DNA of 11,571 nucleotides. Source: a virus. Within the stretch, counting starts at the first letter, position 1. Every line of letters begins with the position of its first letter. Shown here one piece after another: positions 1-11,571 of this stretch. The stretch is taken from UHGV virus genome UHGV-0116702, one strand, 5' to 3'. The translations under genes were made by a program, and so were the position numbers. Below the pieces are notes generated by a model that was not told where the DNA came from, made no database searches, and worked only from the letters and a program-made list of their open reading frames with translations.

Positions 1-57
1 CGAATAGCTTCACTGTGTGGACGTGCTGCATGAACCGGGCGGCTGTCTAAAATCATC

Positions 58-1720
58 AAGGTCTAAATACACTATGAGGATGATTAGGGGTTGGTAGATG
101 ATTCGGATGAAGCATCCTCATTACAAGACCAACTATAGAACTACCTGTTAATAACAGGACAATATCAGGTGAATCCCTATTCAATTTAAAGGCATTTTCC
201 CAAGTATCTAAGCAGTTTTACACAGATTCTATGCAGTATCGGTATAGTCTCTTTTTACCCTAACTTATTGAAATATATAGAGAATCTGTGAAGTCTCTTT
301 TCAGGGAACTATGCAGGGTGTTAGTCGTTCCTCTCTCGACCCTTAGAAAAGTGCTATATACAGGACTATATAACGCTATTCATGCAGTTGGTCACCATAT
401 GTTACAGTTGCAAGAGATAACAATCAGCTATGTGAAAGTTAGGAAGTGATGGTTACAGTTGATTCGGTTAGTTCTAGGAATCAACCTCATAGTTCCTTCG
501 TAGTTCCTCTTAAAAAATCACTTACAGACACCTTAATATCTATACAGATTTCATGTAGAACACGATTAGTGCGTAAAACAGCTATTATGTTAAAAACGCA
601 CTGTATACGTATCAGTACTGATTTATAAGGGTTTTGTGTATTGGATGATAAGAGGCTATGCAGCACCTTGAGAGCATGTCTTCTAAGTCATTGATACATA
701 AGGTCACAGAAGTTTGTGTCTGTTACAGAGAAAACTGGATAGGATTTCACAGAACTATAAAATGTTACAGCTATTGATAGGTTAAATCTTCTTGATAGAT
801 GCTTTGAAGTGTGGTGAAGGTTTCTTGAGGTGGAGCTAAACAGATGCTATGAAGAAAGTCAATGATATTTTAACTGCTTTTGCAAAGGGGGTGCTATATC
901 GTGAATCTGGGGTACTTAACAGCCATCAATTGAGTGTAGATATTTTTTAAGATTATCGGTGAAGGGGAATGTAGAGGGGGGTACTACGATTTTTATAAAA
1001 ATTTTCAGACTCTGAAAAGTTGCTGTACAGATTTTGCACAATCTTACCAAGCCTCATAGAAAGCTCTGTAGCGAGTTTTAACCCCATTTTTAGGGGTAAC
1101 CTGTAGGTATGTACCACCCACCTTAAAATAAAGGGGTAAAATCGCTTAGAATGCGTTACAGAGCGTCTGAGAAGCTATATTCACAGATTTTACTAAAACC
1201 TCAGACTTTCTAAGTGGTCTTTTTAACAGGAGGGGTTCCCCTATGGTCACATATCCCCTCTCTCGCTTAGTGAGCTACACAGACCTAGAGAACATGCTCT
1301 GTAACGCCTTCACAAACATTGACTAAGGTCAACTTCATAAACTCAGAGTTAAGTTACCTTGAAAGATTCTACCAAGAAACTACACAGGTATTATTTAGTC
1401 TGACTGTGAAGAGATGTTTAACGGGAGGAAGAGAACCATGAAAACCGAAGGTAGGTTCTATCTTAACAGTGACTGTAAGAGATACCTGAAAAGATACTTA
1501 ACAGAACTACCAAGAAGAGAGGGAACGATAAAACCAGAGGTAGTGACCTTGTTAAGTAGGTCGTTTCAAAGTCTCTTAAAAGTCTGTTAAGTAAGGGCTA
1601 TGTGAACAATCTTACCATTTTGTCAATGCTTTTGTCTTTGACCTAAATCAATAAAATGTATCGTTTGATGTGCTTTTAAACAAAATAGCTAAAAAATCTT
1701 TTTAGAGGGGCGCTTCGCTT
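58..1720. other. ORF-poor, motif-dense non-coding region (candidate ori / ncRNA / regulatory hub)
   Basis: The six-frame track shows only one 60-aa ORF in 1.66 kb, and it has no RBS. Region contains the conserved box copies at 1063-1075, 1145-1171 and 1296-1308, recurring CTGTGAAGAG and TTACAG/TTAACAG motifs, and a 17-bp perfect palindrome TTTTCAGACTCTGAAAA at about 1003-1019. Confidence 0.5.
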
Positions 1721-2389
1721 GTGTCACATCCAATAATCCATATCGGTCGTTATCATGGTGGTTCTGATGACTGGCGTACACCGTATCGTCTATTTCATAA
1801 CCTGCATCGTGAGTATAGCTTCAGTCTAGATGGTGCTGCAACTGAGCATGACGCATTGTTGCCACGGTTCACCGATGATATTCACAATCAATCATGGGTT
1901 GGTGAACGGGTCTTCGTTAACCCGCCGTTTAGCATGGCTGAACAGTTCCTCCTAAAAGCCCCTGAAGCTGATGTGTGTGTATGTCTGGTTCCGCACAGGT
2001 CAAAGACAACTTACTGGCTTCGGTGTGTATATACAAACCCCTTCCTGCATGAGATTCGAACGTTACACCGAGCGGTTAAATACCTTCCACCAGCAGGAAA
2101 GAGAGGTGTTGTAGCGCGTTCACCGTTTGCAAGTTGCGTTCTGATATACAGGAACACACCCCGTAAACCGAAGGTTGAAGTTACCCAGACAATCTATTGT
2201 GGCGACACAATGCTTTTACTTGCCGTGGTTAACAGGGGTGGTTTACGTGGAAGACCTCATATACACGATGCACAGACGCTTGACAGGTTGATTAAAATGC
2301 ATGACCAAGGGCAATCCATCAAGAGCATCGCAGAATCGCTAAGAATGCCTCTAAGCACCACTTACAGGATTGTTCAAAGGTTGGGCTGA
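1721..2389 (+). CDS. Phage-type N6-adenine DNA methyltransferase (Dam-like) fused to a C-terminal resolvase/invertase-type HTH domain
   Basis: 222-aa ORF with GTG start 10 nt after a GAGGGG Shine-Dalgarno. N-terminal ~155 aa carry DWRTP, LDGAA and the WVGERVFVNPPF motif with the catalytic NPPF tetrapeptide, typical of the small phage Dam family. C-terminal ~60 aa (GRPHIHDAQTLDRLIKMHDQGQSIKSIAESLRMPLSTTYRIV) match the GRP arm plus helix-turn-helix pattern of Hin/resolvase DNA-binding domains. Confidence 0.7.
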   Translation: MSHPIIHIGRYHGGSDDWRTPYRLFHNLHREYSFSLDGAATEHDALLPRFTDDIHNQSWVGERVFVNPPFSMAEQFLLKAPEADVCVCLVPHRSKTTYWLRCVYTNPFLHEIRTLHRAVKYLPPAGKRGVVARSPFASCVLIYRNTPRKPKVEVTQTIYCGDTMLLLAVVNRGGLRGRPHIHDAQTLDRLIKMHDQGQSIKSIAESLRMPLSTTYRIVQRLG

Positions 2390-2428
2390 AATTCTCATAT
2401 AGAGCACTGATTACGAGAATGTTAAAGA

Positions 2429-2462
2429 GGCGATTTCCCCTTTCTGGGGTTATTCGCTTTTT
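2429..2462 (+). terminator. Candidate intrinsic terminator downstream of the methyltransferase gene
   Basis: GGCGATTTCCCCTTTCTGGGGTTATTCGC: nested stems GCGA/TCGC and CCCC/GGGG, followed by TTTTT at 2458-2462. Confidence 0.4.
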
Positions 2463-2597
2463 ACTGGAAGGGTTATTTTACAGAGGTTTTTCAAACCCCC
2501 TCAATAATAGAAACGAGCAACAAACGAAGAGCGAGAAATAAAATATTGAGACTGGTGAACGGGGTCTGTAAAGATTGTTTAAGGGGGCAGTTAAGAA

Positions 2598-2630
2598 GGT
2601 GGCTCTCCCTTTCTGGGGTTATCGCCTTGT
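2598..2630 (+). repeat. Second, degenerate copy of the CCTTTCTGGGGTTAT hairpin motif
   Basis: GGCTCTCCCTTTCTGGGGTTATCGCC shares an ~18-nt core with the hairpin at 2429-2462 but has a weaker T-tract (CTTGTATCTT). Confidence 0.35.
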
Positions 2631-2654
2631 ATCTTAGTGAGTCCAGGAAGTTCT

Positions 2655-2835
2655 CTGTGAAGAGTCTTGTCAGTCCTTTATATTGGGTGATTACAACTCA
2701 TTGAAAAATAAGTGTTTTTAGAATTTACTGTTAAGGTTACAGAGTTAACTGTGAAGAGACTTGTCAGTTCTCTATATATGGCTAATTACAACTAATTGAA
2801 AAATAAGAACTTTTAGAAATTACTGTCAGAGAGGT
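2655..2835. repeat. Two tandem ~94-bp direct repeats (about 85% identity over ~75 bp)
   Basis: Copy 1 starts CTGTGAAGAGTCTTGTCAGTCC at 2655; copy 2 starts CTGTGAAGAGACTTGTCAGTTC at 2749. Both contain ATTACAACT, ATTGAAAAATAAG and TTTTAGAA-TTACTGT. The CTGTGAAGAG head also occurs at 1403-1412 and in variant form at 286-295 and 1468-1477. Confidence 0.6.
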
Positions 2836-2946
2836 GAATACTTGATAGATACAGCTTTCCGGTTCTGTCAAGCTATTTTTTCATAGATAGCACAAAATGC
2901 TAAAGATACCCCTATACCATCTCGTACAGGGGATTTTGGAGGGAGT

Positions 2947-3123
2947 TTAACGGGGGTCTGTGTGGTCATTATCCTTAAGGTCAAGCGTCCATGTATGACC
3001 GAACAGTTTAAAGACAACAAGCACTCTGACAAGGACGTAACGAAGTAGCAGACCTGCAATAAGTCCAATACCTCCACCAGCCCATACATCAGGTGACCCC
3101 AGTTCAGGAGGGAGATTTACCAT
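2947..3123 (-). CDS. Hypothetical small membrane protein (58 aa, one predicted TM helix)
   Basis: ATG at 3123-3121 preceded by AAGGA with 6-nt spacing on the minus strand. Product MVNLPPELGSPDVWAGGGIGLIAGLLLRYVLVRVLVVFKLF... has a glycine-rich hydrophobic stretch. The track ORF 2947-3165 is the same frame extended to a TTG. Divergent from the 3421 operon. Confidence 0.3.
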   Translation of the reverse strand: MVNLPPELGSPDVWAGGGIGLIAGLLLRYVLVRVLVVFKLFGHTWTLDLKDNDHTDPR

Positions 3124-3136
3124 TAGTTTTCCTTGT

Positions 3137-3235
3137 AAGACGCTCTCAATCGCATTCTGACACAAAAAGTACCTGACCTTATGAGTTGACCTTAAGAGGC
3201 TGTTTAACTCGTTACAGAGCGATTGAAGAGGTCTG
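3137..3235. repeat. Inverted-repeat-bracketed element, copy 1 (conserved left and right arms, divergent interior)
   Basis: Left arm AGACGCTCTCAATCGCATTCT (3138-3158); right arm CTGTTTAACTCGTTACAGAGCGATTGAAGAGGTCTG (3200-3235). Arms are imperfect reverse complements sharing GCGATTGAG and GTCTG. Interior contains a doubled TGACCTTA. Confidence 0.55.
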
Positions 3236-3341
3236 TGTGCAATGCAATAACCATGTGACCACTCTCATAGCCACGCCTTTATATTTTACTCTCCCCATAG
3301 AACCATTATACCATAGATGTTAATAAATTGTTAAAAAATGC

Positions 3342-3370
3342 TTGACATTAGTCTTTGAAACTGCTAGTAT
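3342..3370 (+). promoter_or_regulatory. Candidate sigma70-type promoter for the 3421-4658 operon
   Basis: TTGACA (3342-3347), 17-nt spacer, TAGTAT (3365-3370); A/T-rich upstream tract TTAAAAAATG; about 50 nt upstream of the ATG at 3421. Confidence 0.45.
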
Positions 3371-3420
3371 TGTACATATAAGTTAACAGAGAATTAACAA
3401 TTATAAGGACTAGCTTATGA

Positions 3421-3900
3421 ATGAACGACAGAGAATTTAGAGCGATGCTTCAGGCATCAAGAGAACGCAAAGGCATTGACGAAGTAATTCGGGCAATTAC
3501 ACCGAGGAGTCGTTATATGCCAACCAGAAAGAGCACCCAGAACACTATTAAAAATTATTTGGCTAACTTCGACAGCTACGAGCAACTACCAAGTAAGCTT
3601 GATGATATTTTCATTGGATTCTGTAGAAGTGAAGGCCACCCGAAATACAACAAAAAACTATTTTATCTTCTAAAGAATCTTGACGAAATTAACTCAGCTA
3701 CCGTGACAAATTATCTTCAGCGACAAGCAACCAGACTTAGTTATGAATTACCAAGCGATAAATATTGTGCATTGCTTGCTGTAATGTGTGCAAAGCTAAT
3801 TGGTATTGTTGAACATCATATTGCCGTTGGTAATATTGAGCCAATGGAAAACGAGCAACCAGACTTTGAGTTTGACCCGTATATTTTGGAGGAATTTTAA
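3421..3900 (+). CDS. Hypothetical protein (159 aa) with acidic C-terminal tail
   Basis: ATG with AAGGA SD about 11 nt upstream; first gene after the candidate promoter; ends ...ENEQPDFEFDPYILEEF. No family recognised by eye. Confidence 0.6.
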   Translation: MNDREFRAMLQASRERKGIDEVIRAITPRSRYMPTRKSTQNTIKNYLANFDSYEQLPSKLDDIFIGFCRSEGHPKYNKKLFYLLKNLDEINSATVTNYLQRQATRLSYELPSDKYCALLAVMCAKLIGIVEHHIAVGNIEPMENEQPDFEFDPYILEEF

Positions 3901-3901
3901 A

Positions 3902-4183
3902 ATGAAAAACAAACACACATTAACCCGCATTTCAGAGGAAGCTTTTAACGAGCTTACCAGAATTAAACGAGCTACTAACTTGCCTCATCAAACTGTAATG
4001 CAGCTTGCAATTGCTAAAGAGGTTACTGAGTCGGATTTACTGAAATATCCAGTCTCTAAAGGTCGTAAACACATCCGAATTAGTCAGGACGCTTTAGCTA
4101 CTTTGAAGGCGCTTAACGGCTTTAAGATTGATATTGCCCGTCTATTGAGTCTTAAAATTCACAAGCTGTCTCTGGAGGTCTGA
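3902..4183 (+). CDS. Hypothetical small protein (93 aa), possibly DNA-binding
   Basis: ATG at 3902 lies 1 nt after the upstream stop, with GGAGGA about 12 nt upstream. Preferred over the track's TTG start at 3800, which overlaps the upstream gene. Two internally similar segments (TLTRISEEAFNELTRIK / KHIRISQDALATLKAL) suggest a repeated motif; the DNA-binding idea is speculative. Confidence 0.55.
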   Translation: MKNKHTLTRISEEAFNELTRIKRATNLPHQTVMQLAIAKEVTESDLLKYPVSKGRKHIRISQDALATLKALNGFKIDIARLLSLKIHKLSLEV

Positions 4184-4185
4184 TT

Positions 4186-4458
4186 ATGAAGCAATGGCGA
4201 GATGATATTAAACGGTTCTTTGCAACTTACTTCATGATTAATTACGAAACAGGAATGCTTGAATGGATTGATGGTGGAGAGGTTAAGACAAGAGATGACG
4301 CTTACGGTAATCCAATGATTCGTTATGGCACTCGTGATTATTATGTGAAATATGTCATCTGGTTTTTGCATCATGAAGTTCAGGCAACTAAAAAAATTAT
4401 CTTCAGGGATGGTAATAAAAGAAATTGCCACCCAAACAATTTACTACTGGAGATTTAA
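4186..4458 (+). CDS. HNH_3-family (homing-endonuclease-like) small protein, possibly catalytically degenerate
   Basis: 90 aa; ATG 8 nt after GGAGG and 3 nt after the upstream stop. C-terminal YYVKYVIWFLHHEVQATKKIIFRDGNKRNCHPNNL matches the HNH_3 pattern (YYVHRLV...VxHIDGNKxNNxxxNL), but by my manual alignment the HID histidine is Phe (IIFRDGNK). Confidence 0.55.
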   Translation: MKQWRDDIKRFFATYFMINYETGMLEWIDGGEVKTRDDAYGNPMIRYGTRDYYVKYVIWFLHHEVQATKKIIFRDGNKRNCHPNNLLLEI

Positions 4459-4658
4459 TGCTATGTATTAAATTCGAATATTTGACAGATAAAATGATTA
4501 AGCATGTATCAGACCTGCTCATCAAAGAAGATGGTTTCGGTGATGTTTGCAATCCAAAAGATATCTTCATTCACGCCACCAGCCCAAATGAAACACTGAA
4601 AACAGCAGTTACAGCGGAATGGTTTGAACGAAATAAAGTAGAATTAGGCTATTGGTAG
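4458..4658 (+). CDS. Hypothetical protein (66 aa)
   Basis: ATG overlaps the upstream stop (TAATG) with GGAG 5 nt upstream, indicating translational coupling. Track ORF 4425-4658 is the same frame from a TTG inside the HNH gene. Confidence 0.5.
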   Translation: MLCIKFEYLTDKMIKHVSDLLIKEDGFGDVCNPKDIFIHATSPNETLKTAVTAEWFERNKVELGYW

Positions 4659-4692
4659 TCCGAGACTTTAAGAGAAATTAGAAAAACAGCTT

Positions 4693-4816
4693 CTCAGACG
4701 CTCTCAATCGCATTCTAACGCAAAAAACTATCTTATTTTAGGGTGGGTAATACCACTGTACAGGCTACCCCTGAAAAAGACTGTTTAGCTCGTTACAGAG
4801 CGATTGAGGAGGTCTG
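4693..4816. repeat. Inverted-repeat-bracketed element, copy 2
   Basis: Left arm CAGACGCTCTCAATCGCATTCT (4695-4716); right arm CTGTTTAGCTCGTTACAGAGCGATTGAGGAGGTCTG (4781-4816). Arms are nearly identical to copy 1 (right arm 35/37) while the interior differs in sequence and length. Ends 22 nt before the ATG at 4838. Confidence 0.55.
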
Positions 4817-4837
4817 GTAAAAAGGAGATTTTAGGAA

Positions 4838-5161
4838 ATGAACAATTACGAATTACAGATTTTCGTTGATAGCGACACCGCTATGATGATTCAGGCTTTC
4901 ACTGATGTAGGTGTTAGCATTGACTTTGACAGGCTGTTAAGGCTAATGGCTGATAACTCAGAAACAATTGAAGATTTTATTCAGTCGGTGGAGTTTAACG
5001 AGCCTCGAATGATGCTACCAATTAAAGACAGCAACATGAAAAGATTGGTTATCGAGCAAACGAACAAATTCAGCATTAGCCCTGAAAGATATCTCAAGGC
5101 AGCTATAGCAATTTTGTACGCTGACAATATTCTGGTGACGGATTCTGTGAGGATTCACTAA
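4838..5161 (+). CDS. Hypothetical protein (107 aa)
   Basis: ATG 9 nt after AAAAAGGAG SD; no recognisable motif. Confidence 0.6.
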   Translation: MNNYELQIFVDSDTAMMIQAFTDVGVSIDFDRLLRLMADNSETIEDFIQSVEFNEPRMMLPIKDSNMKRLVIEQTNKFSISPERYLKAAIAILYADNILVTDSVRIH

Positions 5162-5238
5162 TGGGTTTAATAATTGCTTGGGCGTTGCTTGGCTTATTTG
5201 TTGGTTGCTGGGTAGGTAACACAGTAAATAAGAATTGA
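5161..5238 (+). CDS. Candidate 25-aa hydrophobic microprotein (MGLIIAWALLGLFVGCWVGNTVNKN)
   Basis: ATG overlaps the stop of the 107-aa gene (TAATG). Sequence is almost entirely one TM-like helix with a polar C-terminus. Too short for the ORF track; support is overlap geometry and composition only. Confidence 0.3.
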   Translation: MGLIIAWALLGLFVGCWVGNTVNKN

Positions 5239-5262
5239 TGTTACCAATCTGTTAAAAAGCTG

Positions 5263-5291
5263 TTGACAAATAACCTTGAGCATGACATAAT
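5263..5291 (+). promoter_or_regulatory. Candidate sigma70-type promoter
   Basis: TTGACA (5263-5268), 17-nt spacer, CATAAT (5286-5291). The track's 67-aa ORF 5263-5466 begins inside this -35 hexamer. Confidence 0.4.
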
Positions 5292-5481
5292 TGTATATAT
5301 GAGGATAGTCTTCTATCCGAAGTCTATGAGGAGAGCAATTCTCTCTTATTTTCTTTCAATAATCCGATGGATGGATATTCTGAGTTGGAAAGGTGCAATG
5401 CTTTTCGTCATGGCCTTTCAGTTTAGTCTGAGAGGCTATCTCAAAAAGTGCTTAATCATTCATTGAACCCTTTACAGCTTT

Positions 5482-5510
5482 GCCCTAACTCATGATTAGG
5501 GCTTTCTTTA
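5482..5510 (+). terminator. Candidate intrinsic terminator
   Basis: GCCCTAA-CTCATGA-TTAGGGC perfect 7-bp stem followed by TTTCTTTA. Confidence 0.45.
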
Positions 5511-5579
5511 AGAGTTTTTAAACAGAGCTTTTAAAGAAAGTTTTTCCTGAAACTTCGTTAACGTTAAAGCAAACCTTCA

Positions 5580-5613
5580 AAGCCCTTCACAGATTATGTT
5601 TAGGGCTTTTCTT
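5580..5613 (+). terminator. Second candidate terminator hairpin (related stem)
   Basis: AAGCCCT - 15-nt loop - AGGGCTT followed by TTTCTT; shares the AGGGCTTT(T)CTT tail with the hairpin at 5482-5510. Confidence 0.4.
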
Positions 5614-5708
5614 AATAGAGCATCTTTAATAAATCGTTAAGTCATCTTCTAAGTGTATTGGCGTTGAAGGTGCTCTATTAAGAAATAACCACTTAGAGGA
5701 AAATTATA

Positions 5709-6419
5709 ATGACAAACGATTTATATATTAACGGTAAAAAGGTTGATAGCTTCGGTGACTGGTCGCCACAGACTGAACATCCAGCTATCACTATCCAGCG
5801 TAAAGAACATGATGAAAGAATTGCACTTGAGCAAGAAATCCGAATGTCACCAAAGGTAATTACCTTTGTAGCTCCTGAGCCTCAAGAGATGCCTGATATT
5901 TGCAAAACTCAAGCATTACTTGAGCTTGAGCGTGAATATTACCCACTGCTGAAAGCACAAAGAATTAAACTTGATATTGCTTACGACAATGTGAAGAACT
6001 TTGAAGAGACTGAAAAGCCAACTGATTTTGATATTGAAGTGGAAATTAGACAAAACCCATTCGTATATTACTCAGTTGAGGATAATGATGGTTTTGGTAC
6101 AGCAAGAGAGAATATCTCAAAAGTTCTTCAAAACATCCCTGAAGGATTCCGTTTAATTGATGTTAGACCAGCTTCACGCGGTACAGGTTCATATATTTTA
6201 CTGTCTGATAAAACAGATGAAGAGATTTGTCAGTTAGCTGAAAAGAATCTACTTGAGCGTCATAGCAAAAAATTAAACAGATTTAAGCAAGAACTTGCTA
6301 ACCAGCTTCAGGCTATGAAAGACCTTATTTCTGCATATGAAACGCAGAAGAAGGTTGCTATGCAGGCTGATATTGAGCAGTTAGTGAAGATTTCTCAGAA
6401 ATACGCAAAGGCACTTTGA
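5709..6419 (+). CDS. Hypothetical protein (236 aa), acidic with helical C-terminal region
   Basis: ATG about 10 nt after AGAGGA SD; long uninterrupted ORF; no family recognised by eye. Confidence 0.65.
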   Translation: MTNDLYINGKKVDSFGDWSPQTEHPAITIQRKEHDERIALEQEIRMSPKVITFVAPEPQEMPDICKTQALLELEREYYPLLKAQRIKLDIAYDNVKNFEETEKPTDFDIEVEIRQNPFVYYSVEDNDGFGTARENISKVLQNIPEGFRLIDVRPASRGTGSYILLSDKTDEEICQLAEKNLLERHSKKLNRFKQELANQLQAMKDLISAYETQKKVAMQADIEQLVKISQKYAKAL

Positions 6420-6444
6420 CTATGAATTAAAAAGGAGGTGATGA

Positions 6445-6648
6445 ATGTTTGATTTAACGGAACGCTATGAACTTATTAAAGCAATTAGCGAGAGATTGAA
6501 AGAACAACCCAACAAACCAAAACGAATCAAATCATCCACCTCTAAACAAAATAACAGAATCAGAAAAATTGCTAAATGGTGTCTGGATAGATTACCAAGT
6601 GATTGTCAGATTGTCGGTGAAGATGGCAATTATTATCTGATTAGGTAA
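6445..6648 (+). CDS. Hypothetical small basic protein (67 aa)
   Basis: ATG 5 nt after AAAAAGGAGG SD; lysine/arginine-rich centre (KPKRIKSSTSKQNNRIRKIAKW). Confidence 0.55.
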   Translation: MFDLTERYELIKAISERLKEQPNKPKRIKSSTSKQNNRIRKIAKWCLDRLPSDCQIVGEDGNYYLIR

Positions 6649-6673
6649 AGAATTGGTTGGGTGAAAATCTACG

Positions 6674-6714
6674 GGAGAGATTATCGAGTGACATCGGTAG
6701 TTTCTCCTTTTTTT
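6674..6714 (+). terminator. Candidate intrinsic terminator
   Basis: GGAGAGA (6674-6680) pairs with TTTCTCC (6701-6707) with one G-U pair, then T7 (6708-6714). The 20-nt loop is long, so confidence is moderate. Confidence 0.4.
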
Positions 6715-6736
6715 GTATGTGTGCTACATGAAATCT

Positions 6737-6787
6737 GTAAAGCTAATATCCACACTGAAAAATAGAATTTACGTAGCTCACGCTTAA
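6737..6787 (+). repeat. Direct repeat A (51 bp, 38-bp perfect core) immediately upstream of the tape-measure gene
   Basis: GTAAAGCTAATATCCACACTGAAAAATAGAATTTACGTAGCTCACGCTTAA. Core 6750-6787 is identical to 9024-9061. Contains a -10-like TAGAAT with no good -35. Confidence 0.8.
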
Positions 6788-6804
6788 AGAGGTGAAAAAT
6801 ATGA

Positions 6805-8985
6805 ATGAGCAAATTCACAGTTGATAGTTTTATCGTTGAACTAGGCTTCAATGAAAACGTTATTAAGGGCTTGCAAAGAGTTGAAAAGGCAGCTTTGCAG
6901 TCAGCACAAAGAATTGAACGTAATTTGAATAGAGCGTTTAAGGTCGATACCAAGCAACTTGACAGCAACCTGACAAGTTCTTTAGGGCAACTTGAAAGGA
7001 AGTTTAATAAGACCTTTGACAAGATTGAACAGAGAGCAAGAAATACTAAAGCTTTCCAGTTTACCACCAGATTTAATGACACTGTTAATCCTCCAAAACA
7101 ACCGAGACAGCCACGAATTAGCGGCAACAGAGCAATCACAGCAGCGCATAGCGTGAATATGTCTAAGCTTGGTGATATTAATCCGCTGATGGCTAAAATG
7201 TTTAAAGCACAGTATTACAGCTTAAGCGGTAAGGCTGGTAATATTGGAAGTGAAAAGTTTAACGCTGAACTTGCAAAATTAAATCAATCTCTTCGTGAAA
7301 CGTTGAATAAACTCAGGTCACAGACAAAGACCACCAGCATTAACAATACAAGCGACGCATTTAATAATCTTGCAAGCAATGCAATCAAGTTATCTGGTGC
7401 ATTTTACTCTGTGATGGGTGCTCTTAACGCTTACAAGGCCATTATGAATGCAGGTCTTAAACGAGATTCCGCACAGAGAGCCGCTAAGTTTGTACTTGGT
7501 GATAAAGCATCTGAAGCTGAGGTATTTATTCGAAATTTAGCAGACAAGACAGGTCTTAATATCTCTGAAGGGCTATCAAGCTACGCTAAGTTTGCAGCAG
7601 GTGCTCAGGGTTCTATGTCACAGGAACAGACACAGGAGCTATTTGGTAATGCAACGGCTATGAGTCGCTTAATGGGGCTTTCTAACGATGAGCTAAACGG
7701 CATTTTGAAAGCATTTGAGCAGATGGCGAGCAAGGGCAAGATTCAGGCTGAAGAGCTTCGTGGACAGTTAGGTGACCGTATGGCTGGTGCATTTAAGCTA
7801 TTCGCTGAAGCATTGGGTATGACTGCTACAGAGCTTGATAAAGCGATGAAAGACGGGAAGATTTTAAGTAGTGATACTCTCCCTAAAGTCGCTAAACAGA
7901 TGGGCTTGATGATTGATAAAGCGGGTGGCTGGGCTGAAGTCGCTAAGAGCACTCAGACAGCTTTAGGGAAACTGGCTAACAACTGGGATGATACGATGGT
8001 GAAAATCTTCTCAGGTTCACAGGATGAGCTAAACGGCTTCTTATCCAGCCTGAGTAACCTGCTTAGTGAAATGGGGATGAGTTCATCTATCGCTGGTGAT
8101 GCTATCGGTGGACTTATCGACATGCTTAAAGCTGGTGTGGATGACATCCGTATCTTTAACAATCACCTTGAAGGCTGGATTCTACAGACTAAGAAGTTCT
8201 ATTACAGCCTTGATGACACTAAACGAAAACTACTTGATGAAGTCGGTGATGGTTTTATCAACTTCGTCAAAGGTCTTGCTATAGCGTTATCTGCAAAGAC
8301 ACTATTCAGTGCTGCTACAGGGGTTATAAACCTGACAAGAGCAATCACAACGTTAGGTACAAGAGCTAATCAGGTTGCTGGTCAGGTAGCTACTGGTAAA
8401 GGTGGTGGAAAACTGAAAGGTGTAGCTGGTGGTGTAGGTAGTGCTCTTGCAATTGGTTATGCTGATGACGGTTATGAAACAGCGTTAGCATTAGCTTCAA
8501 TGATTCCACAAATCAGAGGCGTCACTCTTGGTTTATATGCATTGAAGAAAGCACTGGATTTTATGAATCAGGAAGTAGTCAAAAACGCTAATATGCATCC
8601 ATCTGGGGTAGGTGTGGGTAGTGACTTTAATCCCGTGTATTCTGGTGACCCTAATAAACCGAATATGATTAACGAAGGATGGGGTAGAATTTTTAGTTCA
8701 ATGGGTGAATTGTTTAACAATGCCACAATGAATATTGCAAGATTCAATCATCCAGAGTTAAACAACATTAAGCAAGATTCAGCATTAACGAGTGCAGATA
8801 TTCAGAGTCTGAGGGATGAAATCTCTGCTTTAAGTAAGCGTATTCAGGAGCCTGTGAAAGTTTCCTTGGGTGGTGAAGTTGCCATTAAACCAGATGAAAC
8901 CAGCTTTATGACCTTTAGCAGTAATATCTACGACCAATATGCAGAAGCTACGCTATTAAGTTCATCATTCCCAGAAGATGATTGA
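6805..8985 (+). CDS. Phage tail tape-measure-domain protein (726 aa)
   Basis: N-terminal coiled-coil-like segment, then LNGILKAFEQMASKGKIQAEELRGQLGDRMAGAFKLFAEALGMTATELDKAMKDGKILSSDTLPKVAKQMG, which matches the conserved tape-measure core. Downstream there are glycine-rich hydrophobic stretches (ATGKGGGKLKGVAGGVGSALAIGYA). SD AAGAGG is about 13 nt upstream. Confidence 0.7.
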   Translation: MSKFTVDSFIVELGFNENVIKGLQRVEKAALQSAQRIERNLNRAFKVDTKQLDSNLTSSLGQLERKFNKTFDKIEQRARNTKAFQFTTRFNDTVNPPKQPRQPRISGNRAITAAHSVNMSKLGDINPLMAKMFKAQYYSLSGKAGNIGSEKFNAELAKLNQSLRETLNKLRSQTKTTSINNTSDAFNNLASNAIKLSGAFYSVMGALNAYKAIMNAGLKRDSAQRAAKFVLGDKASEAEVFIRNLADKTGLNISEGLSSYAKFAAGAQGSMSQEQTQELFGNATAMSRLMGLSNDELNGILKAFEQMASKGKIQAEELRGQLGDRMAGAFKLFAEALGMTATELDKAMKDGKILSSDTLPKVAKQMGLMIDKAGGWAEVAKSTQTALGKLANNWDDTMVKIFSGSQDELNGFLSSLSNLLSEMGMSSSIAGDAIGGLIDMLKAGVDDIRIFNNHLEGWILQTKKFYYSLDDTKRKLLDEVGDGFINFVKGLAIALSAKTLFSAATGVINLTRAITTLGTRANQVAGQVATGKGGGKLKGVAGGVGSALAIGYADDGYETALALASMIPQIRGVTLGLYALKKALDFMNQEVVKNANMHPSGVGVGSDFNPVYSGDPNKPNMINEGWGRIFSSMGELFNNATMNIARFNHPELNNIKQDSALTSADIQSLRDEISALSKRIQEPVKVSLGGEVAIKPDETSFMTFSSNIYDQYAEATLLSSSFPEDD

Positions 8986-9010
8986 TTTAACGGTGTTCTA
9001 CGTGAATAAA

Positions 9011-9061
9011 GCAAAGTTAATACCCACACTGAAAAATAGAATTTACGTAGCTCACGCTTAA
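9011..9061 (+). repeat. Direct repeat B (copy of repeat A) immediately downstream of the tape-measure gene
   Basis: GCAAAGTTAATACCCACACTGAAAAATAGAATTTACGTAGCTCACGCTTAA; 48/51 identical to 6737-6787, offset 2274 bp; lies about 80 nt upstream of the ATG at 9142. Confidence 0.8.
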
Positions 9062-9141
9062 CAGAGAAAATACTTATATATCAAAGGCTTGGTTAAAAAT
9101 GATTAAAATACACTAAGCCTTTGAAATCAAAGGAGAATTTA

Positions 9142-9930
9142 ATGATTTTTAGCAATCAAATCCGCTACAGTGGCAAAGATGGCGTTTACTTCCACTTAAG
9201 AGATAATGTAGATGCCTTCTTAACCTTATCAGCAACTGAGAACATGGAATTTGATAGCCCTATGCAGGTGACTACACAGAACATGCAATCAGGGCAAACC
9301 GTCACAGATAATGTGCAAAGAGCACCCAGAACAATCACTATTAGCGGTGTCGTTGTAGTTGGCTATGAAGGGAGCTTATTATTAACTCGTCAGGGTCAAT
9401 TAGTAGAGAACTTCATCGACACTCTTGAAAACTGGCGTGACCAGAAACAAATTATTTCGGTCATCTGTAAAGACGGAATTAAAATTGATGATTCCATTAT
9501 CACAAGTTTTAAAGCCTCTAAAGATGTTGGAATTTCAAACGGATTAAGAATCCAACTAACTTTTCAGGAAATTAACTTCAGAGCTGTTGTGGGGCAGACT
9601 GATATCTCGGCTGCAACTGGAAAAGCCGCGACTACGAACGATGGTGGTGTGACCAGTAAGAAGAATGCAGGTAACGTGACCACTGAACGCAATAACGCGC
9701 CTATGCTATCGTGCAAAGAGCTAATGAGTATTAGCGATGTATCCGGTTACGCTCCAGCTATCAGAAATGATATTCTCGATGCTCAGATTAAGTGTAATAA
9801 GGCTTGGAAGCTGGACTATTCAGACTTAACAGAAGCTGAAAAAACCAACGTCACCAATGCTAATAGTAACGCTGGTCGGGTAGCTTCAAAGCTTAAAAAG
9901 TACTCAGTGAACCCTCACAAAAAATACTAA
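9142..9930 (+). CDS. Hypothetical protein (262 aa); possibly tail-associated on positional grounds only
   Basis: ATG 6 nt after AAGGAG SD; the track ORF from 9121 is the same frame from an upstream TTG. Sits directly after the tape-measure gene, where siphophages usually encode the distal tail protein, but I see no diagnostic motif. Confidence 0.55.
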
Positions 9931-11450
9931 ATCTCTACTACATCAACATCTATTAAACCCCTCTCAGTGACTTCAGAAAGCGACTGTATAGCCTCTGTAA
10001 CGTCCTCTGAGGGGTTTTCTGTTATTGATAAGGTGATTGACTTACCATTGTGAAAAGTTACTTTACAGCGACGTTTAGCAGTATTTAAAACGACCTCTTT
10101 AACAGCACTTTTGATTATCAGTTGTGCTTCAATTCTCCCCGCCTTTGTAGTCAAGTCACAATCAGACAAACACCCCACATCAATAGATTTAAGGCGTTGT
10201 GTCTCCTTCTCGATATCCGCATCAACCTGTGATAGCTCACCTTTTAACTGCTTTAGTTTGATGGTAATAGCTGACAAATCTTCAATTTCAAGTGATAGCT
10301 GTACCAGCTTTTCAATATTGCTTGAGATGTGTTCACGGTGTAGCCTCAACATATCTATGGTATTCGTCGTATCGCTATCAAATCGGTCAAGACGAGATAG
10401 CAGAGTAAGCAATGTACCATCGGTTTGCTTACGTGAAAGTCCTTTAGCACTACAACGGTTTTCATTACGAAGAGGACAACGATAAATCCCGTTTCTTGTA
10501 TCACTAAAGCCTGTGATAATCAGAGCATGACCACATTCAGAACAACGGATAACACCTTTAAAGAGATTCACACTCAATGGTTTATCTGAAACAGACCTCT
10601 TTCCATAACGAGAATGTGATAGTTGTTGAACTTTGTAGAATGTTGTTTCATCTATAATTGCAGGATAATAACCAGCTATCTCCTCACAGCCTTTAGGTGT
10701 GAAGTAACCAATTACAGAGCGATTCTTCAGAAGGTCTTGTACTGAGGTTTGACCAAACTTACCAGCTTTATATTGGTTAAGCGTCTGGTGACCTTCATCA
10801 TTAAGAGTCCTGACAATCGCCCAGATAGATTTGCCCTCTAACCGTAGCTGAAAGCACCTCTTCACAGTTTCTACCTTCTCAGGTATTACAGAGAAGCTTT
10901 TACGGTCATCATTCAGCCTTAACCATGCAGGACAACGCCTAGAAATCTTGATACCAGCTTTAGCAGCTTCTTTCTTTGCATCCCATGCAGCTTGTATACG
11001 CTCAGCCTTACGTAATGATTCCTCATGCGCCCTTTGCATTATCAGAATGCTTTTAATCAGGGATAACGGGTCTCTTAAGCTTTCCTTTGTGTAATGTTCA
11101 CCATCGGACAAGGTGACTACATCTACACCAGAGCGAAGAATGTTTCGTAATAGCTCACTTGCTCGGTCTACGGCCTGACGTGACAAACGGTCTAAACTCT
11201 CGATTAGTAGTGTATCACCAGCTTTAACAAGCCCTTTCTCGATAGCGGTTAAAAAGTCACCTAAGCCACCTTTCAAGTGCTTACCAGTGAATCCACTCAC
11301 ACCTAAATCACGGAAGGATAAATCTTGGTCAAGGTAGTACTCAGGTTGAGCCTTAAGCCAGTCATTAACCATCTTAGACTGTCTGCGTAGTGAATCACCT
11401 CGGGATTGCTTCTCAGATGAAAACCTGATGTAAGAAATGGCACGTTTCAT
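9927..11450 (-). CDS. Large serine recombinase (integrase, 507 aa)
   Basis: N-terminal resolvase-type catalytic domain with the nucleophile motif YIRFSSEKQ and arginines in DRLSR; central recombinase region; Cys-rich zinc ribbon CSECGH...[11 protein letters not shown]; C-terminal coiled-coil-like segment. GAGGTG SD 4 nt before the ATG. Confidence 0.9.
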
Positions 11451-11476
11451 TGTTCACCTCAAAACTGATGCCCTAG

Positions 11477-11505
11477 ATTGTATCGTTTTAGATGGTGTAT
11501 TTAAA
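11477..11505 (-). promoter_or_regulatory. Candidate promoter for the recombinase gene
   Basis: On the minus strand: TTTAAA, 17-nt spacer, TACAAT, about 25 nt upstream of the recombinase ATG. The -35 is weak. Confidence 0.3.
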
Positions 11506-11571
11506 CGTGTCTAATAAAAATCACCCGATTAACGCCGCGCTGATGTAAACCGCGATTAAGCGTTTGTTCCT

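Follow-up and report, generated by a model that had tools for sequence, protein, structure and literature searches.

What kind of element is the 11,571-nt stretch of DNA (hereinafter the window) recorded as virus genome UHGV-0116702? An original prediction described it as a serine-recombinase island with a tape-measure gene and no other virion or replication genes, closer to phage-parasitic satellites and defence islands than to a prophage. We consider it probable that the island is a satellite, so far undescribed, of virulent Felix-O1-like myoviruses (Ounavirinae) and that it builds chimeric tails; the satellite side of the earlier reading thus gains support, while its defence- or cargo-island alternative stays under consideration. 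Overall, the evidence points to a helper-dependent element because the island encodes homologues of two phage tail proteins (gp17 and gp18), carries DNA resembling the phage genome terminus, has recently exchanged DNA with virulent phages, combines with swapped integration modules and has a sister lineage found as a circle. If this is true, the satellite rides on, and interferes with, phages that are used in typing, biocontrol and therapy.

The island occupies window positions 56-11516 (~11.46 kb) and interrupts the E. coli gene yecE; the ends proposed earlier, 45-11526, were close to these exact limits. The empty yecE site exists, and its alignment to window 1-55 plus 11517-11571 leaves a 7-bp overlap, which defines the att ends by the core AAAATCA at both junctions (49-55 and 11517-11523). 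attL (49..72) comprises this core followed by an island-side arm with TAAATACAC (64-72), and attR (11495..11523) an island-side arm with GTGTATTTA (11495-11503) followed by the core. These arms, read directly from the sequence, hold a 9-bp inverted repeat, and attP is predicted to be GTGTATTTA-N28-TAAATACAC, centred within the core; an exact search for this predicted junction of the yecE island gave no match. The adjacent minus-strand gene (9927..11450) encodes the expected large serine recombinase (integrase) of 507 aa, with Resolvase, Recombinase and Zn_ribbon_recom domains and 91-96% identity across yecE islands. The att sites are typical of a serine integrase, and the element is integrative and complete. 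In complete genomes the core genes yecN/cmoA on one side and yecD/aspS on the other flank it directly, and neither capsid or terminase genes nor a temperate Ounavirinae-like prophage adjoin it there, showing that it is not part of a longer prophage. Likewise, no described element matched it end to end, no paper describing it was found in the literature, and Pfam, PHROGs, NCBIfam and PADLOC agreed with the prediction in recovering no terminase, portal, capsid, lysis or replication family.

The islands apparently form a large, undescribed family. Of 5426 complete E. coli genomes, 405 (~7.5%) carry relatives, with up to three copies per genome, and relatives also occur in Shigella, Salmonella, Citrobacter and E. 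albertii. The gene order and the ~11 kb size recur in hundreds of genomes across several genera. The ORFs are intact and dN/dS is 0.05-0.5 for all island genes; some copies contain IS and cargo insertions. At least three recombinase/att modules have been swapped between islands: copies at yciI/tonB have the same island body with a recombinase that is only 33% identical, and at another location this body is accompanied by a 547-aa recombinase. A sister island contig from a metagenome (L026) has a 111-nt terminal overlap that yields an 11,099-bp circle, and a second one from a different sample (L025) reads through beyond one unit. The junction of both, AAGAATACTA-GTGCTTT-TACATAGCTA, is the exact recombinant of attR and attL of an integrated copy (L093). 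These circular contigs belong to a sister lineage whose recombinase differs from that of the window, and they come from metagenomes of unknown fraction; the circle is evidence for excision, not for encapsidation.

The anticipated tape-measure gene (6805..8985, plus strand) encodes a protein of 726 aa with matches to TMP_3 (E 1.2e-22), phrog_4036 (E 5e-95) and Bas63 gp17 (PDB 9NDY; E 4e-75). Overall it is 25-31% identical to Felixounavirus gp17, the only phage-like stretches being aa 1-50 and 301-350 (67-76%) and aa 701-726 (42-48%); among 50,697 phage records it has no close relative, with less than 60% identity to every record. Its length is 682-726 aa in islands versus 742 aa in the phage, and its dN/dS 0.18-0.32. 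The claim that other virion genes are lacking proved wrong. A second tail gene (9142..9930, plus strand; alternative start TTG at 9121) specifies a Dit-like tube-initiator baseplate protein of 262 aa (PF21821 Dit_like, E 2.5e-20; phrog_3721, E 4e-129) that matches the Felixounavirus tube initiator Bas63 gp18 (PDB 9NDY) with E 1.8e-113 and has a dN/dS of 0.05-0.12. It is 63-80% identical to the phage protein overall, and the gene is a mosaic of a tube-like domain (~90-100% aa identity to phage) and a C-terminal part of 85 aa that is island-specific. At the nucleotide level this domain (9157-9675) is 92-95% identical to many current Felixounaviruses and 69-93% identical to other islands, i.e. 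as close to phages as to islands. This equal closeness and the mosaic gene point to recent and continuing DNA exchange between virulent phages and islands. Both tail genes are preceded by a 69-nt repeat on the plus strand, copy 1 (6719..6787, with a promoter-like TAGAAT) just upstream of the tape-measure gene and copy 2 (8993..9061, 87% identical) upstream of the tube-initiator gene; these promoter-like repeats have no counterpart in phage NBEco004 and are unlike the intergenic regions of phage late genes.

The Bas63 baseplate offers a structural frame for these genes. Its hub complex consists of the hub gp20, the piercing protein gp21, the tube initiator gp18 and the last 25 residues of the tape measure gp17 (PMC12609058). 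Homologues of two of these four proteins, gp17 and gp18, are encoded by the island and are under selection, and their conserved segments coincide with the Bas63 parts that contact hub, piercing protein and tube (PMC12609058). In contrast, gp20, gp21 and all other structural genes are absent, and most of the tape-measure body and the C-terminal extension of the tube initiator are island-specific.

A second link to these phages lies in the left part of the island, where the 1.66 kb previously noted as ORF-free is truly non-coding: between 56 and 1720, frameshifts or stop codons disrupt every ORF of at least 40 aa in relatives, even though DNA conservation there is 80-96%. The conserved non-coding region at 141..1720 is a cargo-gene hotspot, with cargo swapped in four islands (L016, L089, L093 and L094), and some of its stretches share homology with the non-coding Ounavirinae genome terminus. 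Its best match anywhere in an 85.5-kb phage genome spans the terminal-repeat boundary, with 51.1 bits versus 29.0 +/- 2.3 for shuffles. The homologue of this boundary region (766..1042, plus strand) contains blocks at 864 (GATATTTTAA..TTTGCAAAGGGGG), 909 (GGGGTACTTAACAG; phage counterpart GGGCTACC|AAGCAG), 938 (AGATATTTT) and 991 (TTTTATAAAAATTTT). Ten islands share such short conserved terminus-like blocks with 3 phages belonging to 2 genera, and two phage records confirmed the terminal-repeat boundaries. Some observations weigh against the satellite reading here: of 13 island sequences spanning the left region, 3 lack blocks m1-m3 (L025, L026 and L089), among them both circular-form contigs; moreover, only a single terminal-repeat boundary has an island counterpart, and the homologous pieces are in permuted order relative to the phage. 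Further downstream, 1461..1617 (plus strand) is homologous to a stretch inside the phage terminal repeat (HP1 244-355; 71-80% identity), and its matches in the whole phage collection (E 8e-6 to 3e-4) lie within terminal or repeat regions, in over 20 Ounavirinae records. Near the left end, a mini-insert of ~50 nt (85..132) with 7-bp terminal inverted repeats (ATTGGTA/TACCAAT) is common to some Felixounavirus terminal repeats. Its identity is 87-91% with EC106 and with the terminal repeat of NBEco004/005. The HP1 terminal repeat and island L001 lack it, and 187 E. coli genomes carry it, with a median of 2 copies.

We propose that Felixounavirus infection would switch the island on, probably via two ribbon-helix-helix regulators and repeated operator/promoter elements, whereupon the recombinase would excise it as a circle. 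Phage machinery would then copy and recognize the island through its terminus-like DNA, and the island would be packaged into phage capsids, probably as a concatemer. The island tape measure and tube initiator would displace the phage proteins at the baseplate centre to give chimeric tails, keeping the surfaces that contact the phage hub, piercing protein and tube and differing elsewhere. The expected outcome is a lower phage yield, which would protect the host population. Two points speak against this scheme: the 86-89-kb helper genome is not a whole multiple of the 11.46-kb unit, and the island has no recognizable replication initiator, small terminase, capsid-size factor or tail chaperone, the candidate o107 (see below) looking more like a DNA binder.

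The closest parallel is provided by the V. cholerae PLEs, which have a large serine recombinase and were shown experimentally in 2026 to build chimeric tails with their own TMP, chaperone and hub protein; PLE TMP, TAC and BhuB are 20%, 20% and 41% identical to those of ICP1 (PMC12987554). Judged from published descriptions, PLEs and the present element are alike in being small islands of the chromosome that encode a large serine recombinase but no capsid or terminase genes; both are tied to a virulent myovirus, and both have their own divergent tape measure and baseplate-centre protein, with tail-gene types that form distinct groups per family. PLEs are about 18 kb in size and occupy the superintegron, whereas the present island is ~11.5 kb, resides in yecE or yciI/tonB and belongs to the Enterobacteriaceae/Ounavirinae setting. 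Its second tail protein is a tube initiator rather than a hub, and no equivalent of a RepA-type initiator, tail chaperone, TcaP, NixI or LidI was recognized in it. The PICMIs of Vibrionaceae, as outlined in PMC10803314, are gene-poor satellites of virulent phages that rely on concatemer packaging. They resemble the island in lacking capsid-remodelling genes and in the packaging mode proposed here; in contrast, they are found in marine Vibrionaceae, their outline mentions no tail genes, and no shared genes were detected. Putative satellites carrying a tape-measure gene are also similar to this island; cf-PICIs, in contrast, have capsid and packaging genes of their own, absent here, and steal tails.

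The same features could instead belong to an unpackaged mobile defence island whose tape-measure and tube-initiator variants would be poison subunits, entering Felixounavirus baseplates by way of their conserved contact surfaces and giving dead tails, a reading that we regard as unlikely though worth serious attention. The terminus-like DNA would then be a decoy for phage DNA-binding proteins, and spread would depend on rare excision plus other routes. Conserved interface segments with divergent bodies suit dominant-negative subunits as well as chimeric tails, the extreme diversification of the tape measure, o236 and o107 (see below) suggests an arms race, genes for packaging, replication or capsid remodelling are lacking, and some copies dispense with the terminus-like blocks. 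Interference with tail assembly is also a known form of defence, as in the Tai systems (PMC11364771), a prophage virion-assembly inhibitor (PMC10884400) and PLE11 Rta (PMC12987554), which likewise reside on mobile elements. Rta is without similarity to known proteins (PMC12987554), and the abstracts on the others do not suggest tail-protein homologues, whereas the candidate effectors here are full-length tail proteins. Against the defence reading, the tape measure has kept its length, and purifying selection acts on both tail genes, which fits functional structural proteins. Further, the whole body moves with interchangeable integrase/att modules, the circle is abundant in two metagenome assemblies, PADLOC detected no known defence system, only an orphan methyltransferase, and PLEs need the same gene set for transduction (PMC12987554).

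Within the satellite reading, the true helper could be an unsampled lineage, since the 69-nt repeats differ from phage late intergenic regions and the tape measure has no close phage relative. These observations, with a 43-nt patch (1139-1181) that matches the terminal-repeat regions of T5-like phages instead, would also fit a satellite or parasite of a different, unsampled phage group, its Felixounavirus likeness reflecting shared tail-module ancestry and occasional recombination. We deem this improbable: the tube-like domain is 92-95% identical at the nucleotide level to that of many current Felixounaviruses, the terminus homology is specific to Ounavirinae, the host range of the island is that of Ounavirinae, and PLE tail proteins are equally distant (20-41%) from those of their proven helper (PMC12987554). 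A decaying prophage remnant or plain cargo island with functionless tail genes, already disfavoured, is very improbable: only two virion genes, many genes of unknown function and the occasional insertions speak for it, against the recurrent architecture, intact and selected ORFs, conserved non-coding DNA, excised circle and lack of an adjacent related prophage.

The remaining genes include the predicted Dam-type N6-adenine methyltransferase with HTH_7 (1721..2389, plus strand; PF05869, E 2.7e-13), an orphan enzyme in PADLOC that is accessory, being missing in L014, L015 and L025 (dN/dS 0.21-0.36). It is followed by a tandem 95-nt repeat (2655..2826, 1.8 copies) with the promoter-like motif TAGAA(T/A)TTAC in each copy. 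Divergent sigma-70-type promoters at 3305..3370, called from consensus matches only (TTAACA-18-TATAAT on the minus and TTGACA-17-TAGTAT on the plus strand, with an upstream TG in both), precede a plus-strand operon. Its first product, of 159 aa (3421..3900; dN/dS 0.12-0.26), fits no informative family, a set of 1.84 billion representative proteins yielding only 19 relatives. The next, of 93 aa (3902..4183; dN/dS 0.05-0.15), shows weak DndE-like matches and is probably a tandem ribbon-helix-helix DNA-binding protein, given the strand-helix-helix pattern of its sequence. The HNH-like gene that the original prediction had placed in this operon holds up weakly: the 90-aa protein (4186..4458; phrog_959) matches HNH_3 (PF13392) with E 4.4e-5, below the Pfam cut-off, is possibly inactive in view of its motif FRDGN, and is 100% identical in L001, L002, L010 and L013. 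After a 66-aa gene (4458..4658, plus strand) lies an operator-like element (4690..4816) that recurs at 3132-3235 and, in inverted orientation, at 1146-1207; GTTACAGAG, which forms part of it, occurs 7 times in the window.

The hypervariable 107-aa protein o107 (4838..5161, plus strand; more than 3400 clusters at 90% identity) is probably a tandem ribbon-helix-helix, TraY-like DNA binder: its AlphaFold model (pLDDT 64) has the strand-helix-helix pattern twice, and it weakly matches TraY chains of the F relaxosome (E 0.03). The equally plus-strand o236 (5709..6419; 236 aa, more than 3100 clusters, dN/dS 0.3-0.5) is a hypervariable coiled-coil protein confined to E. coli, Shigella, Salmonella and Citrobacter. 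It showed no family, phage homologue or fold match, leaving its NCBI label of 'transposase' unsupported. A 67-aa gene (6445..6648, plus strand) and a terminator-like hairpin (6673-6708) follow. Finally, a conserved minus-strand gene overlooked earlier (2947..3123), downstream of the minus-strand promoter (3334-3305), encodes a 58-aa protein with one predicted membrane helix (GGGIGLIAGLLLRYVLVRVLVVF); it is intact in all eight relatives compared (82-98% nucleotide identity) and is also called in L025-L027 and L089.

The window begins and ends in the two halves of E. coli yecE (DUF72), at 1-55 and 11517-11571. When aligned to uninterrupted yecE, which represents the empty site, these halves share a 7-bp overlap, AAAATCA, at 49-55 and 11517-11523, which places the island at 56-11516. 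Related copies in complete genomes are directly adjoined by yecN/cmoA/cmoB on one side and by yecD/aspS on the other. Thus, with core genes on both flanks and 11.46 kb between the yecE halves, the island does not mark the edge of some larger prophage, consistent with the original prediction of an island rather than a prophage. Contiguous structural, packaging, lysis and replication modules of a prophage were found neither in it nor directly flanking it. Among the defining features of a satellite, the island has its own large serine recombinase along with attL and attR (7-bp core) and an empty site, and its only structural genes are those for a tape-measure protein (TMP) and a tube initiator. 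The attP predicted by joining its ends, CGTGTCTAATAAAATCATCAAGGTC, contains perfect inverted repeats of 9 bp, GTGTATTTA (11495-11503) and TAAATACAC (64-72), which are spaced by 28 bp and centred within the core, a layout that fits a serine-integrase site. yecE is also a hotspot for several other elements: Klebsiella-type genomes (L021/L022) carry there an unrelated ~10.7-kb island with a 48%-identical large serine recombinase, and Stx-converting phages (such as the Stx1a phage L088) integrate about 380 nt from the island site. A match of window 14-55 to Stx-converting phages is trivial, because their records include flanking yecE, with their own att duplication ~380 nt away.

ORFs listed in all six frames, together with family scans and annotated genomes for comparison, resolved the gene content as that of a single compact element. 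The 507-aa large serine recombinase, with Resolvase (PF00239), Recombinase (PF07508) and Zn-ribbon (PF13408) domains, is encoded at the right end on the minus strand. The plus strand encodes a Dam-type methyltransferase fused to an HTH domain (1721-2389), followed by an operon of small genes behind a strong sigma-70-like promoter. The operon specifies proteins of 159 aa (o159, the first gene, 3421-3900; no assigned family), 93 aa (probably ribbon-helix-helix), 90 aa (4186-4458; a weak HNH-like match) and 66 aa (no assigned family). On the same strand, a 107-aa protein (o107, 4838-5161) lies between the operon and a 236-aa coiled-coil protein (o236, 5709-6419), and then come a 67-aa protein (o67, 6445-6648) with a terminator-like hairpin behind it, the TMP (6805-8985) and the tube initiator (9142-9930). 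A 58-aa membrane protein on the minus strand (2947-3123) is intact in all 8 relatives checked. The original prediction overlooked the second tail gene and was thus wrong in reporting no virion gene other than the tape measure; it was borne out in that scans of Pfam, PHROGs and NCBIfam recognised no terminase, portal, capsid, lysis or replication family. The 1.66-kb ORF-free stretch that it described is likewise genuine: no small ORF of 56-1720 was kept as an ORF, and the DNA, 80-96% identical among islands, is non-coding and constrained. All the island genes are under purifying selection (dN/dS 0.05-0.5). Among known anti-phage defence families, PADLOC returned just 'orphan methyltransferase' for the Dam-HTH protein, and Rfam and tRNA scans of the window yielded no family and no tRNA.

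Several of the smaller proteins called for individual scrutiny. The label 'transposase' on o236 is unsupported by anything in Pfam, NCBIfam or PHROGs, and no fold in the PDB significantly matches its AlphaFold model (pLDDT 69). Searches of PDB sequences gave no match for o67, o236 or o159. We rejected o107 as a tail chaperone: its model (pLDDT 64) displays a doubled strand-helix-helix pattern with a weak match to TraY, so that a DNA binder of the ribbon-helix-helix type is more likely. HNH_3 proteins usually carry the motif HH.DGN; the HNH-like protein instead reads FRDGNKRN..NNL, a change that may have cost it the catalytic histidine. Among islands whose adjacent genes differ by 25-45%, this protein is invariant (100% identity, dS = 0).

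The tail genes point to Felix-O1-like phages of the subfamily Ounavirinae. Matches to the window occur in 228 phage records, mostly Escherichia and Salmonella Felixounaviruses, and are concentrated in 9157-9675, where nucleotide identity reaches 95%. The product of 9142-9930 is related to the tube initiator gp18 of phage Bas63 (PDB 9NDY; E 1.8e-113) and the TMP to Bas63 gp17 (E 4e-75). In Bas63 four proteins contribute to the baseplate hub complex, namely gp20 (hub), gp21 (piercing protein), gp18 (tube initiator) and, through its last 25 residues, gp17, with gp18 consisting of a tube-like domain and a ~100-aa C-terminal extension that runs through the baseplate (PMC12609058). Thus, of the four proteins in the centre of the helper baseplate, the island encodes homologues of two. 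The TMP is only 25-31% identical to the phage protein overall, and below 60% to every one of 50,697 phage records. It is phage-like in residues 1-50 (67-70%), 301-350 (69-76%) and 701-726 (42-48%), the last of which corresponds to the gp17 fragment seen bound to the hub and piercing protein. Its length is nevertheless kept, at 682-726 aa in islands versus 742 aa in the phage. In the tube initiator the tube-like domain is ~90-100% identical to that of phages and the C-terminal extension 23-46%; wV8, vB_EcoM_Shy and Bas63 are the Felixounaviruses with the closest tube initiators. The DNA of the tube-like domain in the window is as close to phages (92-95%) as to other islands (69-93%), and the C-terminal part is island-specific, being 95-99% conserved among islands that share a TMP type. 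This mosaic means that there has been repeated recombination with infecting virulent phages. Divergence of the TMP body correlates with that of the tube-initiator extension (r about 0.7-0.8) and more weakly with that of the tube-like domain, a pattern that is suggestive only, because linkage confounds it.

The phage counterparts of the two tail genes abut with zero spacer. Ahead of each gene in the island lies one copy of a 69-nt repeat (6719-6787 and 8993-9061) with a good -10 element (TAGAAT) and no -35, an arrangement that suggests the addition of an activator-dependent promoter to each tail gene. A reading of these repeats as copies of phage late promoters was rejected, as they have no counterpart in the Felixounavirus NBEco004.

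A second connection to these phages lies in the non-coding left region. The Ounavirinae genome terminus is a ~1.7-kb non-coding stretch flanked by convergent gene blocks, within which the terminal repeat is exact and measures 628 bp in NBEco004, as against 570 bp in Citrobacter phage HP1, a Mooglevirus. TGTTAAG motifs stand in a phased array in the terminal repeat, with 12 occurrences in the first kilobase compared with a density of about 0.4 per kb elsewhere. HP1 and NBEco004 share homologous sequences at both boundaries of the repeat, namely GTTAAGGGCTACC|AAGCAGATAT and AAAGTTACGTAAA..CTA|GCCCC.TTAACA. These shared sequences and the TGTTAAG array are candidate Ounavirinae packaging signals, of which our literature search returned no description. 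When island 141-1720 was compared with the whole 85.5-kb NBEco004 genome, the best match straddled a terminal-repeat boundary, scoring 51.1 bits versus 29.0 +/- 2.3 (maximum 36.8) in 100 dinucleotide shuffles. Alignment of ten islands and three phages revealed short blocks conserved in all, with variable DNA between them: GATATTTTAA..TTTGCAAAGGGGG; GGG.TAC..A.CAG, which spans the phage cut position (GGGCTACC|AAGCAG in the phage, GGGGTACTTAACAG at about 909-922 in the island); AGATATTTT; and TTTTATAAAAATTTT. A further match, from island 1461-1617, is to the interior of the terminal repeat in more than 20 Ounavirinae records. An island counterpart exists for just one of the terminal-repeat boundaries, and the homologous pieces are permuted in order relative to the phage. 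From these resemblances we infer a packaging role for the terminus-like DNA, an interpretation weakened by its absence from some copies: 3 of the 13 island sequences covering the left region lack the first three blocks and have a small serine recombinase gene in or beside it. Accessory genes have been gained and lost in this region among islands. It is a cargo hotspot, as comparison of window 380-852 with related copies (L016 8520-9095, L089, L094 and L093) shows: some islands have at this place either a 182-191-aa small serine recombinase or an HNH-AP2 endonuclease. The Dam-HTH gene is likewise present in some islands and absent from others.

Of 5426 complete E. coli genomes, 405 have a conserved 1.7-kb island segment, invariably on the chromosome and in at most three copies per genome. 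Island-positive strains include YD786 (NZ_CP013112) and RM9154-C1 (NZ_CP031353). The host range of the family, judged from its proteins, covers E. coli, Shigella, Salmonella, Citrobacter and E. albertii, which are the hosts of Ounavirinae. Among the yecE islands the recombinase is 91-96% identical, and identities range from 39 to 98% for the TMP, 57 to 99% for the tube initiator and 23 to 75% for o236; o236 and o107 each form more than 3000 clusters at 90% identity. The island body (window ~141-9930) is also found between yciI and tonB with a recombinase just 33% identical, and elsewhere with a 547-aa recombinase. One copy of the latter type (L026) is a metagenome contig whose 111-nt terminal overlap defines an 11,099-bp circle, and a contig from a second sample, 99.8-100% identical to the circle, extends past one unit. 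The circle junction, AAGAATACTA-GTGCTTT-TACATAGCTA, is the exact attL x attR recombinant of an integrated copy (L093), and hence members of the family excise. For the island of the window itself, a search with the attP junction found no viral contigs; its 60 metagenome matches were all due to chance, none containing island sequence. Matches in IMG/VR were rejected as evidence for virions because they are provirus calls from isolate genomes and one metagenome contig. Remoter relatives of the recombinase share only that protein with the island: the Klebsiella-type yecE island has no tape measure, and a Yersinia copy of the recombinase sits among P2-like and lambda-like tail genes. A scan of genome contigs with the recombinase returned solely a 548-bp contig (L006) labelled Mycobacterium sp. 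NAZ190054, which encodes a 97%-identical fragment and is probably assembly contamination.

The closest parallel is with the PLEs, V. cholerae islands with a large serine recombinase that parasitize the virulent myovirus ICP1 (PMC12987554). A 2026 paper describes PLE genes for a tape measure, a tail chaperone and, in some PLEs, a baseplate hub protein, with 20%, 20% and 41% identity, respectively, to the ICP1 proteins, and reports that their products replace the phage's own tail proteins in PLE particles and that the tape-measure gene is needed for efficient transduction (PMC12987554). According to its authors, tape measures were unreported in other satellites save for genes predicted in Vibrio PLE-like elements and in certain cf-PICIs (PMC12987554). 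Like PLEs, our island uses a large serine recombinase as integrase. Its tail genes parallel the PLE tail module only in part: a TMP is present, but the second protein is the tube initiator rather than the hub, and no tail assembly chaperone was recognised, o67 and o236 being without a match and o107 resembling a ribbon-helix-helix protein. PLEs are further characterized by a RepA-type replication initiator with its origin, NixI, TcaP, LidI and CapR. Sequence-level scans of Pfam, PHROGs and NCBIfam detected no replication, nuclease-effector or scaffold family in the island. Its host is E. coli rather than V. cholerae, and its phage relatives are Ounavirinae rather than ICP1; on present evidence these marker families, host and helper set it apart from the PLE family. 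In the marker sets used by SatelliteFinder (PMC10085698), PICIs have a tyrosine integrase, AlpA, a primase-replicase and small terminase or capsid-redirection genes; P4-like satellites have psu, sid, delta and alpha; and cf-PICIs have capsid, portal, protease and terminase. No island protein matched any of these families in Pfam, PHROGs or NCBIfam. Full-text searches of the openly available literature returned no paper that ties Felixounavirus, yecE or this gene set to a satellite.

As the logic of PLEs is repeated with a different host, helper and partner protein, the island is most likely a satellite of Felix-O1-like phages, with chimeric tails and terminus-like DNA recognised by the phage machinery. 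That machinery would recognise the island through this DNA, and the island tail proteins would assemble with phage parts into chimeric tails. Given its size, the island would probably be packaged as a concatemer, as described for PICMIs (PMC10803314). Excision was observed in a sister copy, and we infer all steps that follow integration and excision. The main alternative is a mobile defence island, in which the tail proteins poison phage baseplates, the terminus-like DNA serves as a decoy and no packaging takes place. This reading accords with the sequence evidence almost equally well; however, the preserved length of the TMP, the selection pattern of the genes, the portable integrase modules and the abundant circular form tilt the balance toward a satellite. 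It is possible that the helper of such a satellite belongs to an unsampled phage lineage, as no close relative of the TMP turned up among phages. We regard a decaying prophage as very unlikely in view of the conserved architecture and the selection on the genes, and an Ounavirinae-like one would differ in scale, Felixounavirus genomes being 85-89 kb and described as lytic, as against 11.46 kb between core genes here.

We consider the chances evenly balanced for a fuller proposal. Under it, this widespread ~11-kb island would belong to the first satellite family of virulent coliphages and Salmonella phages and would parasitize Felix-O1-like myoviruses, having copied the helper's terminal-repeat junction for concatemer packaging and rebuilt the centre of its baseplate with a fast-evolving TMP and a tube initiator repeatedly re-matched by recombination; chimeric tails would then have arisen independently of the Vibrio PLEs as a general satellite strategy. 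Felix O1 and related phages are classics of Salmonella typing, and Felix O1-like phages are isolated widely, with E. coli, Shigella and Salmonella as the targets of biocontrol and therapy. If the island hijacks or blocks such phages, its presence in ~7.5% of complete E. coli genomes would help to account for resistance at the level of strains. The island would also offer a route for gene transfer during lytic infection, extend to Enterobacteriaceae a chimeric-tail strategy whose first demonstration came in 2026 with V. cholerae PLEs, and, as the helper baseplate of Bas63 is solved, make E. coli a tractable model of why satellites replace the tape measure. The blocks conserved between island and phage at the terminal-repeat boundary are a pointer to the Ounavirinae packaging signal.

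Some smaller sequence elements were noted as well. A ~50-nt mini-insert at window 85-132, with 7-bp terminal inverted repeats (ATTGGTA/TACCAAT) and an inner hairpin, recurs in L002, L027, L093, L094 and L016 beside the boundary-like block, and in the phages NBEco004 (307-369) and EC106. It is present in 187 of 5426 E. coli genomes (median 2 copies) and may be a tiny mobile or recombinogenic element common to phage and island. Its presence or absence varies by place in both islands and Felixounavirus genomes, so it attests to exchange and not mimicry, and window 77-140 was accordingly rejected as a mimic of the terminal repeat. Window 1139-1181 is 91% identical (E 9e-5) to non-coding DNA in the terminal-repeat regions of T5-like Salmonella phages (Epseptimavirus) and overlaps a 27-nt island repeat found at 1148-1174 (+), 3132-3158 (-) and 4690-4716 (-). 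Finally, the 9-mer GTTACAGAG occurs 7 times in 11.5 kb versus about 0.1 expected, at 722, 1155, 2736, 3211 and 4792 (+) and at 1305 and 10001 (-), mostly beside promoter-like or operator-like repeats, and is a candidate binding site for a regulator.

Follow-up and report, generated by a model that had tools for sequence, protein, structure and literature searches.

The gene-free region of an Escherichia coli yecE island appears to be a diverged homologue of the genome-end region of Felix O1-like phages

We analyzed a stretch of 11,571 nucleotides (UHGV-0116702, here called the window), which contains an island of 11,460 bp within the E. coli gene yecE. Judged by its sequence, the ORF-free region at the left end of the island (positions 57-1720) is a diverged, rearranged homologue of the gene-free genome-end region of Felix O1-like phages (Felixounavirus). 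The region is probably the means by which this undescribed phage-parasitic island is handled, and most likely packaged, by these phages. Three roles had been proposed for positions 58-1720 in the original prediction: a packaging or recognition region, which is favored by our analysis, and a replication origin with iterons or one or more ncRNAs, neither of which found support. Felix O1-like phages are used for typing, biocontrol and therapy of Salmonella and E. coli. For such uses, the yield and host range of the phages and the transfer of genes would be influenced by a chromosomal element that copies their genome-end region and two of their tail genes and that is found in about one in ten complete E. 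coli genomes.

Similarity to the terminal region of Felixounavirus

Felixounavirus genomes contain an ORF-free region of about 1.7 kb between convergent genes, which is built from degenerate tandem units of 10-11 nt (for example, CTTGTTAG, CTGTTAAG and CTATAAAG) and contains the direct terminal repeat (DTR) of 608-618 bp that forms the ends of the virion DNA. The DTR of UAB_Phi87, mapped by Bal31 digestion and run-off sequencing, is 608 bp long (PMC4837284). The annotated DTR of UAB_69 (14626-15243) occupies the central part of the ORF-free region, and the GenBank records of NBEco005 and NBEco004 begin at most 2 nt from those left and right DTR ends. The short terminal repeats reported in the Felix O1 genome paper were inferred only. 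Our literature searches revealed neither functional work on the non-coding region of Felix O1 nor a study of the phage sequences needed by the Felix O1 terminase.

A sensitive BLASTN search of positions 1-1800 against 50,697 phage records yielded matches only to un-annotated Felixounavirus DNA, besides matches of the yecE flank to Stx prophages. Positions 1495-1571 are 79-85% identical to eight Felixounavirus genomes, and positions 77-140 are 87-95% identical to phages NBEco004, NBEco005 and EC106; with the whole window as the query, the BLASTN matches were confined to 833-1602. When a profile of the phage region was compared by nhmmer, with all filters off, to both strands of the whole 11.5-kb window, only two matches were significant, 841-1043 (E = 1.2e-7) and 1498-1616 (E = 2.1e-7). 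Conversely, a profile of nine islands had only two significant matches in the entire 87,060-bp genome of UAB_69: 14711-14990, which is the interior of the DTR, and 15145-15346, which spans its right end. The DTR-containing region being the only detectable homologue in the 87-kb Felixounavirus genome, in agreement with the reverse search, the idea of a packaging or recognition region is strengthened.

The first of the two matching segments, block B (841-1043, plus strand), corresponds to the right end of the DTR and the first ~100 nt beyond it. It was found by BLASTN (E = 3e-9) as well as by nhmmer, with a reciprocal E-value of 7e-5, and shares with the phage the motifs GATATTTTAA..TGCAAAGGGG, GGGnTAC..A.CAG, AGATATTTTT and TTTTATAAAAATTTT.A.A.TCTGAA. 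The phage right terminus aligns at about positions 920-925 of the window, where the terminal bases themselves are poorly kept (GGGCTACCAA followed by GCAG versus GGGTACTTAA followed by CAGC). Block A (approximately 1307-1616, plus strand), identified by nhmmer in both directions (E = 1.5e-7 with the island profile), corresponds to the DTR interior at 14711-14990 of UAB_69, and its core GGGAACGATAAAACCAGAGGTAGTGACCTTGTTAA is located at about 1519-1553. A possible counterpart of the left DTR junction is seen at 1565-1626 (plus strand), the best local alignment of the 70-mer at the phage left terminus (score 17.5, compared to 11.2 +/- 1.3 in the null and reached in none of 200 shuffles); since the phage units are repetitive, this assignment is tentative and ambiguous.

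The similarity between the island and the phage is low (60-73%), and the blocks are permuted: block B precedes block A by ~265 nt in the island, whereas in the phage block A lies 155 nt upstream of block B. The homology to the DTR and its flanks consists of two reciprocally significant blocks, which do not follow the phage order and in which the terminus bases are poorly kept. In the variants KFu019 and L020, block B is closer to the phage than that of the window. In L020, a divergent relative represented by a metagenome contig (NODE-760, described below), the E-value of block B is 2.8e-15, with 25 nt identical to the phage, and block A is missing.

The two regions also share their periodic architecture. 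A sequence periodicity of ~11 nt is significant in segments 140-833, 833-1043, 1043-1330 and 1330-1640 of the island, as well as in the phage DTR and in the phage ORF-free DNA to the left (X) and to the right (Y) of it. For 140-833 the power is 4.12 at 11.19 nt, a value reached in none of 500 shuffles, and of 91 windows of the same size taken from the rest of the island only one attains this level; the sub-piece 500-833 taken alone is not significantly periodic. Compared with the remainder of the phage genome and of the island, CTGTTAA, the reverse complement of TTAACAG, is 9-fold and 4-fold denser, respectively, in the two ORF-free regions. The many occurrences of TTACAG and TTAACAG noted in the original prediction are indeed above chance when compared with shuffled sequence, the check that it had suggested: TTA{1,2}CAG occurs 14 times on both strands, compared to 2.0 +/- 1.4 expected from 1000 dinucleotide shuffles (z = 8.7), and ACAG occurs 33 times, compared to 15.1 in shuffled sequences.

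Composition and conservation of the ORF-free region

No credible ORF was expected between 58 and 1720, and this is borne out by comparison with nine homologous islands, across which none of the nine ORFs of at least 40 aa remains intact. In most of the homologues fetched, PGAP annotates no CDS in the region, the exceptions being inserted genes, and no period-3 signal was found in 58-1720. The 50-aa ORF at 1438-1590, which is preceded by a good ribosome-binding site (GGGAGG), was rejected because its ATG is lost or its frame broken in eight of the nine homologues (one of the eight does not have the segment at all), and because a stop codon interrupts this frame in the phage. The remaining ORFs of this size were discarded likewise, as none stays intact in all nine.

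The region can be divided into several parts. Near its left end, at 77-137, there is a nested mini-hairpin insert, GGGGTTGGTA[GATGATTCGGATGAAGCATCCTCATT]ACAAGACCAAC, whose presence varies between islands; a related element is found inside some Felixounavirus DTRs. It is followed by an ORF-free module (141-833) that has ~11-nt periodicity and contains most of the plus-strand (T)TA(A)CAG units. The conservation of this module is uneven (53-97% per 50-nt bin); the palindrome CCTGTTAATAACAGG at 144-158 is invariant, and no phage homologue of the module is detectable. An inverted repeat at 1431-1462, AGAACC..GGTTCT, overlaps with the rejected 50-aa ORF. In four other islands it is replaced by GATAC..GTATC, and the loop ACC(C)GAAGG(G) is kept.

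Two further predicted features were retained only in part. The perfect 17-nt palindrome TTTTCAGACTCTGAAAA exists, but at 1002-1018 rather than at 1003-1019, and it was dismissed as a conserved feature: its right arm is replaced in five of nine homologues, with only the left half kept, and its phage homologue does not form a palindrome. Repetition of CTGTGAAGAG holds for the window, where further exact copies are found outside the region (2655, 2749 and, on the minus strand, 10858-10867), but not for the region itself, which has a single exact copy (1404); the 8-mer CTGTGAAG occurs in the region twice, at 286 and 1404.

All three of the predicted boxes were found, GCTCTGTAGCGAG at 1063-1075 (minus strand), GCGTTACAGAGCG at 1152-1164 (plus strand) and GCTCTGTAACGCC at 1296-1308 (minus strand). 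Allowing for at most two mismatches, their common motif CGTTACAGAGCG occurs seven times in the window, compared to 0.35 expected (none of 200 shuffles reached this number), with exact copies at 1154, 3210 and 4791. Within the region, the motif copies at 1062-1073 (minus), 1154-1165 (plus) and 1295-1306 (minus), the two outer ones being inverted near-copies, belong to a variable segment, 1048-1310, whose place is taken in many relatives by other DNA, such as an HNH-AP2 endonuclease gene; five of nine homologues have lost the third box. The boxes are cores of island-specific modules of 40-95 nt. The exact copy at 3210-3221 (plus strand) is embedded in the same extended module and precedes ORF 3421, the copy at 4791-4802 (plus strand) lies 36 nt upstream of ORF 4838, and the ~95-nt module at 4731-4830 is an inverted twin of 1040-1135. 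The box motif is absent from the phage genome; the box segment as a whole matches the DTR marginally in inverted orientation (E = 0.026), and in this match the boxes align with the phage units CCTCTGTAAAGCC and GCTATAGAGAGC. Since the modules lie upstream of ORFs 3421 and 4838 and the motif is lacking in the phage, the GCGTTACAGAGCG boxes are most likely a second, island-specific layer, that is, operator or promoter modules that also serve two gene blocks further downstream, and not iterons of an origin.

Conservation in related islands, which had been named as a check of the region's significance, was also observed. In a comparison of ten islands, the best-conserved parts of the region, 201-300 and 501-1000, have identities of 92-97%, compared to 83-86% at the start of the adjoining Dam-like gene, demonstrating constraint. 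At least some part of 140-1720 is present in 544 of 5426 complete E. coli genomes, at 646 places, all of them chromosomal, with at most four per genome. In the same set, block A (1400-1640) was found in 405 genomes, block B (833-1043) in 311, and the box segment (1050-1310) in 178. The island family occupies several integration sites; in strain PSJ-12, for example, the island is inserted elsewhere and has a gene of an HNH-AP2 homing endonuclease in place of about 1036-1270.

The island, its excision and its genes

The window starts with the 3' part of the host gene yecE (DUF72; 1-56, minus strand), which contains the attL core AAAATCA at 48-54. The island begins at ~57, and yecE is resumed at 11517, where the attR core AAAATCA (11517-11523) follows the gene of a large serine recombinase (9927-11450, minus strand). 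When K-12 yecE (attB), the two junctions of the window and one metagenome contig (attP) are aligned, the AAAATCA core is seen to be common to all four sites, a clean serine-recombinase pattern. The contig, ERZ1090866 NODE-760, has an island length of 11,473 nt and carries exactly the predicted attP junction; on it, attP joins the integrase gene to the left non-coding region, and chromosomal flanks are absent. As the attP product thus occurs in nature, the island is excised precisely by its serine recombinase, although the contig could in principle originate from a tandem array. The attP junction had no match among IMG/VR viral contigs. We saw no packaged island DNA: a pattern of the conserved core retrieved just two IMG/VR contigs, a yecE-integrated relative and one from an isolate genome. 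Scans of GTDB genomes with the Dam-HTH protein and with a conserved DNA pattern gave no matches.

The first conserved gene, 1721-2389 (plus strand), which bounds the ORF-free region, encodes a Dam-like N6-adenine methyltransferase fused to an HTH_7 domain; some relatives do not have it. Two adjacent genes at 6805-9930 (plus strand) encode a tape-measure protein (TMP, 726 aa) and a Dit-like/baseplate protein (269 aa) and link the island to Felixounavirus. The TMP is a homologue of the Felixounavirus TMP (743 aa in UAB_69) with 30% identity, the Dit-like protein is 72% identical to the product of the gene following the phage TMP gene, and the gene order is the same. These are the only phage-like genes of the island. 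Scans of all ORFs against Pfam, PHROGs and NCBIfam revealed no recognizable capsid, portal, terminase or replication gene, and no replication initiator, primase, helicase or capsid-size remodelling gene was recognized among the island genes. The set of virion and packaging genes being incomplete, the island must depend on a helper. Together with the integrated state, the recombinase of its own and precise excision, this is as expected of a phage satellite, and the earlier guess of a helper-dependent island is supported. The same scans detected none of the marker genes of known satellites, namely the tyrosine integrase, AlpA and primase-rep of PICI and PICMI, psu, delta, sid and alpha of P4, and RepA_N and TerS of PLE.

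The other island proteins include a short HNH protein and several without a family match. PADLOC reported no defence match in the island besides an orphan methyltransferase, and NCBIfam nothing informative. The concatenated small proteins had no TBLASTN match in the 50,697 phage records, sequence searches of PDB with the 236-aa and 159-aa proteins gave no matches, and the AlphaFold model of the 184-aa family matching ORF 3421 was unusable (pLDDT 45.8). This family comprises 1100 clusters, and every cluster that carries a source name is called "hypothetical".

Possible roles of the region and related systems

In replicating phage DNA the DTR region forms the concatemer junction, at which the terminase makes the virion ends. 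The region 57-1720 may well be a cis-acting mimic of this junction, used for packaging of a Felixounavirus-dependent island, which is the reading best supported by the data and one that we consider about as likely as not. The serine recombinase cuts the island out precisely; phage infection would induce the excision, and the island DNA would be multimerised. The packaging machinery of the phage would then read the phased ~11-nt array together with 841-1043 and ~1307-1626 as a phage junction, and the island DNA would be packaged, probably as a 7-8-mer, which is the natural expectation given that no capsid-remodelling gene was recognized and that the genome sizes have a ratio of 7.6 (87 kb / 11.46 kb). 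Several features count against packaging: the low identity, the permuted block order, the poorly kept terminus bases and the ambiguous left junction, as well as the apparent lack of a phage homologue for part of the best-conserved stretch (about 200-830) and the loss of block A in L020.

Roles in replication, as a decoy or in regulation and RNA production may be combined, as they are not mutually exclusive. That the region is a helper-dependent replication origin, at which phage replication or recombination proteins bind the phased repeats and the DTR-like blocks and amplify the island, is unlikely, and such a role could be compatible with packaging. It would fit the lack of recognized replication genes, the ~11-nt phasing of the repeats, the identity of the AT-rich block TTTTATAAAAATTTT in the phage and the island, and the fact that transduction of T7 plasmids reportedly needed the phage origin in addition to the concatemer junction; there is, however, no mapped Felixounavirus origin to compare with. 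The predicted iteron-type origin in 58-1720 gained no support. Such an origin would have at least three direct repeats of ~17-22 bp with a regular spacing of ~22 bp, next to an AT-rich stretch and an initiator gene; neither a regularly spaced array of direct repeats nor an initiator gene was found. In 1-2000, TRF detected no arrays other than two of 2 copies each, the boxes are partly dispensable, inverted and separated by 90-140 nt, and the only long tandem repeat in the window (2 x ~95 nt) lies outside the region, at 2649-2840. A classic iteron array exists in L020 (four copies of GGTGACATTTTGTCAC with 22-23-nt spacing), but it is located on the far side of the Dam-like gene. A transcriptional control region and/or ncRNAs, with the box modules as divergent promoters or operators and the core as a long non-coding RNA, is decidedly improbable. 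The recurrence of the box module upstream of ORFs 3421 and 4838, its two inverted copies in the region and the one inverted repeat with a compensatory swap speak for this reading, but it leaves the phage homology and the ~11-nt periodicity unexplained, and the box segment is the least retained part. The ncRNAs of the original prediction were not substantiated: Rfam 15 gave no matches at E <= 1 over the whole window, with no tRNA or tmRNA, the promoter and terminator scan remained at chance level (six sigma-70-like sites, compared to 5.8 expected, and no terminators), and the conserved core folds no more stably than shuffled sequences (z = +0.18 and -0.49), its small hairpins being weak.

The same homology would also fit an anti-phage island, in which DTR-like DNA acts as a sponge that titrates or misdirects the terminase or a DNA-end-binding protein, transduction is not required, and the variant tape-measure and baseplate proteins poison tail assembly. 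The divergence of the TMP (30% identity), next to a gene 72% identical to that of the phage, agrees with this, and interference with tail assembly is reported as a known defence strategy (PMC11364771). Nevertheless, we regard such a decoy as quite unlikely: the island is excised precisely and exists in an island-length attP form, its occurrence at several integration sites and in 10% of complete E. coli genomes fits a mobilised element, and PADLOC finds no defence system beyond the orphan methyltransferase. Captured and decaying phage DNA would account for the low identity to the phage, the rearranged order, the many indels and small inserts, and the tolerance of gene insertions. Such a non-functional remnant is very hard to reconcile with a core conserved better than the adjoining coding sequence, with parts kept in hundreds of genomes and at several integration sites, with the maintained periodicity, and with variants that are more phage-like than the window.

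Satellites that copy the packaging region of a helper are known, and the island would be a new form of them. Taken together, the data raise the possibility, which we put forward tentatively, that the region serves for packaging in a widespread but so far unrecognised family of satellites in Enterobacteriaceae, with virulent Felix O1-like phages as the parasitised helpers; related proteins bear labels of Salmonella, Shigella, E. albertii and E. fergusonii. No other natural satellite would then be known to copy a DTR concatemer junction and not cos or pac; the satellite would be packaged as ~7-8-mers and would supply its own tape-measure and baseplate variants for the hijacked tail. If so, theft of packaging signals would no longer be confined to temperate cos and pac phages but would include a virulent phage whose terminal repeats are exact. 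The island also provides a natural comparator for which parts of the Felix O1 terminal region matter, the obvious candidates being the blocks that it keeps, the right DTR junction and the core of the DTR interior. Neither a Felixounavirus satellite nor the yecE island family was described in the literature that we searched.

Satellites with cos sites include P4 with its helper P2, cos-type SaPIs such as SaPIbov5, and E. coli PICIs with lambdoid helpers. Similarly to what we propose for the island, they copy the packaging recognition sequence of the helper, are packaged by the helper terminase and have no terminase of their own. Their cos sites are short, nearly identical to those of the helper and derived from temperate cos phages, whereas the island has a rearranged 1.6-kb copy of a DTR junction, 60-73% identical to that of a virulent myovirus. 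Plasmids with the T7 terminal-repeat junction were reportedly packaged by T7 as genome-length concatemers (Chung and Hinkle, 1990); unlike the island, these were laboratory constructs that also needed a T7 origin, and the blocks of the island are permuted. PLE of Vibrio cholerae resembles the island in having a large serine recombinase, a virulent myovirus helper (ICP1) and a long non-coding region with cis elements, without any sequence relation between the two. We found no equivalent in the island of what PLE encodes for itself, namely RepA with an iteron origin, a TerS and a protein for capsid remodelling. PICMI satellites, whose helpers are virulent vibriophages, fill capsids of full size with concatemers of 8 copies (PMC10803314). 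They encode a tyrosine integrase, AlpA and a primase and are inserted next to fis; their ends are random, resembling those of headful packaging, and no pac or cos site has been identified in them (PMC10803314). The island differs from them by its serine recombinase, the lack of a primase, the helper-like tail genes and the DTR-like region; as in PICMI, the element is small, the putative helper is virulent, no capsid-remodelling gene is recognized, and the size ratio, 7.6, is similar.

Segment replacement and small palindromic inserts

In the island of E. coli PSJ-12 (L018), located near yciI, the variable segment that carries the three boxes of the original prediction is replaced by an HNH-AP2 homing-endonuclease gene (1199-1723), annotated as "AP2/ERF family transcription factor". 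Islands of this type are without the gene of the Dam-like methyltransferase, and the HNH-AP2 form is found in many genomes. The homologous island L011 (E. coli MS20645) also has a replacement, of the counterpart of window positions 1040-1230, and an 834-nt ORF (150-983) inserted directly after attL, the left island/chromosome junction; this ORF, seen in one homolog, is annotated in a related genome as a myosin/kinesin family protein.

Tiny nested palindromic inserts were observed at 77-137 and 462-492, for example, TAGGGGTTGGTA..ACAAGCCCAACTA and GATGATTCGG..CATCCTCAT. Alignment of the homologous islands shows that their presence and orientation differ from island to island. They look like miniature mobile elements, as related elements also occur within the direct terminal repeats of the phages NBEco004, NBEco005 and UAB_69; these phage-side relatives are found at 3012-3062 of locus L003, ~2368-2392 of L005 and 258-306 of L019.

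In the window, the inverted repeat at 1431-1462 has the arms AGAACC..GGTTCT. Four other islands carry GATAC..GTATC arms instead and retain the loop, ACC(C)GAAGG(G). The swap counts as a single compensatory change of haplotype, in a hairpin of low thermodynamic stability.

Repeats outside the non-coding region and a candidate place for the origin

Exact copies of the 12-mer CGTTACAGAGCG are found at 3210-3221 and 4791-4802, in modules of 40-95 nt upstream of the ORFs starting at 3421 and 4838; the module at 4731-4830 is the inverted twin of 1040-1135. The former ORF (3421-3900) encodes 159 amino acids and lacks 25 internal residues present in the 184-aa consensus of its family, which comprises 1100 clusters at 90% identity with the source labels Escherichia, Shigella and Salmonella, all named clusters being "hypothetical".

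A second stretch poor in ORFs occupies positions 2390-3420. It contains a tandem repeat of two ~95-nt units (2649-2731 and 2743-2826), both with CTGTGAAGAG, and within the counterpart of 2870-3090 in homologous islands, PGAP annotates a small minus-strand gene of ~60 aa. This stretch may be a place to seek the origin, since at the equivalent side of the Dam-like gene the relative L020 has four iterons with 22-23-nt spacing (35-116). The L020 contig (ERZ1090866 NODE-760) is island-length (11,473 nt) and carries the attP junction in exact form; the remnant of a Nextera adapter lies at its 3' end. Its non-coding region harbors a small resolvase/invertase gene (2000-2575).

The strand bias of ACAG and TTACAG is island-wide: outside the non-coding region, ACAG occurs 71 times on the plus strand vs. 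33 on the minus strand, and CTGTAA/TTACAG in the coding part has a z-score of 5.2.

Tail genes

The two proteins encoded at positions 6805-9930 have homologs in Felixounavirus: the tape-measure protein (comparable length, 30% identity) and the product of the next, baseplate/Dit-like gene (72% identity). The presence of this pair, with no other virion genes recognizable in the island, suggests a role in tail remodeling or interference with tail assembly.

Follow-up and report, generated by a model that had tools for sequence, protein, structure and literature searches.

The DNA analysed here, hereafter called the window (11,571 nucleotides, from the virus genome UHGV-0116702), contains a complete serine-integrase island of ~11.3 kb in the yecE gene of E. 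coli, between yecN and yecD; the chromosomal match stops at window position 55, which is the island junction. The island encodes a methyltransferase of the Dam type whose tail is a resolvase-type HTH, several small proteins without known function, an HNH protein of 90 aa, two proteins of 107 and 236 aa, both likewise without known function, a tape-measure protein, a Dit-like baseplate protein and a large serine recombinase. At the DNA level, Felixounavirus phages share 88-95% identity with parts of the tape-measure and baseplate genes, and beyond these parts the island has no match in the 86-kb genome of the Felixounavirus phage garuso. Sister islands are integrated at yecE, yciI/tonB, mdtG and ymdF/wrbA, and the island family looks like satellites of Felixounavirus-type phages. 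As a separate observation, the island tail genes are ~90% identical at the DNA level to virulent members of that genus. No published description of the island family, or of the palindromic element described below, was found in literature searches. The proteins hyp107, hyp93, hyp159 and hyp236 had no match in Pfam, PHROGs, NCBIfam or PDB sequences, and a single-sequence AlphaFold model of hyp107 reached a pLDDT of 46 and was unusable. By eye only, hyp93 looks RHH-like.

A preliminary description of this DNA had placed three conserved boxes of ~24 bp, in alternating orientation, within the non-coding region 1063-1308, and had noted a related sequence further to the right. All four quoted sequences were found where they had been placed, and 23 of 27 positions are indeed identical between 1145-1171 and the reverse complement of 4693-4719. 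With up to four mismatches allowed, the 27-mer occurs at these two places only in the window, for which the chance expectation is ~2e-6 by our estimate, and it was not found in the garuso genome even with up to six mismatches. The 11-nt core CGYTACAGAGC gave seven matches with at most one mismatch, compared with 0.17 expected, a count that was reached in none of 200 shuffles. In an unbiased k-mer test, TTACAGAG/CTCTGTAA was the most over-represented 8-mer of the window (10 observed versus 0.71 expected). The box feature is real and non-random. However, only one of the three sequences in 1063-1308 is a full 27-bp box, the other two sharing an 11-13-nt core only.

The window contains two pairs of inverted repeats, 1044-1131 versus 4733-4820 (88 nt) and 1146-1207 versus 4657-4718 (62 nt), and a third, direct copy at 3132-3235; all three copies, termed A, B and C, align with one another (Table 1). 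Given these repeats and the positions of the hairpin arms, the boxes described earlier are arms of copies A and C. Sequences 1063-1075 and 1145-1171 are not free-standing sites but belong to a single imperfect palindrome of ~135 nt, one in each of its arms, and the supposed third copy at 1296-1308 is an indel confined to two of the aligned islands. Copy B and the 3′ arm of copy C lie beyond the features listed in the preliminary description. Each copy consists of a 5′ arm, CAGAC-GCTCT(GTAAC/CAATC)-GCATTCTAA, a 3′ arm, CTCG(T/C)TACAGAGC..., and a centre of 40-90 nt, and the element termini CAGAC...GTCTG are terminal inverted repeats. The box itself, of ~25 bp, reads CTCAGAC-GCTCTGTAAC-GCATTCTAAG or a variant thereof and faces an inverted partial copy across the interchangeable centre. 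The best-supported description of the boxes is that they are the arms of a family-specific palindromic intergenic cassette, made up of a ~25-bp box and its inverted copy. Islands carry one to three copies of this cassette. The solo core at 722 and that in the integrase gene were considered as an independent signal of conservation and are uninformative in this respect, because the neighbouring DNA is equally conserved.

Table 1. Copies, arms and solo cores of the palindromic element in the window.
Feature	Position	Strand	Remarks
Solo core GTTACAGAG	722-730	+	Left non-coding arm; invariant in 8 islands; surroundings equally conserved
Copy A (A-type)	about 1044-1207	-	Hairpin about 1044-1176; ~30 nt of 5′ flank also like copy C
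Copy A, 3′ arm	1052-1079	+	Includes the 1063-1075 core; pairs with 1153-1165
Copy A, 5′ arm (27-bp box of the preliminary description)	1145-1171	+	CTTAGAATGCGTTACAGAGCGTCTGAG as seen from the plus strand
Solo arm-like core	1296-1308	+	GCTCTGTAAC as a 10-nt indel flanked by GC; among 12 aligned islands, in the window and L001 only
Solo core GTTACAGAG	2736-2744	+	At the junction of ~94-nt tandem repeats
Copy B (B-type, short centre)	3134-3234	+	101-bp indel; immediately 5′ of the Shine-Dalgarno sequence belonging to a small-peptide ORF that runs leftward
Copy C block	4656-4835	+	Fills the interval from the stop of the 67-aa gene to the ATG of the 107-aa gene; hairpin 4694-4817
Copy C, 5′ arm (second 27-mer of the preliminary description)	4693-4719	+	Coordinates confirmed
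Copy C, 3′ arm TAGCTCGTTACAGAGCGATTGAGGAGGTCTG	4786-4816	+	Ends 6 nt before the AAGGAG RBS of the 107-aa gene
Core GTTACAGAGG	9992-10002	-	3′ end of the integrase gene; in 12 islands; last ~75 nt nearly invariant
13-nt exact match TTACAGAGCGATT to the B/C 3′ arm	10705-10724	+	Inside the integrase gene, antisense strand

The element was present in 330 of 5426 complete E. coli genomes (about 6%), at a median of 1 and a maximum of 5 places, and in all genomic contexts inspected it lay inside an island of the same serine-integrase family. It was absent, at blastn sensitivity, from 50,697 phage records. A scan of genome and viral contigs with a 17-base pattern returned ~100 matches in unrelated phyla, where ~70 would be expected by chance according to our estimate, and BLAST revealed that none of these matches, L015 and L110 included, resembles the palindromic element. 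A second word family in the window, CTGAAAAG-N3-CTTNACAGA, is a feature separate from the boxes; it resembles words repeated in the gene-free region of the phage genome at 48.95-50.6 kb.

The slot directly upstream of the 107-aa gene, occupied in the window by copy C, was sampled independently of the element by retrieving 97 loci via the protein. Enough upstream sequence for scoring was available at 95 of these loci, and a box-palindrome was present at every one of the 95, in one of five forms (C, A, D1, D2 and E). C-type elements occupied the slot at 46 loci and D-type elements, of subtypes D1 and D2, at about 44, whereas E-type and A-type elements were found at three loci and one locus, respectively. 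The arrangement of boxes in inverted pairs, already pointed out in the preliminary description, recurs in these related islands in five geometries, and the polarity of the box relative to the loop may be either, depending on the form in the slot. In D2, for example, the originally described box is the 5′ arm and CTCCCTCTGTAACCCGCAT the 3′ arm, a polarity opposite to that of the A-type. E-type elements are near-perfect palindromes of the ATTCTAAGCGATTTTA part, and their 5′ arm does not contain the 10 nt GCTCTGTAAC that are present in the A-type 5′ arm and that constitute the solo core at 1296-1308. The type of element tracks the upstream and not the downstream gene, such that C accompanies the HNH/hyp67 genes and D a gene for a 128-aa HTH protein.

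Among C-type loci, mean pairwise identity was 0.92-0.99 across exactly 4656-4835, compared with 0.5-0.7 upstream, a drop that arises in part from the alignment of unrelated upstream genes joined to the same block, and 0.7-0.8 downstream, which reflects the hypervariable 107-aa gene (3,446 clusters at 90% identity). Conservation thus extends over the whole 180-bp C block and is not limited to sites of ~20 bp. At D1-type loci, block and upstream gene are equally conserved, and identity drops only past the ATG of the 107-aa gene. In islands L001 and L114, the 107-aa allele is only 23-24% identical and the C-type block in front of it 95-100% identical; in L004, an allele from the same divergent clade follows an A-type block. 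Past such divergent alleles, DNA similarity resumes at 5191-5295. Given the near-identical C block, the divergent allele beside it and the similarity that returns from 5191-5295, the 107-aa gene appears, in these sequence comparisons, to behave as a replaceable cassette between conserved non-coding blocks.

The reading that we tentatively prefer, at somewhat less than an even chance, is that the element is a DNA-level cis-regulatory cassette with paired inverted, putative protein-binding boxes, which may also serve as a homology patch for module exchange. Here, the palindrome would be a self-contained unit between genes, restricted to a single family of serine-integrase islands of ~11 kb, with one cassette always at the junction between an upstream module (the HNH/67-aa genes or the HTH gene) and the hypervariable 107-aa gene, and with optional copies inverted in the left arm (A) or before the leftward small-peptide gene (B). 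The paired inverted boxes would be read as double-stranded DNA by an island-encoded, possibly helper-induced, DNA-binding protein, and the bound protein would set the expression of the adjacent transcription unit. A role as a homology patch for the exchange of gene modules, especially of the 107-aa gene, is suggested by the near-identity of the cassette across islands that have diverged in other respects. Consistent with this reading, the three copies have self-complementary ends and conserved arms that pair in differing registers, the centre is flipped in one C-type copy (that of L183), and the 92-99% identical C block adjoins diverged or unrelated flanks in a slot that is filled at all scored loci. 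The precise 101-bp indel at copy B, the lack of compensated changes in the stems and the absence of the element from the phage records and the Felixounavirus genome, each given in this report, point in the same direction. Candidate box-binding proteins are the Dam-HTH_7 tail, HTH128, the small recombinases and hyp93. Several resolvase-type HTH proteins are available in the islands; a common fold is shared by the tails of the Dam-HTH protein, of HTH128 and of the small recombinases in sister islands, but their recognition helices differ between islands. Other points that sit less easily with DNA-level recognition are the conservation of the whole 180-bp block, the substitutions in the core of 6 of the 44 D-type copies and the solo cores, which carry no independent signal.

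The boxes had earlier been likened to operators or to recombinase-accessory sites. The operator proposal holds in part: the arm sequences are conserved, the core is the most over-represented word and also occurs alone, stem polymorphisms show neither compensation nor strand bias, and inverted pairs recur in five geometries. By contrast, the unit is not a single site but a palindromic cassette of 100-135 bp that is swapped, inserted or deleted en bloc, no sigma-70-like promoter scoring at least 10/12 was found in or beside the cassettes, and the third box is not conserved. Protein binding, a regulatory effect and a role in recombination are inferred, and the element most likely acts not as a simple operator but as a cassette for regulation and recombination.

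The recombinase-accessory proposal received no direct support. Sites of serine recombinases (res subsites, hix/gix, attP/attB) do share with the box a unit of ~27 bp, inverted pairing and a variable centre, around which the outer hexamers of the box are weakly inverted (CTYAGA...TCTRAG), and genes for serine recombinases and resolvase-type HTH domains are present in the islands. However, the box is unlike the att arms of the island itself (GTGTATTTAAAC and GTCTAAATACAC), a dissimilarity that speaks against an att site of the large serine integrase, and the right half-site is not conserved in the D and E types. A small serine recombinase is encoded in some sister islands, but a tblastn search with that of L004 found none in the window, which contains no small resolvase or invertase. 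No inverted A-C segment was seen in the islands examined. The attC sites of integrons are likewise imperfect palindromes, 57-141 bp long and located after an ORF; their terminal boxes are conserved, their centre and length vary, and they are associated with cassette exchange. By contrast, the island has no IntI tyrosine recombinase, and the RYYYAAC / GTTRRRY core is unmatched.

A possible but rather unlikely alternative to the DNA-level cassette is an RNA stem-loop, transcribed as part of operons or 5′ UTRs, that would act as a long hairpin in either orientation through RNase III-type processing, stability or control of translation at the 5′ edge of the RBS. Every copy folds into an interrupted stem of 20-27 bp. 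The fold of copy C had a free energy of -47.8 kcal/mol and a z-score of -5.6, the two strands of copy A gave z-scores of -3.3 and -4.5, and copy B a z-score of -1.8. In three contexts the hairpin ends, on its 3′ side, right beside a Shine-Dalgarno (SD) sequence: in copy C, in the E-type, in which the 3′ arm overlaps the SD, and in copy B read on the minus strand, where the hairpin ends directly at the SD of a small leftward ORF for a hydrophobic peptide, downstream of the strong candidate promoter 3334->3305. Copy C lies between co-directional genes, 6 nt from AAGGAG, and the scan for intrinsic terminators called none at copies A, B or C; on the minus strand, copy C has a U-rich run just 3-7 nt past the stem. 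Terminators were called at 5329, 5482 and 6673. Promoter-like matches inside the elements amounted to two weak ones (9/12), in A and C, at non-equivalent positions, and the best promoter candidates all lie outside the cassettes, at 3342-3370 (+), 3334-3305 (-) and 5263-5291 (+). The stable hairpin and its SD-abutting 3′ end fit an RNA role as well as they fit a DNA-level one. In addition, the unrelated-looking D1 and D2 occupants of the slot are also hairpins, and an orientation-independent hairpin would tolerate both the register shifts and the flipped centre.

The variation within the stems, however, argues against a structured RNA that acts on one strand. RNAalifold, applied to 16 distinct copies, recovered no shared long helix, because A-type and B/C-type arms pair in different registers; the covariation term was 0, and the arm sequences alone were conserved. 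No compensated pair was present among the 43 variable positions of the A, B and C stems. Transitions were G.U-compatible on the sense strand only at 14 of these sites and on the antisense strand only at 17, and pairing was broken on both strands at 12, so that no strand bias was apparent, the power of the test being limited because variation within types is low. Opposite strands fold about equally well, Rfam 15 covariance models gave no match at E<=1 on either strand anywhere in the window, and a scan of the window for tRNA and tmRNA found none. Structure alone would leave the conserved arm sequence and the solo cores unexplained, and copy A and the D-type do not adjoin an SD. The RNase III hairpins of phages T7 and lambda are also repeated, long and interrupted intercistronic hairpins placed just upstream of an RBS; these, however, are conserved strand-specifically, whereas the island copies show no strand bias or covariation and one of them is antisense.

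The behaviour of copy B could suggest a selfish, non-autonomous palindromic element of the MITE, ERIC or Correia kind, spreading by transposition or gene conversion among islands with no function for the island, an explanation that we consider unlikely. Copy B is a clean 101-bp presence/absence polymorphism, occupied at 25 loci and empty at 17, with one constant junction; alignment of occupied and empty sites shows the flanks ...TTTCCT and GTGTGCAATG... directly joined in the latter. The junction context, with CT before and GT after the element, is common to all three copies. These features, the terminal inverted repeats, the near-identity of copies in diverged islands, their variable number per island and the footprint-like 10-nt solo core would all suit such an element. 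ERIC/IRU elements and the Correia elements of Neisseria are, in the same way, imperfect palindromes of ~100-150 bp with terminal inverted repeats and clean presence/absence polymorphism, and they lie in transcribed intergenic DNA in either orientation. However, they number tens to hundreds of copies chromosome-wide and have TA duplications, whereas the island element was not found in many dispersed copies at unrelated loci: it is restricted to three fixed slots of one island family, one of which is always occupied, as would not be expected of a parasite. A possible target-site duplication at B comes down to an ambiguous repeat of 1-2 nt (CT). Copy A and the occupants of the slot are replacements and not insertions, copy A being an alternative cassette in place of which five other islands hold a leftward terminator and an ACC-rich segment between the same flanks. 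Furthermore, no transposase was found, the 236-aa protein called 'transposase' by PGAP in some genomes having no family match.

An ori-, pac- or cos-like role, in which the palindrome or a cruciform would be recognised as a cis-acting DNA site for replication or packaging that depends on the helper, is improbable. Sites of this kind are required by a satellite, and the universal occupancy of one slot and the strong conservation would be in keeping with one. The HNH gene lies directly upstream in 37 of the 46 C-type loci, a position that recalls the HNH-cos-terS order in HK97-like phages. On the other hand, D-type islands are mostly without an HNH gene, no signature of a terminase or a Rep protein is seen in the 107-aa protein, the element has multiple copies per island and comes in several types that are not homologous, and box and element are absent from Felixounavirus genomes. 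Mimicry of a helper promoter or origin was rejected on similar grounds, since the box is absent from garuso and the core is not enriched there; the heptamer CTCTGTA is scattered in that genome and not concentrated in the gene-free region, which holds 3 of 32 copies (P~0.03).

Least probable of all is control of transcription through complementary leader boxes in RNA, either lambda nut-like (boxA/boxB) or as in P4-type CI-RNA immunity (seqA/seqB/seqC): the A-type arm CGCUCUGUAAC agrees by eye at 9/11 positions with rrn boxA, UGCUCUUUAAC, the called terminators lie downstream, the copies point outward (A leftward, B and C rightward) and the three boxes, ordered -,+,- within 245 nt, recall the arrangement of seqA, seqB and seqC in P4, but the boxA resemblance is post hoc, with ~3 such 11-mers expected by chance in the window by our estimate, the commonest, C-type, arm is a poorer fit, the stretch that resembles boxA is enclosed in the stem and has no boxB hairpin beside it at the right spacing, the third box is missing from most islands, and neither N-like or RNase P-type features nor an upstream promoter were found.

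The DNA-level regulatory and recombination cassette finds what appears to be its closest known analogue in the PeSLs (promoter-early stem-loops) of T4-type phages, which Arbiol et al. are said to have termed 'mobile regulatory cassettes' in 2010. In both cases, short, near-identical intergenic stem-loop cassettes are repeated and flank variable ORFs at the edges of exchanged modules, and the island element is likewise a conserved stem-loop cassette beside variable ORFs at mosaic junctions. The two differ in that PeSLs are ~50-70 nt long and include a sigma-70 early promoter, whereas the island palindromes are of 100-135 bp with no embedded early promoter at the threshold of 10/12, and in that they have no sequence similarity to each other. 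The island element is a new sequence family of a known general kind, unusual in its conservation, in the universal occupancy of its slot and in its satellite-like island setting.

A bolder interpretation, which we regard as doubtful, is that the box-palindromes are cis-acting control elements of an undescribed family of satellites in E. coli, parasites of virulent Felixounavirus phages; a factor from the satellite or its helper that reads the paired boxes, or complementary boxes acting like P4 CI-RNA, would switch the island on at infection, and the cassettes would drive rapid exchange of the hypervariable 107-aa effector gene. A conserved palindrome that is kept without RNA-type covariation bears on how hairpin-forming repeats are interpreted in genome scans. 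If the cassette is a control and recombination module, it would provide an experimental handle on a common, apparently undescribed island family and, if this is true, would show how the island senses its helper and diversifies one hypervariable gene.

A 29-nt segment (AACAGGAGGGGTTCCCCTATGGTCAC) immediately to the right of the slot occupied by copy A, one of the palindromic intergenic cassettes of the island, is kept in most aligned islands. It includes the palindrome AGGGG-TT-CCCCT, together with a Shine-Dalgarno-like AGGAGG and an ATG. In the alignment, indels 3' of this ATG speak against a coding sequence being conserved there.

Copy B, a second cassette, is inserted exactly 5' of the Shine-Dalgarno sequence of an ORF of ∼58 codons, which was annotated by PGAP in locus L002. 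A strong predicted σ70-like promoter points leftward, toward this ORF, which may encode a holin-like peptide or one resembling type I toxins. Directly downstream of the third cassette, copy C, lies the gene for a 107-aa protein in which no Pfam domain was found. This protein belongs to a hypervariable family of 3,446 clusters at 90% identity, nearly all of them from E. coli, Shigella or Citrobacter, and the same conserved non-coding blocks enclose alleles with only 23-24% identity.

Further repeats were observed. Copies of a 69-nt block, which forms a second repeat family, are 87% identical and lie directly 5' of the tape-measure and baseplate genes; they may serve the two phage-derived genes as promoters or 5' UTRs specific to the island. 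Tandem ∼94-nt repeats, together with another pair of repeats 33 nt long, lie in the 1 kb of gene-free DNA that separates the methyltransferase gene from copy B, and could represent iterons or an origin-like region. The word family CTGAAAAG-N3-CTTNACAGA is dispersed in the intergenic DNA of the island, and related words (CTTAACAG and CTAACAAG) form dense repeats in a 1.6-kb gene-free region of the Felixounavirus garuso genome. Window positions 1498-1571 have ∼80% identity to an unannotated Felixounavirus stretch.

Coordinates of features in the window, in phage garuso and among related loci
Feature	Position or locus	Strand	Remark
Entire island	56-11480		complete, ∼11.3 kb, inserted in yecE
69-nt block, partial inverted copy	534-563	-	left arm
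AACAGGAGGGGTTCCCCTATGGTCAC	1222-1250		just right of copy-A slot
Methyltransferase	1721-2389		Dam-type, N6-adenine
33-nt repeat pair	2421-2453 and 2590-2622
Tandem ∼94-nt repeats	2649-2826
∼58-aa ORF	2950-3123	-	one hydrophobic helix (MVNLPPELGSPDVWAGGGIGLIAGLLLRYVLVRVLVVF...)
Sigma-70-like promoter	3305-3334	-	TTAACA-18-TGgTATAAT
107-aa protein gene	4838-5161		directly 3' of copy C
69-nt block copies	6719-6787 and 8993-9061	+
CTGAAAAG-N3-CTTNACAGA words	293, 1012, 1497, 1591, 2662, 3383, 9057 and others
CTTAACAG, CTAACAAG words	phage garuso 48,950-50,650		L124/L125
Island-sized metagenome contigs	L135, L139, L142, L145, L159, L161, L171, L177, L178, L191, L194

The C-terminus of the Dam-type methyltransferase consists of a GRP-arm and an HTH_7 domain, as is typical for serine resolvases. 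In sister islands, this variable left-arm gene is replaced by one encoding a small serine recombinase, of which there are two types, or an unknown 278-aa protein.

Many of the island-bearing metagenome contigs have a length of 11-13.5 kb, approximately the size of the island itself, and may represent the island in an excised, circular or packaged state. A search of the literature returned no description of this island family, which appears to be undescribed. The island encodes a large serine integrase, and no capsid, terminase or replication genes were recognised within it. Parts of its tape-measure and baseplate genes have 88-95% DNA identity to virulent Felixounavirus phages. The yecE island looks like an element that parasitises Felix O1-like phages or is a satellite of them.

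Follow-up and report, generated by a model that had tools for sequence, protein, structure and literature searches.

In a stretch of 11,571 bp of DNA (the window, analysed at its whole length), the gene at 1721–2389 encodes a protein in which a Dam-family methylase is joined to a DNA-binding domain of the serine-recombinase type. Its length, sequence and selection record mark it as an old, selected and conserved two-domain protein, and beside its gene lies a 28-bp palindrome that is the candidate target of the DNA-binding domain. We put at roughly one in two the probability that the protein is an active orphan N6-adenine methylase (PF05869) that is recruited or regulated through its own site by the recombinase-type helix-turn-helix (HTH).

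Architecture and conservation of the fusion protein

The first-pass annotation of the window had proposed that a Dam-family catalytic domain and a Hin/resolvase-type GRP-HTH domain are combined in one protein. This combination is real and conserved, with Pfam scores above the curated cut-off for both domains. The Dam profile (PF05869) scored 50.4 bits over residues 15–144, against a gathering score of 28.1. For residues ~160–222, where HTH_7 (PF02796) had been looked for, a match was obtained at residues 177–217, with 25.3 bits against a gathering score of 23.8, which is a small margin. The features of the gene and protein are as follows.

1721–2389, plus strand: coding sequence of the methylase-HTH fusion, 222 aa, GTG start, TGA stop; homologues are 220–222 aa
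1763–2152, plus strand: Dam-family (PF05869) N6-adenine methylase domain, residues 15–144
1829–1840, plus strand: D-G-A-A, residues 37–40, the conserved DxAA motif of the family, which precedes NPP[FY]
1919–1930, plus strand: N-P-P-F catalytic motif (motif IV), residues 67–70; N67, P68 and P69 are family-invariant
Residue 171 (nt 2233), plus strand: end of the methylase structural core
2249–2257, plus strand: G-R-P arm, residues 177–179, a minor-groove arm typical of Hin/resolvase DNA-binding domains
2249–2383, plus strand: HTH_7-type three-helix DNA-binding domain, Pfam residues 177–217
Residues 184–195, 200–207 and 211–221: helices of the HTH; recognition helix LSTTYRIVQRL

The DxAA motif is presumed to bind AdoMet. 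The protein also matched PHROG 111 (‘DNA methyltransferase’) and was classed by PADLOC as an orphan methyltransferase. With TIGR01712 (phage_N6A_met) it scored 38.3 bits over residues 15–82 only, below the curated equivalog cut-off of 97.05; on these scores it is a member of PF05869 but does not have TIGR01712 equivalog status. The serine-recombinase catalytic domain (PF00239) gave no match in the Pfam search and, judged by its domains, the protein is not a serine recombinase.

An AlphaFold2 model built from 11 homologues (mean pLDDT 82.5) has an alpha/beta core up to residue 171, followed by the arm and by three helices at 184–221. Low pLDDT at residues 176–180 is expected of a flexible arm, and the modelled linker between the last strand of the core and the GRP arm is only ~5 residues long. 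A C-terminal beta-hairpin, the GRP arm and the HTH are all present. Foldseek agreed with the two-domain model at a weaker level, and the structural neighbours of the methylase were M.TaqI and the type I HsdM subunits. By sequence, no solved structure was found for the family, the only matches being weak ones to HTH domains (Cbp1, Sin and Sleeping Beauty). The C-terminal domain is thus assigned to HTH_7 by a small margin in the profile score and with the support of the predicted structure. The non-specific methylases Hia5/Hin1523 were considered as the nearest relatives and rejected, as their DPPY followed by FxGxG and their divergent recognition region place them in a different family.

The same fusion, rather than separate genes, was found widely among homologues. 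It is present at 220–222 aa in 213 of 5426 complete E. coli genomes, and a large protein collection held 556 relatives. The best 120 of these were from E. coli, Shigella or E. albertii, and nearly all were 220–222 aa long, with 68–92% identity. Full-length relatives with 36–56% identity occur in other Enterobacterales genera; in species-representative genomes the full-length gene was found in Winslowiella iniecta, Pseudocitrobacter vendiensis, Erwinia typographi, Pantoea piersonii and one metagenome-assembled genome (MAG). Among 50%-identity representatives, full-length fusions extended down to ~42% identity, below which the methylase part alone matched, mostly in proteins of 140–200 aa. The fusion was absent from 50,697 phage records, where the Dam domain alone matched, and was not found in IMG/VR, where more than 390 relatives matched through the methylase part only. 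The pairing of Dam with HTH_7 is already recorded in database annotations. Within the literature collection searched, no paper on the fusion or the island family was found, the ‘satellite’ of PMC5885020 having another meaning.

Pairwise dN/dS between E. coli alleles was 0.10–0.26 for codons 2–171 (methylase) and 0.22–0.28 for codons 172–222 (HTH), with dS between the two E. coli allele groups at ~1–2, near saturation. These ratios indicate that both domains are under purifying selection. Together with a length that is kept across more than 100 protein clusters (68–92% identity) and in other genera, they contradict the suggestion that the fusion arose by a recent frameshift. In an alignment of 15 E. 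coli-group relatives, the sequence NRGGLRGRP and the recognition helix were invariant or nearly so, and in distant homologues G177 was invariant and R178 and P179 nearly invariant. Every residue that is invariant in a 23-member family alignment is kept in the fusion (W18, P21, F25, F34, D37, W59 and N67-P68-P69), and A39 and A40 are conserved in at least 90% of the members. The retention of all family-invariant residues argues for an active enzyme, and we infer that the methylase is active. A broken copy of the gene was seen in one E. coli strain (RM9154-C1, locus L002). Island-positive strains in which the gene is intact include YD786 (NZ_CP013112) and B1W1 (NZ_CP117720).

The palindrome beside the gene

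The candidate cognate site of the HTH domain lies immediately downstream of the coding sequence.

2392–2419: imperfect 28-bp palindrome, TTCTCATAT-agagcactga-TTACGAGAA (9+10+9)

It starts 3 nt past the stop codon of the fusion and is the sole such site within the window. In the second E. coli allele group the sequence is TTCTCATAA-atatggtcat-TTACAAGAC, with the left arm kept and the right arm at an identical distance. The sequences downstream of the gene are otherwise unrelated between the two allele groups, and only the palindrome half-site with its N10 is common to both. In Winslowiella and Erwinia the palindrome is ~15–18 nt past the stop, and the half-site and N10 were also seen at the L005 and L007 loci. 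In L092, a half-site plus N10 palindrome is found 52 nt past the stop, and the metagenomic contig L004 has the palindrome twice, after the gene. Of 10 lineages compared, 9 have the palindrome beyond the stop codon. It is upstream only in Pantoea (L008) and a MAG (L009), just before the coding sequence, the distance in Pantoea being 11–38 nt. Operators are not usually located on the 3′ side of a gene.

When six lineages were compared pairwise, identity was 77% in the arms, 29% in the spacer and 37% in the flanks, and the spacer had no invariant adenine. With up to two mismatches allowed, the palindrome pattern had no match among unrelated loci totalling 1.15 Mb, and the E. coli loci (149 kb) contained it beside the gene only; the consensus was drawn partly from loci also used for its assessment, and independent support comes from L008/L009, L092 and the class-B loci. 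The palindrome was absent from islands that have no methylase. Phage garuso contained no copy with three or fewer mismatches, which speaks against the palindrome as a helper-phage target. The perfect palindrome had 18 matches in IMG/VR, about the number estimated for chance, and none was near a methylase or a resolvase.

Mismatches between the palindrome arms were uncompensated, and predicted hairpin energies ranged from −2.9 to −15 kcal/mol. For the second E. coli allele, the hairpin was predicted not to form and there was no U-tract, and L090 has a separate canonical terminator after the palindrome. An RNA hairpin or terminator was therefore rejected as the conserved feature, and the same evidence (uncompensated mismatches, weak or unformed hairpins and the absence of a U-tract) points to a site bound by protein on DNA. 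Some class-B palindromes (L006, L091) could double as terminator stems.

The half-site sequence was then compared with that of the recognition helix. Homologues with a helix of the form xS(T/S)x(Y/G/H)R have xTC(T/C)CATWA half-sites, and homologues with xRT(V/L)(Q/R)R (L006, L090 and L091) have xCGCCATWA half-sites. The palindromes of the latter are unchanged in geometry, with outer bases CGCC or GGCC, not TCTC or TCCC. The outer bases of the half-site therefore appear to vary with the recognition helix, as predicted for a cognate helix-site pair, and this covariation may represent a single evolutionary event.

The layout of the site resembles that of known recombinase sites. In DNA complexes of Hin and the gamma-delta/Tn3 resolvases, the minor groove of the A/T-rich inner half-site holds the G-R arm and the major groove of the outer half-site holds helix 3, and res site I is 28 bp long with 9-bp TGTCYNNTA elements at its ends. 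The palindrome half-site TCTCATAA fits this Tn3/gamma-delta consensus at 7 of 9 positions. In sister islands, a res-like cluster of GTCTCAWAA half-sites precedes small resolvase genes, which points to a recombinase origin of both the domain and the site; the HTH of the fusion is ~30% identical to that of the sister-island resolvases. We infer that the HTH binds the palindrome as two copies.

The island and its restriction-site avoidance

The window is an island of ~11.5 kb (about 49–11516) inserted in yecE, the empty site being contiguous in other strains. Besides the fusion gene, it has the following features.

1722–2477, plus strand: present/absent cassette, the gene plus 88 bp downstream; the sister islands L084 and L085 keep the flanks and lack this stretch
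2655–2826: 95-nt tandem repeat near the fusion gene
4186–4458: small HNH gene, 90 aa
6805–8985: tape-measure gene
9121–9930: Dit-like tail gene, up to 95% nucleotide identity to Felixounavirus phages
9927–11450, minus strand: large serine recombinase, 507 aa, the true recombinase of the island

Several island genes had no family match, and the window gave no hits when scanned with Rfam and for tRNAs. Upstream of the fusion gene, nothing resembling a sigma-70 promoter was recognised, and near the palindrome the only promoter candidate in the window was a weak minus-strand match at 2504–2475. Related islands were found at three chromosomal sites (yecE, yciI-tonB and ymdF-wrbA). The segment just upstream of the gene is present in 520 of the 5426 complete E. 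coli genomes and the gene itself in 213, so that ~59% of the genomes with the conserved upstream segment are without the gene, and its role must be dispensable for the island. The cassette is bounded by similar motifs, TTAGAGGGGCGCTTCGC on the left and TAAAGAGGCGATTTCCC on the right, and has a GC content of 47% against 39.6% for the island. In Pseudocitrobacter the island that holds the gene also encodes tyrosine integrases, an HNH protein and a tape-measure protein, and in L092 it adjoins a resolvase and a tape-measure gene. Since the integrases of these islands differ, the gene appears tied to the kind of island and not to one type of integrase. The Erwinia locus L007 has iteron-like repeats beside the gene.

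Pairing of the methylase with the HNH gene in a restriction-modification system was considered and rejected, as the HNH gene is also found in islands without the methylase. No neighbouring nuclease moves with the cassette. Judged by this gene content, the fusion protein stands outside any restriction-modification system.

There is no GATC in the 11,571 bp of the window, where ~41 would be expected from composition, and none in the 85.8-kb genome of phage garuso (Felixounavirus). Absence of GATC has been reported for the genus Felixounavirus (PMC5477317, PMC4690856). Of 22 six-base palindromes with no copy in phage garuso, 21 are lacking from the island too, which indicates that the pressure to avoid restriction acts on it as on a transmissible phage genome. 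Such a life style would suit an additional, protective methylase. With GATC lacking in both the island and its presumed helper phage, a classical Dam role is unlikely; the label ‘Dam’ is probably misleading as to specificity, and the methylase would have a target other than GATC.

The island looks like a satellite or parasite of Felixounavirus (Felix O1-type) phages, which would be its helpers. The gene also marks out a family of islands that seems to be undescribed and occurs in roughly one in ten complete E. coli genomes. Their tail genes, base composition and restriction-site avoidance are copied from lytic phages of the Felix O1 type.

Proposed function and known systems

In the reading that we favour, a small phage ‘Dam’-family methylase would have permanently gained a serine-recombinase DNA-binding module, consisting of the GRP arm and the three-helix HTH. 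Two copies of the HTH would occupy the palindrome at 2392–2419 through half-sites xTCTCATAA separated by a 10-bp spacer, with the helix reading the outer major groove and the arm reading the inner, A/T-rich minor groove. The enzyme would in this way be recruited to the DNA molecule that encodes it, and/or have its expression adjusted there. Because the site is immediately 3′ of the coding sequence in most lineages and the C-terminal HTH is made last, the site could capture the new protein in cis. The DNA of the island itself would then be methylated preferentially, at a non-GATC motif, and the most economical role would be extra protection or marking of island DNA moving between cells. The 3′ position of the site in most lineages is also the reason for favouring recruitment in cis, perhaps with local regulation, over autoregulation at a promoter-operator. 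One tether site cannot by itself explain methylation across the 11-kb element.

Autoregulation at a promoter-operator is the main rival and fits the arrangement in Pantoea. In its fuller form, which we consider possible but somewhat unlikely, the protein would be a bifunctional methylase-regulator like M.SsoII and M.Ecl18kI. It would methylate genome-wide through a short intrinsic specificity, and the HTH would be a transcription factor only, acting as repressor, roadblock or insulator of the neighbouring non-coding region with no role in targeting. The single-domain relatives of 140–200 aa evidently work without an HTH, each island has one palindrome site, and the palindrome in Pantoea, a short distance upstream of the coding sequence, is in a classical operator position. 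However, the site is beyond the stop codon and not at a promoter in nine of the ten lineages. In the second E. coli allele group, the centre of the palindrome is ~125 nt upstream of the next predicted transcription start, and the window has near its palindrome only the weak minus-strand promoter match noted above.

A more specific form of the favoured cis recruitment is that the protein is a natural, cis-acting counterpart of DamID, loaded when newly made onto the satellite DNA that encodes it and marking that DNA preferentially. We regard this as a speculative proposal with odds of success well below those of cis recruitment or regulation in general. If it were true, the satellite DNA would be epigenetically distinct from the DNA of the helper phage and the host, which would serve restriction protection in the next cell or self-recognition during helper infection.

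An unconserved spacer, with its low identity and no invariant adenine, makes it improbable that the HTH is instead the target-recognition domain, such that only adenines in or next to the palindrome would be methylated as a local epigenetic switch, which might for instance cover the repeat-rich region alongside or an origin of replication. It would also be costly to keep a whole enzyme for one site, and the relatives without an HTH are presumably active enzymes. This possibility has in its favour the ~5-residue linker, as resolvase-like binding would put the catalytic domain over the 10-bp spacer, and the structural neighbours M.TaqI and HsdM, which need large separate recognition domains that are missing in the fusion. 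The gene also lies beside repeats, these being the 95-nt tandem repeat in the window and the iteron-like repeats in Erwinia L007.

A further suggestion of the first-pass annotation was that the HTH might guide methylation or regulation to boxes repeated in the island (GTTACAGAG, CTGTGAAG and CCCTYTCTGGGGTTATCGC). That the HTH guides the protein to specific DNA is plausible, but the boxes as its targets are very unlikely. They are strongly enriched in the island (GTTACAGAG at 0.62/kb; the phage has 0.02/kb and the E. coli flanks have none), and TTACAG-like motifs are found near the gene in Pantoea and Erwinia too. Nevertheless, the sister islands L084 and L085, which have no methylase gene, match the window in their density of GTTACAGAG, CTGTGAAG and CTGGGGTTAT boxes, and some islands that carry the gene have few of them, with no TTACAGAG at all in L086. 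Being frequent without the gene and scarce in some islands with it, the boxes are unsupported as targets. They are also unlike the gene-linked half-site, and the palindrome is the better candidate.

Slightly less probable still is that the small serine resolvases of sister islands use the palindrome as a site for recombination or regulation, the fusion HTH being a leftover that competes there or modulates movement of the cassette. TCTCATAA does match the GTCTCAWAA half-sites that form clusters before the resolvase genes of L085 and L086, as well as most of TGTCYNNTA, the 28-bp layout is that of res site I, and the gene is a present/absent cassette; but the palindrome is inside the cassette and not at its ends, the window and many other islands have the palindrome and no small resolvase, and the two HTH domains are only ~30% identical. 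We give almost no credence to an inactive methylase domain in a protein that only binds DNA, or to a recent frameshift or annotation artefact, since the low and partial TIGR01712 match and the single broken copy are set against the retention of all family-invariant residues, including NPP[FY] and DxAA, the low dN/dS of the methylase domain and a length conserved in hundreds of sequences across genera.

Orphan phage methylases are common, and how such minimal enzymes choose their DNA is poorly understood. The fusion joins a minimal methylase to a well-understood DNA-binding module with a specific 28-bp candidate site, and the comparative data add a second class of site, altered in step with the recognition helix. 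If cis recruitment is real, the protein would provide a natural precedent for tethered methylation and would let a mobile element mark itself and nothing else.

The PF05869/TIGR01712 family includes the Dam enzymes of phages HP1, T1 and VT2-Sa. These small phage ‘Dam’ enzymes have the same catalytic domain as the fusion, with DxAA followed by NPP[FY] in ~150 aa and no separate target-recognition domain, and like the fusion they are orphan enzymes on mobile elements. The fusion adds the C-terminal beta-hairpin, GRP arm and HTH, none of which was seen in the phage or IMG/VR relatives. It also differs in falling under the TIGR01712 cut-off and in that GATC is unlikely to be the relevant target.

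Serine recombinases such as Hin, Gin, Tn3/gamma-delta and Sin likewise have a GRP arm followed by a three-helix HTH with an S-T-x-Y-R helix, and res site I and the inferred site of the fusion have in common the 9+10+9 layout of 28 bp and A/T-rich inner positions (CATWA). The fusion is without the catalytic domain of these enzymes and so cannot recombine, and its element has one site where serine recombinases have a pair of res or hix sites.

At the level of the whole element, PLE of Vibrio cholerae, a satellite of ICP1, is like the island compact and chromosomal, with a large serine recombinase and helper-derived sequences. The helper of PLE is the lytic myovirus ICP1; that of the island would likewise be a lytic myovirus. 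No shared genes were detected and, unlike PLE, the island carries tape-measure and Dit-like tail genes.

M.SsoII, M.Ecl18kI, M.EcoRII and M.MspI combine in one polypeptide a methylase and an HTH, the latter recognising a palindrome near their own gene. They are C5-cytosine enzymes of restriction-modification systems, with the HTH region at the N-terminus and the operator in the promoter. A methylase and an HTH are thus present in both, recognition of the gene-linked palindrome by the HTH of the fusion being a candidate function. Unlike the M.SsoII type, the fusion is an orphan N6-adenine methylase with a C-terminal, recombinase-derived domain and a site that is usually 3′ of the gene. The joining of a methylase to an HTH is therefore already known from the SsoII type, and what appears to be new here is the gene-linked 28-bp palindrome.

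In DamID, the GATC-specific E. coli Dam is synthetically fused to a DNA-binding protein, and methylation is expected preferentially at sites no more than a few kb from the tether. Common to DamID and the fusion is the pairing of a small adenine methylase with a DNA-binding domain, which is sequence-specific in DamID and predicted to be so in the fusion. DamID is engineered and GATC-specific, whereas the fusion is natural and is proposed to methylate from a tether of its own.

Resolvase half-sites and the fate of the fusion gene

The 28-bp palindrome linked to the methylase gene (a Dam-family domain fused to an HTH_7 DNA-binding domain) agrees with a half-site, GTCTCAWAA, found in related islands upstream of genes for resolvase-type serine recombinases of 183–184 aa:

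L085, 7480-8216: resolvase-type serine recombinase locus
L086, 8700-9439: resolvase-type serine recombinase locus

Within ~140 nt upstream of the resolvase gene, half-sites separated by 8 and 13 nt form a res-like cluster, and two more occur singly.

In Erwinia typographi (locus L007), the fusion gene and its palindrome are followed by five iteron-like repeats, GGTGTATTA-N5-TGATACAGG, at ~10730-10850, which may mark the island's replication origin. In E. coli O145 RM9154-C1 (L002, 3272-3938), the gene is broken into ORFs of 109 and 30 aa, with an IS3 element 560 bp downstream, and is an instance of cassette decay. The homologue in Pantoea piersonii (L008, ~9931-10060), like that in a metagenome-assembled genome (L009), has no ATG, GTG or TTG in frame at the conserved N-terminus. 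Because a perfect AAGGAG is found there 6 nt before an in-frame ATC, the sequence suggests either an unusual start codon or a gene in decay.

Non-coding and regulatory sequences of the island

The left part of the island is poor in ORFs and crowded with repeated boxes:

Window 141-1720 and 2420-3420: ORF-poor left part, ~2.6 kb, longest ORF ≤73 aa
Window 2421-2453 and 2590-2622: stem-loop-like unit, GAGGCGATTTCCCCTTTCTGGGGTTATTCGC, present twice
Window 2655-2826: 95-nt tandem repeat

The box CGTTACAGAGCG is present here in at least five copies in both orientations, and ACTGTGAAGAG and TACTTAACAGA are likewise repeated. Rfam and tRNA scans gave no matches in this part, which could be a replication origin or a set of non-coding RNAs. 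The boxes, earlier proposed as targets of the fusion, are still kept by islands that have no methylase gene.

The regions 3305-3370 and 2868-3165 (−) are marked by two strong sigma-70-like promoters that diverge from each other, with a short ORF and a hairpin:

Plus strand: promoter TTGACA-17-TAGTAT, pointing to the gene at 3421
Minus strand: promoter TTAACA-18-TATAAT, pointing to a 72-aa ORF
Window 2947-3165, minus strand: the 72-aa ORF, with a hydrophobic segment
Window 2932-2909: terminator-like hairpin

Further to the right are a repeat and a protein gene:

Window 6719-6787 and 8993-9061: 69-nt direct repeat, copies 87% identical
Window 5709-6419: gene for a 236-aa protein

One copy of the repeat immediately precedes the tape-measure gene, and the other lies upstream of the Dit-like gene. 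Within the repeat is TGAAAAATAGAATTTAC, to which a motif found at ~2702 and ~2797 is related; the repeat may serve as a promoter or regulatory element that depends on the helper. The 236-aa protein matched nothing in Pfam, PHROG or PADLOC. Its homologues (L086, 14425-15135; L087, 14231-14941; L089, 14283-14990) are labelled 'transposase' in the RefSeq records of several islands.

Likeness to a satellite of lytic phages

Window 49-11516: whole island, ~11.5 kb, inserted in yecE

The island, considered also in loci L001, L002 and L084-L089, carries genes for a large serine recombinase, a tape-measure protein and a Dit-like tail protein, the last up to 95% identical in nucleotide sequence to that of Felixounavirus. 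Its GC content (39.6%) is phage-like. Relatives are inserted at yecE, yciI-tonB and ymdF-wrbA. Among 5426 complete genomes of E. coli, 520 contain the left-arm segment. A literature search found no paper describing the island.

Avoidance of restriction sites is common to the island and phage garuso, a Felixounavirus (L093 and L094, 85.8 kb) presumed to represent the helper. GATC is absent from both, against ~41 sites expected in the window (1-11571). Of the 22 six-base palindromes missing from the phage, 21 are missing from the island too, the sole exception being ATGCAT.

The island looks like a satellite, of the PLE kind, of Felix O1-type lytic phages.

Follow-up and report, generated by a model that had tools for sequence, protein, structure and literature searches.

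A repeat of two adjoining 94-bp units lies in the non-coding DNA of an ~11.5-kb island (~57–11518) of the window, the 11,571-nucleotide stretch of virus genome UHGV-0116702 analysed here. The repeat is real and not a product of chance, and both of its units are, judging from the identity comparison among related islands, under selection. Our tentative reading is that the repeat forms a cis-acting protein-binding module that would be used in helper-dependent DNA transactions. The initial annotation had placed it among the intergenic repeats of mobile elements, which are often iterons or tandem promoters. The non-coding location and the recurring head of the units stand, but the promoter hexamers are not supported and strict iterons are doubtful; both iterons and tandem promoters are less likely than a protein-binding module, and the looser idea of a repeated protein-binding cis element provides the best reading.

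The tandem repeat and its setting

Tandem Repeats Finder delimits the array to positions 2655–2826, with a period of 95, 1.8 copies, 85% matches, 1% indels and a score of 265, and a second repeat search returned the same unit pairs at 85–86% identity and a spacing of 94–95 bp. Both searches bear out the two adjoining ~94-bp copies of ~85% identity that had been annotated; over their full length, the two units of the window, c1 and c2 (Table 1), share ~77% identity. The hexamers named earlier are present (TTGTCA at 2666 and 2761, TTGAAA at 2700 and 2795, TTTACT at 2723), and c2 has ATTACT where c1 has TTTACT. The head 10-mer CTGTGAAGAG, previously placed at 1403–1412, recurs exactly one base further on, at 1404–1413; its exact sites in the window are 1404, 2655 and 2749, together with 10858 on the minus strand. 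The reported head variants also exist, as CTGTGAAGTC at 286 and CTGTAAGAGA at 1468. When one mismatch is allowed, CTGTGAAGAG has seven matches compared with 0.78 expected, a number that none of 200 shuffles reached, and the shorter core CTGTNAAG occurs 22 times compared with 2.2 expected and a shuffle maximum of six, which places the recurrence of the head far beyond chance. The heptamer GTTACAG occurs 11 times (1.6 expected).

Each unit begins with an imperfect inverted pair of boxes, in which TGTGAAG, CT and CAG are invariant in 24 of 24 aligned copies; the leading C is absent from one copy. The positions that are invariant across all copies read cTGTGAAG, CT, CAG, TATA, TGG, ATTACAACT, TTGA, ATAA, TTT and TA.AA. 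Boxes lie on both sides of the invariant A/T-rich core, which contains an IHF-like sequence that takes the form ATCAA-N4-TTG in the E. coli variant L010 and in Citrobacter locus L054, and GTCAA-N4-TTG in Citrobacter locus L057. The window contains 33 IHF-like matches with 22 expected by chance; such matches are therefore commonplace, and the core is a lead only. At the tail, CTGTCAGAG of c2 replaces the c1 dyad CTGTTAAGGTTACAG. The internal 8-bp boxes are of mixed orientation and irregular spacing, and several imperfect dyads occur within the repeats. The units constitute the densest same-strand cluster of CTGTNAAG boxes in the island, and CTKTNAAG occurs five times on the plus strand of 2560–2880 (321 bp) and not at all on the minus strand, compared with 0.2 expected. 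The GC content at the repeat (0.305) is the lowest of the first 6 kb. Upstream of the units, the hairpin at 2598–2630 is weakly similar to one that precedes the direct terminal repeat (DTR) of the phage; an equally good score was reached by 4 of 100 shuffles.

The island splits yecE between yecN and yecD, and the integration sites of other family members include yciI and ymdF. Its virion genes are limited to two tail genes, and it carries further small genes without an assigned function, including one for an HNH protein. The product of the ORF at 3902–4183 (93 aa) has a weak match to the DNA-binding protein DndE and is read, by inspection of its sequence, as ribbon-helix-helix-like. The repeats are located between a Dam-family methyltransferase gene and a converging small ORF, whose hydrophobic stretch is read as a transmembrane segment. 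The Dam-HTH_7 gene is a discrete insertion, which is absent from several sister islands that keep the repeats. In sister islands without this gene, ~1722 joins ~2470, which makes the repeat the right end of a continuous ~2.1-kb non-coding region. In many islands homology breaks at ~2647, the left edge of a conserved core that extends from 2647 to ~3470. A serine recombinase of 182–190 aa with an HTH_7 domain is encoded in the same region of many sister islands. Inversion of this small-recombinase segment between islands was considered and rejected since blastn gave no reversed match, which indicates that the oppositely oriented genes belong to different cassettes. The repeat contains no conserved ORF, and the plus-strand ORFs at 2419–2541 and 2546–2704 are broken by indels in sister islands.

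Table 1. Features of the repeat and of its surroundings, in window coordinates (a dot marks features that are not assigned to a strand).
Feature	Position	Strand	Remarks
Left non-coding region	57–1720	+	11-bp periodicity; enriched in CTNNNMAG
Dam-family adenine methyltransferase with a fused DNA-binding domain (resolvase-type GRP+HTH_7)	1721–2389	+	discrete insertion
Upstream box and hairpin	2566–2640	+	box CTGTAAAG at 2566; hairpin 2598–2630
Unit c1	2655–2748	+	94 bp; 89% identity between islands; deleted in ~1/4 of carriers
c1 head	2655–2673	.	imperfect inverted box pair CTGTGAAG-N3-CTTGTCAG
IHF-like core TTTCAATGAGTTG	2694–2706	-	one mismatch to WATCAANNNNTTR; within invariant A/T-rich block ATTACAACTnATTGAAAAATAAG
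c1 tail dyad	2728–2742	.	CTGTTAAGGTTACAG (CTGT-N7-ACAG)
Unit c2	2749–2842	+	94 bp; better-conserved copy, 96% identity between islands
c2 head	2749–2767	.	same inverted box pair as c1 head
Second copy of IHF-like core	2789–2801	-	in c2
Segment 3´ of c2	2843–2885	+	dyad ACAGCTTTCCGGTTCTGT, box CTGTCAAG (2865), T-run; identity 0.92 between islands
Intrinsic terminator hairpin	2909–2932	-	ends the leftward small-membrane-protein transcript; flipped in sister island L009
Small ORF	2950–3126	-	58 aa after first ATG; converges on the repeats; in the same conserved core module
Divergent strong sigma-70-type promoters (candidates)	3305–3370	.	minus TTAACA-18-TATAAT (11/12), plus TTGACA-17-TAGTAT (10/12)
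Large serine recombinase	9927–11450		integrase

Distribution, duplication history and constraint

Relatives of the region 2390–3420 are present in 420 of 5,426 complete E. coli genomes (~8%), at several integration sites, and are also found in Shigella, E. albertii, E. fergusonii, Salmonella and Citrobacter. A comparison of copy number across related islands, which had been proposed as a check, revealed one or two copies in all the unit-carrying loci examined and never three. In a set of 36 genome and metagenome loci, which is biased by the search patterns used for its collection, 30 loci have two units, six have one and none has three. In a second set of 18 loci, which were collected independently of the unit from the spread of blastn matches or through a protein, ten have two units, seven have one and one has none. 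A query that spans the c1/c2 junction was covered to at least 80% in 324 genomes, compared with the 420 that contain the wider region, so that approximately three quarters of the carriers hold both copies. Two copies are not essential, since about one quarter of the carriers have one copy or none and at least one distant relative (L052) has no unit. c2 is retained in all unit carriers, at minimum as the tail of a c1/c2 hybrid.

The c1 copies of different islands cluster together (89%), as do the c2 copies (96%), and c1 and c2 share ~75% identity in every island. The two are still separate paralogues in E. coli, in E. albertii and in the metagenomes. Their separate clustering indicates that the duplication is old and that both paralogues have been maintained. 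Single-unit islands carry either hybrids with a c1 head and a c2 tail, joined at different crossover points, or a pure c2; the differing crossover points indicate independent losses through unequal recombination. One diverged unit, CTGTGAAGGGGTCTTGTCAG...TTGGGTGATTACAA...CATTGAyGAATAAGG, is present in Citrobacter and in the E. coli variant L010/L053, and each of the three region-spanning Citrobacter contigs has one unit. These single units suggest that one ~94-bp unit is probably the ancestral state, which would have been duplicated in the Escherichia lineage.

Sequence constraint was measured as the mean pairwise identity in 15 loci that had not been selected on the unit. Identity is 0.916 in the last unit and 0.919 in the 43 bp downstream of c2. 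In the adjacent ORF, it is 0.93 at the first and second codon positions and 0.82 at the third-codon positions, and nearby leader sequences show 0.78. Free variation of sequence and copy number, initially named as the outcome that would speak against a role, is not seen: the unit has an identity of ~0.92 compared with 0.82, and its copy number is confined to one or two. On these values the units are probably under selection, and both paralogues appear to be kept by purifying selection. Part of the high conservation could stem from recent recombinational spread of the module, which has a mosaic boundary at 2647.

Kinship of the island with Felix O1-type phages

The tape-measure and Dit-like baseplate genes of the island share 87–95% DNA identity with Felixounavirus. 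In both blastn and nhmmer searches, positions 826–1066 match the right boundary of the Felixounavirus/Mooglevirus DTR and positions 1454–1618 match its middle, with nhmmer E-values of 1e-7 to 1e-3 for the left region against the terminal region of the phage. In these parts, the left non-coding DNA of the island is thus truly homologous to the terminal region of these phages. A direct terminal repeat is annotated in phage HP1, and the exact terminal repeats of Felix O1-type phages measure 570–613 bp (PMC4837284, PMC6454146). The remaining island proteins show no homology to the phage by tblastn.

The phage terminal region spans ~1.65 kb between convergent genes and is densely filled with boxes of the CTTGTTAR/CTGTTAAG type at 11-bp intervals. 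Lag 11 has the top autocorrelation in this region (0.39, compared with a mean of 0.28) and again, more weakly, in window positions 57–1720 (0.317). In 2560–2950, 11-bp phasing is not clear and lag 11 is not the top autocorrelation. CTKTNAAG occurs 15 times on the plus strand and seven times on the minus strand of the phage terminal region, compared with 1.6 expected, and the density of CTNNNMAG, which is ~12 per kb in phage genes, reaches 46.7 per kb in 2560–2880 and 50.9 per kb in the terminal region of the phage. The same box family also fills the phage leaders behind early promoters. The terminal region of Felixounavirus/Mooglevirus resembles the unit in its CTKTNAAG, CTTGTTAR and CTNNNMAG boxes, their similar density and their strand bias; it differs in that the two share no detectable alignable homology and the unit is devoid of the 11-bp phasing. 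Neither PMC3185647 nor PMC4837284 gives a role for the phage boxes.

Searches with the whole 94-bp unit against the phage genome yielded nhmmer E-values of at least 0.26 (at least 2 within the terminal regions) and a best blastn score equal to that of shuffled queries, and the rest of the window contains no whole-unit homology. The link to the helper thus rests on the 8-bp motif family and on context. Two likenesses noted by eye, one between the unit and the polymerase/g22 intergenic region of the phage, the other between the head and part of the DTR, were rejected, as neither rises above shuffled controls.

Neither the island (~43 expected) nor phage garuso (300 expected) contains a single GATC; the flanking E. 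coli DNA has as many as expected. The lack of GATC in Felix O1-type phages has been published (PMC5477317, PMC4690856); we found no published report of an island that shares it. The island contains an integrase, occupies a defined site (yecE), measures ~11.5 kb and has no full set of virion genes, as is typical of satellites. The helper-like terminal DNA, the helper tail genes and the absence of GATC common to both suggest a satellite, and the island appears to parasitise Felix O1-type phages. It is possible, though doubtful, that it represents an undescribed satellite family of these virulent phages (Ounavirinae), which copies the genome-end DNA of its helper, avoids GATC as the helper does and contributes tape-measure and baseplate proteins of its own, and in which the 94-bp module would be a satellite-specific site at which proteins of the helper or the host load the island, either to replicate it or to package it as concatemers. 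A literature search of partial coverage returned no description of a Felixounavirus satellite or of the phage terminal boxes. Among 20 metagenome contigs, no free, circular or DTR-ended form of the island was found; the contigs of 10.6 kb and 11.4 kb are chromosomal fragments with no terminal overlap.

The island resembles PICMI and PLE as a small, integrase-bearing element apparently tied to a virulent helper, and its length, ~1/7.5 of the helper genome, is comparable to that of PICMI. Unlike these elements, it has helper-derived tail genes, a large serine recombinase and no recognisable replication gene, and its helper dependence is presumed. PICMI is packaged as ~8-mer concatemers, and the available part of the source describes no equivalent of the tandem repeat for it (PMC10803314).

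Proposed function of the module and alternative readings

We infer protein binding, the identity of the partners and the process served from the anatomy of the units and the kinship of the island. In the reading that we tentatively prefer, the module would be a duplicated non-coding cis element at the right edge of the helper-like non-coding region. Each unit would offer two CTGTNAAG-type boxes in inverted orientation at its head, an A/T-rich IHF-like core and a second box pair at its tail, and could thereby provide a scaffold for a DNA-binding protein that is bent or organised by the core. The module may recruit the island to the replication or packaging of Felixounavirus, or take part in control that is triggered by the helper; a helper-linked role is suggested by the same box family being concentrated, strand-biased and 11-bp phased in the terminal region of the helper. 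A comparable arrangement is known from lambda cosB, in which terminase-binding R sites flank the IHF site I1 and serve DNA packaging. In both systems an IHF-type bend is flanked by repeated boxes, the IHF-like site of the island being a predicted one, but they share no sequence similarity. Felix O1-type phages end in short exact terminal repeats and not in cos sites (PMC4837284); no small terminase is known for them, and the account of these phages in PMC3185647 describes neither a packaging signal nor an origin, and neither a small terminase nor temporal control.

Tandem promoters, one per unit, that drive a small non-coding RNA are a rather unlikely alternative. In a rightward version, the transcript would extend into 2830–2935, where a conserved 90-nt stretch 3´ of c2 on the plus strand contains a weak hairpin and T-run (2853–2883) and the terminator at 2909–2932. 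However, the promoter-like hexamers of the initial annotation, TTGAAA-17-TTTACT, have no essential A at position 2 of the -10 element and are not called by the promoter scan. Moreover, the plus-strand '-10' varies between islands (TTTACT, ATTACT, GTTACT, GTTGCT, ATCACT and GTTATT), and the arrangement is lost in Citrobacter and in the L010/L053 variant. In a leftward version, the minus-strand CTGACA/TTAACA-18-TATTTT would be used. These sites score 9/12 in both units with A2 and T6 present, and a yTrACA '-35' and a TATTTT '-10' are retained in most E. coli copies, but the '-10' is TATTCA or TATTCG in Citrobacter and in L010/L053. The sequence on the left side of the repeats is variable, which deprives a leftward transcript of a conserved body. 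Two sequences of the unit, TGAAAAATA and TAGAAnTTAC, also occur in the elements that immediately precede the tape-measure and baseplate genes, but the TAGAAT of those elements is itself not conserved. The six promoter-like sites are not significant compared with 3.0 ± 1.8 in shuffles. The divergent pair at 3305–3370 provides the convincing promoter candidates of the island.

The RNA analyses also speak against such promoters: the covariation term is ~0 on both strands, and Rfam has no match to the repeat at E-values up to 1. No tRNA or tmRNA was found. A type I antitoxin antisense RNA for the small membrane-protein ORF was rejected because the complementarity to the mRNA is within the range of shuffles. 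By inspection, a LexA box (CTG-N10-CAG) and a CRP box (TGTGA-N6-TCACA) were also discarded, as the spacing or the second half-site does not fit.

Another unlikely reading is an operator or insulator, such as a resolvase-type or regulatory region, that lies at the border between variable cargo and conserved core and is bound by DNA-binding proteins which the island itself encodes. Candidate binders would be the Dam-HTH_7 fusion, the product of ORF 3902–4183 and, in sister islands, the small serine recombinases. The Dam-like protein, which is encoded just upstream, ends in a resolvase-type GRP+HTH domain, and many sister islands encode the 182–190-aa HTH_7 recombinase in the same region; the imperfect dyads in the repeats and the position of the homology break at 2647, a module border, would also suit this reading. 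In contrast, the repeats are kept in islands without the Dam gene, and in at least one island (L008) a small recombinase is not annotated either.

A classical origin is equally improbable. The units would then be iterons, or an enhancer similar to P4 crr bound by an island initiator, and the A/T-rich core would unwind. The repeats are direct and located within the most A/T-rich stretch, and the short box recurs elsewhere in the non-coding DNA of the island, as the P4 octamer does in ori and crr. Several island proteins have no known function, and the product of ORF 3902–4183 is weakly DndE-like. However, Pfam, PHROGs and NCBIfam revealed no Rep, primase, helicase or initiator family among the island ORFs, in which proteins without an assigned function remain, and no DnaA box is present near the repeat. 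Iterons measure ~17–22 bp and occur in 3–7 copies adjoining their own rep gene. The pSC101 and R6K gamma origins share with the island direct repeats and an A/T-rich IHF-like core in non-coding DNA, but the island has no more than two units, each of 94 bp where an iteron has ~20 bp, and lacks a rep gene. These features make the strict iterons proposed in the initial annotation doubtful, and the presence of one unit in 7 of the 18 loci collected independently of the unit and in 3 of 3 region-spanning Citrobacter contigs also argues against an origin. P4 crr consists of two ~120-bp direct repeats with an octamer box that is present in both ori and crr, and the boxes of crr are bound by the alpha primase-helicase. 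The island, a putative phage satellite, is similar in having two direct repeats of ~100 bp, each with several copies of a short box that is also found elsewhere in its non-coding DNA. It differs in the sequence of the box and in the frequent occurrence of a single copy within this island family, and no protein such as the alpha of P4 is recognisable.

Neutral duplication of intergenic DNA that looks conserved through recent spread of the module is very unlikely: copy number differs between islands, with one copy lost repeatedly by unequal recombination, and a distant relative has no unit, but the units are more conserved than the synonymous sites of the neighbouring gene, c1 and c2 have neither decayed nor been homogenised across E. 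coli, E. albertii and metagenomes, and the core is recognisable in Citrobacter.

The repeat may be a repeated cis-acting module of a type known from mobile elements, and the island family may be the novelty. If the helper-linked reading fails, the repeat is conserved intergenic DNA in a mobile island and nothing more. If it is true, the repeat would provide an experimental handle on how the island is handled by a strictly lytic, therapeutically used group of phages. Felix O1-type phages are used for the typing and biocontrol of Salmonella and E. coli. The boxes common to the island and the phage point to a joint DNA-recognition code, and the islands could affect phage therapy, as they might interfere with the phage or be transduced by it.

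Recombinase-type domains in the island and its sisters

The Dam-family methyltransferase of the island carries a resolvase/invertase-type DNA-binding domain (GRP arm and HTH_7) at its C-terminus, which shares 30% identity with the C-terminus of the sister-island small serine recombinase. The methyltransferase gene is a discrete insertion that is missing from several islands. The serine recombinase gene, which encodes 182-190 aa, is located in the left non-coding region of many sister islands and can lie in either orientation; no such gene is found in the window. Because blastn returned no reversed match between the serine recombinase segments of sister islands, the genes in opposite orientations represent different cassettes and not one inverted segment.

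Positions of the features in the window and in related loci (L numbers, sister islands; garuso, a Felixounavirus genome)
Feature	Locus	Coordinates
Dam-family methyltransferase gene	window	1721-2389
Serine recombinase gene	L007	713-1282
Serine recombinase gene	L010	1710-2261
Serine recombinase gene	L043	3206-3754
Serine recombinase gene	L044	3022-3570
Serine recombinase gene, further carriers	L046, L047, L049-L053	
~110-nt element, first copy	window	3132-3240
~110-nt element, second copy	window	4690-4816
~110-nt element, inverted partial copy	window	1146-1207
~50-nt element CCACACTGAAAAATAGAATTTACGTAGCTCACGCTTAA	window	6735-6800; 9010-9075
Candidate non-coding RNA	window	5264-5510
Hairpin and T-run	window	5477-5508
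Second terminator	window	5581-5612
Main rightward promoter	window	3322-3373
Phage early promoter region	garuso	47887-47938
Terminator hairpin	window	2909-2932
Terminal repeat homology, right boundary	window	826-1066
Terminal repeat homology, middle	window	1454-1618
Direct repeat ACCATGAAAACCGAAGGT / ACCCCGTAAACCGAAGGT	window	1435-1452; 2158-2175
GATAAAACCAGAGGTAGTGACC (estimated from sequence read-out)	window	~1519-1540
Palindromic mini-element GGTTGGTAGATGATTCGGATGAAGCATCCTCATTACAAGACCAACT, island left end	window	84-140
Palindromic mini-element	L004	3010-3065
Palindromic mini-element	L007, L044	~2590 (window numbering)

GATC and CTAG content

GATC is absent from the island (window 57-11518; 0 versus ~43 expected), from the sister island L001 (3057-14289; 0 versus 42) and from the garuso genome (L011 and L012; 0 versus 300), and its count in the E. 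coli DNA flanking the island is as expected. CTAG is likewise scarce (8 versus 30). The island encodes the Dam-family methyltransferase despite containing no GATC.

Repeated elements and transcription signals

The two copies of the ~110-nt element are ~90% identical, and the element contains a long-range stem in which GACGCTCTCAATCGC pairs with GCGATTGAAGAGGTC. The first copy separates the small membrane-protein ORF from the minus-strand promoter, and the second is upstream of ORF 4838; islands L001 and L010 lack an equivalent of the first. The ~50-nt element, flanked by the inverted arms CTACGTGAA/TTTACGTAG, directly precedes both the tape-measure and the baseplate gene and does not occur in the phage. 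Both TGAAAAATA and TAGAATTTAC are found in this element and in the tandem-unit core.

Downstream of a strong sigma-70-like promoter identified by eye (TTGACA-17-CATAAT) come ~200 nt that hold no convincing ORF, then a hairpin with a T-run; this region is a candidate non-coding RNA. A similar second terminator lies downstream. The main rightward promoter resembles the phage early promoter region, although the match is weak (E 0.42), and its leader holds a AGTTAACAGAG-type box of the kind found in phage leaders. The terminator hairpin between the tandem repeat and the small membrane-protein ORF occurs in the sister island L009 as an exact inversion with the loop flipped.

Segments shared with phage termini

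The direct terminal repeat of Felixounavirus and Mooglevirus phages has two homologous segments in the island, one corresponding to its right boundary and the other to its middle, in an order that is permuted relative to the phage. The elements of the direct repeat may resemble invertase gix half-sites. The related GATAAAACCAGAGGTAGTGACC element is conserved in the mid-part of the phage terminal repeat. The palindromic mini-element (~48-57 nt) occurs immediately left of the tandem repeat in other islands, and phage NBEco004 has it within its terminal repeat. The mini-element seems to be mobile between phage and islands.

Follow-up and report, generated by a model that had tools for sequence, protein, structure and literature searches.

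The window analysed here, i.e., the whole stretch of 11,571 nucleotides of the viral genome UHGV-0116702, corresponds to an island of about 11.5 kb that is located between ymdF and wrbA in E. coli strain ECNB21-M121. The island encodes a fusion of Dam methyltransferase and HTH (1721-2389) and has small genes arrayed on the plus strand (3421-6648), among them those of a ribbon-helix-helix-like and an HNH protein, followed in this list by genes for a tape-measure protein (6805-8985) and a Dit-like baseplate protein (9121-9930), and a large serine recombinase gene on the minus strand (9927-11450). The region of the tape-measure and Dit genes was 87-95% nucleotide-identical to genomes of Felixounavirus (FelixO1-like virulent myovirus). 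A 69-nt repeat upstream of these two genes was not found in phage genomes. Among 5,426 complete E. coli genomes, the region of the peptide gene described below was detected in 412 and a central island gene in 404 (about 7.5%), and relatives of the island were always chromosomal, with none on plasmids. Literature searching retrieved no published description of the island or the peptide; one apparent match was discarded, as “satellite” was used there in an unrelated sense.

The gene under study lies on the minus strand at 3123..2947 and encodes a peptide of 58 aa (MVNLPPELGSPDVWAGGGIGLIAGLLLRYVLVRVLVVFKLFGHTWTLDLKDNDHTDPR), with the ATG at 3123-3121 and the TAA at 2949-2947; its neighbours are the Dam-HTH gene, non-coding repeats, and the early-looking operon. 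A Shine-Dalgarno (SD) sequence (AAGGA, 3134-3130, minus strand) is situated 6 nt 5' of the ATG, and each of the three classes of leader among the homologous copies retained an SD, in agreement with the good SD described in the original prediction. The latter had also named this ORF the only plausible minus-strand gene inside the plus-strand array, which was borne out: an overlapping minus-strand ORF of 73 aa (3089..2868) was broken in 9 of 17 copies, where it was cut to 9 aa, and the other minus-strand ORFs of the array overlap plus-strand genes. A TTG start at 3165, which would extend the product to 72 aa, is missing in many copies; as it falls within an inverted-repeat element that several copies do without, ATG 3123 was taken as the conserved start. 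Since ORFs of similar length are common in the window (54 ORFs of at least 40 aa), conservation was the test needed for deciding on gene status.

Conservation was assessed on an alignment of 17 sequences, i.e., the window plus 16 loci taken from complete E. coli genomes, as well as on a wider set, to which a pattern scan of metagenome contigs contributed 60 more loci. All 17 E. coli copies had an intact ORF, as did all 78 assessable copies of the wider set (E. coli, E. albertii, and metagenomes), with lengths of 58, 61, or 62 aa; at the nucleotide level, these 78 copies fell into 63 different sequences, and at the protein level into 50. In the wider set, the ORF frame was the sole stop-free frame of six and had a dN/dS of 0.21, compared to 0.32-6.7 in the five other frames. 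For the 17 E. coli copies, the mean pairwise dN/dS was 0.18, and variable sites were distributed over the three codon positions as 23/6/37. The only indels within the ORF of these copies were an insertion of 12 nt, which gives the 62 aa of allele B, and a deletion of 3 nt, which gives 61 aa, whereas flanking indels were not in multiples of three, and the substitutions leading from allele A to allele B were conservative (V/F, L/I, K/R, and T/S). Tolerance of frameshifts or stops in homologues had been proposed as the sign that would speak against the gene; neither was tolerated, which argues that the 58-codon ORF is almost certainly a real coding gene. Judged from these alignments, it is under purifying selection at the protein level.

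Beyond these copies, an intact ORF with an ATG and the SD GAAGG was found in Citrobacter sp. ANG330 (56% identity) and in one metagenome contig. In L018, a diverged copy from an NCBI genome, a C9 run throws the conserved ATG out of frame, and the remaining ORF is open. Matches in the protein database (E-value of 0.01 or lower) were all close relatives with source names that were all E. coli, and canonical forms predominated, with canonical clusters of 527, 264, 144, 127, and 51 member sequences and about 95% of the members being canonical by tally. Variants with a C-terminal frameshift extension arise at a C5 run just 5' of the stop and mostly formed clusters of 1-8 sequences. Annotation of the gene was inconsistent: PGAP (NCBI's genome annotation pipeline) annotates the ORF in 8 of 16 RefSeq loci and omits it in the other 8, gene callers overlooked it in two further genomes, and in locus L082 the ORF is present and uncalled by gene finders.

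The product is very probably a membrane peptide. Its best 19-residue Kyte-Doolittle window (residues 19-37) had a mean of 2.29, and AlphaFold2 returned a single helix for residues 11-54 with a pLDDT of about 90 over residues 21-40, which agrees, at the level of prediction, with the single-TM peptide originally proposed. The hydrophobic core covers approximately residues 18-41 and the predicted TM helix approximately residues 14-41, leaving residues 1-13 as a predicted periplasmic N-tail. This N-tail is acidic (net charge of -2, no K/R), and the part from R28 to the C-terminus contains 5-8 K/R; based on the positive-inside rule, an N-out/C-in topology was therefore predicted, and insertion into the membrane in this orientation is what we infer for the peptide. 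In the predicted topology, R28, R33, and K/R39 would sit at the cytoplasmic interface. Because of two conserved arginines within the hydrophobic stretch, the TM segment scores as marginal (Hessa scale, unweighted, +1.4 to +1.8 kcal/mol). Of all features of the peptide, these two arginines stand out as the most unusual.

The TM helix also carries a glycine zipper (G16xxxG20xxxG24). Zippers of the type GxxxGxxxG are associated with helix packing and with oligomeric membrane pores. The predicted cytoplasmic tail contains the conserved motif LFGRxWxxDLKD (in looser form, LFGxxWxxDLKD), and D, K, and R abound in the C-terminal tail HTWTLDLKDNDHTDPR. Invariant or nearly so in all relatives were G17, G18, G20, L21, G24, R28, Y29, V32, R33, and V37 and, in the C-terminal part, F38, L40, F41, G42, W45, D48, L49, K50, and D51. 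Neither a signal-peptide n-region nor a lipobox is present in the peptide.

Homology searches returned nothing outside the peptide's own family. For the allele of the window, there was no Pfam match at an E-value of 0.1 or lower and no PHROGs match, and neither allele had an NCBIfam or a PADLOC match at an E-value of 1 or lower. The toxin families of the Hok_Gef, Ldr, TisB, Ibs, and Fst type gave no Pfam match at an E-value of 0.1 or lower, and holin families gave no match in Pfam or PHROGs. A profile search of PDB sequences produced one meaningless match (E-value 0.2). Tblastn against 50,697 phage records yielded no match to the peptide, and blastn of the region yielded no match to plasmids. 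An exhaustive profile search of 1.84 billion representative proteins gave 15 matches, all belonging to the peptide's own narrow family, whose range comprises Escherichia, Citrobacter, and records labelled Shigella or Salmonella. As the searches retrieved only this family, it is restricted to the island lineage, and by sequence comparison it is a previously uncharacterised small membrane-protein family.

Divergent transcription of the gene had been proposed and was corroborated by a predicted sigma-70 promoter, P_L, on the minus strand at 3334..3305, consisting of TTAACA, an 18-nt spacer, and the extended -10 element TGGTATAAT (11/12 match). Wherever the region is retained, this near-consensus promoter was conserved, including in the copies of E. 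coli, E. albertii, Citrobacter, and the metagenomes. P_L is arranged back-to-back with P_R (3342..3370, plus strand; TTGACA-17-TAGTAT with TG), which is predicted to drive the plus-strand operon beginning at 3421; a distance of 7 bp separates the two -35 hexamers, and one of about 79 bp the predicted transcription start sites (TSSs). The consensus strength of P_L could mean constitutive expression, and maintenance, exclusion, or addiction would then fit no less well than an infection-induced role. On the leftward arm of this promoter pair, the peptide gene is the sole conserved ORF.

The TSS of the leftward transcript was placed near 3298 based on P_L, which gives a predicted 5' leader of about 175 nt in the window (3124..3298, minus strand); where the inverted-repeat element is missing, the leader measures about 82-132 nt. 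The leader contains a small hairpin (3255..3274, minus strand), which in some copies bears loop insertions of about 14-50 nt. A leaderless upstream ORF starting from an ATG at the predicted TSS was considered and rejected, as its frame and length (10, 11, or 28 aa) differ between copies. A terminator-like hairpin with a 9-bp stem including 5 GC pairs is situated 14 nt 3' of the stop (2932..2909, minus strand); L014 has it in exactly inverted form, and L010 and L013 have it with a loop insertion, the hairpin being preserved in each of these loci. Its U-tract is weak, and because ATTTT comes after the hairpin on the plus strand, it may act bidirectionally. The 49 nt downstream (2860-2908) are very conserved (pi of 0.05). 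The fold of the whole mRNA had a z-score of -2.4, which is probably due to the inverted-repeat hairpin and the terminator.

The inverted-repeat element is an imperfect, island-specific inverted repeat of 99 nt (3137..3235) that is inserted in the leader, with ...CACAGA on one side and the SD on the other, its left end (3132/3137, two repeat families) abutting the SD of the peptide gene. In the mRNA, it folds as a long hairpin that ends just 5' of the SD. Further copies are present at 4690-4816, upstream of gene 4838, and, in inverted orientation, at 1146-1207. The second copy, at 4690-4816, immediately precedes the RBS of gene 4838; the first copy is 89-90% identical to it and, as the element is near-palindromic, also complementary to it. 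The element was missing in 27 of 79 copies and in the most diverged relatives, all of which kept the ORF and an SD, the latter being CAGGAAA or GAAGGTAC in element-less copies. The ancestral leader ...CACAGAAGGTAYATTGAATG is represented by L015, L017, L018, L019, and L020; judged from this distribution, the element was inserted secondarily into the leader of the mRNA. The original prediction had placed the start of the gene directly beside the inverted repeat; this is true in the window, but since the element is an insertion that is absent from about a third of the copies, the adjacency is not intrinsic to the gene. A genome-wide MITE (miniature inverted-repeat transposable element) was rejected as an identity for the element, with 404 genomes carrying the element compared to 404-412 carrying the island, a comparison of genome counts rather than of the two sets of genomes.

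The region of the divergent promoters contains repeats that resemble operators. An exact dyad TGTTAA-N5-TGTTAA (3318..3334, plus strand), which is positioned at -59..-43 with respect to P_R, overlaps the spacer of P_L as well as its -35 hexamer. A second exact dyad of the same type, in inverted orientation (3383..3399, minus strand), is found at about +6..+22 with respect to P_R. Near-copies of the dyad at 5239-5266 overlap the -35 hexamer of a third strong predicted promoter (5263-5291). Altogether, five TGTTAA-type sites were observed, compared to 0.16 expected by chance, and the sites were conserved in 70 of the 83 fetched loci. By eye, P_R and the third promoter have a common layout in which the repeat is followed by TTGACA. 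From the shared sites, we infer that P_L, P_R, and the third promoter are under the joint control of one DNA-binding protein. As P_L shares the TGTTAA repeats with P_R and the third promoter, the peptide gene is probably switched together with the early genes. Control from the divergent region, as suggested in the original prediction, is thus plausible, given the conserved back-to-back promoters and the phased repeats overlapping P_L.

Across the island lineage, the promoter-plus-peptide region was the best-conserved part, with mostly 90-95% identity compared to 60-80% for 5709-6648. No examined island copy, diverged islands included, lacked the peptide gene, which is therefore not variable cargo. 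Variant islands comprised one with a tyrosine integrase (L018), one in Citrobacter beside a small resolvase (L020), and islands at other integration sites (L083), and in the variant islands the peptide gene is still divergent from the first gene of the operon (183-185 aa). By its layout, the island appears to be a PLE-type phage satellite; like the PLEs, which parasitise a virulent myovirus, it encodes a large serine recombinase.

The closest counterpart to the peptide, by description, is LidI of the Vibrio cholerae PLE, a 66-aa protein with a transmembrane domain that was previously unannotated and is conserved in all PLEs (PMC7182436). Both are small TM proteins from unannotated ORFs, have no recognisable domains, and occur in all members of their satellite family. 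LidI differs in being among the late genes and in being detected only late in ICP1 infection (PMC7182436), whereas the peptide gene is the lone cistron transcribed leftwards from two divergent sigma-70 promoters, and neither the host genus nor the helper phage is the same. Holins and pinholins (e.g., S21 68) and further small membrane proteins of phage lysis share with the peptide a small size, a strongly charged C-terminal tail, and a TM helix with one face formed by a glycine zipper. The peptide differs from them in having one TM helix, no adjacent endolysin or spanin gene, no family match, and a location outside a late or lysis cassette. No lysis cassette was found near the peptide gene, and no endolysin or spanin domains were found in the scanned island ORFs (the integrase being outside the PHROGs scan and the tape measure outside the Pfam scan). 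Secondary PHROG matches of the Dit-like protein were labelled “endolysin”, its best matches being a Dit-like tail protein (Pfam) and phrog_3721 of unknown function.

Taken as a whole, the best explanation is that of an independently transcribed gene on a satellite-like island whose product would be an inner-membrane peptide acting as an effector during infection by the helper phage; we consider this combination about equally likely to hold or to fail. The effector role itself is put forward tentatively, as a possible function by analogy to LidI; because no similarity to LidI-like, holin, Imm/Sie, or other characterised families was found, the functional assignment draws on analogy and context. 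In the proposed course of events, the peptide gene would probably be switched together with the early genes of the island rather than being free-running and housekeeping. The single-pass peptide of 58-62 aa would insert into the inner membrane with N-out/C-in topology, and its glycine-zipper helix would self-associate or dock onto a membrane protein of the host or phage. This may alter a membrane-dependent step of the helper-phage infection, i.e., lysis timing (cf. LidI) or DNA entry and superinfection.

A role resembling that of type I toxins is less well supported than that of an infection effector, and we regard it as unlikely. The peptide would then be an addiction or stress peptide that depolarises the membrane, its translation being restrained by the leader or by an antisense RNA, and it would stabilise the island or kill infected cells. 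It shares with Hok/Gef, Ldr, TisB, ZorO, and ShoB a length below 60 aa, one hydrophobic helix with a polar or charged tail, a long leader, and a location on chromosomes or mobile elements, to which the glycine zipper may be added. At the RNA level, the purine-rich 5' end of the leader (GGGGAGAG) is complementary to codons 4-6 (CUCCCUCC), a pairing present in two diverged versions, and the diversity at third positions was threefold lower in codons 1-18 (0.087) than over the rest of the ORF (0.25). The latter hints at a constraint on the RNA where translation is initiated, but could equally be due to a recombination mosaic of alleles A and B. The leader itself folded no more stably than shuffled sequences (z = -0.24 and -0.99), which weighs against such a restraint. 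So does the scan for promoters: opposite the ORF or its 3' end, no antisense promoter with at least 9/12 consensus matches was found and by eye there were only poor candidates, and P_R was the only promoter-like site on the plus strand in 2400-3600 (a consensus scan, which weak or atypical promoters could escape). In contrast to type I systems, no antisense or divergent small RNA was thus detected here, each island has one copy of the gene, and the Pfam searches for toxin families reported above were negative. Rfam, searched with the whole window at an E-value of 1 or lower, gave no RNA family, antitoxin RNAs included, and there were no tRNAs.

Constitutive exclusion is a further reading to which we assign a low probability, comparable to that of the toxin. 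The peptide would be expressed from P_L in uninfected cells, in the manner of lambda rexB or T4 imm-type proteins, as a moron-like factor that blocks DNA entry or aborts infection by unrelated phages, to the benefit of the host. A near-consensus promoter with an extended -10 element requires no activator, and the predicted membrane location is in keeping with such a function. In lambda, PRM and PR are also arranged back-to-back, with start sites about 82 bp apart, and the leftward arm of such switches holds maintenance and exclusion genes. Lambda RexB, which is encoded on the PRM transcript, and T4 Imm resemble the peptide in that the arm encoding these membrane proteins diverges from the lytic or early operon; the differences are that the arm of the peptide gene has no repressor gene, that there is no homology, and that the peptide gene is universal in the examined island copies. 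This universality, together with its place in the most conserved part of the island, argues against exclusion, as accessory exclusion genes usually vary among related elements. The repeats that overlap the core of P_L and flank P_R and the third promoter suggest joint switching instead, and PADLOC returned no match.

That the leftward RNA or its transcription is what matters, with the peptide being secondary, is highly improbable. Such an activity could consist in interference with P_R, in pairing of the leader or the element with the second element copy at 4690-4816, or in read-through into the non-coding region rich in repeats, and it is suggested by the short distance between the -35 hexamers, by the complementarity of the first element copy to the second upstream of the RBS of gene 4838, and by the weak U-tract of the terminator together with the conserved sequence 2860-2908. 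An RNA-only role cannot account for the strong purifying selection at the protein level or the conservation of the frame, and the inverted-repeat element is missing in a third of the copies. A chance ORF, for which its shortness, the many chance ORFs of like length in the window, and its omission by PGAP from half of the RefSeq loci might be cited, is contradicted by all conservation tests as well as by the conserved promoter and SD, and the intact frame in 78 of 78 copies and the dN/dS of 0.21 effectively refute it, making it next to inconceivable.

The interest of the peptide gene is mainly positional, as it is the lone gene on the arm that usually holds a repressor, in a common and apparently undescribed satellite-like island. 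This position would also accommodate a bolder reading, according to which the peptide is a key maintenance or sensing component of new PLE-like satellites of FelixO1-like phages in E. coli and Citrobacter, which we consider very unlikely. The peptide could, for example, be a membrane sensor or effector that links entry of the helper genome or depolarisation of the membrane to induction of the island; alternatively, it could reprogram lysis of the helper for release of the satellite. Either of these, if true, would constitute a new class of mechanism in the interaction of satellites and helpers.

In kind, the peptide is one of the small membrane peptides that mobile elements carry. Annotation systematically misses small membrane proteins, and correcting that of this peptide, which was overlooked in spite of very strong signs of selection, is useful per se. 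In an island found in about 7.5% of complete E. coli genomes, no coding element is more conserved than its gene. The island has the look of an as yet undescribed satellite of FelixO1-like virulent phages, which are isolated and studied for phage therapy and typing; if the peptide modulates lysis, exclusion, or induction of the island, the performance of these phages on island-bearing strains would be affected. The peptide would then also be the second case after LidI of satellites turning tiny membrane proteins on their helpers.

Third-codon-position diversity within the open reading frame (ORF) of the predicted 58-aa single-pass membrane peptide (3123..2947, minus strand) was 0.087 in codons 1-18 (3070-3123) compared with 0.25 in the remaining ORF. 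Codons 4-6 (CUCCCUCC or UUCCCUC) are complementary to the predicted mRNA 5' end at 3290-3298 (GGGGAGAG or GAGAGGGA), which is rich in purines, and this complementarity holds in both the E. coli and the Citrobacter version. Together, the low diversity of codons 1-18 and the complementarity to the 5' end may reflect translational control, or may only be the product of a recombination mosaic.

A C5 run directly precedes the stop codon (2950-2962, GACCCCCGTTAA), giving rise to many database variants with a frameshifted C-terminal extension of 12-27 aa (…HTDPVKLPPKPPVRDGIGVSLAFCAIY). Since these variants mostly fall into clusters of 1-8 sequences, they may stem from assembly errors or represent real slippage variants. 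A diverged island with a tyrosine integrase near msrPQ (GCA_047706215.1, 8020-8035 of the extracted locus) has a C9 homopolymer immediately 3' of the conserved ATG, which places this start codon out of frame; the tract could be a sequencing error, the mark of a pseudogene, or prone to slippage.

The predicted mRNA leader of the peptide gene (3124..3298, minus strand) harbors the first of three copies per island of an imperfect palindromic, island-specific element (3137-3235, 4690-4816, and 1146-1207). This first copy is an insertion within the leader and is missing in 27 of 79 copies of the locus, and the second lies just upstream of the ribosome binding site of gene 4838. Genomes with the element (404) and genomes with the island (404-412) were about equally numerous, as judged by totals and not by matching sets of genomes. 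The element may act as an RNA hairpin, as a binding site for a protein, or as a mobile unit. Escherichia albertii NBRC 107761 has two copies of the locus in one genome, with the element present in the leader of one and not of the other. In O111 strains (E. coli O111 RM9322, 1173-1225 of the extracted locus), IS1203 of the IS3 family is inserted in the element, which separates the peptide ORF from its promoter and leaves the ORF intact.

One lineage (NZ_CP026473.1) has the predicted terminator hairpin downstream of the ORF (2909-2932) as an exact reverse complement, i.e., the hairpin is inverted, and two other loci have an insertion of about 17 nt in its loop. The stem is kept in all of these variants.

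Phased TGTTAA repeats with a spacing of 11 bp were located at 3318-3334, 3383-3399, 5239-5266, and 1574-1590, with five sites observed versus 0.16 expected. They are placed at the predicted divergent promoters of the peptide gene (3334..3305) and the plus-strand operon (3342..3370), and also overlap a third strong promoter (5263-5291) at its -35. An island regulator probably uses these repeats as operators, with the ribbon-helix-helix-like protein (3902-4183) and the HTH part of the Dam fusion (1721-2389) as candidates.

A 69-nt direct repeat, 87% identical between its copies, was found immediately upstream of the tape-measure gene (6719-6787) and of the Dit-like gene (8993-9061), with partial inverted copies (534-568 and 1583-1606) in the ORF-free left 1.7 kb. 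Blastn retrieved no match to it in phage genomes. The repeat may have a regulatory or late-promoter function. The 560-nt ORF-free stretch from the Dam gene to the peptide gene contains tandem repeats of about 94-95 nt (2649-2731 and 2743-2826) and an additional repeat pair (2421-2453 and 2590-2622). Candidate functions for these repeats and the ORF-free region 1-1720 are an origin or iterons, or a packaging site, and parts are conserved in the Citrobacter island.

The window (1-11571) is an island of about 11.5 kb located between ymdF and wrbA (context from 9349-21047 of a homologous locus). About 7.5% of complete E. coli genomes contain it, and it is also present in E. albertii and Citrobacter and in records carrying a Shigella or Salmonella label. 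A literature search found no paper describing it. Encoded on the island are a large serine recombinase and the Dam-HTH fusion. Its tape-measure and Dit-like baseplate genes share 87-95% nucleotide identity with Felixounavirus, i.e., FelixO1-like virulent myoviruses. The island looks like a phage satellite resembling PLE of Vibrio cholerae.

What the first reader, a model, noticed from the sequence alone, without database searches (positions are those of the whole stretch)
3137..4816. Two inverted-repeat-bracketed elements with conserved arms and unrelated interiors, each upstream of a gene module
Copies at 3137-3235 and 4693-4816 share a ~22-30-bp left arm and a ~37-bp right arm (35/37 identical), while the interiors differ in sequence and length (about 40 versus 65 bp). 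The arms are imperfect reverse complements; as RNA, GACGCUCUCAAUCGC could pair with GCGAUUGAGGAGGUC over about 13 of 15 positions. Candidates are paired operator sites, a structured cis-regulatory RNA, or a MITE-like insertion.
Basis: seen in the sequence. Interest (0 to 1): 0.65.

Follow-up and report, generated by a model that had tools for sequence, protein, structure and literature searches.

The report
Repeated inverted-repeat cassette in satellite-like island
The two look-alike hairpin-forming stretches are real, belong to a set of three conserved non-coding cassettes at fixed places in a phage-satellite-like island of E. coli, and their conserved arm also occurs in control regions of T5-like phages, giant phages and small plasmids, so it is probably a portable regulatory DNA (or RNA) signal whose function has not been described.

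Summary
There are three copies, not two: A at 3133-3233 (+), B at 4693-4816 (+) with a 34-nt 5' extension, and C at 1050-1174 (-). There are also two solo arm-like sites.

B and C share their interior; only A differs. In 107 related loci, 124 copies occupy three syntenic positions, always ordered C(-) A(+) B(+). This argues against an active MITE.

The elements are far more conserved than the neighbouring genes: B has 98% median identity against 81% for the downstream ORF. No Rfam family matches.

Each copy can fold as a long hairpin, but A/B and C pair in different registers. Neither strand is favoured and covariation is absent.

Each arm consists of about three phased 10-11-bp repeats (GCGTTAGAAT-GCGWTNNAGA-GCGTYTGAGAA). 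The same roughly 30-40-nt block occurs in other enterobacterial mobile elements:
- beside the XerC arm of a cer-like site in ColE2-type plasmids;
- after terminators and before early promoters in giant phages;
- at the start of the untranslated repeat region of the T5-like terminal repeat.

My best reading (about 0.4) is a portable protein-binding or architectural DNA module. The main rival (about 0.3) is an RNA hairpin acting in the 5'UTR of a small membrane-protein gene (A) and between cistrons (B).

The parts
3133..3233 (+). Copy A. Left arm about 3133-3168, short interior 3169-3193, right arm 3194-3233.
   Evidence: Repeat families D7 and D4. Fold z -2.0 on the plus strand and -3.5 on the minus strand. 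Exactly this stretch is missing in the related island L001. 37 A-type copies occur in related loci.
4659..4816 (+). Copy B. 5' extension 4659-4692, starting one base after the stop codon of ORF 4458-4658. Left arm 4693-4726, interior 4727-4774, right arm 4775-4816. The Shine-Dalgarno sequence of ORF 4838 starts 8 nt after the stem.
   Evidence: z -5.5. Median 98.4% identity across loci against 80.6% for the next ORF; the extension has 100% median identity.
1050..1210 (-). Copy C, in inverted orientation. Core 1050-1174 and 5' extension 1175-1210. Its interior is homologous to that of B. Its stem uses GCTCTGTA/TACAGAGC.
   Evidence: Inverted repeats I1 and I5. Alignment. Fold z -4.3. The order is always C(-) A(+) B(+). 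In L003, L008 and L011 it lies upstream of a small serine recombinase gene.
1272..1307 (-). Solo right-arm-like site (GGCGTTACAGAGCATGTTCTCTAGGTCTGTGTAGC). It is a 12/12 complement of the left arm of copy C.
   Evidence: nhmmer E 0.024.
10705..10730 (+). Partial arm-like match (TAACCAATTACAGAGCGATTCTTCAG) inside the recombinase gene. Its significance is uncertain.
   Evidence: Family D2, 17/20..
2947..3123 (-). 58-aa small ORF with one hydrophobic segment. The antisense strand of copy A lies between its likely promoter and its Shine-Dalgarno sequence.
   Evidence: Annotated as a CDS in L007 and L009. Intact in 52 of 53 loci, with 38 distinct and conservative protein variants. No family hit.
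3305..3370 (.). Divergent promoter-like pair. Minus strand: TTAACA-18-TATAAT at 3334->3305, 11/12 with TG. Plus strand: TTGACA-17-TAGTAT at 3342-3370, 10/12 with TG.
   Evidence: These are consensus matches only.
2909..2932 (-). Terminator-like hairpin after the small ORF.
3115..3143 (-). Degenerate Xer-core-like stretch, GCGTCTTACAA-GGAAAAC-TAATGGTAAAT. It is homologous to the cer-like core GGTACGTACAA-GAGGAG-TTATGGTAAAT of ColE2-type plasmid L005. The XerC-like arm is the end of copy A. The XerD-like arm contains the ATG of the small ORF.
   Evidence: Alignment. The L005 site matches ColE1 cer with z 9.9. The XerD-like 11-mer alone is not above chance in the window.
4838..5161 (+). 107-aa ORF immediately downstream of copy B. 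It is the first gene of the module that runs on to the tape-measure and baseplate genes.
   Evidence: No family hit.

Best explanation
Each element is an inverted pair of one ~30-35-bp sequence block placed around an A/T-rich centre. The block is built from three phased repeats of about 10-11 bp. Read outward they are GCGTTAGAAT | GCG(A/T)T-NN-AGA | GCGT(C/T)TGAGAA.

I take the block to be a portable protein-binding or architectural DNA module, most likely bound by a factor shared among enterobacterial hosts. In this island it marks three transcription-unit boundaries:
- A lies between the small membrane-protein gene and the divergent early promoters.
- B lies between the early operon and the module carrying the tail genes.
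- C, inverted, lies at the head of the leftward region, which in related islands holds a small serine recombinase.

On this view the hairpin potential follows from having two inverted arrays of similar repeats. That would explain why pairing survives in different registers.

What is shown: the anatomy, the fixed positions, the strong conservation, the repeat structure, and the homology to plasmid and phage control regions.

What is inferred: that a protein binds, which protein it is, and that binding insulates or regulates the neighbouring promoters, for example by blocking read-through at B until a helper phage infects.
For: 1. The invariant parts are sequence blocks (AGACGCTCT, CGCATTCT, CTCGYTACAGAGC), not base pairs. 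RNAalifold finds no shared long-range helix in a mixed A/B/C alignment.

2. A/B pair CTCTCAATCGC with GCGATTGAGGAG, whereas C pairs GCTCTGTA with TACAGAGC. This is a one-repeat register shift.

3. The two strands fold about equally well, and within-type substitutions keep or break pairs at roughly the neutral rate.

4. The divergent copy in L011 has lost the stem partner but keeps GCATTCTAAG and CTCGCTACAGAGC.

5. The block recurs outside the islands:
- 34/38 identity in ColE2-type plasmids (E 2e-5), directly abutting the XerC arm of a cer-like site;
- 39/43 identity (E 9e-7) in T5-like phages, between the pre-early terminator and the DnaA-box pairs of the untranslated LTR repeat region described by Davison;
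- 24/24 and 30/33 identity in giant phages, after an intrinsic terminator and 12-35 nt upstream of an early-promoter-like site.

6. In Pectobacterium phage CB7 the block has the opposite orientation relative to the genes.

7. In phage copies the two middle positions of the second repeat vary freely while the flanking GCG and AGAGCG stay fixed.

8. Elements are much better conserved than their flanks, and they are always arranged C(-) A(+) B(+).
Against: - No binding protein is identified. I compared the block by eye and from memory with the LexA, DnaA, IHF, Fis, ArgR, DeoR, ArcA, OmpR and MetJ consensus sites, and none fitted convincingly.
- DnaA-box-like and LexA-box-like patterns are not enriched in the window.
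- Copy B fills a 179-nt gap inside an operon and ends 8 nt before a Shine-Dalgarno sequence. Copy A lies in a 5'UTR. Both are classic RNA-element positions.
- Thirty nucleotides at 85-100% identity across distant phages is tighter than most host transcription-factor sites.
- Promoter-like sites downstream of the block are only weakly enriched in 20 phage loci (mean best score 8.7 against 7.5-8.2).
- ColE1 cer itself shows no significant similarity to the island elements.
- The viral-contig hits were ascertained with a pattern that fixes much of the block.
Confidence: 0.4

Rival explanations
1. The elements act as RNA. A, transcribed on the minus strand, is a ~100-nt stem-loop in the 5'UTR of the small membrane-protein mRNA. 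B, on the plus strand, is an intercistronic rod between the early operon and ORF 4838.

The long imperfect duplexes would be RNase III or stability determinants and would tune translation of the gene that follows. Because A is read antisense and B sense, the two RNAs are complementary over about 37 + 42 nt and could cross-regulate, as in P4 CI RNA/seqA-seqC or lambda OOP. In B and C the 5' extension GUCYGAGA can pair with UCUCAGAC, offering an alternative to the closing stem that a ribosome stopping at 4658 could influence.
For: - Hairpins have z -4.3 to -5.5.
- A near-consensus minus-strand promoter lies 70 nt upstream of A, and a terminator-like hairpin follows the small ORF.
- B begins 1 nt after a stop codon and ends 8 nt before a Shine-Dalgarno sequence.
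- The A(-)/B(+) duplex energy is -131.6 kcal/mol, against -63.9 +/- 5.7 for shuffles.
- The extension has 100% median identity.
- At the B position, islands without B carry another hairpin-rich spacer that still contains CTCTGTAACCCGCAT.
- The apex-flip variant keeps the stem.
- In phage CB7 the block lies between co-directional genes.
Against: - There is no shared helix, no covariation and no strand preference.
- Arm changes in A are not mirrored in B of the same island, for example in L016 and L060.
- B stays 100% identical in L001, which lacks A, so cross-pairing with A cannot be its main role.
- Phage and plasmid homologues often have one arm only, lie after terminators, and show no significant fold.
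- No Rfam hit at E<=1.
Confidence: 0.3
2. Copy A together with its left flank is a cer/psi-type Xer multimer-resolution site, or a relic of one, inherited from a ColE2-type plasmid-like ancestor. The inverted-repeat element would be its accessory-sequence region. B and C would be duplicated accessory regions without a crossover core.
For: - Island A (minus strand) aligns with plasmid L005 through the block, the XerC-like arm, the spacer and the XerD-like arm (TAATGGTAAAT, 10/11).
- The L005 site is a genuine cer relative (z 9.9 against ColE1 cer) with a ColE2-type Rep.
- In cer the region next to XerC has phased A/T tracts and a promoter (PMC2831885).
Against: - The XerC-like arm matches only 7/11, and the spacer is 7 nt.
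- The XerD-like 11-mer is not above chance in the window and overlaps a conserved start codon.
- B and C have no core.
- No ArgR box was seen by eye.
- This reading does not explain the phage copies.
Confidence: 0.1
3. The elements are MITE-like or palindromic mobile repeats that inserted three times and are now neutral passengers.
For: - Imperfect terminal inverted repeats, and a size of 100-135 bp.
- A is precisely present or absent between islands.
- A C-type copy sits at the B position in L004.
- Arm fragments are scattered in other mobile elements.
Against: - There are only three syntenic contexts in 124 copies, and no target duplication.
- Homology to the plasmid crosses the A junction.
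- The elements are far more conserved than neighbouring genes, which neutral passengers would not be.
- No transposase is present: the 236-aa ORF that PGAP names 'transposase' has no Pfam, NCBIfam or PHROG hit.
Confidence: 0.07
4. The elements are nut-like processive antitermination sites. The sense strand would carry a boxA-like CGCUCU(GU/CA)AA(C/U) followed by hairpins, recruiting NusB/S10 so that transcription reads into the next module.
For: - The C-type CGCUCUGUAAC matches the rrn boxA core GCUCUUUAAC at 9/10 (consensus recalled from memory).
- CGCUCU is nearly invariant in all relatives.
- Each copy heads a gene module in its own orientation.
Against: - A and B match only 7/10.
- There is no boxB-like hairpin at the usual distance.
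- In T5-like and giant phages the boxA-like strand is opposite to the neighbouring genes.
- This motif was found after many motif comparisons, so the risk of a chance match is high.
Confidence: 0.05

Closest known systems
Untranslated repeat region of the T5-like left terminal repeat (Davison's Repeat Region 3, the injection-stop-signal region; bioRxiv 10.1101/866236)
   Same: - Direct sequence homology of the arm block: up to 39/43, E 9e-7.
- Non-coding position rich in inverted repeats of about 131 bp.
- Both allelic forms of the second repeat (TTACAG and TTTGAG) occur in T5-like phages and in the islands.
   Different: - T5-like phages carry a single block, followed by a LexA-box-like palindrome and DnaA-box pairs.
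- There is no second arm and no significant fold.
- The function is unknown there too. The paper does not name this block.
Accessory region of cer/psi-type Xer sites in ColE2-type plasmids
   Same: - The plasmid carries both arms around a ~45-bp A-rich spacer.
- The block abuts the XerC arm.
- Island copy A keeps a degenerate core.
- In cer this region has A/T tracts phased at about 10.5 bp.
   Different: - Copies B and C have no Xer core.
- ColE1 cer accessory DNA is not detectably similar to the island elements.
- No ArgR box was seen.
PeSL mobile regulatory cassettes of T4-type phages (Arbiol et al. 2010; recalled from memory, not checked here)
   Same: - Short repeated cassettes containing a stem-loop at the boundaries of gene modules in a phage-like genome.
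- Exchangeable between positions: a C-type copy sits at the B position in L004.
   Different: - A conserved sigma-70 promoter inside the element could not be shown. The -10-like TAGAAT is not kept in phage Asesino, and the -35 sites are poor.
- There is no evidence of recent shuffling.
Phage and satellite antisense control: P4 CI RNA with seqA/seqC, P1 c4, lambda OOP (from general knowledge)
   Same: Repeated complementary segments on transcripts of a satellite. A(-) and B(+) RNAs are complementary over both arms.
   Different: - No processed small RNA is known.
- B is equally conserved in islands that lack A.
- Arm changes are not matched between copies.
ERIC/REP-type intergenic palindromes and MITEs
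   Same: Imperfect palindromes of 100-135 bp in transcribed intergenic DNA.
   Different: They are confined to one island family at three fixed positions, with no dispersed copies in the chromosome.

Membership tests
MITE | Terminal inverted repeats | tested here: met
   The arms are imperfect inverted repeats of about 30 nt.
MITE | Target-site duplication at the insertion junction | tested here: not met
   The occupied site (window) compared with the empty site (L001) reads ttcc|...|tgtgtgc, with no duplicated flank.
MITE | Many copies at unrelated sites | tested here: not met
   124 copies in 107 loci fall in three syntenic contexts.
Integron attC site | R'' RYYYAAC and R' GTTRRRY core sites at the ends, with an IntI integrase nearby | tested here: not met
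   TTCTAAC, CTGTAAC and GTTACAG do not fit the consensus (read; consensus from memory). The only recombinase present is a large serine recombinase.
Any Rfam 15 RNA family | Covariance-model match | tested here: not met
   No match at E<=1 in the whole window.
Conserved structured cis-regulatory RNA (generic) | A shared secondary structure supported by covariation on one strand | tested here: inconclusive
   There is no common helix, and no compensatory changes or strand bias within types. However, the sequences are very close, so statistical power is low.
nut / boxA antitermination site | BoxA consensus on the transcribed strand followed by a boxB-type hairpin | tested here: not met
   The C type matches 9/10 and A/B match 7/10 to the boxA core (from memory). 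There is no adjacent boxB. The orientation is opposite to the genes in several phages.
cer/psi-type Xer site | XerC arm, 6-8-bp spacer and XerD arm core | tested here: inconclusive
   Next to copy A: 7/11, a 7-nt spacer, and 10/11. The 11-mer alone is at chance level. Nothing comparable lies next to B or C.
cer/psi-type Xer site | Accessory sequences on the XerC side | tested here: met
   This is met for the plasmid relative only. In L005 the two-arm element abuts the XerC arm of a site that matches ColE1 cer with z 9.9.
Type I toxin-antitoxin locus | Small hydrophobic ORF with a long folded 5'UTR and an antisense RNA | tested here: inconclusive
   The ORF and the folded leader are present. 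No family model hits it. An antisense RNA cannot be shown from sequence.
T5-like LTR repeat block (sequence family) | Significant sequence similarity to the block | tested here: met
   BLAST E values from 9e-7 to 1e-2 in many Demerecviridae, at a constant position.
RNase III processing site | Cleavage by RNase III in vivo or in vitro | not testable with these tools
   Only the roughly 20-50-bp imperfect duplex is shown.

The most novel reading that the evidence does not exclude
The ~30-40-nt block (A)AAAYCGC-TTAGAATGCG-WTNNAGAGCG-TYTNAGAG may be an unrecognised cis-element passed horizontally among enterobacterial mobile elements. It occurs in the T5-like first-step-transfer/injection-stop region, in early intergenic regions of giant phages, in ColE2-plasmid Xer sites, and, as inverted pairs, in an undescribed family of Felixounavirus-related satellite islands. 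It would be read by one conserved host factor, or would be an RNA motif not yet in Rfam.
Probability: 0.35. Interest if true: 0.75.

Novelty: new variant of a known kind. Interest (0 to 1): 0.55.

Why it matters
If the block is a shared recognition signal, it links several poorly understood regions through one host-dependent mechanism. These are the untranslated repeat region of the T5 terminal repeat, the accessory DNA of plasmid Xer sites, the early intergenic regions of giant phages, and the control regions of a common E. coli island carried by about 8% of complete genomes. One short probe would then serve for pull-downs and reporter assays.

The island itself encodes a serine recombinase, a Felixounavirus-type tape measure and a baseplate protein, but no capsid, terminase or recognisable replication genes. 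It appears to be an undescribed satellite family, and these cassettes are its most conserved non-coding features. They are therefore the obvious place to look for how it senses a helper phage.

Tried and rejected
- **Rfam:** the whole window at E<=1 gave nothing. Plasmid L005 gave only a weak PK-repBA hit next to rep, not in the block.
- **tRNA/tmRNA:** none found.
- **Helper-phage motif:** GTTACAG and related words are not enriched in a Felixounavirus genome.
- **Genome contigs by protein:** only two loci were returned.
- **Sigma-70 promoter inside the arm:** TAGAAT would be the -10, or TTGAGA/GTTACA the -35. The spacing and the partner hexamers are not conserved between copies, and TAGAAT reads TAGAAC in phage Asesino. 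The apex promoter TGTACA-16-TAAAAT in B is lost in other B variants.
- **Promoter enrichment downstream of the block in phages:** weak.
- **DnaA and LexA boxes in the window:** at chance level.
- **Similarity of ColE1 cer accessory DNA to the island elements:** not significant.
- **Consensus sites compared by eye and from memory:** IHF, Fis, CRP, ArgR, DeoR half-site, MetJ, ArcA, OmpR, PhoP, Tus-Ter, Tn3 inverted repeat, ToxI repeats, T5 nick sites, and an anticodon-loop mimic. None was convincing, and I treat them all as untested.
- **Co-variation of arms between A and B of the same island:** none.
- **Literature searches for Felixounavirus satellites:** nothing found.
Full report
**What the window is.** The first ~55 and last ~55 bases are the two halves of E. 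coli yecE. Everything between is an inserted island. Its genes are:
- a large serine recombinase at 9927-11450 (-);
- a tape-measure gene at 6805-8985 and a Dit-like baseplate gene at 9121-9930, which are 88-95% identical at the DNA level to Felixounavirus phages;
- a Dam-type methylase fused to a resolvase-type HTH at 1721-2389;
- a small HNH protein;
- several ORFs with no family hit.

Related islands sit in yecE and at two other chromosomal sites. The repeat element is present in 422 of 5426 complete E. coli genomes. I found no paper describing these islands. I read the island as a satellite-like element, but I did not test that.

**Checking the observation.** The left arms match at 33/37 and the right arms at 38/42.

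A third full copy, C, lies on the minus strand at 1050-1174, with z -4.3. C shares its interior with B, so the interior is unrelated only in A. B and C also share ~35 nt on the 5' side. Arm-like fragments lie at 1272-1307 (-) and 10705-10730 (+). The core 13-mer occurs 3 times against 0.03 expected.

**Population view.** From E. coli genomes, IMG/VR and one metagenome scan I collected 107 loci holding 124 copies, of which 83 are distinct sequences.
- The copies fall into three types at three syntenic places.
- The order is always C(-) A(+) B(+).
- B has 98.4% median identity to the window, while the ORF after it has 80.6%. The B extension has 100% median identity. The flanks of C have 76-82%.

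The elements are therefore under constraint or are homogenised. They are not drifting passengers.

Copy A is exactly missing (3133-3233) in island L001, which keeps both flanks. L007 lacks C. L007 and L011 have a different hairpin-rich spacer at the B position that still contains CTCTGTAACCCGCAT. L004 has a C-type copy at the B position. One variant, in L041, has the apex inverted between the arms.

**Context of each copy.** A lies between a 58-aa ORF with one hydrophobic segment (3123->2947) and a divergent pair of near-consensus promoter-like sites at 3305-3370. That ORF is intact in 52/53 loci. The minus-strand promoter-like site would transcribe A in antisense as the leader of the small ORF, and a terminator-like hairpin follows that ORF.

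B starts one base after a stop codon, counting its extension, and ends 8 nt before the Shine-Dalgarno sequence of ORF 4838. It must therefore be transcribed in the sense direction.

C points leftward. In L003, L008 and L011 a small invertase-like serine recombinase gene lies downstream of it.

**RNA tests.** Rfam gives nothing. RNAalifold on a mixed alignment finds no long-range helix, because A/B and C close their stems with different partners: CTCTCAATCGC/GCGATTGAGGAG against GCTCTGTA/TACAGAGC. Both strands fold about equally well. Within each type, paired and unpaired columns vary about equally. Changes keep or break pairs at about the rate expected for random transitions, and there are essentially no compensatory pairs. 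The divergent L011 copy has lost nine bases of the left stem but keeps the conserved sequence blocks. Statistical power is low because the copies are so similar, so this does not exclude an RNA role.

**The arm is a repeat array with relatives elsewhere.** Read outward, each arm is three units of 10-11 bp: GCGTTAGAAT, GCG(A/T)T-NN-AGA and GCGTYTGAGAA. The right arm is a full-length inverted copy of the left, with 20/29 matches in register. In C the two arms align one unit out of register. That would explain why pairing survives in different registers without any selection for pairing.

The same block occurs in unrelated mobile elements:
- **ColE2-type plasmids.** The match is 34/38, E 2e-5, in 197 records. 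In L005, whose Rep is PF03090, two arms flank a ~45-bp A-rich spacer. The block abuts GGTACGTACAA-GAGGAG-TTATGGTAAAT, a cer-type Xer core that matches ColE1 cer with z 9.9. In cer this proximal region holds phased A/T tracts and the Pcer promoter (PMC2831885).
- **T5-like phages of Salmonella, E. coli, Klebsiella and Vibrio.** Matches reach 39/43, E 9e-7. The block always lies after the terminator of the pre-early genes and before a LexA-box-like palindrome and the paired DnaA boxes of the untranslated LTR repeat region (Davison, bioRxiv 10.1101/866236).
- **Giant phages (EJP2-like and Asesino-like).** Matches are 24/24 and 30/33. The block lies after an intrinsic terminator and 12-35 nt upstream of a good promoter-like site.
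- **Pectobacterium phage CB7.** The block has the opposite orientation, between co-directional genes.

In these copies the two middle bases of unit 2 vary freely while GCG and AGAGCG stay fixed. Both island forms of unit 2 (TTACAG and ATTGAG/TTTGAG) occur among T5-like phages.

**Copy A and Xer.** The island and the plasmid align through the block, a XerC-like arm (7/11, the last bases of copy A), a 7-nt spacer and a XerD-like arm (10/11), which contains the start codon of the small ORF. Because this homology crosses the junction between element and flank, the empty site in L001 is better explained by deletion of the palindrome than by insertion into an empty site. The XerD-like 11-mer alone is at chance level in the window. 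B and C have no core, so I treat a working Xer site as a minor possibility.

**Weighing.** The DNA-module reading explains several things together: the register shift, the lack of strand bias, the single-arm homologues after terminators, the use of both orientations, and the position next to a recombination core. Its weaknesses are that no binder is identified, that B and A sit in classic RNA positions, and that the conservation is unusually tight for a transcription-factor site.

The RNA reading explains the positions and the strong folds. It also offers a concrete A(-)/B(+) pairing of -131.6 kcal/mol, against -63.9 +/- 5.7 for shuffles. However, B is unchanged in an island without A, arm changes are not matched between copies, and the phage relatives do not fold.

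I put the DNA module at about 0.4, the RNA hairpin at about 0.3, a Xer-site relic at about 0.1, and the MITE and nut-like readings at about 0.05-0.07 each.

**Novelty.** The elements are not in Rfam or in any paper I could search. Repeated stem-loop cassettes at module boundaries are a known kind in phage genomes. The unusual part is the cross-element block, whose function is unknown in every context where it occurs.

Noticed in passing
window 56-11516 (whole island): An ~11.4-kb island inserted in yecE. It has a large serine recombinase, a Felixounavirus-like tape-measure gene and a Dit-like baseplate gene, a Dam-HTH fusion and an HNH protein, but no capsid, terminase or recognisable replication gene. 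It looks like an undescribed phage-satellite family. Relatives also sit between lpxL and mdtG and between yciI and tonB.
   Followed up: partly
window 6719-6787 and 8993-9061: A 69-nt direct repeat (87% identical) lies immediately upstream of the tape-measure gene and of the baseplate gene. It contains ATATCCACA / ATACCCACA and TAGAATTTAC. TAGAATTTAC is absent from the one Felixounavirus genome checked.
   Followed up: no
window 2421-2453 / 2590-2622 and 2649-2731 / 2743-2826: Downstream of the methylase gene there are two copies of a terminator-like CCCC-TTTCT-GGGG unit and a tandem ~94-bp repeat carrying CTGTGAAGAG...TTGTCAG. The same CTGTGAAG motif recurs at 286, 1404 and 6218.
   Followed up: no
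window, whole: GTTACAG occurs 11 times against 1.6 expected, 9 of them on the plus strand. TACAGAGC occurs 7 times against 0.3 expected. Several sites lie outside the elements (401, 452, 722, 764, 2736). The motif is not enriched in the Felixounavirus genome.
   Followed up: partly
window 1721-2389: A Dam-family adenine methylase carries a C-terminal resolvase-type HTH_7 domain, which is an unusual fusion. It is a possible sequence-specific binder in the island.
   Followed up: no
window 5709-6419: A 236-aa ORF that PGAP names 'transposase' in many genomes has no Pfam, NCBIfam or PHROG hit. More than 3000 relatives, in Escherichia, Shigella, Salmonella and Citrobacter among the 120 best hits listed, were found. 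The name looks unfounded.
   Followed up: partly
L003 8487-9032, L004 5011-5556, L008 9540-10082, L009 6745-7293, L011 5686-6090: Many related islands carry a second, small (~181 aa) invertase-like serine recombinase, downstream of copy C in L003, L008 and L011. The window lacks it and has ~1 kb of non-coding DNA there instead.
   Followed up: partly
L108 1160-1345 and L112 660-760 (T5-like phages): The T5-like DRD repeats (GAGAATGATTTGCGTTTAGAAAG) contain the same GCGTTTAGAA unit as the island arms, and by eye they resemble Fur boxes. A perfect LexA-box-like palindrome, TACTGTATAAATATACAGTA, lies between the block and the DnaA-box pairs.
   Followed up: no
L041 682-821: One B-type copy has the apex sequence inverted between intact arms (a flip of the loop region).
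   Followed up: no
L107 about 1535-1555 (phage EJP2, minus strand): A Chi sequence, GCTGGTGG, lies ~12 nt upstream of the block in the EJP2-like giant phages (also in L121).
   Followed up: no

Follow-up and report, generated by a model that had tools for sequence, protein, structure and literature searches.

Introduction

The closest described counterparts of the locus analysed here are two proteins of the PLE of Vibrio cholerae, a small island that is integrated by a serine recombinase and parasitises a virulent myovirus (PMC9410903). The first of them, NixI, is encoded by a hallmark gene of the PLEs, is related to the endonuclease I-HmuI at the HNH core alone and nicks DNA. The role of the catalytic asparagine is documented for both NixI (N95) and I-HmuI, and the NixI variant N95A is inactive (PMC9410903). 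The second, CapR, is a domesticated homing-endonuclease domain, which represses the capsid genes of phage ICP1 (PMC8096241). CapR is thus a satellite protein that originates from a homing-endonuclease family and acts without cutting DNA.

An earlier note on UHGV virus genome UHGV-0116702, the whole 11,571-nt stretch of which is referred to as the window in the following, described four adjacent genes, here called g1 to g4, and suggested that g3 encodes an apparently inactivated HNH_3-like protein, which might work together with three unknown partners in a new accessory module for helper-phage interference or defence. In the following, the operon, the island in which it resides and the four gene products are described, and the roles that the products might have are weighed.

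Layout of the operon and its promoters

The genes g1 to g4 (Table 1) lie on the same strand downstream of one promoter, with only 1 or 2 nt between g1, g2 and g3 and a TAATG overlap between g3 and g4, and the GGAG(G) Shine-Dalgarno sequences of g2, g3 and g4 are each located within the 3' end of the preceding gene. The true start codon of g4 is the ATG at 4458 and not the TTG at 4425. These tight junctions are retained in all operon variants, and a terminator scan found no terminator-like site on the plus strand between 3370 and 5329. The arrangement fits a translationally coupled operon, the coupling itself being a prediction. The operon promoter is of the sigma-70 type with a TG extension. 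A promoter scan yielded 13 sites versus 9.5 +/- 3.1 in shuffles, so that a single promoter-like match is not above chance; the promoter is accepted because of its conservation. Its -35 hexamer is kept in 57 of 57 related islands, in which the extended -10 element reads TGCTAGTAT (41 islands), TGCTAAGAT (10) or TGCTAGGAT (6), thereby always retaining TAnnAT and the TG. The tightly packed four-gene arrangement behind a TTGACA-17-TAGTAT promoter, as proposed earlier, is therefore real. The divergent promoter on the minus strand is conserved to the same degree as the operon promoter.

Table 1. Features in and around the operon, in window coordinates
Feature	Position	Strand	Description
58-aa membrane-protein gene	2947-3123		faced by the divergent minus-strand promoter
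95-nt paralogue of the 118-nt hairpin	3139-3233
Divergent leftward promoter, sigma-70-like	3305..3334	-	TTAACA-18-TATAAT with TG; both hexamers conserved among islands
Operon promoter	3342..3370	+	-35 TTGACA 3342-3347, 17-nt spacer, TG 3362-3363, -10 TAGTAT 3365-3370
g1	3421-3900	+	159 aa
g2	3902-4183	+	93 aa; 1-nt gap to g1
g3	4186-4458	+	90 aa; 2-nt gap to g2
g4	4458-4658	+	66 aa; TAATG overlap with g3 stop
118-nt imperfect hairpin	4697..4814	+	between g4 and the 107-aa gene; z = -3.4; almost invariant in all island types
107-aa gene	4838..5161	+	probably fifth gene of the g1-g4 transcription unit

Since no terminator follows g4, the transcription unit probably runs on into the 107-aa gene, beyond which terminator-like sites are located at 5329 and 5482. 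This gene is present in 405 of 5426 complete E. coli genomes. Large ORF-less repeat regions lie on both sides of the operon, and Rfam gave no match anywhere in the window.

A conserved early operon in an island with Felixounavirus-like tail genes

The operon is part of an island of approximately 11.5 kb (about 49-11516 of the window), which a large serine recombinase of 507 aa, encoded by the island itself, has inserted into yecE. Roughly 400 of 5426 complete E. coli genomes contain such an island. The insertion is clean, as the yecE flanks are contiguous in other genomes. Related islands are found at yciI-tonB with a different recombinase; the recombinases of the two integration sites are only 32% identical. 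When GTDB representatives were scanned with the 107-aa gene as anchor, only two Escherichia species were recovered.

The region 3342-4658 is the promoter-proximal part of a conserved rightward 'early' operon: g1, g2 and a small HNH-like gene are present in every g3-bearing locus for which upstream sequence is available (about 60 loci), and in all islands examined the operon holds a fixed core position beside the divergent promoters. The term accessory module, which had been used for it, does not apply to this core operon. Outside the island family, none of g1 to g4 was found, although the earlier note had made its proposal dependent on their co-occurrence elsewhere; the idea of a new portable module therefore fails. 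The same distribution and the fixed core position speak against a stand-alone cargo for anti-phage defence or of the toxin-antitoxin type that would have no relation to the life cycle of the island. Such cargo would be in line with the small, uncharacterised products, the variable slot downstream of g3 and the high diversity of g1; however, PADLOC found no match for g1 to g4 or for g3', the sister lineage of g3 described below, and we regard the cargo reading as scarcely probable at all.

A link to a helper phage is provided by the tape-measure and Dit-like genes of the island, which are up to 89-95% identical at the DNA level to garuso_118 and garuso_119 of a Felixounavirus; judged by this identity, the tail genes are copied from virulent Felix O1-like phages. 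Further likeness to phages was not detected: tblastn searches with all island proteins against Felixounavirus garuso gave matches limited to these two kinds of genes, the DNA of 3300-4700 matched none of 50,697 phage records, and the island promoters resembled the early regions of phages only weakly and without significance (E 0.4). The island is thus a separate integrative element that encodes its own recombinase, and its tail genes tie it specifically to a helper phage. Profile searches of the island revealed neither a replication initiator nor a gene for a capsid, a terminase or an excision factor, and the only two matches in IMG/VR are both genome-derived contigs; for these reasons, satellite status is something we infer. 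As to the suggested role in helper-phage interference or defence, the former remains plausible on account of the Felixounavirus-like tail genes, the large serine recombinase and the PLE-like layout of the island, whereas the latter found no support in PADLOC. The literature, as far as our incomplete coverage of it goes, contains no description of a Felixounavirus satellite or of a yecE island, which is not proof of novelty.

g1, g2 and the variable slot downstream of g3

Searches of g1, g2 and g4 against Pfam, PHROGs, NCBIfam and PADLOC returned nothing usable. In the window, g1 carries an in-frame deletion of 75 nt and its product accordingly has 159 aa versus 184-185 aa in its relatives. The protein is predicted to be all-helical with an acidic tail at the C-terminus; its structure model is poor (pLDDT 45). 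The gene is highly mosaic and diverse (1100 clusters at 90% identity), with omega values of 0.12-0.37.

The second gene codes for a tandem ribbon-helix-helix (RHH) protein in a single chain. Its AF2 model (pLDDT 91.4) contains the elements E5-11/H12-25/H29-37 and E55-61/H62-71/H78-92, in agreement with the order of elements that defines the RHH fold, and Foldseek matched it with a probability of 0.96-0.99 to DndE, AvtR and chain 9f0z_E of the F relaxosome, which we take to be TraY. Like g2, TraY, DndE and AvtR have the beta-alpha-alpha pseudo-dimer fold in two copies; the sequence identity to g2, however, is 6-17%, and no family model reaches its threshold, a weak match to DndE being the only one obtained. 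Based on the model, g2 is presumed to be a DNA-binding protein. Two g2 alleles exist within the island family (omega 0.09-0.31). Hence, of the three unknown partners postulated for g3, g1 and g4 do lack any known domain, and g2 can be assigned to a fold.

Two candidate binding sites for g2 were considered. An operator in the 5' UTR was rejected, as the UTR type tracks the first codons of g1 and not the g2 allele, and a site in the arms of the conserved hairpin found no support, as the arms are invariant across both alleles. The g2 alleles and the g3 lineages are freely combined among the islands, which argues against a tightly co-evolving interface between g2 and g3.

The position after g3 is variable. 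It is occupied by g4 in 23 loci, by two other small genes in 7 and, in 10, by a gene whose 128-aa product has an HTH of the resolvase type, and most islands have the order g2-g4'-g3'. The four genes thus do not form a set, as had been assumed: g4, which evolves with an omega of 0.1-0.2, is one of three alternative cassettes and not a fixed partner of g3. A function of g4 as excision factor of the recombinase was discarded, because identical g4 genes occur with the 32% identical recombinases at different attachment sites.

These genes also bear on the possibility that the DNA of the island itself is what g2, g3 and the slot gene work on, for example by marking an origin or packaging site and recruiting helper enzymes such as terminase or replisome, as accessory proteins of relaxosomes or the small subunits of terminases do. 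The resemblance of g2 to TraY, a DNA-bending nickase helper, would fit such a role, as would the HTH protein in the slot, the repeat regions on both sides of the operon, the lack of any other recognisable replication or packaging gene in the island and an alternative early module (see below), which is headed by an HTH_36 protein. However, the analysis turned up no binding site, the arms of the conserved hairpin stay the same whichever g2 allele is present, and g3 lacks any link to a terminase or replisome. We consider this reading unlikely.

The HNH_3 core of g3 and the loss of its catalytic residues

Residues 52-88 of g3 match positions 1-38 of the 46 positions of the Pfam profile HNH_3 (PF13392) with 23.5 bits (E 4.4e-5), which does not reach the gathering cut-off of 24.8 bits. 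The protein was aligned by profile to I-HmuI (1u3e) and, separately, together with intact HNH_3 enzymes of islands and phages. Both alignments set the g3 motif IIFRDGNK against VDHKDGNK: Phe73 takes the position of the catalytic histidine, which acts as general base, and Ile72 that of the aspartate, D74-H75 of I-HmuI being aligned there. Furthermore, VKYV of g3 is aligned to VHRL. The protein retains D75-G-N-K78 and N85-L86, i.e. the DGNK turn and the structural asparagine of NL. As it ends 5 residues after NL, the helix with the metal-binding Asn/His (N96 in I-HmuI, N95 in NixI) is absent. The two alignments hence agree with the earlier assignment of g3 as HNH_3-like with DGNK and NL but neither the HID histidine nor the upstream histidine, and add the aspartate and the C-terminal Asn helix to the losses. 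No DNA-binding domain was recognised in g3, unlike in full-length I-HmuI-type enzymes. From the residues lost, the g3 allele of this window almost certainly cannot cut DNA, and yet thousands of public contigs name the g3 protein 'HNH endonuclease', although this allele lacks every catalytic position.

It is conceivable that g3 is still a nuclease, namely a NixI-like nickase, which damages the helper genome by means of non-canonical residues or of residues supplied by g2 or g4. NixI itself is a nickase of the HNH/N type that resembles I-HmuI, genes of this sort are markers of PLE-like satellites, the majority allele g3' possesses both the histidine and the terminal asparagine and scores above the Pfam cut-off, and g3 is tightly coupled to the gene of an RHH protein of the relaxosome nickase-helper kind. 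Nevertheless, Ile72, Phe73 and the missing Asn helix leave g3 without any of the three catalytic or metal-binding positions, loss of the asparagine alone inactivates NixI, and Phe73 is fixed in 39 of 39 copies, so that we hold this explanation to be distinctly improbable.

Selection on g3 and its lineages

The 39 intact copies of the His-less lineage comprise 25 haplotypes. Over 51 synonymous and 219 non-synonymous sites, 19 and 16 changes were counted, respectively, corresponding to an omega of about 0.20. The sister lineage g3', which is merely 40% identical to g3, shows an omega of about 0.16, keeps His73 and the terminal Asn95 invariant and reaches 33.4 bits with HNH_3. A third lineage with leucine at the His position belongs to an alternative early module (that of L010), which also contains a g2 homologue and begins with the gene for the HTH_36 protein; proteins of this type are typical of replication initiators. 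Within both g3 and g3', residue 73 is invariant and the ORF does not vary in length (90 or 95 aa). The three lineages are only 18-40% identical, and all have the same short architecture. Database searches confine g3 to this one island family. A recent sweep of g3 was considered, since the first five islands had 0 synonymous differences, but was dismissed in view of the 25 haplotypes of the larger sample.

Judged by these substitution patterns, g3 is not decaying and is maintained by selection. Purifying selection also makes 'pseudo-nuclease with retained function', which comes close to the original proposal, a fair reading. The opposite view would be that a free-standing HNH homing endonuclease gene once landed in the operon and that g3 is its functionless, decaying remnant, which hitch-hikes with its neighbours. 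Several observations would suit such a remnant: the catalytic residues are lost, approximately 8% of the protein-database entries for g3 contain a frameshift or a fusion, the position of g3 relative to g4 differs between islands (two positions occur), one island (L013) has no HNH-like gene at all, identical g3 DNA is found in several otherwise diverged islands, and intact HNH_3-AP2 genes are present at other places in related islands. However, the low omega of both lineages, the fixed length, the invariant residue 73 and the short architecture shared by such divergent lineages are not what a decaying gene would show, and the missing helix is encoded in no downstream frame. Three unrelated genes follow g3, and a full-length endonuclease split by a frameshift was ruled out on the same grounds. 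Moreover, g3 differs from free-standing homing endonucleases in having neither catalytic residues nor a DNA-binding module, and its presence is the rule. Taken together, a remnant appears very improbable.

Proposed role of the operon

The reading we favour, with roughly an even chance of being correct, is that the region represents the early operon of a satellite-like island, in which g2 binds DNA and g3 is a non-catalytic, domesticated derivative of a satellite nuclease. In this model, the operon would be transcribed from the sigma-70 promoter and g2 would then provide sequence-specific DNA binding. Cooperating with g2, g3 would be a non-catalytic subunit that is associated with DNA or binds a partner, and its target may be the DNA metabolism or gene expression of the helper phage or the DNA of the island itself. 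The island as a whole may live as a satellite-like parasite on virulent Felixounavirus phages, following a logic similar to that of the Vibrio PLEs.

More tentatively, and with prospects that we place somewhat below even, the window could be a complete member of a satellite family that has not been described so far, which would exploit virulent Felix O1-like phages in Escherichia, Shigella, Salmonella and Citrobacter and would represent the enterobacterial counterpart of the PLEs, with tape-measure and Dit-like genes of its own. The promoter-proximal genes for the RHH protein and the minimal HNH protein would then form a NixI-like helper-takeover module, in which catalysis was repeatedly lost (two of the three lineages carry Phe or Leu in place of the His) and which now acts as a non-cutting, DNA- or protein-bound inhibitor or decoy. 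Tail genes of its own would be unusual for a PLE-like satellite. If the island is indeed a Felixounavirus satellite, it would offer a tractable PLE-like system in E. coli that parasitises a strictly virulent phage, the helpers of which are already present in common collections (Felix O1, wV8 and BASEL Bas63-type phages), and the His, Phe and Leu lineages would represent a natural series leading from a satellite nuclease effector to a non-catalytic protein.

Comparison with known systems

The beta-rich region at the N-terminus and the DGNK...NL scaffold are common to g3 and I-HmuI (1u3e; profile match with E 0.0097), and HNH genes of Felixounavirus are 30-34% identical to it over about 57 residues. 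I-HmuI and the phage HNH_3 enzymes, however, possess the catalytic His, Asp and Asn as well as C-terminal DNA-binding domains, all of which are absent from g3. The nearest relatives outside the island are the metagenomic proteins P0015, P0016, P0019, P0020 and P0022, in which, as in g3, the His is replaced by an aromatic residue (Phe or Tyr) and the domain stops right after NL. They differ from g3 in carrying tandem copies of this domain in proteins of 240-295 aa.

At the level of the whole element, the large serine recombinase, the small membrane protein, the ORF-less spaces and the I-HmuI-like HNH gene of the island parallel the layout of the PLEs, and nixI likewise follows an ORF-less space. 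This likeness between g3 and NixI refers to the published description of NixI. NixI retains its catalytic asparagine and nicks DNA, whereas g3 has only 90 aa and neither His, Asp nor the Asn helix. CapR is the precedent for a mode of action without cleavage, and g3 may be read likewise; the two differ in origin, as CapR goes back to the DNA-binding part of enzymes of the T5orf172/GIY-YIG type, whereas g3 is the remnant of the catalytic HNH_3 core without a recognisable DNA-binding module. By analogy, NixI and CapR of the PLEs are thus the closest known counterparts of g3 and suggest the function that we infer for it.

Loss of catalytic residues in an HNH_3-like protein

The third gene of the early operon, g3, matches the Pfam HNH_3 profile with 23.5 bits, slightly below the cut-off of 24.8 bits, and the match ends at position 38 of 46 of the profile. 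Two alignments were made: a profile built from g3 together with its closest relatives was compared with I-HmuI (1u3e; E 0.0097), and g3 was aligned with the intact HNH_3 enzymes of a related island and of the Felixounavirus phage garuso. Both place I-I-F-R-D-G-N-K on V-D-H-K-D-G-N-K, whereby the general-base histidine becomes Phe73 and the aspartate becomes Ile72. The roles of His75 and Asp74 in I-HmuI were reportedly described by Shen et al. in 2004. Furthermore, the g3 chain stops five residues past the structural NL, and the helix with the catalytic asparagine is therefore absent. According to the NixI paper, experiments on I-HmuI have validated this asparagine, and the N95A variant of NixI has no activity (PMC9410903). 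The residue alignment of the earlier note, which had described an apparently inactivated HNH_3-like protein, is thus confirmed by both comparisons, and the loss goes further than claimed. With the histidine, the aspartate and the asparagine helix gone, residual nuclease activity of g3 is quite unlikely.

From 43 loci, 39 full-length ungapped copies of g3 with 25 nucleotide haplotypes were obtained, in which 19 changes are synonymous (about 51 sites) and 16 non-synonymous (about 219 sites); this gives an omega of ~0.20 by a crude count that is not phylogeny-corrected. Phe73 and nearly all of the FRDGNKRNCHPNNL segment are invariant in these 39 copies; variation is mostly confined to the last three residues, which overlap with the start region of whichever gene comes next. 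Judged from these substitutions, g3 is not a dying gene. This constraint is not absolute, since ~8% of the g3 database sequences are frameshifted or fused. That g3 is a selfish remnant, with these broken copies on one side and the low omega on the other, is very unlikely.

No homologs of g1, g2, g3 or g4 were found outside the island family, except for distant His-less HNH_3-like domains in metagenomic proteins. P0015, P0016, P0019, P0020 and P0022 represent a wider clade of such domains with phenylalanine or tyrosine at the catalytic histidine, which are cut off after NL and often present in two copies per protein of 240 to 295 amino acids.

Layout of the operon and its products

The claimed promoter and the tight spacing of the four genes were borne out by gene calls, sequence and a promoter scan. 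The consensus scan by itself is not above chance (13 sites versus 9.5 ± 3.1 in shuffles), and the promoter is credible because it is conserved across islands, not because it matches the consensus: the -35 TTGACA as well as TG and TAnnAT of the extended -10 are kept in 57 of 57 islands. A leftward promoter, likewise conserved, lies back-to-back with it and faces the gene of a 58-aa protein (MVNLPPELG...) for which a single membrane helix is predicted and which is annotated in some genomes and 79% identical in a diverged island. The Shine-Dalgarno sequences of g2, g3 and g4 each lie inside the 3' end of the preceding gene, and the junctions g1/g2, g2/g3 and g3/g4 are a 1-nt gap, a 2-nt gap and a TAATG overlap; tight junctions of these kinds are kept in all variant islands. 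No terminator-like site was found after g4, which is followed by the conserved 118-nt hairpin and a 107-aa gene, suggesting that the transcription unit probably extends beyond the four genes.

Of the three partners of g3 that had been described as unknown, g2 can be assigned a fold. The g2 model is confident (pLDDT 91.4) and contains two beta-alpha-alpha units in a single chain; its best fold matches, each a tandem RHH DNA binder in a single chain, are DndE, the viral regulator AvtR and a chain of the F-plasmid relaxosome that we take to be TraY. The model of g1 is poor and all-helical. Since omega is 0.12-0.37 for g1, mosaicism seems a better account of its diversity than clear positive selection. 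At 90% identity, g1 forms about 1100 clusters, g2 93 and g3 about 10, and the island is a mosaic of freely recombining allelic blocks. The g1 of the window carries a 75-nt in-frame deletion in a low-complexity N-terminal stretch (159 instead of 184-185 aa), and none of the 120 database matches listed has this length (all 183-185 aa). No recognizable feature was found in g4; identical g4 genes occur with different integrases and g4 is thus not tied to one recombinase.

Variant arrangements

About 70 islands were surveyed; because g3 served as the anchor of the metagenome sample, proportions within that sample are biased. The four genes do not form the set unit that had been proposed. While g3 always lies directly 3' of g2, it is followed by g4 in 23 loci, by two other small genes (76 and 69 aa) in 7 loci and by a gene for a 128-aa protein with a resolvase-type HTH in 10 loci. 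In a further 24 loci, the order is g2-g4'-g3', with diverged versions of g4 (71% identity to the window protein) and g3 (only 40%). The g3' protein scores 33.4 bits against HNH_3, above the cut-off, keeps His73 and ends with the invariant Asn95 (omega ~0.16), and it also lacks the aspartate and most of the helix. The g4'-g3' block is present in 226 complete E. coli genomes and His-less g3 in about 73, in 37 of which g4 follows. A third early-module type, found in 51 genomes at a coverage of at least 80%, has an HTH_36 protein and an acidic protein (197 aa) in place of g1, keeps a g2 homolog (hhalign probability 95%) and encodes a 100-aa HNH-like protein with leucine at the histidine position. 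One island (L013) contains no HNH-like gene. Alternative early cassettes of these kinds are located at 7615-9862, 7273-7709 and 2773-3159 of the related loci L010, L014 and L020, respectively.

Types of g1, alleles of g2 and lineages of g3 combine freely across islands. With these genes the core early operon of the island begins, and they are neither a cargo module nor the accessory module that had been suspected; that these tightly spaced genes act as a stand-alone defence module is most unlikely.

The island

Features of the island
Feature	Position	Strand	Remarks
ORF-less stretches	56-1720, 2400-2830, 5170-5700		large, internal repeats
Repeats therein	2649-2826; 2421/2590; 5492/5596; 5608-5685		~94-nt units; pair; pair; inverted repeat
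69-nt repeat	6719-6787, 8993-9061		87% identical; directly upstream of both tail genes
69-nt repeat, partial copy	534-563		inverted
Hairpin	4697-4814		118 nt, long, imperfect; downstream of operon
Hairpin paralogue	3139-3233		95 nt; upstream of divergent promoters
Hairpin, partial copy	1146-1207		inverted
Dam methyltransferase-HTH fusion	1721-2389
58-aa protein	2947-3123	-
Leftward promoter	3334..3305	-
Operon promoter	3342..3370	+	17-nt spacer
Mini-ORF	ATG at 3417		7 codons, conserved; overlaps g1 start (ATGAATG)
g1	3421-3900	+
g2	3902-4183	+
g3	4186-4458	+
g4	4458-4658	+	followed by three more small genes
236-aa protein	5709-6419
Tape-measure gene	6805-8985
Dit-like baseplate gene	9121-9930
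Large serine recombinase	9927-11450	-	507 aa; gene call and domain searches

In other E. coli genomes, the sequences from the two termini of the window (about 1-48 and 11517-11571) adjoin each other within the core gene yecE, and the window is therefore one complete insertion of ~11.5 kb. The insertion site of related islands is either yecE or the interval between yciI and tonB, and their recombinases share only 32% identity. The 107-aa gene, a marker of the family, is present in 405 of 5426 complete E. coli genomes; named sources of homologs of the operon proteins are Escherichia, Shigella, Salmonella and Citrobacter. The tape-measure and Dit-like genes share up to 89-95% DNA identity with consecutive Felixounavirus genes, and the rest of the island has no match in garuso. 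No capsid, terminase or replication gene is recognizable. The island is a candidate for a satellite of a virulent coliphage, or for a tail-interference element of such a phage, and a literature search of incomplete coverage found no account of the family or of any Felixounavirus satellite; the whole island may merit more attention than the operon.

The Dam-type N6-adenine methyltransferase, whose HTH part is of the resolvase type, is the most conserved protein of the family (95% identity even in the most diverged island). The 236-aa protein is annotated as transposase by NCBI in several genomes; this name looks unsupported, with no match to Pfam, NCBIfam, PHROG or PADLOC models.

Hairpin elements bracket the operon. 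The downstream one hardly varies across all island types, even where the proteins encoded next to it share only 55-77% identity, and it occurs with two alternative apical sequences. It has a fold z-score of -3.4, little covariation and no match in Rfam, and may act either as RNA or as a site in the DNA. The 69-nt repeat stands in place of the phage's own upstream sequence, has no match in garuso and could be a late promoter or control element common to both tail genes. The ORF-less stretches are candidates for an origin or a packaging site; the left one is occupied in relatives by variable cargo, for example intact HNH_3-AP2 genes, a small recombinase or IS elements. A role of g2, g3 and the gene in the variable slot in the island's own replication or packaging is doubtful.

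Comparison with PLE-like satellites

The island shares a large serine recombinase, a small membrane protein, ORF-less repeat regions and an I-HmuI-like HNH gene with the PLE-like satellites of vibrios, and its 58-aa membrane protein recalls their LidI. This layout, together with the CapR precedent, leads us to read g3 as a domesticated, nuclease-dead member of a satellite HNH lineage that would work together with the RHH protein g2. We hold this reading, for which we infer target, partner contacts and satellite status, to be about evenly balanced between right and wrong; we are highly confident of the anatomy, the residue loss, the selection and the fold of g2, and have little confidence in the functional part. 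The hallmark gene of PLE-like satellites, nixI, encodes an HNH/N nickase of the I-HmuI kind, which acts against the genome of the helper (PMC9410903). CapR of PLE took the opposite trajectory to NixI: it is derived from a homing endonuclease and serves as a repressor without cutting (PMC8096241).

Follow-up and report, generated by a model that had tools for sequence, protein, structure and literature searches.

The stretch of DNA analyzed here (the window; 11,571 bases) is identical to positions 4293-15863 of L006, a metagenome contig, and consists of a complete integrative island inserted in the E. coli gene yecE, the two halves of which (DUF72) are found on both flanks in L006, L007, and L026. 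Related copies occupy other insertion sites, namely the ymdF/wrbA gap or the yciI/tonB gap, and all of them have in common a large serine recombinase gene at one end (9927-11450, - strand; Resolvase, Recombinase, and Zn_ribbon_recom domains). The + strand encodes a Dam-type methyltransferase with an HTH domain (1721-2389), an HNH protein, and several small genes of no known function. A 107-aa gene (4838-5161) is the upstream neighbor of the intergenic region studied here, which is followed by a 236-aa gene (5709-6419), a 67-aa gene, and the genes for a tape-measure protein (6805-8985) and a Dit-like baseplate protein (9121-9930). A strong predicted terminator (6673-6708, + strand; -21.1 kcal/mol, seven U) precedes the tape-measure gene, and the tape-measure and baseplate genes each possess their own conserved 69-nt upstream module (repeat D1). 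A tRNA/tmRNA scan found none. The island is distinct from SpLE2 of E. coli O157:H7 Sakai, which is a different element; yecE is intact in Sakai.

The two tail genes link the island to virulent phages. The baseplate protein is 72% identical to its counterpart in ~250 Felixounavirus genomes, and positions 9157-9674 of the window share 95% DNA identity with positions 7837-8354 of phage HMD-P10, a Felixounavirus. Homologs of the tape-measure and baseplate genes are adjacent in HMD-P10, in the same order as in the island, and this homology ties the island to Felix-O1-type virulent myoviruses. From its gene content, the island is a candidate satellite or a candidate tail-interfering defense island; a literature search found no account of this island or of a Felixounavirus satellite. 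The 69-nt repeat is absent from phage HMD-P10, and positions 4800-6500 showed no DNA similarity to any of 50,697 phage records in near or distant search modes. When the intergenic region (5162-5708) was used as a query, matches were obtained in 465/5426 complete E. coli genomes, and relatives of the element were also detected in Salmonella, Citrobacter, and E. albertii. No annotation was present under the match in the 40 RefSeq records listed.

Homologous intergenic regions were collected by exact-protein look-ups, one genome scan, two IMG/VR motif scans, and RefSeq hits. The resulting comparative set numbers 34 distinct sequences and covers E. coli, E. albertii, Salmonella, and Citrobacter. 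It is conservation over these 34 copies that provides the real evidence that the promoter and hairpin features described below matter.

The original prediction placed a TTGACA-17-CATAAT promoter at the start of this region, and such a sigma-70 promoter is indeed found there on the + strand (5263-5291; -35 TTGACA at 5263-5268, a 17-bp spacer with a TG at 5283-5284, and -10 CATAAT at 5286-5291). It is the top-ranked sigma-70 site of the window in a consensus scan (11/12, with the extended -10 TG). The scan shows no overall excess of promoter-like sites in the window (24 found vs 28.4 expected). Among 200 dinucleotide shuffles, however, only 2.5% contained at least one site scoring 11/12 with an extended -10 TG, of which the window has two. 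The position of the promoter is kept in every homolog, and the -35 element and most of the spacer are invariant across the variants. The -10 element occurs as CATAAT, GAAGAT, TAAGAT, or GATGAT, always retaining A2 and T6. Immediately upstream of the -35 element lies an A/T-rich, UP-element-like block, GTTACCAATCTGTTAAAAAGCTG (5240-5262, + strand), near-invariant in the 34 variants. The arrangement AAAAG-N-TGTTGACA upstream of the -35 is also common to the early-promoter-like sites of Felixounavirus HMD-P10. Over the whole block 5240-5291, mean identity to the window is 0.96, with 33/52 columns invariant, compared with 0.85 for the adjacent peptide ORF. Transcription is predicted to start at 5297-5299 (+ strand), as inferred from the usual distance of 6-8 nt to the -10 element. 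The consensus scan gave no + strand promoter-like site between the second terminator-like hairpin described below (T2) and the 236-aa gene. A minus-strand promoter-like site (5731-5703) was discarded: its -10 element is the A/T spacer between the Shine-Dalgarno (SD) sequence and the ATG of that gene and shows no conservation.

An ATG does lie at the predicted 5' end (5299-5301), as originally noted; the frame that it opens (5299-5466, + strand) comprises 55 codons plus a stop, rather than 56 amino acids. This ATG is carried by a facultative 27-nt module (5299-5325, + strand) forming the hairpin GGATAG-TCTT-CTATCC (5303-5318), which is missing in ~60% of the variants. In four loci (L002, L005, L019, and L026), the module recurs upstream of the tape-measure gene, within its 5'UTR. 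The module was looked for in phage HMD-P10 and is absent. A 5'-proximal ATG is present in 14/31 variants and absent in the other 17, and a frame of 55-57 codons is kept in only 4/31; in the remaining ones, the frame is shifted by indels (1, 9, and more bases) within the segment 5347-5386 and consequently ends after 11-46 codons. The 55-codon frame matched no Pfam, PHROG, or NCBIfam family and is not annotated in the 40 RefSeq records listed. We therefore rejected it as a small-protein gene. A leaderless mRNA translated from the ATG at 5299 into a 55-aa protein, as was also envisaged originally, would account for the position of that codon in the window, but given the variants without a 5'-proximal ATG and the frameshifting indels, it is exceedingly improbable.

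The alternative offered alongside it, a non-coding RNA, fits the data far better: the promoter is kept, the helices carry compensatory changes with G-U pairs on the + strand, and no variant lacks a hairpin followed by a U-rich tail. In the comparison of structure with codons in homologs, which had been suggested as a check, the structure is conserved and the reading frame is lost in most variants. Past the facultative module, a 5' hairpin (P1; 5329-5347, + strand; 6-9 bp), in which the 5' arm is rich in purines and the 3' arm in pyrimidines, forms in 13/13 sequence types despite their differing arms (GGAAGAG/CTCTTCC and AGAGAG/CTCTCT, for example). It is followed by the core of the RNA, for which a consensus fold was derived from 23 distinct core sequences. 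Helix H1 (5388-5394/5400-5406, + strand) has 7 pairs, 100% paired and 2 of them compensatory, and an invariant GCAAU loop; the block around it (5387-5407) shows a mean identity of 0.97, and no other part of the region is as well conserved as H1 and the promoter block. Helix H2 (5410-5421/5428-5439, + strand) is a 12-bp hairpin in which 98.2% of the cells are paired, with many G-U intermediates and both-side changes in 6/12 pairs. A third helix, H3, is short and weak. This three-helix consensus was retained over the long-range core pairing obtained in single-sequence minimum-free-energy (MFE) folds, which is less well supported.

Taken together, the 23 base pairs of H1, H2, and H3 consist of standard pairs in 98.7% of the cells, with 8 pairs changed on both sides. 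In 500 column shuffles, the observed value was never reached on any of five measures; since the sequences are related, this count should not be read as a probability, and it is in agreement with the number of independent pair types and with controls in which the partners were slid by 1-3 columns, where pairing fell to 32-58%. Many core positions alternate between G-C and G-U (12 vs 10 in one pair). As G-U pairs correspond to A-C mismatches on the other strand, this pattern points to RNA read from the + strand and argues against duplex DNA or an RNA from the opposite strand. That the region is a conserved structured RNA read from the + strand is thus well supported by the sequence comparison. 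The same data bear on whether the region acts as DNA, for instance as a replication origin, a packaging site, or a set of protein-binding palindromes. The stretch is long and non-coding, it contains several inverted repeats, and it could be the origin or packaging site of the mobile element in which it lies; against this, the helices covary while their sequence is not kept, many of the pairs would be mismatches in duplex DNA, iterons are absent, and the promoter directed into the region is conserved and near-consensus. We consider a DNA-level element very unlikely.

No described RNA family accounts for this structure. The whole window gave no match in Rfam 15 at E values up to 1, and over positions 5240-5720 at E values up to 10, the best hit was His_leader (22 bits vs a gathering score of 49), with the others far below threshold; the Rfam model for the C4/P4 CI antisense RNA was not among the matches. 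A covariance model of the core, searched in the phage and in unrelated loci, gave a single match of 26 bits on the minus strand. It corresponds to a generic terminator-like hairpin and was rejected as a homolog, as the H1 loop is missing.

Downstream of the core, two related hairpins sharing TTAGGGCTTT had been predicted, and both are present (5482-5502 and 5579-5609). The first, T1 (5482-5509, + strand; stem 5482-5488/5496-5502; -10.4 kcal/mol, z = -3.6), consists of GCCCTAA-7 nt-TTAGGGC followed by UUUCUUU. With a 7-bp stem containing 4 G-C pairs, a 7-nt loop, and an adjoining U tract, it has the features of an intrinsic terminator and was called as such by the terminator scan. The second, T2 (5579-5613, + strand; stem 5579-5586/5602-5609; -14.0 kcal/mol, z = -4.2), consists of AAAGCCCT-15 nt-AGGGCTTT followed by UCUU; its stem is 8 bp long, its U tract falls partly inside that stem, and its 15-nt loop, enlarged to 45 nt in some variants, exceeds the limit of the scan, which gave no call for it. 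The shared TTAGGGCTTT belongs to a 23-nt repeat (D17); taken alone, this 10-mer is not beyond chance, as 41/200 shuffles contained at least two matches. The spacer between T1 and T2 (5510-5578, + strand), in which a weak 13-nt array of 2.5 copies is found (5513-5545), is facultative. Internal deletions affect it in L004, L010, and L015, and T1 and the spacer are missing together in several variants (L013, L026, L030, L032, L034, L038, and L040).

Each variant nevertheless keeps 1 or 2 hairpins of the GCCCT...AGGGC type followed by a U-rich tail. The T1 loop is seen in both orientations (CTCATGA or TCATGAG) on a stem that is kept, and the T2 loop of some variants carries insertions of 11 or 30 nt. 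Conserved stems with loops free to vary are the pattern expected of terminators. Their predicted strength is moderate (-10 to -21 kcal/mol) and their U tracts are interrupted, so leaky termination is expected; with a T2 loop of 15-45 nt and, in some single-hairpin variants, a U run located 6 nt from the stem, termination may be weak. From a start near 5298, the predicted RNAs would measure ~205-212 nt when ending at T1 and ~312-316 nt when ending at T2.

The structured region continues beyond T2. A long hairpin, LH (inverted repeat I5; 5608-5685, + strand; -33.9 kcal/mol, z = -6.3), has 22-nt arms (5608-5629 and 5664-5685), and compensatory changes were found in 12/21 of its consensus pairs across three sequence classes. 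Its apical loop contains an anti-SD sequence, TCTTCTAAGTG (5645-5655, + strand), complementary to the SD region of the 236-aa gene, CACTTAGAGGA (5690-5700, + strand); the two can form an 11-bp duplex of -15.4 kcal/mol. This complementarity is present in 22/22 variants, where loop and SD change in step, with duplex energies of -13 to -22 kcal/mol. The versions found in the three classes are CTTCTAAGTG/CACTTAGAGG, CCTCTTCTAAG/CTTAGAAGAGG, and TTCACCTC/GAGGTGAA. When each loop was compared with 300 dinucleotide shuffles, at most 3 shuffles were as good in 15/22 variants.

The promoter, the core, a terminator-like hairpin, LH, and the SD were found in one piece in every island examined, including those recovered as weak megablast hits, and this linkage holds even where an unrelated gene replaces the 236-aa gene. 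Because the LH-SD structure makes sense only on an RNA running from upstream of 5608 into the gene, we read the region as a 5' leader. The label of small RNA, as originally proposed, therefore holds in so far as the RNA is non-coding but is incomplete: since a structure predicted to mask the SD adjoins the RNA in cis in every case, it would be first a 5' leader or attenuator, and a trans-acting sRNA only possibly.

The 236-aa gene, apparently controlled by this leader, was called as a gene in all loci, and its product has more than 3000 homologs. It is mislabeled "transposase" in the current annotation; the protein gave no match in Pfam, PHROGs, NCBIfam, PADLOC, or PDB sequences. Its AlphaFold model is mediocre (pLDDT 70), with mostly long helices and rich in coiled coils, and a BFVD fold search with this model returned no significant match. 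In some islands, an unrelated gene stands in its place behind the same leader. The order of promoter, RNA, leaky terminator, and tightly controlled downstream gene, in a phage-related island, would also suit a type III toxin-antitoxin-like or abortive-infection module with a toxic 236-aa product. The antitoxin RNAs of such modules are made of tandem direct repeats, however, and no tandem repeats were found in 5298-5510. Moreover, no ToxN/AbiQ-type toxin was found, the 236-aa protein having no PADLOC, Pfam, or NCBIfam match and a coiled-coil-rich predicted structure without any fold match, and other islands have an unrelated gene behind this leader. Such a module is accordingly a very improbable explanation.

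On balance, we think it somewhat probable, from the sequence analysis, that positions 5263-5708 form a single regulatory unit, in which a strong sigma-70 promoter is followed by an untranslated, structured 5' leader of 410 nt belonging to the 236-aa gene and equipped with two locks, the leaky terminators and the sequestration of the SD. RNA polymerase would start near 5298 and transcribe the unit constitutively, although the promoter could be repressed instead; as no terminator is predicted in the upstream operon, that operon may also read into the leader. The 5' end of the RNA would fold into P1, acting as a protective hairpin, and H1 and H2 would then form. Most transcripts would end at the leaky T1 or T2, giving short stable RNAs of ~205 and ~315 nt, and the small RNA of the original prediction would be this terminated form of the leader. 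In the read-through RNA, LH would fold and its loop would pair with the SD of the 236-aa gene, blocking translation. The gene would in this way be held off at two levels as long as the island is chromosomal. Release would occur by antitermination, by opening of the loop-SD pairing, or by both, presumably upon infection by a Felix-O1-type helper or through a factor of the island; no antiterminator or releasing factor was identified among the island proteins or in the phage. The most likely role of the RNA is thus to keep the next gene off until it is needed.

The conservation of H1, with its invariant loop, and of H2 goes beyond what a plain attenuator needs, which suggests that the short RNA, or a factor binding it, may have a function of its own. 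A trans-acting island sRNA was consequently weighed as the primary role, the RNA ending at T1 or T2 pairing with mRNAs of the helper phage, the island, or the host, and the link with the downstream gene being secondary. A precedent is SviR, an sRNA encoded in an ORF-free intergenic site of the Vibrio cholerae phage satellite PLE, which is made from a single promoter; a Rho-independent terminator ends its main species at ~210 nt, and a longer one measures ~300 nt (Dunham, Angermeyer, and Seed, bioRxiv 10.1101/2022.04.08.487710). The layout predicted here is the same, and a 5' hairpin combined with a terminator hairpin is typical of stable sRNAs. On the other hand, the duplexes predicted between the 213-nt RNA and 12 translation-initiation regions of the island were no better than those of 100 shuffles, and the matches between the leader and phage HMD-P10 (blastn-short) were at chance level, with best E values of 0.03-0.13. 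The interrupted U tracts (UUUCUUU and UUUUCUU) are also weaker than those of typical Hfq-dependent sRNAs, and the RNA was never found without the downstream lock. A role primarily in trans is hence possible and distinctly less probable than the leader reading; the two roles are compatible and can coexist.

The same two conserved stem-loops, located ~90-140 nt downstream of a strong promoter, recall the put sites of phage HK022. If H1 and H2 bound the polymerase as a cis antiterminator, T1, T2, and the terminator at 6673-6708 would be read through and the tape-measure and baseplate genes expressed, and several terminators do follow in the direction of the operon, including the strong one that precedes the tape-measure gene. 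The put sites of HK022, however, lie directly after the promoter, no similarity to any described RNA was found at the sequence or model level, and terminators conserved right after a constitutive antiterminator would be purposeless. The tape-measure and baseplate genes moreover each have a conserved 69-nt module of their own upstream. We regard a put-type mechanism as improbable.

Returning to the leader reading, a more ambitious version of it would make the unit the central switch of an undescribed family of Felixounavirus-dependent satellites in Enterobacteria. A constitutive immunity RNA would end its own transcript and lock the first late gene translationally, the phage would open the lock directly, either with an antiterminating factor or with an early RNA pairing with the anti-SD loop, and the short RNA would regulate phage or island mRNAs in trans. 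This proposal is speculative and we hold it to be doubtful. In phage HMD-P10, an early transcript is predicted whose 5' end contains a 17/18 complement to the LH loop, unproven as a partner given its E value of 0.13. If true, it would represent an enterobacterial counterpart of PLE/SviR with, in addition, an RNA-based sensor of infection.

If the leader reading itself is correct, the element would be a new and widespread RNA, present in the E. coli genomes counted above, that controls an unstudied island with tail genes exchanged with Felix-O1-type virulent phages. Its clear, mutable architecture (a promoter, two terminators, and a loop-SD lock) would make genetics easy and could reveal how a satellite or defense island senses a virulent phage. 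There is also an impact on annotation, the region being blank at present and the gene that follows it carrying a wrong label. To our knowledge, detailed RNA-based control in phage satellites is known only for P4 and PLE (SviR).

Among the closest systems in layout is the PR'-tR' segment of phage lambda (6S RNA), where a strong constitutive promoter yields a ~200-nt RNA ending at a terminator placed before the late or structural genes, which are expressed only upon read-through; StxS, the short RNA of the equivalent segment in Stx phages, also acts as an sRNA. Here, the promoter at 5263 is similarly followed ~200 nt on by T1 (5482) and then by the 236-aa, 67-aa, tape-measure, and baseplate genes. 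The island differs from this system in that no Q-type antiterminator gene was found among its proteins, in that the only -10-like pause candidate (GATAGT, 5304-5309) lies in the module that most variants lack, and in its extra translational lock.

Satellite P4, whose immunity depends on a constitutive untranslated leader that terminates prematurely and from which the CI RNA is processed, provides a second comparison. The island resembles the P4 immunity region in layout only, both being E. coli elements with a leader RNA and premature termination, the latter predicted in the island; the integrase and the type of helper differ, and apart from the loop-SD pairing, no internal complementarity of the seqA/seqB/seqC type was found in the leader.

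The resemblance to SviR extends to the element as a whole, as PLE likewise combines an ORF-free intergenic site and a single promoter with a large serine recombinase and a tie to a virulent myovirus. The similarity in RNA species (~205 and 315 nt here vs ~210 and ~300 nt) is one of layout and concerns predicted species only. SviR is flanked by inverted repeats, and it is the phage that activates its promoter (bioRxiv 10.1101/2022.04.08.487710). The promoter described here, unlike that of SviR, is a near-consensus sigma-70 site, and the RNA is always fused to a structure predicted to mask the SD, whereas no role as a leader for the gene that follows has been described for SviR.

Finally, the translational lock is akin to the SD-sequestering hairpins of other 5'UTRs, such as translational operators and RNA thermometers, where a stem-loop carries a pyrimidine-rich anti-SD. 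It departs from them in the placement of the anti-SD, which occupies the apical loop of its own 22-bp hairpin and would contact the downstream SD in a pseudoknot-like manner. By sequence and structure, the element represents a new RNA family, proposed to be a satellite or island leader combining a transcriptional lock with a translational one.

Two of the hairpins in the leader RNA upstream of the 236-aa gene differ among the related islands in their loops. The loop of the first terminator-like hairpin, T1 (loop at 5489-5495), comes in two orientations depending on the island, CTCATGA or the reverse complement TCATGAG, between identical stems; the hairpin loop is inverted. The loop of the second, T2, carries a 30-nt insertion (at window position ~5595) in the island variants L007, L009, L014, L015, L033, L037, L048, and L049. 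This insertion yields GAGGATGATTCC-ATG AAT ATC CGA ATC ACC TAT GTT TAG, in which a Shine-Dalgarno sequence is followed by an 8-codon ORF, the stop of which overlaps the 3' arm of T2. Because translation of this ORF would block the T2 hairpin, read-through at T2 may be coupled to translation in the variants with the insertion.

The leader RNA carries at its 5' end a 27-nt module (5299-5325) that forms the hairpin GGATAG-YCTT-CTATCC. The module has a second location, in the 5' UTR of the tape-measure gene, right behind that gene's terminator; such copies were found in the related locus L002 (11008-11046) and at the equivalent site in L005, L019, and L026. In diverged copies, the hairpin is preserved by compensatory change (GATTGG/CTAATC, Citrobacter). 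This mobile module may be a binding site for an RNA-binding factor.

The long hairpin LH of the leader, with an anti-Shine-Dalgarno sequence in its loop, shows complementarity to phage sequence. Its loop region (5637-5654) is complementary at 17 of 18 positions to nucleotides 74722-74739 of the Felixounavirus HMD-P10 (30722-30739 in locus L045), and a predicted early transcript begins with this complement, directly 3' of a TTGACA/TATAAA promoter-like site. If real, the complementarity would agree with an unlocking of the leader by phage RNA. It should be noted that the match may be due to chance, as its blastn-short E value is 0.13.

The RefSeq name of the 236-aa protein (5709-6419), "transposase", looks unfounded, since no match backing it was found in Pfam, NCBIfam, PHROG, PADLOC, or PDB, and the predicted structure consists for the most part of long helices. 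Upstream of the leader, an unannotated 25-codon ORF (5161-5238, plus strand), whose start codon shares bases with the stop codon of the 107-aa gene (TAATG), encodes the hydrophobic peptide MGLIIAWALLGLFVGCWVGNTVNKN. The examined variants retain this ORF, which has two or three differing hydrophobic sequences among them (e.g., MTLVILWTALGLLCGCLIANEANRN and MELVIICFVLIGMIAGASIKV) and is likely to encode a genuine small membrane protein.

Other repeats and promoter-like sites were detected further upstream. A module of ~100 nt is present on the plus strand 5' of the 159-aa gene (3132-3235) and immediately ahead of the 107-aa gene (4690-4816), with an inverted copy at 1146-1207; its ends are complementary (GACGCTCTCAATCGC ... 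GCGATTGARGAGGTCTG), and it may represent a further structured leader element. Two strong promoter-like sites lie back to back at 3305-3370, both with a TG (minus strand, TTAACA-18-TATAAT, 11/12; plus strand, TTGACA-17-TAGTAT, 10/12), in what looks like a divergent control region. Hairpins at 3274-3255 and 2932-2909 come after the minus-strand site, which could therefore serve a second small RNA or a small repressor gene. A 95-nt tandem repeat (2655-2826; 1.8 copies, 85% matches) lies in non-coding DNA; the island is largely devoid of ORFs in its first 1.7 kb and at positions 2390-3420.

A strong intrinsic terminator (6673-6708, plus strand; 15-bp stem, -21.1 kcal/mol, seven U), conserved in related islands, separates the 67-aa gene from the tape-measure gene, which implies that transcription of the tail genes depends on read-through or on a separate promoter. 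A 69-nt direct repeat (6719-6787 and 8993-9061, plus strand; 87% identical), ending in CTGAAAAATAGAATTTACGTAGCTCACGCTTAA, lies immediately 5' of the tape-measure gene and again immediately 5' of the baseplate gene, with a partial inverted copy at 534-563. This repeat is a candidate for a promoter or regulatory site common to the tail genes; no copy was found in phage HMD-P10.

The window as a whole (1-11571) comprises one entire 11.5-kb island, with yecE as its insertion site. Of 5426 complete E. coli genomes, 465 matched its intergenic region, at three or more attachment sites, and our literature search found no paper describing the island. It encodes a large serine recombinase, a Dam-HTH methylase, an HNH protein, and the tape-measure and baseplate proteins. 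The homologs of the latter two genes are adjacent in Felixounavirus (72% amino acid identity), and window positions 9157-9674 share 95% nucleotide identity with Felixounavirus DNA over 518 bases. The island looks like a satellite of Felix-O1-type phages, or an island interfering with their tails, that has so far gone undescribed.

Follow-up and report, generated by a model that had tools for sequence, protein, structure and literature searches.

The window analysed here, an 11,571-nucleotide stretch of DNA from the virus genome UHGV-0116702, holds an island of approximately 11.47 kb inserted in the Escherichia coli gene yecE by a large serine recombinase. Its features, in window positions, are the following:

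49–55, no strand: attL crossover core AAAATCA, located by aligning attL and attR with the attP junction of the excised circle (contig L045)
5161–5238, plus strand: hydrophobic mini-ORF of 25 aa, MGLIIAWALLGLFVGCWVGNTVNKN, read from the sequence and conserved in a 21-island alignment
5263–5291, plus strand: near-consensus sigma-70 promoter (TTGACA-17-CATAAT with a TG extension), the best promoter match of the window (11/12 positions)
5298–5708, plus strand: structured leader of about 400 nt (RNA fold z-score -6.1; 0/100 shuffles fold as well)
5709–6419, plus strand: ORF236, island-specific and mildly acidic (AF2 pLDDT 80)
6445–6648, plus strand: ORF67, island-specific, small and basic (AF2 pLDDT 76)
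6673–6708, plus strand: intrinsic terminator between ORF67 and the tape-measure gene, strong (15-bp stem and T-run)
6719–6787, plus strand: copy 1 of a 69-nt element whose hairpin arms are GCTACGTGAA...TTTACGTAGC, 5' of the tape-measure gene, in some islands only
6805–8985, plus strand: tape-measure protein (TMP), 726 aa (Pfam TMP_3, 1.2e-22; PHROG 4036, 5e-95)
8993–9061, plus strand: copy 2 of the 69-nt element, 5' of the tube-initiator gene, in every island with this region recovered
9121–9930, plus strand: tube initiator (Dit-like 'baseplate'), 73% identical overall to its Felix-like homologue
9927–11450, minus strand: large serine recombinase, the integrase of the island (Resolvase, Recombinase and Zn_ribbon_recom domains; PHROG 95 integrase, 4e-77)
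11517–11523, no strand: attR crossover core AAAATCA, from the same alignment, with the 5' fragment of yecE coming next

ORF236 and ORF67 are real genes. Both are preceded by good ribosome-binding sites, with the Shine-Dalgarno sequences GAGGAAAATTATAATG (ORF236) and AAGGAGGTGATGAATG (ORF67), and their homologues form 3,101 and 53 protein clusters, respectively. Their median dN/dS values of 0.33 and 0.35, next to 0.34 for the neighboring TMP, indicate purifying selection. An earlier sequence-only reading had described an acidic protein of 236 aa and a basic one of 67 aa at exactly these positions, a description borne out by a pI of 5.15 and a net charge of about -8 for ORF236, which is thus mildly acidic, and by a pI of 9.64 and a net charge of about +5.5 for ORF67. 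The same reading placed the pair immediately before the tape-measure gene. This is correct for the gene order, as ORF67 precedes the TMP gene, and needs qualifying for the distance, since the two are separated by a 156-nt gap that contains the terminator at 6673–6708 and a copy of the 69-nt element.

In the AF2 model, ORF236 starts with an N-terminal hairpin, followed by a long antiparallel coiled coil formed by helices 66–100 and 170–218. The tip of this coiled coil holds a conserved small alpha/beta domain (residues ~106–166) with the motifs NDGFGT and IPEGFRLI. ORF67 consists of an amphipathic helix (residues 4–19), a disordered linker rich in Lys and Arg (20–38), and a conserved C-terminal mini-domain with the motif KWCLD.LPSD.QIVGEDGNYYL.R, which is small and beta-rich in the predicted fold.

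The first 48 nt of the window are a 3' fragment of the host gene yecE, and yecE fragments also flank the island in two further loci (L002 and L003). The island is mobile, and its excision and circularization are documented by the metagenome contig L045 (11,473 bp), a circular permutation of the island that carries the attP junction and hence corresponds to the excised circle, with ends that are contiguous except for a sequencing adapter. Of the 5,426 complete E. coli genomes, at least 404 (~7%) carry a member of the family. The only virion genes of the island are those for the TMP and the tube initiator, while capsid, terminase, and most tail genes are absent. The siphophage tail module that had been assumed as the setting of the pair is therefore replaced by a yecE-integrated island, and the relatives of its two virion genes belong to Felix O1-like myoviruses.

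Compared with its Felix O1-like homologue (735 aa), the island TMP is a mosaic, conserved in its N-terminal ~45 aa, its center, and its C-terminal tip, and divergent in the remainder. The tube initiator, whose role is assigned from the Felix homologue Bas63 gp18 (PMC12609058), has a tube-like N-domain nearly identical to that of Felix-like phages and a divergent C-terminal extension of ~100 aa. Nucleotide identity to Felixounavirus reaches 95% over positions 9157–9671. By this homology, both genes are shown to originate from Felix O1-like lytic myoviruses. Ahead of the TMP start codon, the homology to the Felix-like phage extends for 22 nt, which indicates that the chaperone genes of the phage were not captured.

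Contrary to their neighbors, ORF236 and ORF67 resemble no phage protein in the collections searched. No homologue of either was found in 50,697 phage genomes (tblastn, E up to 1) or in the Felix-like phage garuso, which suggests that they are inventions of the satellite rather than phage parts. Neither protein had a functional match in Pfam, PHROGs, NCBIfam, or PADLOC, nor any match in sequence-profile searches of the PDB. When 1.84 billion representatives were searched exhaustively with phmmer, and in a profile search as well, island homologues alone were returned. The sequence-only reading had seen no features of tail tube or chaperone proteins by eye, and sequence, profile, and fold searches agree with it for both proteins, which did merit closer study. 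The predicted folds, likewise, matched no tail protein and no chaperone structure of the PDB. The name "transposase" that homologues of ORF236 bear at NCBI is a label of the source only, as no Pfam or NCBIfam match supports it at E up to 1 and the predicted fold is a coiled coil; setting it aside corrects a widespread database annotation. A relationship to, or mimicry of, the TMP was also considered for ORF236 and rejected, for the 29-nt repeat that it has in common with the TMP gene is not accompanied by protein similarity. Literature searches returned no paper on the island or on either protein, with an incomplete coverage that does not prove novelty.

The position of the pair calls for a comparison with the tail assembly chaperones of the lambda gpG/gpGT type, which load the TMP and of which ORF236 and ORF67 could be highly diverged members. 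With the same orientation as the TMP gene, ORF236 and ORF67 fill the two gene positions that immediately precede it, which in Felix-like phages belong to the chaperone genes (garuso_116/117), and ORF236 is acidic like the first protein of that pair. Moreover, the motif INGKKVD of ORF236 agrees in 6/7 residues with INGKKVN, which lies at the corresponding N-terminal position of the Felix chaperone (one pairwise alignment, E = 0.15). However, the frame of ORF236 ends at 6419, before that of ORF67 opens at 6445, and stop codons shut both alternative frames before the ATG of ORF67, so that a G-T fusion by -1 frameshifting is not possible. ORF236, with 236 aa and a predicted coiled coil, also departs from the chaperone fold of ~130 aa; hhalign gives it a probability of 0.1% against the Felix chaperone, and BLASTP was negative too. 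No match to chaperones was obtained in PHROG, Pfam, NCBIfam, or the PDB, and the chaperone fold as solved for HK97 (2OB9) and PLE1 (5IR0) is not found in the predicted folds of ORF236 or ORF67. In contrast to gpG/gpGT and garuso_116/117, the pair is cut off from the TMP gene by a terminator and does not covary with the TMP, and in some islands a 102-aa gene splits it. ORF236 and ORF67 are not a G/GT chaperone pair, and a descent from such chaperones through extreme divergence is very improbable.

The arrangement of the module is strictly conserved. The order of an ORF of ~100 aa, ORF236, ORF67, TMP, and tube initiator is the same in all islands examined, even where ORF236 is only 24–37% identical or where the integrase and the left arm differ; the extra 102-aa gene of some islands lies between ORF236 and ORF67. 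Within this fixed order, both ORF236 and ORF67 fall into deeply divergent allele classes that reassort freely, with dN/dS on par with that of the TMP. Divergent alleles that reassort and evolve at the rate of the TMP are the pattern expected of proteins that meet a co-evolving phage partner. In 33 islands, no covariation was detected between the pair and any segment of the TMP or the tube initiator (|rho| at most 0.33), whereas the segments of the TMP and the tube initiator were coupled with each other in the same islands (rho 0.74). This argues against an allele-specific relationship of chaperone and client between the pair and the tail proteins of the island.

The same reassortment bears on the function that had been suggested for the small basic protein, namely that of a recombination directionality factor, which would bind the large serine recombinase and redirect it toward excision at attL x attR. 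Directionality factors of serine integrases are heterogeneous, do not form one family, and are hard to recognize; SprB of SPbeta and Orf7 of TP901-1 are small examples that act with large serine integrases. ORF67 is like them in being small and basic and in belonging to an element that integrates via a large serine recombinase, it has no assigned function, and the existence of the excised form implies that some directionality factor must act. Unlike SprB and Orf7, ORF67 does not appear to be tied to the type of recombinase; its fixed association is with the TMP module. Strain 94EC carries an ORF67 that is 100% identical to that of the window, and an ORF236 that is 98% identical, in an island integrated beside wrbA by a recombinase with only 35% identity. 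Conversely, yecE-type recombinases that are 91–96% identical are paired with ORF67 alleles whose classes are only 46–55% identical to one another. Each ORF67 class is found together with each of the two main recombinase types, and over 33 distinct islands the divergence of ORF67 is uncorrelated with that of the recombinase (Spearman rho -0.01). Comparison among islands thus shows ORF67 to be inherited independently of the recombinase type, and its invariable linkage is to ORF236 and the TMP gene. Its predicted fold matched no known DNA-binding or excisionase fold, and no such family was matched either, although directionality factors share no single family. In the PLE satellites of Vibrio, the directionality factor is reportedly PexA, supplied by the helper phage ICP1, which also counts against ORF67 in this role. 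The suggestion is accordingly disfavored, to the point that we regard it as scarcely credible, and a plausible yet unsupported candidate is thereby removed.

An adjacent pair of an acidic and a basic protein in one transcription unit of a mobile element could also point to a toxin-antitoxin or abortive-infection module, where the acidic partner would neutralize the small basic toxin. Such a module has no match in PADLOC, Pfam, or NCBIfam, and other genes can intervene between the two. In addition, ORF67 alleles swap against near-identical ORF236 (in the island L010, ORF236 is 90% and ORF67 only 46% identical), and the divergence of the two proteins is uncorrelated (rho 0.01–0.09). This free swapping and lack of correlation fit poorly with a cognate binding pair, which makes this explanation extremely improbable.

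The region around the pair has a dense regulatory layout. The 25-aa mini-ORF overlaps the stop codon of a 107-aa ORF and is found just 5' of the ORF236-unit promoter. The -35 element TTGACA of this promoter is invariant in 21/21 aligned islands, including the distant L031, and its -10 element is conserved in most of them, with alterations in L010, L030, and L031. The leader contains terminator-like hairpins at 5329–5347, 5482–5502, and 5583–5607, and possibly gives rise to a terminated RNA of ~210 nt as well. A further long hairpin (5608–5685) lies directly 5' of the ribosome-binding site of ORF236 and has three sequence versions among the islands, all with its base pairing preserved. Similarly, the terminator at 6673–6708 is present in 14/14 island variants aligned there, in two versions with the pairing kept. 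No known RNA family from Rfam was found anywhere in the window.

Such a layout, in which an invariant promoter and three terminator-like hairpins lie ahead of the pair and a conserved terminator and the repeated 69-nt elements lie behind it, would suit a role of the pair in regulating the expression of the island. ORF67, with its disordered segment rich in Lys and Arg, would act as a nucleic-acid-binding antiterminator or activator on the leader, the terminator hairpins, or the 69-nt elements, and ORF236 as its sensor or partner. Against this, the allele class of ORF67 is independent of the version of the terminator, the long leader hairpin, and the 69-nt element, and the leader terminators that would have to be overcome are located upstream of ORF67 itself. 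The protein also lacks a helix-turn-helix, ribbon-helix-helix, or arginine-rich-helix signature and has no fold match. Regulation is thus a quite unlikely function for the pair.

Two other candidate elements of the region were discarded. The boxB-like hairpin GATAGNNNNCTATC occurs once in the window, not above chance, and was rejected as a repeated antitermination site. The 3' half of the 69-nt element has exact matches in 16 contigs of viral collections; the eight of these that were cross-checked against known loci all belong to the island family, and none has the size of a Felix-like genome. As these cross-checked matches are island-family contigs and blastn returned no match in phages, the idea that the element is a Felix-like promoter was abandoned. 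A duplex-energy scan of the leader RNA as a small RNA on Felix-like transcripts, covering the whole garuso genome (5,714 windows), gave no outlier beyond z = -4.5 and, with its unrealistically long duplexes, was uninformative.

The pair could also serve a takeover step unrelated to the tail, such as capsid-size redirection or scaffolding, as in Sid of P4 or TcaP of PLE, redirection of packaging, or replication of the island. The island and P4, a myovirus satellite that encodes Sid, Psu, and Delta, are both integrative elements of E. coli of ~11.5 kb, and the 11.47 kb of the island, close to the 11.6 kb of P4, would suit small capsids. ORF236 is elongated, acidic, helical, and near Sid in size (244 aa), and no gene of the island is assigned a capsid, packaging, or replication function by Pfam, PHROG, or NCBIfam. 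Nevertheless, P4 has a different type of integrase and no tail genes, and ORF236 is unlike Sid and Psu. The hhalign probability against either protein is below 1%, by which a Sid- or Psu-like capsid protein is rejected. No local similarity of the pair to any garuso protein was found, the protease/scaffold region included. The candidate replication genes are found in the left arm and not in the ORF236/ORF67 module, given the HTH_36/DnaD_N-like protein in the variant L012 and the repeats in non-coding DNA, and the tight linkage of the pair is to the TMP and tube-initiator genes. A takeover step outside the tail is therefore unlikely.

The closest known system, by analogy, would be the PLE satellites of Vibrio cholerae, which encode a large serine recombinase and parasitize the lytic myovirus ICP1 (PMC12987554). 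Their tail cluster tmp-tac-bhuB encodes a TMP, a chaperone, and a hub protein of their own, and chimeric tails are built with them (PMC12987554). In PLE11, the 80-aa orphan Rta blocks the tail assembly of the helper through the helper TMP (PMC12987554). By its sequence, the island resembles PLE as described: a small chromosomal element, closed at one end by an oppositely oriented large serine recombinase gene, in which orphan genes predominate and long stretches are non-coding. Each has a TMP of its own, along with a tail protein from near the baseplate whose relatives, like those of the TMP, are found in a lytic myovirus, and small orphans in or near the tail cluster. The two differ in that the island has no protein with the chaperone fold and has a tube initiator in place of the hub protein BhuB. 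Furthermore, the TMP of the island has approximately the length of that of the presumed helper (726 vs. 735 aa) and is in parts ~90% identical to it at the nucleotide level, whereas that of PLE has only ~20% protein identity. The island resides in E. coli, with a Felix O1-like phage as its presumed helper.

Our best guess, a tentative one that might well be wrong, is that ORF236 and ORF67 manipulate the tail assembly of a helper phage. The island would then be a PLE-like integrative satellite, or an anti-phage island, aimed at virulent myoviruses of the Felix O1 type, and it probably exploits or sabotages the tails of these phages. In the module, the sigma-70 promoter and the structured leader with its terminators are followed by ORF236, ORF67, the terminator, the TMP, and the tube initiator, with ORF236 and ORF67 as the co-transcribed front half that is exclusive to the island family. 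The pair would steer the baseplate hub and the initiation of the tube to the TMP and tube initiator of the island. This might occur by blocking the TMP of the helper or its chaperones, as Rta does, or by standing in, with an unrelated fold, for the G/GT chaperones that stayed behind in the phage. From this arrangement we infer that the pair acts on tail assembly, which component it targets, and that Felix-like phages serve as helpers.

Support for an action on helper tails comes from the strict synteny of the pair with the TMP and tube-initiator genes, as shown by comparison across islands. The predicted shape of ORF236, a coiled-coil hairpin with a globular tip, is reminiscent of the holdases prefoldin and Skp in overall form only. 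On the other hand, the conserved terminator between ORF67 and the TMP gene allows for a separate expression of both halves, and the place of the pair beside the TMP gene could reflect a mere late-operon layout. A conceptually similar outcome is known for the Tai systems of PICIs, prophages, and P4-like satellites, which stop the assembly of phage tails and lead to the release of tailless particles (PMC11364771). These are likewise proteins of mobile elements, likened by description; in contrast to the island, the elements that carry them do not have their own TMP and tube initiator, and PADLOC (2023) gave no match for the pair.

In its broadest form, the proposal is of an undescribed family of satellites of virulent Felix O1-like myoviruses, found in E. 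coli, Shigella, Salmonella, and Citrobacter, whose members would use their own TMP and tube initiator to form chimeric tails. The pair would represent a new, fold-unrelated class of factors that hijack tail assembly, either Rta-like blockers of the helper TMP or chaperones or substitute chaperones, expressed from a constitutive promoter restrained by terminators. We consider this possible, if doubtful. Detailed knowledge of the satellites of strictly lytic phages comes from the PLE of V. cholerae only, and the chimeric tails that these build with their own TMP are a finding of 2026 whose benefit and mechanism are called unclear there (PMC12987554). If the proposal is true, the island would offer a second, independent system for studying how and why satellites rewire tail assembly, in a common family with a genetically tractable host and with TMP and tube-initiator genes freshly acquired from a phage group that serves in phage therapy and biocontrol. 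ORF236 and ORF67, the only other genes locked to the tail genes of the island, are therefore the first candidates for the mechanism.

The acidic 236-residue and basic 67-residue proteins noted in the sequence-only reading are the products of two real genes, ORF236 and ORF67, whose positions had been given exactly. Both have a good Shine-Dalgarno sequence ahead of them, and the median dN/dS across island variants (0.33 for ORF236, 0.35 for ORF67 and 0.34 for the neighbouring tape-measure protein, or TMP, gene) indicates purifying selection. The pair had been placed immediately before the TMP gene, which is indeed the next gene, but the two are separated by a 156-nt gap with a strong intrinsic terminator at 6673-6708. 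The genes discussed below are the following.

5709-6419, + strand: ORF236, 236 aa, pI 5.15, net charge about -8
6445-6648, + strand: ORF67, 67 aa, pI 9.64, net charge about +5.5
6805-8985: TMP gene (Pfam TMP_3, 1.2e-22; PHROG 4036, 5e-95), starting 156 nt past ORF67
right end of the island, opposite strand: large serine recombinase, 507 aa

Neither ORF236 nor ORF67 has a match in Pfam, PHROGs, NCBIfam or PADLOC, and a search of 50,697 phage genomes yielded no homologue of either, even with hits up to E = 1 allowed. Homologues of ORF236 form 3,101 protein clusters, nearly all from E. coli, Shigella, Salmonella and Citrobacter, while those of ORF67 form 53, from E. coli in every case. Most of the ORF236 homologues (e.g. 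P0001-P0120) are named "transposase" at NCBI; the Pfam and NCBIfam models give no support to this name and the predicted fold is a coiled coil. The label is probably a propagated misannotation. One island (L013) carries an extra gene between ORF236 and ORF67 at 9720-10028, encoding a 102-aa product with no Pfam match, and the gap is also larger in three other loci (L052, L060 and L066); it may be an insertion point for accessory genes.

The siphophage setting first assumed for the pair does not hold. The window contains instead an island of about 11.47 kb (56-11516), inserted within E. coli yecE, between yecN and yecD, by a large serine recombinase. Its sole virion genes are those for the TMP and a 269-aa Dit-like "baseplate" protein; capsid, portal, terminase, sheath and tube genes are absent from it. 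A blastn search of complete E. coli genomes with the ORF236-ORF67 region as query places the family in at least 404 of 5,426; no genome has more than three copies, all of them chromosomal, and the family spans several types of integrase and att site (yecE, wrbA and others). The order of genes is constant in every variant examined: an ORF of about 100 aa, ORF236, ORF67, TMP, the 269-aa protein and, on the opposite strand, the recombinase. It is kept even where ORF236 is only 24-37% identical, where the recombinase belongs to types 55% and 68% identical, and in the island of strain 94EC beside wrbA, with a different left arm and a recombinase 35% identical.

The island is mobile. A metagenome contig of 11,473 bp (L045, ERZ1090866 NODE-760) is a circularly permuted copy in which an attP junction at 8515-8521 fuses window position 11523, on the recombinase side, to position 49 at the left end. 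Alignment of attL, attR and this junction reveals a common core, AAAATCA, and attP has the expected imperfect dyad. Since the ends of the contig are contiguous save for a Nextera adapter at its start, it represents an excised circle or a concatemer. No description of the island was found in the literature covered, which was incomplete; common and mobile as it is in E. coli, it is apparently undescribed. In a second metagenome contig (L058, 10,636 bp), the recombinase gene breaks off near residue 232 and runs directly, at 8103-8105, into attL-side sequence, joining window 10757 to window 49; either the island was rearranged or the contig is an assembly chimera.

The TMP and the 269-aa protein are homologues of proteins from Felix O1-like lytic myoviruses (Felixounavirus). 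At the nucleotide level, identity peaks at 95% (9157-9671), and part of the TMP gene is about 90% identical. The island TMP is a mosaic: conservation with the phage TMP is confined to the first 45 or so residues, the centre and the C-terminal tip, the remainder being divergent. Overall, the 269-aa protein shares 73% identity with its counterpart in the Felix O1-like phage garuso, and its N-terminal domain is nearly identical. In the cryo-EM structure of the Felix-like phage Bas63, the product of the gene after the TMP gene is the tube initiator, a tube-like protein with a C-terminal extension of about 100 residues reaching into the baseplate (PMC12609058). In the 33 island variants compared, this extension covaries with TMP residues 421-600 (rho 0.74) and 191-420 (rho 0.55), and the tube-like domain with residues 601-726 (rho 0.51); the physically intervening segments show no covariation. 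The pattern suggests that segments that interact, or are inherited together, form two interleaved sets.

Garuso has two chaperone genes directly upstream of its TMP gene. In the island, the homology to phage begins only 22 nt before the TMP start codon, and outside the TMP/tube-initiator stretch the window has no match to the 85.8 kb genome of garuso; the phage chaperone genes were therefore not captured. ORF236 and ORF67 occupy the equivalent place, yet it is very unlikely that they are a true but diverged chaperone pair. The observation that they lack tail tube or chaperone features stands, as neither sequence nor profile similarity to the Felix-like chaperones was detected and the four databases are empty for them; some islands, moreover, carry the 102-aa gene between the two. 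A frameshift fusion of ORF236 and ORF67 is impossible because stop codons close both alternative frames ahead of the ORF67 ATG.

The small basic protein had also been suggested as a possible directionality factor of the recombinase, a role that now appears highly improbable. ORF67 is inherited independently of the recombinase: strain 94EC has ORF67 and ORF236 copies 100% and 98% identical to those of the window, next to a recombinase only 35% identical that uses a different site. Conversely, yecE-type recombinases (91-96% identical) are found with both deep classes of ORF67, about 90% and 46-55% identical to that of the window. Class 1 accompanies the yecE type seven times and the 37% and 68% types once each; class 2 accompanies the yecE type 13 times and types of 36-38% six times. 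Pairwise divergence of ORF67 and recombinase is uncorrelated among 33 distinct islands (rho -0.01), the same data in which the method detects the coupling between TMP residues 421-600 and the tube-initiator extension (rho 0.74). Nor does ORF236 covary with ORF67, or either of them with any TMP or tube-initiator segment (|rho| <=0.33). Both exist in deep allele classes that reassort freely, as in two islands where, relative to the window, ORF236 is 90%, ORF67 46% and TMP 97% identical (L010), or ORF236 is 24% and TMP 98% identical (L003).

The pair lies among the following candidate regulatory elements.

5263-5291: near-consensus sigma-70 promoter, TTGACA-17-CATAAT, upstream of ORF236-ORF67
5329-5347, 5482-5502 and 5583-5607: terminator-like hairpins of the leader
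6673-6708: strong intrinsic terminator between ORF67 and the TMP gene
6719-6787 and 8993-9061: 69-nt repeated element with hairpin arms GCTACGTGAA...TTTACGTAGC, before the TMP and tube-initiator genes; partial inverted copy at 534-568

None of the 21 aligned islands, the most distant one included, departs from the -35 hexamer, and three have an altered -10. The leader of about 400 nt that follows (promoter and leader together span 5263-5708) folds far better than shuffled controls (z = -6.1), and a long hairpin directly ahead of the ORF236 ribosome-binding site occurs in three versions with pairing kept. It could be an attenuated leader or a small RNA of about 210 nt; a duplex scan against a Felix-like genome gave no clear target. 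Downstream of ORF67, each of the 14 island variants aligned there has the terminator, in one of two versions with pairing kept. The 69-nt element was not found in Felix-like phage genomes. All islands with the region recovered have it ahead of the tube-initiator gene, and only some have it ahead of the TMP gene. Where it is missing, the TMP gene directly follows the terminator, and its expression would need read-through from the ORF236-ORF67 unit. From this layout we infer that the module would be kept nearly silent until termination is relieved.

The closest known system is that of the Vibrio cholerae PLE satellites, parasites of the lytic myovirus ICP1 that integrate via a large serine recombinase (PMC12987554). 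According to a 2026 study, PLEs have genes for a TMP, a tail assembly chaperone and a baseplate hub protein of their own and make chimeric tails; PLE11 also has Rta, an 80-aa protein with no recognisable homologues, which acts through the helper's TMP to block tail assembly by the helper (PMC12987554). The island follows the same logic with a different host and presumed helper. Unlike PLEs, it has a tube initiator instead of a hub protein, a TMP of the same length as the phage's, tail genes that are recent copies rather than distant relatives, and no protein of chaperone fold.

ORF236 and ORF67 thus remain orphans, yet conserved partners of captured Felix O1-like tail genes, a partnership that makes the locus more interesting than first described. 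We tentatively propose, as the likeliest of the readings, that the pair manipulates helper tail assembly, in an Rta-like or chaperone-like manner, because of its strict linkage to the TMP and tube-initiator genes, its independence from the integration module, its absence from phages, its fast allele turnover and the PLE precedent; it would thereby favour the island's own TMP and tube initiator. Rta-like action on a helper protein fits slightly better than an allele-specific chaperone role, as there is no covariation with the island TMP and the promoter is of host-type consensus. Of the alternatives, some other helper-takeover function is unlikely, regulation of the island's own operon is improbable, and a toxin-antitoxin or abortive-infection module is scarcely to be expected.

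Two further genes lie to the left of the module.

1721-2389: Dam-type N6-adenine methyltransferase fused to a resolvase-type helix-turn-helix domain
4186-4458: HNH endonuclease, 90 aa, with 100% protein identity across several otherwise divergent islands

A conserved 25-codon ORF at 5161-5238, overlapping the stop codon of the 107-aa ORF, encodes a hydrophobic sequence, MGLIIAWALLGLFVGCWVGNTVNKN, possibly that of a small membrane peptide. Two repeats are candidates for operators or for part of an origin: a regulatory-looking repeat of about 100 nt upstream of two gene blocks (3132-3235 and 4690-4816, with an inverted copy at 1146-1207) and a 95-bp tandem repeat (1.8 copies, 2655-2826) in the 1 kb non-coding stretch past the methyltransferase gene. 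YTGTWARR motifs such as CTGTTAAG are over-represented in the long non-coding left arm (24 against 12.2 +/- 3.5 expected), five of them clustered in 130 bp (1462-1591), with copies at 915, 1222, 2566 and 2728, among others. In garuso, an intergenic repeat region of 1.2 kb (49.3-50.5 kb, L035) is full of motifs of this family, and the island may mimic a phage origin or regulatory site.
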